32,036 nt of DNA from Patescibacteria group bacterium (GCA_018820085.1 JAHJOV010000020.1:1-32036), one strand, 5' to 3'; positions 1-32,036 are shown, numbered from the stretch's first letter. Notes: a model not told the origin generated them from the sequence alone. A program made the numbers and translations.

Positions 1-1
1 A

Positions 2-685
2 TACAAAGAAAAAATTAAAAGAATAATGACTACTCCCGAAATGAGAAGAATGCTTAGCAGAAGAGCAAAGAAACAATGGGAAAATGAAGAATATAAGCAG
101 TATATGACTAAAAAGTTTTTAGAATTTTATAACAACTCTCCAGAATATAGAAAAAAGAATAATGAATTATTAAATAAAGTTCAAAAAGAATATTGGTCTA
201 AAAAAGAAAACAGAATAAAACAAGCTAAAAAGGTTAAGAAATATTTTGAATTACATCCAGAAAAAAGAGAAGAATATTCTTTATTATCAAAACAGCAATG
301 GCAAGATTTAGAATTATTAGCTTGGCGTAAACAAAAAACAAGAGAACAGTGGACAGATGATTTTAGAATAAAAAGAAGAAAAGCCCTAAACAAAACCTAC
401 CATAAGAAGACAGTTGAATTTTTGAAAGGCGTTTATGAGCAGTATGGTAATTTTGAAAAATACGATATTTTGAGAGTTGAGACAAAAGATCATTCTCTTT
501 TGAAGTTTTCAACATTTTGTGAGATGTTTTTTAACGGGAATAAAAAGAATGCTTATGAGGCCGTAAGGAAATATAATCATAAAATTAAAAAGATAATCAG
601 GGTTAGAAAAAAAATAGATGTCTATGATTTAGAAGTAGAGAAAACCCATAATTTTGCTCTGTCTTCTGGGATTTTTGTTCATAAC
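2..685 (+). mobile_element. Intein in GyrB (C-terminal portion; N-terminal splice junction lies upstream of the window)
   Basis: Block F/G motif [22 protein letters not shown] ending in His-Asn (680-685), followed by Ser+1 (686-688) of SAKQGR. The preceding ~190 aa are not GyrB-like. Confidence 0.95.
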
Positions 686-1297
686 AGCGCAAAACAGGGA
701 AGAGATAGAAAATTTCAGGCTATTCTTCCTTTAAGAGGTAAGGTTCTTAATGTTGAAAAGGCGCGATTAGATAAAGCTTTAACTTCCAAGGAAATCAGAG
801 CTCTAATTATTGCTTTGGGTACAGCTATTGCCGAAGAGTTTGATATTAGTAAATTACGTTATCATGCGATTATTATTATGGCTGATGCTGATGTTGATGG
901 TTCTCATATTAGAACTTTGCTTTTAACACTCTTTTTCCGTTATTTTCCAGAAATTATTAATCAAGGTCATCTATATATTGCTCAACCGCCACTCTATCGT
1001 CTTTCTAAGGGGAAAAGATCAGAATACGTTTATACTGATGTAGATAAAGATAAAATATTAGTTGAGATGGGTAAAGATGGAGTTAATATTCAGCGTTACA
1101 AAGGTTTAGGTGAAATGAATCCAGGTGAATTATGGGAAACAACTATGAATCCAGCTAATCGAGTTATGAAAAAAGTTTTAGTTGATGACGCTAAGGAAGC
1201 AGATAAAATTTTCGATATTTTAATGGGTAATGAAGTTGCTCCAAGAAAGAAGTTTATTCAAACCCACGCTAAGAAGGTAAAAAATCTAGATGTTTAA
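2..1297 (+). CDS. gyrB: DNA gyrase subunit B, 5'-partial, interrupted by an intein (C-extein begins at 686)
   Basis: Frame is open from base 2. After 686 it reads [25 protein letters not shown], then [22 protein letters not shown] and [21 protein letters not shown], the TOPRIM and C-terminal GyrB motifs. Confidence 0.97.
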
Positions 1298-1305
1298 AGC
1301 TAAGA

Positions 1306-1420
1306 TGAGGTCTGACCTCAGCAGAGGTCCGACCTCTGCGGAATGCGGCCTCAGAATTAAGGTCGGACCTTGTTTTGCCGAACCTCTGCTGAGGTGCGGA
1401 CAAAAAAATGTACGACCTTA
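1306..1420. repeat. Family A palindromic repeat cluster
   Basis: Three AGGTCNGACCT cores (1308, 1325, 1360) and a 63-nt imperfect hairpin TAAGGTCGGACCTTGTTTTGCCGAACCTC-TGCT-GAGGTGCGGACAAAAAAATGTACGACCTTA (1358-1420). Near reverse complement of 9935-10060. Confidence 0.95.
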
Positions 1421-1443
1421 CTAAAATGGACATTGGTTAATCC

Positions 1444-1472
1444 TTGACAGTATAATAATATTGGAATAAGAT
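1444..1472 (+). promoter_or_regulatory. Putative sigma70 promoter for secE-nusG-rplK
   Basis: TTGACA (1444-1449), 17-nt spacer, TAAGAT (1467-1472). Confidence 0.6.
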
Positions 1473-1506
1473 AAGGGTAATAGCCCTTGGGGGCTTTTTA
1501 AATACA

Positions 1507-1707
1507 ATGGAGATTAGTCAATTACCTACAAAATTAATCACCTTTTTGAAAGAAGTCCGCATTGAATTAAAGCGGGTGACTTGGCTTACACGTCAAGATA
1601 CTATTAGACAAACTTTAATAGTTATTGGCTTCACCTTAGCCGTAGCTGCTTTTTTGGGTGGTTTGGACTTTTTATTTTCATATTTACTTAATAAGTTTGT
1701 GATTTAA
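1507..1707 (+). CDS. secE: Preprotein translocase subunit SecE
   Basis: FLKEVRIELKRVTWLTR motif plus one TM segment; directly upstream of nusG. Confidence 0.95.
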   Translation: MEISQLPTKLITFLKEVRIELKRVTWLTRQDTIRQTLIVIGFTLAVAAFLGGLDFLFSYLLNKFVI

Positions 1708-1708
1708 T

Positions 1709-2251
1709 ATGCCTAAGCAAATACAACAAGGAAGAAATTGGTATGTTCTCCATACGTATTCTGGTTATGAAGAAGCTGTTGCTCGAAATTTGAAACAGCG
1801 TATTGAGTCTATGAATATGGAGGATAAGATTTTTAGCGTTTTAGTTCCAACTGAGAAAAAGATTAAAATTAAAAAGAGTAAAAGAGTCATTGAAGAAGAA
1901 AAAATCTATCCTGGTTATGTTTTAGTTGAAATGATTGTCACTGATGATTCTTGGTATGTAGTTAGAAATACTCCTCGAGTAACTGGTTTTATTGGCGCTG
2001 GAACAGTACCAACTCCAATTTCTGAAGAAGAAATTAAGTCATTACAAAAGAGAATGGGTGTTGATGAGCCAGAATACAAGATTAATTTTGTTGTTGGTGA
2101 TGGAGTTAAAATTACTGATGGCCCATTTAAGGATTTTGATGGTAAAGTTTCAGAAATTGATGAGAAGCGAGGCAAGATTAAGGTTCTTGTTTCTATGTTT
2201 GGTCGAGAAACACCAGTTGAATTAGATTTTTTGCAAGTAGATAAATTATAA
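1709..2251 (+). CDS. nusG: Transcription termination/antitermination factor NusG
   Basis: [30 protein letters not shown] and [14 protein letters not shown]...[10 protein letters not shown]. Confidence 0.98.
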
Positions 2252-2252
2252 T

Positions 2253-2675
2253 ATGGCAAAATTAATAAAAACAACTATTAAGTTACAAATTAAAGCTGGA
2301 CAAGCGAATCCGACTCCACCAATTGGTCCGGCTTTAGGTCAACATGGTTTAAATATTCAGGATTTTTGTAGTAGATTTAATGCTGCTACTCAAGAAATGT
2401 CTGGCGATATTATTCCTGTTGAAATTACGGTTTATGAGGATCGAACTTTTGATTTTAGATTAAAAACTCCACCAGCCGTTGATTTGCTTAGAAAGGCAGC
2501 TGGAATTGAAAAGGGTTCTGGAACACCGCATAAGAAAAAAGTTGGTAAAGTAACTAAAGACCAAATTAAACAAATTGCTGAAAAAAAGATGGTTGATTTA
2601 AATGCTTTTAATCCAGAACAAGCTCAAAAAATCATTGAAGGCACGGCAAGGAGTATGGGTGTTGATGTTAAATAA
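2253..2675 (+). CDS. rplK: 50S ribosomal protein L11
   Basis: [23 protein letters not shown]...GTARSMG. Confidence 0.98.
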
Positions 2676-2695
2676 TAGAGATTTTGATAATTATT

Positions 2696-2737
2696 TAGAG
2701 CCTTATTGGGTTATTGATCCTTTAGGGCTTTATTTTT
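2696..2737 (+). terminator. Putative intrinsic terminator after rplK
   Basis: TAGAGCCTTA...TAGGGCTTTA stem followed by a T-rich tract. Confidence 0.5.
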
Positions 2738-2785
2738 CAATTTTTTTATTATAGAATGAGATGGGGGAGAAAGAGGTTAAAAAAA

Positions 2786-3331
2786 ATGAAAAAAAGTAAG
2801 AAATTATTGGGAAAAGCAACGAAAAATGTTCCAAAAAAGGTACTGAAAGAAATGATTCTCGAAAAAATAAGTACTTCTTATAAAAGGCCAACTTTTAATG
2901 ATGTTTTGGCTGAAATAGTACTTGCTGTTTCAAAGAGGTCAGTTTGTCTTTTTTATAGCATTGGTACAGTTATTTTTAGAGATAAGCAAGTTTTGTCTTT
3001 AGGTTATAATGGACCATCAAGGGGTGATGTTCATTGTCATAAAGTTGGATGTAGTCGAATAGTCGGAGGTAAACTTAAAAAAGGAGCTGGTATGTGTCGG
3101 GGTAGTCATGCAGAGTTAAATGCTATAGGTAATGCTGCAAATAACGGTATTAATATTAGTGGAGCGAGTATGATTATTTCTTTTAGTCCTTGTAAATCGT
3201 GTGCAAAACAGATAGTAAACCAAAATATTAAAGAAATTTATTATCTTTCTGAGTATAATTTAGATAAAGATGTTGAAAAATATTTAACTCGTCTTGGTGT
3301 TAAGCTTATTCATTATAAAATTAAAAAATAA
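2786..3331 (+). CDS. dCMP deaminase (ComEB-like zinc-dependent deaminase)
   Basis: GYNG, HAELNA and SPCKSC motifs. Start moved to ATG 2786, which has GAGGT upstream (ORF track starts at 2756). Confidence 0.88.
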   Translation: MKKSKKLLGKATKNVPKKVLKEMILEKISTSYKRPTFNDVLAEIVLAVSKRSVCLFYSIGTVIFRDKQVLSLGYNGPSRGDVHCHKVGCSRIVGGKLKKGAGMCRGSHAELNAIGNAANNGINISGASMIISFSPCKSCAKQIVNQNIKEIYYLSEYNLDKDVEKYLTRLGVKLIHYKIKK

Positions 3332-3335
3332 ATAA

Positions 3336-5015
3336 ATGAACGATAAAATAGTAAATTTAATTAAGAATCAAATTGGGTCTAATGGAGAAAAGGGATGGCC
3401 AGTCGTTGCTAGAGATAGAATTTCTTTTCCTTCTTTTTCTGAATTAAGAGTCACTGACGCTAATGTCGGTGTTGCTTTTTTGTGGACGATGAGAGATGCG
3501 ATTATTCCGAAGTTAAAAAAAGAAAATTTAGCTATCGCTGCTAATTTCTATACTCCAGCTGGTATTCAGCCGATGATAAGAAATATTTTAGGAAATCCCT
3601 TTATTAGATATTTTATTTTATTAGGAGAGGAATATTCTTCGAAATCTTCTAATGATCAAGTATCAGATTTGACTAGCGCAAATGCGATAAGAAATTTCTT
3701 TGAAAAAGGAATAGATAATAATAGAAAGATTAAAGGTTTTGAAAACGCTGTTTATTTAGACAAGAATATTCCTATTAAATTAATAGAAAAGGTGAGAAAA
3801 AATGTTGAGTTTATTGATTTAAATAAAAAAATGCCAACGGCTTCTTTAGACAAAAAAATCAAGGAAGCAAACAAGTTAGTCAAGACTTTTAAAGAAAAAG
3901 AACCCTTTATGATACCTCAAGTTTTTGATTATGAGCAAACTGAGGACTCTTTTCCTTATGAAGGAGGGCCTATTATTGTTTATGGAGGAAATATTCCTGA
4001 AGCTTGGATAAAGATGATCAGTAATATTTATCGATACGGGAGAAAAAATTTAATGAATGCTAATACAGATAGATGGGTTAAGGAAATAAATGATATGACG
4101 GTGGTTATTCATAATCCTCAAGATATGGATTTATCAATTAATCCGTTTTTAATTCCTTTAACCAAAGAGAAAATAGAGGCTTATAAAAAGGAAATCCTAT
4201 CTCCTTTATTACCCAAGGGTAAAGCCTATACTTACGGGAATAAGTTAAGAGCCTATTATTATCCTGATCCTGAAAAGATTAAAGAACTTGTTAATACTAA
4301 AGAATATAAGGATTTTGAATTTGGGCAGGGTAAATGGTTGGATAAAAATATTCGTTATAAGAAAGGTTATTGTGAGATTAATCAGGTTAAAGATGCTATT
4401 GATACTTTAAAAAGAGACCCTTATTCAAAAACATGTGTAGCGATAACTTGGCATGTTGCTGATGAATTGATGAGAAAACATAAATCTTCTCCGTGTTTAG
4501 TGTTTTTACAGGTATTAGTTCAAGATGAAAAATTGAATTTAACTGTATTTTTCAGAAGTCATGATATGACACAGGGTTGGCCTGAAAATGCTTATGGTTG
4601 TGCTGCAATTCAAGAAGAAATTGCTAAAGGTATTGGAGTTGATTCTGGTCTGTTAACTATTATTTCTGGAAGTGCTCAGATCTATAATAATTATTATCAG
4701 CAAGTTGAAGGAATGTTAAAAAAATATAAGAATGTAATGAAAAGGACCTGTCATGATAAAAGAGGAAATTATCAGATTAAAATTGAAAAAAATAAAATCA
4801 TTGTAACTTTACTCCATCCTGAAACTGGGGTGGAGTTGGAAAAATACTCTGGAAAAACAGCATATGATTTAAGAGATAAAATAGCTTCGATATCTTCTTT
4901 AAATACTAATCATGCAATTTATTTAGGAACAGAATTAGCAATTGCCGAAATGTGTCTTAAAAAGAAAAGGTCATATAATCAAGATTCAACTTTCAAAACA
5001 AGTAATTTGTTTTAA
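3336..5015 (+). CDS. Thymidylate synthase-family fusion: MtrA-like N-domain, ThyA core, DUF4346-like C-domain
   Basis: ThyA motifs YTYGNKLR, SSPCL (catalytic Cys), FRSHD, GWPEN, SAQIY. N-terminal GIQPMIRNILGNPFIRYFILLGEE resembles MtrA. C-terminal DKRGNYQI...HAIYLGTELAIAEMCL...YNQD resembles DUF4346. Confidence 0.8.
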   Translation: MNDKIVNLIKNQIGSNGEKGWPVVARDRISFPSFSELRVTDANVGVAFLWTMRDAIIPKLKKENLAIAANFYTPAGIQPMIRNILGNPFIRYFILLGEEYSSKSSNDQVSDLTSANAIRNFFEKGIDNNRKIKGFENAVYLDKNIPIKLIEKVRKNVEFIDLNKKMPTASLDKKIKEANKLVKTFKEKEPFMIPQVFDYEQTEDSFPYEGGPIIVYGGNIPEAWIKMISNIYRYGRKNLMNANTDRWVKEINDMTVVIHNPQDMDLSINPFLIPLTKEKIEAYKKEILSPLLPKGKAYTYGNKLRAYYYPDPEKIKELVNTKEYKDFEFGQGKWLDKNIRYKKGYCEINQVKDAIDTLKRDPYSKTCVAITWHVADELMRKHKSSPCLVFLQVLVQDEKLNLTVFFRSHDMTQGWPENAYGCAAIQEEIAKGIGVDSGLLTIISGSAQIYNNYYQQVEGMLKKYKNVMKRTCHDKRGNYQIKIEKNKIIVTLLHPETGVELEKYSGKTAYDLRDKIASISSLNTNHAIYLGTELAIAEMCLKKKRSYNQDSTFKTSNLF

Positions 5016-5016
5016 C

Positions 5017-6282
5017 ATGAACAAAGACAAAAATTGGAGATTATTGGAGAAAAACGACAAACAAATATACAAAGCGATTATTGGAGAGGAGAAGCGTCAG
5101 CAAAAAGGAATTGAATTAATTCCTTCGGAAAACTATACTTATCCAGAGGTTTTGGCGGCTAATGGTTCTATTTTGACTAATAAGTATTCGGAAGGATATC
5201 CCAAGAAAAGATATTATGGAGGACAGAAATATACTGATATAGTAGAACAATTGGCTATTGATCGAGCTAAAAAAGTTTTTAAATGTGAGCATGCTAATGT
5301 TCAGCCTTTGTCTGGTTCTCCTATGAATCAGGCAGTTTATTTCGCTTTTTTAAAGCCGGGTGATACGATTTTAGGTATGGATTTATCTCATGGCGGTCAT
5401 CTAACTCATGGAGCGCCTGTTTCTCATATGGGTCAGATTTTTAATTTTATTCGATATAAGACCGATCCAGAGAATAAAGGGAAAATAGACTTTAAGGAAT
5501 TAATGAAAATTGCTAAAAAGCATAAGCCCAAGATTGTTCTTTGCGGATATACTTCTTATCCTCGGGATATTGATTATGCTGGTTTCAAGAAAGTAGCTCA
5601 AGCAGTTGGGGCTATAACCATGGCTGATGTTGCCCATATTGGTGGATTGATTGCTGGTGGTGTTATGAATAATCCTTTTGATTATAGTTTTGATATTGTT
5701 ACCACCACAACACACAAGAGCTTGAGGGGTCCTCGGGGCGGTTTAATTCTATGCAAGGAAAAGTTTGCCCAGGCGATTGATAAATCTGTCTTTCCTGGTT
5801 TACAGGGCGGTCCTCATATGCAAACAATCGCTGCTATTGCTATAACTCTTAAAAAAGCAATGCAACCTGAATTTAAAAAATACACTCAACAAATATTAAA
5901 GAATGCTAAAATATTATCCCAAGTATTAATGAAAAATGGAGCCAAATTAATAACTAATGGAACTGATAATCATATGATGGTGATTGATACAATTAAAAGT
6001 TTTAATCTTGATGGAAGAGTAGCTGAGGAAACTTTGGATAAGATTTCTTTAACAGTTAATAAGCAAATTATTCCGGATGATTCGCATCCTCCTTTGCGGC
6101 CAAGCGGTATTCGTTTAGGAACACCAGCGGCTACGACTAGAGGAATGAAGGAAAAGGAAATGGAAATGATTGGTCAATGGATAATTAAGGCCTTGAATAA
6201 TTATAAGGATGATAAGTTTTTAAAAAAACTAAACAAAGAAGTAGAAACAATGTGTTTAAAGTTTAAAGTCCCGGGGATATAA
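5017..6282 (+). CDS. glyA: Serine hydroxymethyltransferase
   Basis: ELIPSENY, NKYSEGYP...YYGG, HGGHLTHG, TTTHKSLRGPRGG (PLP Lys), SGIRLGTPA. First ATG at 5017. Confidence 0.97.
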   Translation: MNKDKNWRLLEKNDKQIYKAIIGEEKRQQKGIELIPSENYTYPEVLAANGSILTNKYSEGYPKKRYYGGQKYTDIVEQLAIDRAKKVFKCEHANVQPLSGSPMNQAVYFAFLKPGDTILGMDLSHGGHLTHGAPVSHMGQIFNFIRYKTDPENKGKIDFKELMKIAKKHKPKIVLCGYTSYPRDIDYAGFKKVAQAVGAITMADVAHIGGLIAGGVMNNPFDYSFDIVTTTTHKSLRGPRGGLILCKEKFAQAIDKSVFPGLQGGPHMQTIAAIAITLKKAMQPEFKKYTQQILKNAKILSQVLMKNGAKLITNGTDNHMMVIDTIKSFNLDGRVAEETLDKISLTVNKQIIPDDSHPPLRPSGIRLGTPAATTRGMKEKEMEMIGQWIIKALNNYKDDKFLKKLNKEVETMCLKFKVPGI

Positions 6283-6283
6283 C

Positions 6284-6377
6284 TTCAGAATTAAGGTCGG
6301 ACCTTGTTTTGCCGGACCTCTGCTGAGGTACGGACAAAACAATGTACGACCTTATCAATACGGACCTTATCAACGCG
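6284..6377. repeat. Family A repeat between glyA and folD
   Basis: TCAGAATTAAGGTCGGACCTTGTTTTGCCGGACCTCTGCTGAGGTACGGACAAAACAATGTACGACCTTA, nearly identical to 1351-1420, followed by GACCTTATCAA tandem units. Confidence 0.95.
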
Positions 6378-6379
6378 AT

Positions 6380-7183
6380 ATGAATATTATAGATGGAAAA
6401 AAAATAGCAGATGGGATTTTGGAAGAGTTGAAGGAAGAAATTGAAGAAAAAGAACTTAAACCTTGTTTAGGTATTATTTTAGTAGGAAATAATCTAGCTT
6501 CTCAGCTATACGTTCAGAAAAAAGAACAAGCTACCCAGAAAGTTGGTATTGAAATTAAAAAGAAAGTTTTAACTCAAAATACTTCAGAAGAAGAAATCTT
6601 AAAAATTATTAATCAATTTAATCAAGATAATCAAGTTAATGGTATTTTAGTTCAAATGCCTTTACCTGAAGGGATTAATTCAGATAAAATTATTAAAGCA
6701 ATTAATCTAGAAAAAGATGTTGATGGGTTTTTGTCAGAAAGTAAGTTTGATTCTCCTTTTATTCTAGCCATAGAACAAGCCCTAAAATCAATTGAGGAGG
6801 ATTTAGATGATAAAAAAACAATTGCTCTGGTTAATTCAGAAGTTTTTGGAGAGAGGTTAGAACATAAATTGAGATTATGTGTTAAAAGTATTCGGGCCAT
6901 CGTATGGCCAAATGTATTCGGCCATCCGATGGCCGAATATGATATTATTATCACTGCTTTAGGCAAACCCCATATAATAAAGGGAGACATGGTTAAATCG
7001 GGTGTTATTTTAATAGATGGCGGAATTAGTAAAAAAGATGGTAAAATAGTAGGAGATGTTGATAGGGAAAGTGTTCAAGAAAAAGCCAGTTGGCTTTCAC
7101 CAGTCCCAGGCGGACTTGGTCCTCTAACAGTCGCTTTTCTTTTGCGAAATGTTATAGGGACGGTAATCAAGGTCGGACCTTAA
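6380..7183 (+). CDS. folD: FolD-family methylenetetrahydrofolate dehydrogenase/cyclohydrolase (divergent)
   Basis: IIDGKKIA, YVQKK, GILVQMPLP, KDVDGF, GDVD, SPVPGGLGPLTV. Confidence 0.9.
   Translation: MNIIDGKKIADGILEELKEEIEEKELKPCLGIILVGNNLASQLYVQKKEQATQKVGIEIKKKVLTQNTSEEEILKIINQFNQDNQVNGILVQMPLPEGINSDKIIKAINLEKDVDGFLSESKFDSPFILAIEQALKSIEEDLDDKKTIALVNSEVFGERLEHKLRLCVKSIRAIVWPNVFGHPMAEYDIIITALGKPHIIKGDMVKSGVILIDGGISKKDGKIVGDVDRESVQEKASWLSPVPGGLGPLTVAFLLRNVIGTVIKVGP
6889..6939 (+). repeat. Family B 51-nt intragenic palindromic element, copy 1 (in folD)
   Basis: TATTCGGGCCATCGTATGGCCAAATGTATTCGGCCATCCGATGGCCGAATA, translated as IRAIVWPNVFGHPMAEY. Confidence 0.95.
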
Positions 7184-7272
7184 AATGCCGAACCTTTCTC
7201 AACGAAAATTTAAAATATGAGGTAATTTAATAAGGTTAGATGGAAAGGTTCGGCATTTTAAGGTCCGACCTT
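7169..7272. repeat. 104-bp MITE-like element with perfect 30-bp terminal inverted repeats (family A cores)
   Basis: AAGGTCGGACCTTAAAATGCCGAACCTTTC (7169-7198) is the exact reverse complement of 7243-7272, with a 44-nt AT-rich spacer. Confidence 0.9.
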
Positions 7273-7281
7273 ATCACGCAG

Positions 7282-8739
7282 ATGGAATACAAAGTAGTCA
7301 TTGGGTTAGAAATACATAGTGAGCTAAAGACAGAGAGCAAAATGTTCTGTGATTGTTTGAATAATCCCGAGGTTCAGGAGGCTAATGTTAATGTTTGTCC
7401 GATTTGCATGGCTCAGCCAGGAAGCTTACCAGTTATTAATCAAAAAGCAGTTGATTTCGTAATTAAAACTGGATTAGCCTTGAATTGTAAGATACCTGAT
7501 AGAGCTAAATTTGATCGTAAAAATTATTTTTATCCTGATTTGCCTAAAGGTTATCAAATCTCCCAATATGATTTGCCTTTAGTATTAGGCGGATCCTTGA
7601 AAATTAACGGTCAGAAAATTAGGATTACCCGAATCCATTTAGAAGAAGATACGGGCAAATTAATTCACCCTCAAGGAAGTAATTATTCTTTAGTTGATTA
7701 TAACCGAGCTGGTGTTCCTTTAATGGAATTAGTAACTGAACCGGATATTGAATCTAGTCAGCAAGCTCGTCAGTTTTGTGAAGAATTACAATTAATCCTT
7801 CGTTATCTAGATGTTTCTGAGGCGAATATGGAAAAAGGTCAGATGCGTTGTGAGGTTAATATTTCTCTTAAATCAGAAAAAGGCGAAATGGGAACTAAGG
7901 TGGAAATTAAAAATCTTAATTCTTTTAGAGCGGTAGAACGTTCTATTGATTATGAGATTAAAAGACAGGCTCAAGTTTTAGATTCAGGCGAAGAAATCAT
8001 TCAGGAAACCAGAGGTTGGGATGAGAATAAGCAAAAAACATTTTCTCAACGAGTCAAGGAAGGATCTAAAGATTACCGTTATTTTCCTGAACCGGATTTA
8101 CCTCCCTTAAACAATCTTTCAAAAGCAAGTTCTGAATTATTAAGTAAAATACCTGAATTGCCTCAAGCTAAGCGAATTAGATTTGAACAAGAATATAAAA
8201 TACCAGTTGATGATATTAATATTTTAGTTAGTAACAAAGGACTATCTGATTATTTTGAACAGGTGGTTTCTGAATTAAATACTTGGTTGAAAATTAAATC
8301 AATTGACGATAAACAGCCATTGATAAAACTAACTGTTAATTATCTTTTAACCGAACTACAGAAGCTTTTATTAGATAGTAAGGTAAGTATTAATGATTGC
8401 AAGATTAGTCCAGAAAATTTTGCTGAATTTATTACTTTAATTGAACAGAAGGAAATTTCCAGTTCAGCCGCTCAAACGGTTCTTAAGGAAATGTTTGAAA
8501 CAGGAGTCGATCCTTCTAATATTGTTGAAGAAAAAAGTTTGAAACAGGTTAGTGATGAAGGAGAATTGGATAAGATAATTAAAAAAGTAATTAAGGATAA
8601 TTCTAAGCCAGTAGGTGATTTTAAGGCTGGTAAGGAAAATGCGCTTCAATTTTTAGTCGGACAAGTTATGGCTGCTAGTCGAGGCCAGGCTAATCCTCAA
8701 ATAGTAGAGGAAATCTTAAAAAAGAAATTAAGGAAATAA
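7282..8739 (+). CDS. gatB: Asp-tRNA(Asn)/Glu-tRNA(Gln) amidotransferase subunit B
   Basis: VIGLEIHSELKT, FDRKNYFYPDLPKGYQISQ, RIHLEED, DYNRAGVPLMELVTEP, YRYFPEPDLPP. Start set to ATG 7282 because the 7240 ATG lies inside the repeat. Confidence 0.97.
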   Translation: MEYKVVIGLEIHSELKTESKMFCDCLNNPEVQEANVNVCPICMAQPGSLPVINQKAVDFVIKTGLALNCKIPDRAKFDRKNYFYPDLPKGYQISQYDLPLVLGGSLKINGQKIRITRIHLEEDTGKLIHPQGSNYSLVDYNRAGVPLMELVTEPDIESSQQARQFCEELQLILRYLDVSEANMEKGQMRCEVNISLKSEKGEMGTKVEIKNLNSFRAVERSIDYEIKRQAQVLDSGEEIIQETRGWDENKQKTFSQRVKEGSKDYRYFPEPDLPPLNNLSKASSELLSKIPELPQAKRIRFEQEYKIPVDDINILVSNKGLSDYFEQVVSELNTWLKIKSIDDKQPLIKLTVNYLLTELQKLLLDSKVSINDCKISPENFAEFITLIEQKEISSSAAQTVLKEMFETGVDPSNIVEEKSLKQVSDEGELDKIIKKVIKDNSKPVGDFKAGKENALQFLVGQVMAASRGQANPQIVEEILKKKLRK

Positions 8740-8743
8740 AAAA

Positions 8744-9061
8744 ATGCACGAACAAGAACAAAAAAAACCAAATCTTAATCCTAACCTTAAAATTTATGAA
8801 GAAGGTATTTTTAAGACAACAGATAAAGAGCTTGGTAAAAAAATTAAAGAGAATCAACAGAAAAAAATAACAGAAAAAGGAAGAAAAAAAGTAGAAGATG
8901 CAGTGATTAAAGGTGAATTAAAATTTGGAACAAAATCAGAAAAAGTAAGAAAACCGACATTCGAAGAATACAAAGCTAAACAAAAAACCGAACAAGAAGA
9001 AATGCTTGAAAAAGCAAGAGAAAAATTAAAAGAAAAATACGAAGAAGCAAAAGCAGCTTAG
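8744..9061 (+). CDS. Hypothetical Lys/Glu-rich protein
   Basis: 105-aa ORF starting 4 nt after gatB; overlaps the convergent miaA stop by 4 nt; no recognisable motif. Confidence 0.6.
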   Translation: MHEQEQKKPNLNPNLKIYEEGIFKTTDKELGKKIKENQQKKITEKGRKKVEDAVIKGELKFGTKSEKVRKPTFEEYKAKQKTEQEEMLEKAREKLKEKYEEAKAA

Positions 9062-9924
9062 TTTATAAAATTAATTATCATTTTTTTCGCTTTTTTATAA
9101 TCTTTAATCCATTTGATTTTTTTGTCTCGTCTAAACCAGGACATTTGACGACGAGCATATTGTTTAGTATGGATTTTGATTAATTCTTCAGAGTTATCCA
9201 AAAGCGCTTCTTTGTACCCAATACCACTCATTGAATATGGCTTAGAACCGTATTTTTTAATTAGTTTTTCAACTTCTTCAAGTAATCCAGCTTTAATCAT
9301 TTGCTTAACCCGTTGATTAATTCTTTTGTCTATAATTTTAATATCTGGGTTAAGTCCAATTTGTAAAATATCGAAAAGTTTAGGTCCTTTATGTTTTTGT
9401 TGAGAAAAAGGTTGCCCAGTAATTAAACAAACCTCTAAAGCTCGAACCATTCTTCTTTGATTATTCTTATCAATTATCTTTAAAGCTTGAGGATCAAGTT
9501 TTTTAAGTTGATTATATAACTCTTGATTAGTTTTGCTTTCTAGTTTGTTTCTAAGTTTTTTATTCGGTTTAGTTTTTGGAATTTGGAGATTATCTACAAC
9601 GGATTGGATGTATAAGCCGGTCCCGCCAACCAAAAAAGGGAGTTTATCTCTTTTTTGAATATCTTTAATAATTTTAGTTGCTTTTTTTTTGAATTGGGCT
9701 AGAGAAAATTCTTGATTAGGCTTAATAATATCTATTAAATGATGAGGAATGCCTTGCATTTCTTTTTTTGTGATTTTAGCTGTGCCGATATCCATTTCCT
9801 TATATATTTGTCTGGAATCAGCAGAGACGATTTCGCCATTAAATTTTTGGGCCAATTTCACGGCTAAACTAGACTTACCTGAAGCAGTCGGACCAAGGAT
9901 AATTATAAGTTTGTTGTGTGACAT
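9058..9924 (-). CDS. miaA: tRNA dimethylallyltransferase
   Basis: GPTASGKS, SADSRQIY, DIGTAK, VGGTGLY, YARRQMSWFR. Confidence 0.97.
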   Translation of the reverse strand: MSHNKLIIILGPTASGKSSLAVKLAQKFNGEIVSADSRQIYKEMDIGTAKITKKEMQGIPHHLIDIIKPNQEFSLAQFKKKATKIIKDIQKRDKLPFLVGGTGLYIQSVVDNLQIPKTKPNKKLRNKLESKTNQELYNQLKKLDPQALKIIDKNNQRRMVRALEVCLITGQPFSQQKHKGPKLFDILQIGLNPDIKIIDKRINQRVKQMIKAGLLEEVEKLIKKYGSKPYSMSGIGYKEALLDNSEELIKIHTKQYARRQMSWFRRDKKIKWIKDYKKAKKMIINFIN

Positions 9925-9934
9925 AATCGTGGCA

Positions 9935-10085
9935 TGATAAGGTCGGACATTGTTTTGTCCGTACCTCAGCAGAGGTCCGGCAAAACAAGGTCCGACCTTA
10001 ATTCTGAAGCAACTATATTCCGCAGAGGTCAGACCTTTGGGGAAGGTCTGACCTCATCTTTTGACAAAATAATGTACGACCTCTG
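9935..10085. repeat. Family A repeat cluster between miaB and miaA
   Basis: Hairpin unit at 9938-10000, GAGGTCAGACCTTTGGGGAAGGTCTGACCTC module at 10025-10055, and a half unit ending at about 10085. Confidence 0.95.
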
Positions 10086-10089
10086 AACA

Positions 10090-11064
10090 TCAAAACATAT
10101 CAAGAAGAATTTTTTTTCTTCTTTTTTTGATACCTGAAGGAATATTATCTTTGAATTTGTGGGCTACGGTGCCCGGTCGCGGAGAATAGGCCGAGACATA
10201 GGATTGACTGAATCTAATTTCTTTAACTAATTTAACTGTGTTTTGGAATTGTTTTTCAGTTTCATCGGGGAATCCGACAATAATGTCAGTTGATATTTTT
10301 GCTTTAGGTATTTGTTGGCGGATTTTTTTAATTAATTTTTTATAATCTTGAACTGTATAACCACGGTTCATTTTTTTTAATATTTTATTATCACCAGATT
10401 GAACCGGTAAATGAATGTTTTTAGATACTTTTTTACTACTAGCAATAATACTAATTAACTCATCAGACATATCTTTAGGATGGGAAGTCATGAAGTTGAT
10501 CTCAAAGTTACCAGGTAAATGATTAAGAGTTTTTAATAGTTTAGGAAAGTTATTTTGATAAGAATTCACATTTTGGCCTAAGAGAGTAATCTCTTTGTAG
10601 TTATTTTTAATTAAATTTTTAACTTCTTTAATAATTTCTTGGGTTGGTCGTGATTTTTCTCGTCCTCGAGTATATGGGACAGCGCAATAGGAACAAAAAT
10701 TATTACATCCAGTCATAATTGGAACAAGGGCTTGTTTAGTTGATTGACAGTTAGTTTTGATTTTAAAATTGTCGGAAATCGGCTTTATTTTATCAACCTT
10801 TTCTTTGAATTGTTTTTTGTCTTTTTCCAAGATACAGCCGGTTAGAATAATTTTAGGTTTTTTAGAAAACAGGCGGATTTTTTTGATTTTATCATAGACG
10901 CGGTTAATGGCTGATTGTCGGACTGAACAGACATTAATTACAATTAAATCAGCTTGTTTAATATTTTTAGCTAGCTGATGTTTCTGTTTTTCTAGTTGAG
11001 TGGCTATTCTTTCGCTATCAGATTCATTCATCTGACATCCGTAAGTGATAATGTGATATTTCAT
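10090..11064 (-). CDS. miaB: MiaB-type tRNA methylthiotransferase lacking the C-terminal TRAM domain
   Basis: TYGCQMNESDSE, NVCSVR, TGC (UPF0004 cysteines), CNNFCSYC radical SAM motif, LLGQNVNSY, TDIIVGFPDET, YSPRPGT. Only 324 aa. Confidence 0.85.
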   Translation of the reverse strand: MKYHIITYGCQMNESDSERIATQLEKQKHQLAKNIKQADLIVINVCSVRQSAINRVYDKIKKIRLFSKKPKIILTGCILEKDKKQFKEKVDKIKPISDNFKIKTNCQSTKQALVPIMTGCNNFCSYCAVPYTRGREKSRPTQEIIKEVKNLIKNNYKEITLLGQNVNSYQNNFPKLLKTLNHLPGNFEINFMTSHPKDMSDELISIIASSKKVSKNIHLPVQSGDNKILKKMNRGYTVQDYKKLIKKIRQQIPKAKISTDIIVGFPDETEKQFQNTVKLVKEIRFSQSYVSAYSPRPGTVAHKFKDNIPSGIKKRRKKILLDMF

Positions 11065-11070
11065 GTTATT

Positions 11071-11135
11071 TAGAGGTCGGACCTTGTTTTGCCGAACCTC
11101 TGCTGAGGTGCGGACAAAACAATGTACGACCTCTA
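11071..11135. repeat. Family A 65-nt unit with TA ends
   Basis: TAGAGGTCGGACCTTGTTTTGCCGAACCTC-TGCT-GAGGTGCGGACAAAACAATGTACGACCTCTA. A lone core also occurs at 11180-11190. Confidence 0.95.
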
Positions 11136-11216
11136 GACTTTAGTAAAATAACTTTTTACTAAAAGGTTCCTACTTTTTGAGGTCGGACCTTACTAGACCT
11201 AGCTATATTAGATACT

Positions 11217-11245
11217 TTGTATCTTAATAGAAAGTATTGTATAAT
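11217..11245 (+). promoter_or_regulatory. Putative sigma70 promoter (probably leaderless transcript)
   Basis: TTGTAT, 17 nt, TATAAT (11240-11245); ATG follows 7 nt later. Confidence 0.65.
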
Positions 11246-11252
11246 ACAAGGT

Positions 11253-11993
11253 ATGGAAAAAGTTTTTCTTTCAGTTATTATCCCGGCTTATAATGAGGAA
11301 ATGAATATTAGTAATACTCTTTTGGATATTGATCATTATTTAAGCCAACAGGATTATACTTACGAGATATTAGTTGTTATTGACGGAGCTAAGGATAAAA
11401 CAGCTCAAATAGTGGGTAAATTTGTTGATTTAGTTAAGAATTTAAGAGTTATTAATAACAAAGAGAATCACGGTAAAGGGTGGGTTGTTCGGCAGGGAAT
11501 GCTTGAAGCTAAGGGTCAAATTCGACTTTTTATGGATGCTGATAATGCTACAACTATAGATCATTTTAAGAAAATGATTCCTTTGTTTGAGCAAGGTTAT
11601 CAAGTAGTTATTGGTTCTCGTGATTCAAAAGATGTAGCTGGAGCTAAGCAAGCTGTTCCTCAACCATTTCATAAGAGATTAGTTGGTAATATGGGGAATC
11701 TAGTTATTCAATTAGTGGCTGTTTCTGGTATTTGGGATACCCAATGTGGTTTTAAAGCTTTAACTGCTCAAGTAGCTGAAGATGTTTTTAGTCGTTGTCG
11801 AATTGATCGTTGGAGTTTTGATGTTGAGGTTTTAGCTATAGCTAGAATGTTGGGTTGCAAGATAGGAATCATTCCTGTTTATTGGATTAATAATCCTAAT
11901 AGTCGGGTTAGTTGGAAAAGCTATTTTAAAACTTTTTGGGAAGTTTTTAAAATAAGATGGAATTTAATAACAAAAAAATATGACCAAAGATAA
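11253..11993 (+). CDS. GT2 glycosyltransferase, dolichyl/polyprenyl-phosphate glucosyltransferase-like
   Basis: LSVIIPAYNEE, NHGKG, FMDAD (DxD), DTQCGFK, WSFDVE. Confidence 0.9.
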   Translation: MEKVFLSVIIPAYNEEMNISNTLLDIDHYLSQQDYTYEILVVIDGAKDKTAQIVGKFVDLVKNLRVINNKENHGKGWVVRQGMLEAKGQIRLFMDADNATTIDHFKKMIPLFEQGYQVVIGSRDSKDVAGAKQAVPQPFHKRLVGNMGNLVIQLVAVSGIWDTQCGFKALTAQVAEDVFSRCRIDRWSFDVEVLAIARMLGCKIGIIPVYWINNPNSRVSWKSYFKTFWEVFKIRWNLITKKYDQR

Positions 11994-12945
11994 AGAAAAA
12001 TCTCCATCAGAATTAAGAATGGATCTAGTCTCTAATGATTGGGTTGTTATTGCTACTGGTCGGGCTCGTCGACCAGAAACTTTTGCTCAACAAGAAAGAA
12101 TCAAAGATGACGTTTCATCAAGGAAATGTCCTTTTTGTAAACTTAAATTTTCCGGAAAGTTAGTTATATCCCACCCTAATGATTTTCCAGCTTTTACTCC
12201 GGCTGATGATCTTAATGAACGGAAGCAAGGTCCTAATCGAATTATGAATGGGGTTGGCTATCATGAGGTTATTATTACAGCTGATCATAAAAAACAAATA
12301 GCTCATTTTTCTTCAGGCGAAGTAAAAATAGTAATTGATCTTTATCAAAAGAGATATCTTGAGTTAATGAATAAGAAGTTCATTAAATATATTTCAATTT
12401 TCCATAATCATGGTCGGGAAGCAGGTTCTTCTATTGCTCATCCTCATTCTCAGTTATTGGCTATTCCAGTTGTTGATCCTGATTTGAGGTCTAGTTTAGA
12501 TGGGGCCGAGGCCTTTTATCGTAGTCAAGGTAAATGTGTCTATTGTACTATGATTGAATGGGAACTTCAGGATAAGAAACGAATTATTTATGAAAATGAG
12601 AAGTTTTTAGTTGTTTGTCCTTTTGCCGCACAAGTCTCTTTTGAAGTTAGAGTCTATCCCAAAGAACATCAGCCATATTTTGAAAAAATGACCGAAGAAG
12701 AAAAAGAATTTTTTGCTGATGCTATGCAAAAAGGGTTAAACAAGCTTTACAAAGGACTCAAGGATCCAGCTTATAATTTTTATTTTCACACTGCTCCTTG
12801 CGATGGGGGAAATTATGATCAATATCATTGGCATTTGAATATTTTACCGAAGACAAATATTTGGGCTGGTTTTGAATTGGGGGCTGGTATAGAGATTAGT
12901 ACTATTGAGCCAGAAAAAGCGACAGAATTTTTAAGAGAGCAGTAA
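11980..12945 (+). CDS. galT: Galactose-1-phosphate uridylyltransferase
   Basis: RARRP, CPFC, GYHEVII, NHGREAGSSIAHPHSQ (HPH nucleophile motif), YHWH, AGFELG. Confidence 0.92.
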   Translation: MTKDKEKSPSELRMDLVSNDWVVIATGRARRPETFAQQERIKDDVSSRKCPFCKLKFSGKLVISHPNDFPAFTPADDLNERKQGPNRIMNGVGYHEVIITADHKKQIAHFSSGEVKIVIDLYQKRYLELMNKKFIKYISIFHNHGREAGSSIAHPHSQLLAIPVVDPDLRSSLDGAEAFYRSQGKCVYCTMIEWELQDKKRIIYENEKFLVVCPFAAQVSFEVRVYPKEHQPYFEKMTEEEKEFFADAMQKGLNKLYKGLKDPAYNFYFHTAPCDGGNYDQYHWHLNILPKTNIWAGFELGAGIEISTIEPEKATEFLREQ

Positions 12946-12955
12946 TTCGGATTAT

Positions 12956-13573
12956 ATGGAATTTTTCTTAATAACAATTGCTTCCTGGGTAACAAGTATT
13001 ATTGATAAAATTGGATATTTAGGTGTCTTGGTTTTAATGACTATAGAAAGCTCTTTTATTCCTTTTCCTTCTGAAGTGGTTATTTTACCAGCTGCTTATT
13101 TAGCTCAGCAGGGTAAGATGAATATCTATTTAGTTGTTATTGCTGGAATAATTGGTAGTATTTTAGGCGCTTTAATAAACTATTATCTAGCTTCGACCTT
13201 AGGCCGGAAGATAATTTATACTTTAGCTGATAAAAGGTTTTTCAAATTTTTGTTGATTACTCCCGAAAAAGTTAATAAGGCTGAAAAATATTTTTTAAAA
13301 TATGGAAATATTTCTACTTTGATTGGCCGGTTGGTTGTTGGAGTACGGCAATTGATTTCTATTCCGGCTGGTTTTTCTAAAATGAAGTTATCTAGTTTTA
13401 TTTTTTATACTACGCTTGGTTCCAGTATCTGGGTTGTTATTTTAGCAGTTTTTGGTTATAGTTTTGGTTCTAATCAAGAGCAATTAGAAAAATATTATAG
13501 TGAGATTTCTTGGTTTTTTGTTATCTTAGCCGTTATTTTCATAGCTTATCTTATTATTAAAAAGAAAAAATAA
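12956..13573 (+). CDS. DedA-family membrane protein
   Basis: IESSFIPFPSEVV, GRLVVGVRQLISIPAG, several TM segments. Confidence 0.92.
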   Translation: MEFFLITIASWVTSIIDKIGYLGVLVLMTIESSFIPFPSEVVILPAAYLAQQGKMNIYLVVIAGIIGSILGALINYYLASTLGRKIIYTLADKRFFKFLLITPEKVNKAEKYFLKYGNISTLIGRLVVGVRQLISIPAGFSKMKLSSFIFYTTLGSSIWVVILAVFGYSFGSNQEQLEKYYSEISWFFVILAVIFIAYLIIKKKK

Positions 13574-13574
13574 T

Positions 13575-14351
13575 ATGTCTAAATTAATTATTGGTAATTG
13601 GAAATGCAATCCAACTAGTCTTAACGAAACTAAACATCTTTTTGAAGTAATTCAAAGAGGGATTGTTAAAAATAAGAATGTTGAAGTTATTATTTGTCCG
13701 CCCTTTATATATTTAGCCCACTTAATCGCTTTGGTTAAAGGCGGACTCACTTTCGGTGCGCAAGATTGTTTTTGGGAGCAAAAAGGCGCCTTTACTGGTG
13801 AAATTTCTCCTTTGGAGCTTAAAAATACGGGTTGTCAGTATGTAATTATTGGTCATTCAGAAAGAAGAAAATATCTTCAAGAAACAGATGAGATGATTAA
13901 TAAAAAGATAAAGGCGGTTTTAAAAAGTCGTCTTAAGCCAATTCTTTGTGTTGGTGAAGAAACTAGAGATACTTTTAATTCTGAAGGTAAGCCTCTTAAT
14001 GAAATGAGCTTAATGGTTGGTGAACAAATAGAAAAGGATTTAGCTAATGTTTCAGCGGCTCGAATTAGAGATATAGTTATTGCCTATGAACCAATCTGGG
14101 CTATTGGAACGGGTAATTCTTGTTCATCTGATGATGCTATGAAGGCTAGTTTGTTTATTCGAAAAACTTTAACTAAACTTTATGATCGACCGACGGCTGA
14201 AAAGGCCAAGATCGTTTATGGCGGTAGTGTTAATAGTAAAAATGTTAATGAATATATTAAAGGAGCTAATATGGATGGAGTTTTAGTAGGTGGCGCTTCT
14301 TTAAATGGAAGTGAATTTGTTAAGATATATGAAATTTCTTCGAGATTTTAA
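13575..14351 (+). CDS. tpiA: Triosephosphate isomerase
   Basis: GNWK, GAFTGE, IGHSERR, AYEPIWAIGTG, YGGSV, LVGGASL. Confidence 0.98.
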   Translation: MSKLIIGNWKCNPTSLNETKHLFEVIQRGIVKNKNVEVIICPPFIYLAHLIALVKGGLTFGAQDCFWEQKGAFTGEISPLELKNTGCQYVIIGHSERRKYLQETDEMINKKIKAVLKSRLKPILCVGEETRDTFNSEGKPLNEMSLMVGEQIEKDLANVSAARIRDIVIAYEPIWAIGTGNSCSSDDAMKASLFIRKTLTKLYDRPTAEKAKIVYGGSVNSKNVNEYIKGANMDGVLVGGASLNGSEFVKIYEISSRF

Positions 14352-15495
14352 TTTTAAAGATAAAAAAGTTTTAATCAGAGTTGATTTTAATGTGCCTTTG
14401 GGTGACGATTTGAAAGTTGATAATAGTGAAGATTGGCGAATTGAGGCAACTCTACCGAGTATTAAATATCTATTAGATCAAGGAGCTAAAATTATTCTTT
14501 TGGCTCATTTAGGCAGGCCTAACGGGAAAATAGTTGAAGGGCTACGATTAGACCCAGTGGCTAAAAGGCTAGGAGAGCTTTTGGGCAGAAAAGTTATTAA
14601 ATTAGATGATTGTTGTAGTCAGAAAGTTAAAGATCGAGTTAGTCAAATTAAGGTCGGAGAAATTATCTTACTAGAAAATCTTCGTTTTTATCCAGAGGAA
14701 AAGAATAATGATAGGCAATTTGCTAAGCAATTGGCTAGTTATGGAGAGATTTATGTTAATGATGCTTTTGGGGTAGACCATCGGGCTCACGCTTCTTTAG
14801 TTGGGATTCCTAAGTATTTACCAAGTTGTGCTGGATTACTTTTAGAAAAAGAAATTACAGCTCTGACTAAGGTTTTAGATAAACCAGAAAGACCTTTAGT
14901 TGTAATTATTGGAGGAGTAAAAATTTCTACTAAAATTAAAGTTATTAAAAAGTTTTTAAAAAAAGCAGACAATGTTCTTTTAGGCGGAGCTCTAGCTAAC
15001 ACAGTTCTTGCCGCTAAAGGAATTGCTATTGGTCAGTCAGTGGTTGAAGAGGGAATGATTGAGGAAGTTAAGAAATTAGAATTGACTGATATTAAACTTC
15101 ATTTACCAGTCGATGCTATTACTTCAACAGACCCTTTAGGTAAGTCAGATATTCGAATAGCCCCAATTGGTAATACTAATAAAGAAGAGATGATTTTAGA
15201 TATTGGTCCAGATACTAATAATCTTTTTAGGCAGATAATTTCTCAATCGAAAGCAATTATTTGGAATGGTCCTATGGGTTTAATTGAAGTCGATAAATTT
15301 GTTGAGGGAACTAAAAAAATAGCTCAGGTTATAGCTAATAATGATAGTTATTCAGTTATTGGTGGAGGAGACAGTATTGCTTTAATAGAAGAGATGGGTT
15401 TATTTGATAAAATGAGTCACGTCTCTACTGGAGGAGGAGCTATGTTAAAATTTTTAGCTGGTGATAAATTACCAGGAATAGAAGCGTTGGGCTAA
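14329..15495 (+). CDS. pgk: Phosphoglycerate kinase
   Basis: RVDFNVP, HLGRP, LENLRF, NDAFGVDHRAHAS, WNGPMG, GGGDS, HVSTGGGA. Confidence 0.98.
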   Translation: MKFLRDFNFKDKKVLIRVDFNVPLGDDLKVDNSEDWRIEATLPSIKYLLDQGAKIILLAHLGRPNGKIVEGLRLDPVAKRLGELLGRKVIKLDDCCSQKVKDRVSQIKVGEIILLENLRFYPEEKNNDRQFAKQLASYGEIYVNDAFGVDHRAHASLVGIPKYLPSCAGLLLEKEITALTKVLDKPERPLVVIIGGVKISTKIKVIKKFLKKADNVLLGGALANTVLAAKGIAIGQSVVEEGMIEEVKKLELTDIKLHLPVDAITSTDPLGKSDIRIAPIGNTNKEEMILDIGPDTNNLFRQIISQSKAIIWNGPMGLIEVDKFVEGTKKIAQVIANNDSYSVIGGGDSIALIEEMGLFDKMSHVSTGGGAMLKFLAGDKLPGIEALG

Positions 15496-15498
15496 CCA

Positions 15499-15575
15499 GT
15501 GTCATTATCGGGCTTGACCCGATAATCCAGCGAAAATTAATTAATCCTGGATTCCCGCTTTCGCGGGAATGACAC
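15499..15575. repeat. Family C REP-doublet-like palindrome (GTCATT...ATCCAG / CTGGATTCCCGC...GGGAATGAC)
   Basis: GTGTCATTATCGGGCTTGACCCGATAATCCAG ... CTGGATTCCCGCTTTCGCGGGAATGACAC: two internal hairpins inside an outer inverted repeat. Confidence 0.85.
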
Positions 15576-15603
15576 CAAAATTTATAATTTAAAATTCTTT
15601 TTT

Positions 15604-17355
15604 ATGAGGTGGCAAATTAAAACAAAAGCGCCCCGCGCTTTTTTTAAACAATTTCCTGAGCTTTCTCCTTTAGTCGCTCAATTAATTTACAATCGTGGCT
15701 TAAAAACTCAAAAACAAGTTGATGAGTTTTTTAATCCTGATTATCAAGAAGACATTCATGATCCTTTTTTACTCAAGGATATGAGTAAAGCAGTTAAGAG
15801 AATTAATAGAGCCATTAAAAAGAAGGAAAAGATAACTATTTATGGTGATTTTGATACTGATGGAATTTGTTCTAGCGCTATTGTCTATTTAACTCTTAAA
15901 GAATTGGGAGTTAAAAACCTTAATGTCTATATCCCAGATCGGGCTAAAGAAAATCATGGTTTGAATGAAAAATCAGTTAAGAACATAGCTAAAAAGGGAG
16001 CTCATCTAATTATTGTTGTTGATTGCGCCAGTACTGACCTAGAAGAAGCTGATTTAGTTAAGTCTTTAGGAATGGATTTAATCATTACCGATCATCATAC
16101 GCTAGGCAAAAAAATCCCACAAACAATTGCTTTTGTTAATTTTCAGCAAAAAGGGGATAAATATCCTTTTAAGGAATTGTCAGGAGCTGGCGTAGCTTAC
16201 AAATTAGTTTGCGCTCTTTTATCGGTTCAGGAAAAGAGAATAGAGCATTCTTTTAAGAAGTGGCTTTTAGATTTAGTTGCTATTGCTACCGTGGTTGATA
16301 TGATGCCCATTGTTGGCGAGAATAGAACTTTAGTGAAATATGGACTAGGAGTCTTGGCTCAAACTCGATGGATCGGTTTGCAAGAGTTAATGAAAATAGC
16401 TAAAATTAATCCGGAAATTGAGCAAGATTCAATTAATGGAGAGGCTCCCTTAACTAATCTAAATACTAATACGCTGGGTTTTGTTATTGGGCCTAGATTG
16501 AATGCGGCTAGTCGGATAGATCATGCTAATAATGCATTTAATCTTTTAGTTGAAGAGGATAGAGAAAAAACTAAAGATTTAGCTTTTCAAATTGAAGAAA
16601 AAAATAAGAAGAGGCAGAATTTAACCAGTAAGATTTTTAAAGAAGCAGAGATTCTTATTAATCAAAAAAAGATTGATAGTTTGATTTTTGAGGGAAGCAT
16701 TGATTGGCCGACGGGATTAGTCGGTTTGATTGCTAGTAAGCTTAAGGAAAAATATGGCAAGCCAGCAATTATTTATTGGGATGGTGGCGATACAATTCAC
16801 GCTTCATGTCGAGCTCCTAAACAAATTGATTTAGTTGGAATATTGAATAAATGTTCAAAGTATTTTATCGAATATGGTGGCCGAAGATGCACTGGCGGTT
16901 TTAGGGCTAAAAAAGAAAATCTTGGTGTAATTAGCAAGATATTACATAGGGAATTTGATCAAGGAATGAAAAACTTAGACCTGACACCGGTTTTGGATAT
17001 TGATCAGGAATTGAATCTTAATGATGTTAGTTTTCAAAGCTATGACGAGATAAGAAAATTTGAACCTTTTGGTAGAGGTAATTCCGCGCCCAGATTTTTA
17101 GCTAAAAAATTAGAAATTTGTGAATTAAGAAGTGTAGGTAATGGGAATAAACATTTAAAAATGGAATTAATAATGTTTGACAAACATGGAGAAAAAATTA
17201 AAAAGTTTAATACTATTGCTTTTGGTTTAGGGGATAAAGAGCCAATTCTTAAAAAAGGTCAGTTAATTAATATTGTTTTTGAAATGATTGTTAATCAATG
17301 GAATGGTCATCGGGGATTAGAAATGAAAATAATCGATTTAAAATTATGCGAATAA
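15604..17355 (+). CDS. recJ: Single-stranded-DNA exonuclease RecJ
   Basis: YGDFDTDG, IPDR, VDC, ITDHH, LSGAGVAYKL, ENR, PRLNAASR, EPFGRGN. Confidence 0.95.
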   Translation: MRWQIKTKAPRAFFKQFPELSPLVAQLIYNRGLKTQKQVDEFFNPDYQEDIHDPFLLKDMSKAVKRINRAIKKKEKITIYGDFDTDGICSSAIVYLTLKELGVKNLNVYIPDRAKENHGLNEKSVKNIAKKGAHLIIVVDCASTDLEEADLVKSLGMDLIITDHHTLGKKIPQTIAFVNFQQKGDKYPFKELSGAGVAYKLVCALLSVQEKRIEHSFKKWLLDLVAIATVVDMMPIVGENRTLVKYGLGVLAQTRWIGLQELMKIAKINPEIEQDSINGEAPLTNLNTNTLGFVIGPRLNAASRIDHANNAFNLLVEEDREKTKDLAFQIEEKNKKRQNLTSKIFKEAEILINQKKIDSLIFEGSIDWPTGLVGLIASKLKEKYGKPAIIYWDGGDTIHASCRAPKQIDLVGILNKCSKYFIEYGGRRCTGGFRAKKENLGVISKILHREFDQGMKNLDLTPVLDIDQELNLNDVSFQSYDEIRKFEPFGRGNSAPRFLAKKLEICELRSVGNGNKHLKMELIMFDKHGEKIKKFNTIAFGLGDKEPILKKGQLINIVFEMIVNQWNGHRGLEMKIIDLKLCE

Positions 17356-17780
17356 TTATTCAAACAGATGGGGGATCTCGGGGTAATCCTGGGCCATCAG
17401 CCATTGGAGTTGTTATTTTCCAAGAAGGACAGATTCTCAAGAAATATGGGGAATCAATTGGTCAAACAACTAATAATCAAGCTGAATATGAGGCAGTTAT
17501 TTTTGCTTTGAAAAAAGCAAAACTTCTTTTTGGTAAGAAAAAAGCTAAGGAAATGGAAATAGAATTTAGAGTTGACAGTGAATTACTTGTCAAACAAATG
17601 AATCATCAATACAAGATTAAAGAAAAAGATTTACAGCTTTTGTTTATCAAAATCTGGAATTTAATTTTAGATTTTAAGAGTGTTAACTTTAAACATGTTC
17701 GGAGAGAAGAAAATAAAGAAGCTGATGAAATGGTTAATCAGACTCTAGATAATCAAGATAGAGAGCAATCACTTTTATAA
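17346..17780 (+). CDS. rnhA: Ribonuclease HI (archaeal/Gram-positive-like type)
   Basis: TDGGSRGNPGPS, TNNQAEYEA, DSELLVKQM, HVRREENKEAD. Confidence 0.92.
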   Translation: MRIIIQTDGGSRGNPGPSAIGVVIFQEGQILKKYGESIGQTTNNQAEYEAVIFALKKAKLLFGKKKAKEMEIEFRVDSELLVKQMNHQYKIKEKDLQLLFIKIWNLILDFKSVNFKHVRREENKEADEMVNQTLDNQDREQSLL

Positions 17781-17809
17781 TTGACAAGGTCGTTTATTTG
17801 TAATAGTAT
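17781..17809 (+). promoter_or_regulatory. Promoter of RNase P RNA
   Basis: TTGACA, 17 nt, TAGTAT, ending 6 nt before the P1 helix. Confidence 0.8.
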
Positions 17810-17815
17810 ATAAAT

Positions 17816-18201
17816 AACCTAAGTAAGTTAGATAGTCGCCCCGCAGTACTGCGGGGAGGAAAGTCCGGGCATCATAAACCTGCCGTCGCGCTTCGCGCTA
17901 TGGCAAGGCAAGAAAGGTGGTGGATAATGTCCACCGTTCGTAAGAATAGGGAAAGTGCCACAGAGACTATGTTTCTCCATTTTAGGGGTAATCTCCTAAA
18001 AAGGGGTAAAAGTGAAAAGTAGAGGAGTAAGACCCTCTTTCCCACAGGGAGACCTGTCGGGATGGTAAACCCCACCTGATGCAAGAGCAAATCTCGACTT
18101 TTTATGTTGAGACAAAAGTAGCTCGCTTGAGGCTAATGGTAACATTAGTCCTAGATAAATGACTATCCAAGACAGAACCCGGCTTATTGCTTACTTGGGT
18201 T
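17816..18201 (+). ncRNA. rnpB: RNase P RNA
   Basis: GAGGAAAGTCCGGGC and ACAGAACCCGGCTTA conserved regions, AGTGCCACAGA, GGTAAACCCC. P1 AACCTAAGTAAG pairs with CTTACTTGGGTT. Confidence 0.96.
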
Positions 18202-18205
18202 GTAT

Positions 18206-18232
18206 AAAAGTCCCGCCTCGCGGGATTTTTTT
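18206..18232 (+). terminator. Intrinsic terminator of rnpB
   Basis: AAAAGTCCCG-CCTCG-CGGGATTTTTTT. Confidence 0.85.
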
Positions 18233-18240
18233 ATGTGCAT

Positions 18241-18416
18241 GATAAGGTCCCATTCTGGTAAGGTCGGACATTGTTTTGCGTGACAAGGTCCGACCTCATT
18301 TTGTCTGAACCTTCAGTAAAGGTTCAGCAAAATGAGGTCTGACCTTCAAGATATCTGATTACTACATTCCGCAGAGGTCAGACCTTTACTGAAGGTCTGA
18401 CCTCATATCAGACCTC
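18241..18416. repeat. Family A repeat cluster (TGAACCTTCAGTAAAGGTTCA subtype)
   Basis: Four perfect cores (18286, 18335, 18375, 18393) plus partial units; closely resembles 29580-29741. Confidence 0.93.
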
Positions 18417-18467
18417 CTCAATTCTTTTCCGGTTGCGTTTTTGGGAATAATTCATTAGGATTAGAGT

Positions 18468-32036: not shown

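Follow-up and report, generated by a model that had tools for sequence, protein, structure and literature searches.

The window, a single stretch of 32,036 nucleotides from a Patescibacteria group bacterium, carries between positions 2756 and 7183 four tightly packed ORFs on the + strand, which encode a dCMP deaminase, a 559-aa fusion protein, GlyA and FolD. The cluster is best explained as an operon for de novo thymidylate synthesis in an ultra-small CPR (Patescibacteria-type) bacterium, in which the fusion would make dTMP in a folate-dependent reaction, with flanking domains that complete the binding of the cofactor; the probability given to this explanation as a whole is about 50%. The fusion is read as the dTMP synthase of the organism because of its setting among dNTP genes and its nearly invariant ThyA residues. 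The relevant features are:

2756..3331, + strand: dCMP deaminase, 191 aa (PF00383, dCMP_cyt_deam_1, 5.2e-15, 55.6 bits, cut-off 25)
3336..5015, + strand: putative three-domain thymidylate synthase (MtrA-like, short ThyA core, DUF4346), 559 aa
3336..3950, + strand: N-terminal MtrA-like Rossmann-type domain of the fusion, aa 1-205 (PF04208, 8.6e-11; fold match 5laa_B)
3960..4742, + strand: short methanogen-type ThyA catalytic core of the fusion, aa 209-469 (PF00303, 1.3e-19; TIGR03283)
4755..4985, + strand: C-terminal DUF4346 domain of the fusion, aa 474-550 (PF14251, 2.6e-14; 8.2e-16 in a second search)
5017..6282, + strand: serine hydroxymethyltransferase GlyA, 421 aa (PF00464, 6.3e-151; NF000586, 3.1e-165, 549.9 bits, cut-off 335)
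6380..7183, + strand: FolD (methylene-THF dehydrogenase/cyclohydrolase, bifunctional), 267 aa (PF00763, THF_DHG_CYH, 2.5e-36; PF02882, THF_DHG_CYH_C, 5.2e-27)
Contig C21:10925-11443 of the window genome (G000): RibD_C/DHFR-family protein, 173 aa (RibD_C and DHFR_1 matches, likeness to 1cz3)

The packed arrangement of the four genes, first described in a sequence-only reading of the window, was borne out by the ORFs and Pfam searches, and the intergenic gaps are 4, 1, and 97 nt in gene order. The roles assigned there to the neighbours, namely the supply of dUMP by the deaminase and of CH2-THF by GlyA, were confirmed as well. The deaminase start had been placed at 2786, which is the second in-frame ATG of an ORF that begins at 2756. 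For glyA, the listed ORF opens with a TTG at 4942; the first ATG, at 5017, lies two bases past the stop of the fusion. The NCBIfam FolD models match the fourth protein with scores below their equivalog cut-offs. In the proposed scheme, dUMP made by the dCMP deaminase would be methylated to dTMP by the 559-aa enzyme on its minimal methanogen-type ThyA core, with CH2-THF coming from the adjacent GlyA, and FolD would connect this folate pool with the formyl-THF used to formylate Met-tRNA, a step for which the window genome has one fmt gene, on contig C23. Packed against the core, the MtrA-like and DUF4346 domains would together make up a single accessory unit, giving pterin/folate surfaces that the short core does not have, and DUF4346 would occupy the position of the canonical C-terminal lid over the folate. 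Such a lid or binding role is suggested by alignment and domain co-occurrence. DHF would most likely be re-reduced in the window genome by the separate RibD_C/DHFR-family protein of contig C21.

Exactly three Pfam families were found in the 559-aa protein at E ≤ 0.01, each above its curated cut-off: MtrA (PF04208, aa 60-193, 42.2 bits, cut-off 25), Thymidylat_synt (PF00303, aa 344-466, 70.8 bits, cut-off 24.3), and PterinBD-DUF4346 (PF14251, aa 474-550, 54.2 bits, cut-off 29.6). Among the 120 relatives listed, PF14251 and PF00303 occur together in all 120 and PF04208 joins them in 119, so the architecture is no chance pattern, and the MtrA-like/ThyA/DUF4346 fusion recognized in the sequence-only reading holds. 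The core is flanked by about 205 N-terminal and about 90 C-terminal residues, and the N domain, the core and the C domain are predicted to form one compact body in the AlphaFold2 model (mean pLDDT 92.4, pTM 0.91). It had also been proposed that the flanking domains serve as a folate-recycling or reducing module, but no reductase feature was found in either domain. The Pfam search at E ≤ 0.01 returned no NAD(P)- or flavin-binding family and no DHFR_1 (PF00186) or RibD_C (PF01872) match in the protein. The bifunctional DHFR-TS of protozoa and plants is likewise a TS fused to extra domains, an arrangement that could couple the cycle in those organisms, but the flanks of the window fusion are unrelated to DHFR.

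The core motifs SSPC(387)L, R407-S-H-D410, GWPEN(418), and SAQ(448)IY are all seen in the translation, which agrees with the earlier description of the ThyA catalytic Cys, RSHD, the Asn of GWPEN, and a Gln replacing the His of SAHIY. We take the Cys of the P-C motif to be the ThyA catalytic residue, and R-S-x-D, the Tyr of the YG..R block and the His of the S/D-A-H-I-Y block to be functional ThyA positions; Asn418 is presumably the counterpart of the uracil-specifying Asn of ThyA, and Asp410 that of the pterin-binding Asp. In 138 aligned relatives, Cys387, Arg407 and Tyr300 are each conserved in 137, Asn418 in 136, Ser408 and Asp410 in 130, and Tyr450 in 129, and position 448 is His in 112 and Gln in 18. 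The Arg pair of ThyA, presumably the contribution of the partner subunit to the dUMP phosphate, is Lys365-Thr366 in the window protein (Arg in 93/138 and 78/138 of the family). In the window clade, Lys365-Thr366 and Gln448 are always accompanied by a two-residue insertion at 245-246, which is Asp-Arg in 12 of the 13 sequences with all three changes. Since two dUMP-site positions are changed and the insertion is added, substrate handling may differ in this clade.

The best NCBIfam match of the protein is TIGR03283 (aa 215-455, 3e-42, model positions 3-199 of 201), although its score of 144.4 bits is below the equivalog cut-off of 174.55. Foldseek with the model gave ThyA for all top matches (E ~1e-12), and structural alignment gave Z scores of 23.7 for 9iqc_A (rmsd 2.2, 205 residues, 20% identity), 22.2 for MilA (5jnh_A), 19.6 for ThyA (3ix6_B) and 18.0 for T4 dCMP hydroxymethylase. 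The fusion has in common with ThyA (PF00303) the TS fold (Z 18-20 to solved ThyA chains), the Cys nucleophile, R-S-x-D, the Asn, both Tyr residues, and a gene context of dUMP supply. It differs from ThyA in its extra N- and C-terminal residues, in DUF4346 standing in for the canonical C-terminal segment, and, in the window clade, in the Lys-Thr instead of the Arg pair and the Gln instead of the His.

These structural results bear on whether dTMP is the product at all. In pyrimidine hydroxymethylases of the TS fold, the reaction is finished by water and not by hydride, and the cytosine enzymes have Asp in place of Asn; the C-terminal lid of ThyA excludes water. In structure, the core of the fusion comes a little closer to MilA and the flavin dCMP monooxygenase 9iqc_A than to ThyA, the canonical lid is replaced, and dUMP-site residues are changed in the window clade, all of which would suit an enzyme that makes 5-hydroxymethyl-dUMP or another C5-modified pyrimidine, releases THF and leaves DHFR unneeded. 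We regard such a product as highly improbable. Asn418 and Tyr300 are kept, and Asn418 argues for uracil, although the TS fold is shared with MilA and T4 dCMP hydroxymethylase. The fusion is the only TS-type gene found in the window genome and in 21/24 CPR carriers (thyX was found in 3/24), and dTMP is still required by these organisms. Thymidylate kinase is a recurrent neighbour, and an occurrence in at least 596 species-level genomes is ill suited to a niche DNA modification. The hydroxymethyl-dUMP idea of the earlier reading therefore fits poorly with the thymidylate kinase neighbours and the sole TS-type gene.

The MtrA-like domain was aligned by VIA-align to 5laa_B with a Z of 15.3 and an rmsd of 2.8 (156/159 residues aligned, 27% identity). 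It has the same Rossmann-type fold as MtrA (PDB 5laa) and several sequence blocks in common with it, but it lacks the membrane anchor and equivalents of His84 and Glu54, of which His84 is the axial cobalt ligand of MtrA and Glu54 its partner, as given in an excerpt of PMC4915002. These two residues align to Lys103 and Pro74 of the window protein. The corrinoid ligands have no counterpart in the profile of the fusion family: His84 falls in an insertion of MtrA relative to this profile, and the nearest family column holds Ser in 104, Thr in 14, Ala in 10 and Gly in 8 of 138 sequences. Trp50, Tyr72 and Arg82 are nearly invariant in the N domain, and the genome-wide search returned no further PF04208 match in the window genome.

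The DUF4346 domain of the fusion consists of three strands and two helices, with Asp474, Gly477, His526, Gly531, Leu534, Ala537, and Gln549 nearly invariant. Folded alone, this domain of about 75 residues had a pLDDT of 80.0, and no solved fold matched it convincingly (best Z 5.9). A profile search placed the first strands of the domain on the C-terminal strands of S. aureus ThyA (4dq1). The domain also matches the C-terminal part of TIGR00284, a model of archaeal DHPS-like proteins, so that DUF4346 is found on another pterin-using enzyme, albeit with a different catalytic partner. A 379-aa protein of one genome (G321) has an MtrA-like domain joined directly to DUF4346, and its N part and DUF4346 part are both matched by the 390-aa NCBIfam model NF002128; such two-domain proteins have the N and C pairing of the fusion but not the TS core. 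No tested function of DUF4346/PterinBD was found in a literature search.

The flanking domains might instead be neither catalytic nor cofactor sites but regulatory, sensing nucleotides or pterins, or might dock the synthase to dNTP enzymes, which we consider rather unlikely. Fusions to such enzymes do occur among the 120 relatives listed: 18 carry a C-terminal dCMP deaminase domain and 2 a nucleoside 2-deoxyribosyltransferase-like domain. DUF4346 is found free-standing in many DPANN genomes as ORFs of 108-210 aa. By fold, DUF4346 comes closest to protein-binding PH/PTB/EVH1-like domains, but at a Z of 5-6 only. The near-invariance of Trp50, Tyr72, Arg82, Asp474, His526, and Gln549 is more typical of a ligand site, the attachment of DUF4346 to the DHPS-like pterin enzyme points the same way, and a regulatory or docking role would leave the missing folate genes of the carriers unexplained.

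The fusion is a member of a large family, mostly confined to CPR bacteria and DPANN archaea and common in these ultra-small organisms. In six inspected genomes, a dCMP deaminase gene lies within about 3 kb of the fusion gene in five and a thymidylate kinase gene nearby in two, and a two-domain form in G365 is flanked by dNK and Tmk. The neighbours recorded at 40 metagenome loci of the close clade were SHMT (6), FolD (6), NrdD (6) and Tmk (3), and those at 80 loci of a distant branch were dUTPase (16), dCTP deaminase (6) and SHMT (5). In six carriers without SHMT, the gene still has dNTP genes as neighbours (dCMP deaminase, Tmk, dUTPase and dCTP deaminase), and the ORFs scanned about 4 kb to each side included no folate or redox gene. 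The near-invariance of the catalytic residues suggests that these SHMT-less carriers do use the enzyme.

With regard to the reduction of DHF, the earlier reading had stated that this step is not encoded here. This holds for the cluster, but elsewhere in the genome the 173-aa DHFR-family protein of contig C21 was found. The genome-wide profile search detected no folA (PF00186) in the window genome, and the same search missed the C21 protein. Neither thyX (PF02511) nor a FolM-type SDR (PF13561), the other two genes proposed for searching, was found in this genome, rated 93.9% complete, nor were DHPS, MTHFR or thymidine kinase. The C21 protein matches RibD_C with 76.5 bits (3.1e-21; cut-off 24.1) and DHFR_1 with 27.2 bits (cut-off 25), and it aligns over its full length, residues 2-173, to the T. 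maritima DHFR 1cz3 (7.6e-13); all NCBIfam equivalogs are far under their cut-offs (best 43.5 bits vs 150), so that its assignment as a DHFR is tentative. The normal place of folA is beside thyA. Homologues of the C21 protein directly adjoin an ordinary thyA in eight CPR genomes, and in another genome (G001) such a homologue lies 1.6 kb from the three-domain gene. The C21 protein is a candidate DHFR, and with glyA and folD adjacent to the fusion gene, a classical folate cycle can presumably close in the window genome.

A different picture was obtained across the 40 carriers examined (24 CPR and 16 DPANN), which are sampled, related and partly incomplete genomes. Among the CPR carriers, folA was found in none, RibD_C in 5, SHMT in 10 and FolD in 8; among the DPANN carriers, folA in 3, RibD_C in 3, either of the two in 5, SHMT in 5 and FolD in 2. 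No DHFR-family gene was therefore found in 30/40 carriers (19/24 CPR, 11/16 DPANN), no SHMT in 25/40 (glyA present in 15/40), and no FolD in 30/40 (present in 10/40). In contrast, genomes with a TS-core-only match, mostly ordinary ThyA, had folA in 51/57, a DHFR-family gene of either type in 52/57, SHMT in 37/40 and FolD in 36/40. The anti-correlation between the fusion and folA that had been suggested for checking was thus observed, more strongly than the earlier reading had supposed, and its refuting condition did not hold, since carriers do not routinely have folA (0/24 CPR, 3/16 DPANN). A RibD_C-like profile tuned to CPR/DPANN, which recovered both positive controls, found none in the 30 DHFR-less carriers except for a marginal match in G142 (1.0e-3, 17.9 bits). 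One of the carriers without these folate genes is a one-contig genome rated 100% complete (G051). That most carriers have no folate cycle to serve a folate-dependent synthase counts against the preferred explanation.

Based on these absences, the three-domain enzyme could possibly be self-sufficient, with the MtrA-like/DUF4346 unit freeing dTMP synthesis from an external folate cycle, although we hold this to be less than likely. Three routes are conceivable: re-reduction of the oxidised pterin; delivery of the reducing equivalents by the unit itself, with THF and not DHF released, so that a ThyA scaffold would carry out ThyX-like net chemistry; or a bound pterin or other C1 donor that is recharged. 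The glyA, folD and DHFR-like genes of the window genome would then be additions and not requirements. Besides the contrast with the TS-core-only genomes, the retention of the gene among dNTP genes in SHMT-less carriers, with nearly invariant catalytic residues, would agree with self-sufficiency. The TS fold can also change its cofactor, since the closest solved structure, 9iqc_A, is a flavin-dependent dCMP monooxygenase; flavin-using ThyA homologues are described in sections of PMC13326640, where the 5-hydroxy-dCMP synthases (9iqc; phage RB69 gp48 and relatives) illustrate such a switch. These synthases, however, act on dCMP with O2, whereas Asn418 of the fusion points to uracil, its gene context is one of dTMP synthesis, and no flavin motif was found in the fusion protein.

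Several observations argue against self-sufficiency. The protein has no NAD(P)/flavin-binding family, the corrinoid His/Glu is absent from its MtrA-like domain, and DUF4346 is small and without a solved relative. The putative pterin-binding Asp410 is kept in most relatives, and the enzyme coexists with the full cycle in the window genome and with a folA next to glyA in G310 and G414. Corrinoid adenosyltransferase is not commoner in carriers (5/24) than in TS-core-only genomes (14/56). The carriers in which genes are absent are sampled, related and partly incomplete genomes, and searches can miss unfamiliar reductase types. The wider proposal, that the MtrA-like/ThyA/DUF4346 enzyme represents a third way of making thymidylate, with flanks that spare folA and, in most carriers, glyA and folD, by recycling or recharging the pterin in place or by using another reductant or C1 donor, is doubtful; if true, it would explain dTMP synthesis in hundreds of ultra-small bacteria and archaea without a recognisable folate cycle. 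A comparison with ThyX is relevant here. Its carriers are also often without folA, as stated in portions of PMC9931769, and its fold is unrelated. Most ThyX genomes of the same phylum have retained glyA (SHMT in 67/80 tested), whereas the three-domain carriers, unlike genomes with an ordinary ThyA, mostly have neither folA, glyA nor folD.

Thymidylate synthesis is thought to occur in two forms, one based on ThyA, which requires DHFR, and the other on ThyX. In the window, a 559-aa protein composed of an MtrA-like domain, a short ThyA core and a DUF4346 domain is encoded in a tightly packed group with dCMP deaminase, SHMT and FolD, as seen in the ORF listing. These four ORFs were named from Pfam and NCBIfam matches, and those around them from their translations and from Pfam matches of homologous neighbours elsewhere:

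2-1297, + strand, gyrase B C-terminal part with intein
1709-2251, + strand, NusG-like ORF (nusG)
2253-2675, + strand, L11-like ORF (rplK)
2756-3331, + strand, dCMP deaminase, 191 aa
3336-5015, + strand, three-domain protein, 559 aa
5017 (first ATG) to 6282, + strand, SHMT, 421 aa
6380-7183, + strand, FolD, 267 aa
7240-8739, + strand, GatB-like ORF (gatB)

The architecture and the ThyA motifs quoted in the sequence-only reading are both present in the translation and the domain matches. Pfam places MtrA at aa 60-193, Thymidylat_synt at aa 344-466 and PterinBD-DUF4346 at aa 474-550. All three pass their curated cut-offs, and no further Pfam family matched at E <= 0.01. The best NCBIfam match, to TIGR03283, a model for short thymidylate synthases of the methanogen type, spans aa 215-455 at 3e-42 and scores under the equivalog cut-off; the C-terminus resembles that of TIGR00284, an archaeal DHPS-like model. 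The gene family is not new, since databases already name its members thymidylate synthase or DUF4346 protein; searches of the literature outside subscription journals and supplements returned no paper on the architecture, the flanking domains or the phyletic pattern.

A word-indexed search with the three-domain protein found 271 relatives. Among the 120 listed, with 64-100% identity to the window protein, all carried DUF4346 and the TS domain and 119 also MtrA; a dCMP deaminase domain was fused in 18 (after DUF4346 in the sequences printed) and a nucleoside 2-deoxyribosyltransferase-like domain in 2. The record names of these listed relatives included Zambryski-, Wolfe- and Portnoybacteria and Parcubacteria for CPR, and Aenigm-, Nano- and Woesearchaeota for DPANN. 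When 1.84 billion cluster representatives were searched exhaustively with HMMER, 2947 matched at E <= 1e-3, among them 157 at E <= 1e-30, of which the best 150 were mostly 450-550 aa long, about 30% identical and aligned across all three domains. Scanning single genomes of each species for a motif yielded 596 or more encoding stretches; 80 loci were kept, of which 73 had titles of CPR or DPANN lineages or of unclassified bacteria or archaea, and 7 were labelled Bacilli, Clostridia, Gammaproteobacteria or Methanosarcinales, these labels being record titles only. A large share of CPR bacteria and DPANN archaea are predicted to use, as thymidylate synthase, a ThyA-type core joined to two uncharacterised domains.

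The three-domain protein was predicted by AlphaFold2, on a 138-sequence alignment, to form one compact body (mean pLDDT 92.4, pTM 0.91), and Foldseek matched this model to thymidylate synthases only. In an exhaustive structural search, the nearest structure to the core (aa 209-469) was 9iqc_A, a flavin-dependent dCMP monooxygenase of TS fold (Z 23.7), followed by MilA (Z 22.2), ThyA (Z 19.6) and T4 dCMP hydroxymethylase (Z 18.0). Folded alone, DUF4346 gave three strands and two helices (pLDDT 80.0); no solved chain matched it at Z >= 8 (best 5.9), which is not proof of a new fold, and searching the ESM Atlas with this part gave no usable match. In a PDB profile search the start of DUF4346 aligned with the C-terminal strands of S. 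aureus ThyA, and DUF4346 therefore occupies the place of the canonical ThyA C-terminal segment.

The nearest structure to the N domain was the cobalamin-bound MtrA 5laa_B (Z 15.3, 27% identity), and the runners-up were generic Rossmann-type domains (Z <= 6.5). According to the MtrA structure paper, the cobalt is ligated by His84, which is paired with Glu54 (PMC4915002). The window protein has Lys103 and Pro74 at the aligned positions, and in the family profile the His84 position is left without a residue. The domain is therefore an MtrA homologue unable to bind a corrinoid in the manner of MtrA, and corrinoid-dependent methyl transfer through it was rejected as the leading idea on this and the following grounds. 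In the window's genome, G000, MTHFR was not found, and the Pfam scan of 510 ORFs detected no B12-binding domain, no PF02310 and no B12-dependent enzyme, the ribonucleotide reductase being of the anaerobic NrdD type. The corrinoid adenosyltransferase family is not commoner in CPR genomes carrying the full three-domain gene (5/24) than in those matching the ThyA core alone, mostly ordinary ThyA (14/56). G000 itself encodes an ATP:corrinoid adenosyltransferase (contig C5:39970-40521, locus L087:4579-5130; PF02572 2.8e-55, with the cobA model below cut-off).

In the 138-sequence alignment, the ThyA residues Cys387, Arg407, Ser408, Asp410, Asn418, Tyr300 and Tyr450 are nearly invariant, as are Trp50, Tyr72, Gly76 and Arg82 in the N domain and Asp474, Gly477, His526, Gly531, Leu534, Ala537 and Gln549 in the C domain. 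Three sites always change together in the window clade: Lys-(Ala/Thr/Asn) replaces the Arg pair for the dUMP phosphate (365-366), whose second Arg is thereby lost; Gln replaces His448; and positions 245-246 are a two-residue insertion. All three changes occur in 13 sequences; the insertion reads Asp-Arg in 12 of them and Glu-Arg in the other, and its Arg might replace the lost one. Of the 13, 12 also have an 11-residue insertion after aa 102. Within the window clade, identity is 61-100% across CPR-labelled and DPANN-labelled records; the rest of the family is about 30% identical to it, including the enzyme of G001, a carrier in the same phylum (28%). This pattern suggests a possible recent transfer of the synthase between the two domains of life. 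A single-protein search with the window protein gave no match at E <= 1e-30 in five carriers, and the 40 sampled carriers counted below pool the window's close clade with the distant branch.

The belonging together of the N and C domains is borne out by proteins that have both but lack most of the TS core; the two therefore travel as a unit separable from the core. Such proteins, 346-470 aa long, occur in seven DPANN genomes. The one of them scanned with Pfam, a 379-aa protein of the DPANN genome G321 (L131:1256-2392), matched MtrA and DUF4346 only, and NF002128 (NCBIfam, 390 aa, named MtrA) matches both its parts. Other DPANN forms are an N domain and core without DUF4346, flanked in G365 by dNK and Tmk, stand-alone short TS-like ORFs of about 220 aa, and many stand-alone DUF4346 ORFs of 108-210 aa. 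Some split forms may be decayed, since a 222-aa short TS-like protein of G321 (L132:1050-1718) has Gly at the catalytic Cys position; this protein and the 379-aa one may be a decayed or repurposed pair. Their co-folding without alignments scored 0.00, uninformative either way.

The cluster was proposed by the sequence-only reading to lack DHFR. This holds for the cluster but not for the genome. Whole-genome family searches of G000 gave no match to folA, thyX, a FolM-type SDR (PF13561), DHPS or MTHFR, and one formyltransferase; the folA search overlooked, through the limit of its first-look filter, a 173-aa protein at C21:10925-11443. It was detected (RibD_C, 3.1e-21) in a Pfam scan of 510 of the 518 ORFs of at least 100 aa, the remaining eight being window ORFs, four of them scanned separately. 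A direct scan gave a DHFR_1 score of 27.2 bits (cut-off 25); the protein resembles B. subtilis YyaP (1.2e-16) and, over its full length, T. maritima DHFR (7.6e-13), and all NCBIfam models score below cut-off. RibD_C-like ORFs of 170-200 aa adjoin ordinary thyA in eight CPR genomes (G026, G242, G020, G004, G274, G053, G249 and G214), and in G001 one lies 1.6 kb from its own three-domain gene. The C21 protein is a credible DHFR candidate, and because of it the thymidylate cycle of G000 can close in the ordinary way. A FolM/PTR1-type reductase was rejected, given the missing PF13561 match and a Pfam scan without a classical short-chain reductase. In that scan, proteins of the NAD epimerase/dehydratase type numbered three. 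Its other redox proteins were malic enzyme, NrdD and its activase, two thioredoxin-reductase-like proteins, three hydrogenase-like ORFs and one weakly DHO_dh-like ORF (30.3 bits), none of them an evident dihydrofolate reductase.

The distribution of folate genes was examined in the window's phylum (sample A, 301 genomes, among them G000) and in a DPANN phylum around a Woesearchaeota-labelled genome (sample B, 121 genomes). In sample A, carriers were defined by E <= 1e-94 and a match from about position 5 to 478 of a profile of 484 positions.

Table. Genomes with folA, RibD_C and thyX matches. The TS-core-only set includes G154, flagged unpublished; without it, n is 56 and folA 50.
Sample A, all genomes: n = 301; folA 131; RibD_C 82; thyX 123
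Sample A, full three-domain gene: n = 24; folA 0; RibD_C 5; either 5; thyX 3
Sample A, TS-core match only: n = 57; folA 51; folA or RibD_C 52
Sample B, all genomes: n = 121; folA 37; RibD_C 18
Sample B, full three-domain gene: n = 16; folA 3; RibD_C 3; either 5

The anti-correlation of the fusion with folA envisaged in the sequence-only reading was recovered, with folA in 0/24 CPR and 3/16 DPANN carriers versus 51/57 TS-core-only genomes. The five sample A carriers with RibD_C are G000, G001, G198, G213 and G288. Among the six TS-core-only genomes in which folA was not found, G242 has RibD_C adjoining thyA, and the long match spans of G027, G080 and G185 indicate the short TS type, not ordinary ThyA. 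In the sample B carriers with folA, its neighbour is ordinary thyA in G402 and glyA in G310 and G414; a hand-picked Micrarchaeota-labelled carrier also has folA. A profile built from eleven CPR/DPANN RibD_C-like proteins recovered both positive controls and gave one marginal match only in the 30 carriers without a DHFR-family match.

Table. Genomes with SHMT and FolD. For the TS-core-only group, the list of 57 was taken in order up to 40 genomes, G154 excluded; the ThyX genomes are the first 80 non-carriers in list order.
CPR carriers: n = 24; SHMT 10; FolD 8
DPANN carriers: n = 16; SHMT 5; FolD 2
TS-core-only genomes: n = 40; SHMT 37; FolD 36
ThyX genomes: n = 80; SHMT 67

In most sampled carriers, no gene was found to reduce dihydrofolate or to load tetrahydrofolate with a one-carbon unit, and these counts therefore leave the three-domain enzyme as the only recognisable folate-type enzyme in most of them; the counts come from related, non-independent and partly incomplete genomes and mean "not found" rather than "absent". 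The same holds for G051, a single contig rated 100% complete. The carriers without SHMT belong to at least five coded families.

The safest account, to which we give a probability of about one half, is an ordinary pathway with an unusual enzyme. dUMP would be supplied by dCMP deaminase and converted to dTMP by the three-domain synthase with CH2-THF from GlyA, THF would be regenerated by the DHFR-family protein elsewhere in G000, and the flanking domains would complete cofactor binding on a minimal core. This leaves unexplained the 30 of 40 carriers without a DHFR-family gene and the 25 of 40 without SHMT, which a mechanism freeing the enzyme from the folate cycle would accommodate. Such a mechanism is a serious, though less likely, rival; so far neither the sequence nor the fold of the enzyme has shown a feature of the reductase that the sequence-only reading had considered for its flanking domains. 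It is worth testing because the short TS of Methanobacterium reportedly catalysed, in an early study, partial reactions and formed no dTMP with the methylene-pterins tried, and because FolP of Helicobacter bears a flavin-dependent pterin reductase domain. For the folate gaps, it is possible that carriers obtain and recycle folates by an undescribed route, that unknown enzymes fill in, or that the three-domain enzyme itself works differently. Each option bears on DNA replication in tiny-genome episymbionts and on their host dependence, as well as on the puzzle of why archaeal pterin enzymes carry DUF4346.

The context of the three-domain gene is consistently deoxynucleotide synthesis, and for this reason, together with the invariant catalytic residues, its product is called dTMP. 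The top neighbours at 80 distant-branch loci were NusG (17), L11 (17), dUTPase (16), GatB (13), L1 (12) and GyrB (11), followed by dCTP deaminase (6) and SHMT (5); no conserved oxidoreductase occurred across these loci. In five of six carriers without SHMT, dCMP deaminase lies within about 3 kb of the three-domain gene, and the surroundings of the gene in the six also include NUDIX, thymidylate kinase, dCTP deaminase with dUTPase, CTP synthase and deoxyribosyltransferase-like genes. Two of the SHMT-less carriers, G051 and G142, keep the window order (L11 ... dCMP deaminase, TS ... L1), with NusG upstream of L11 and GatB after L1 in G051 (the NusG region of G142 lay outside the scan). The 40 window-clade metagenome loci (61-100% identity, 31 with at least 1.3 kb downstream) contained a radical SAM gene resembling the NrdD activase (7), SHMT, FolD and NrdD (6 each), GatB and thioredoxin (5 each) and Tmk (3). 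In the CPR genome G016, a second TS-like ORF of 317 aa (L137:7268-8218) follows dCMP deaminase and adjoins the three-domain gene, which is on the opposite strand; this ORF may encode a paralogue that acts on another substrate.

The G000 assembly (556 kb, 42 contigs, rated 93.9% complete, about 32% G+C), in which the window is contig C16, has a gene content typical of a CPR bacterium. Thymidine kinase was not found in the whole genome, nor Tmk or SAM synthetase in the Pfam scan, and the only thymidylate kinase signal was a weak match inside an adenylate kinase ORF; the unassembled 6% may contain the missing genes, or they may have diverged beyond detection. Three adjacent ORFs on C8 (L092:316-2877), matching Oxidored_q6, NAD_binding_1 with DHODB_Fe-S_bind, and Fer4_22, look like cytoplasmic hydrogenase or sulfhydrogenase subunits, with no large subunit among the scanned ORFs. 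On C32, a reverse transcriptase (L117:5424-6509) adjoins a bAvd-like ORF (L117:6473-6829), a pair with the signature of a diversity-generating retroelement, and a second RVT_1 ORF is on C5 (L087:6801-7802). The gyrase B gene is split over two contigs: its N part, with an Intein_splicing match, is at the end of C5 (L089:8080-9897), and the window starts inside the intein and runs on into the C-terminal part. GyrB with an intein occurs in the same neighbourhood at several relatives' loci. G000 also encodes a UvrD-type helicase with an intein on C40 (L128:8463-11444) and five LAGLIDADG endonuclease ORFs on C19 and C27 (L103, L111).
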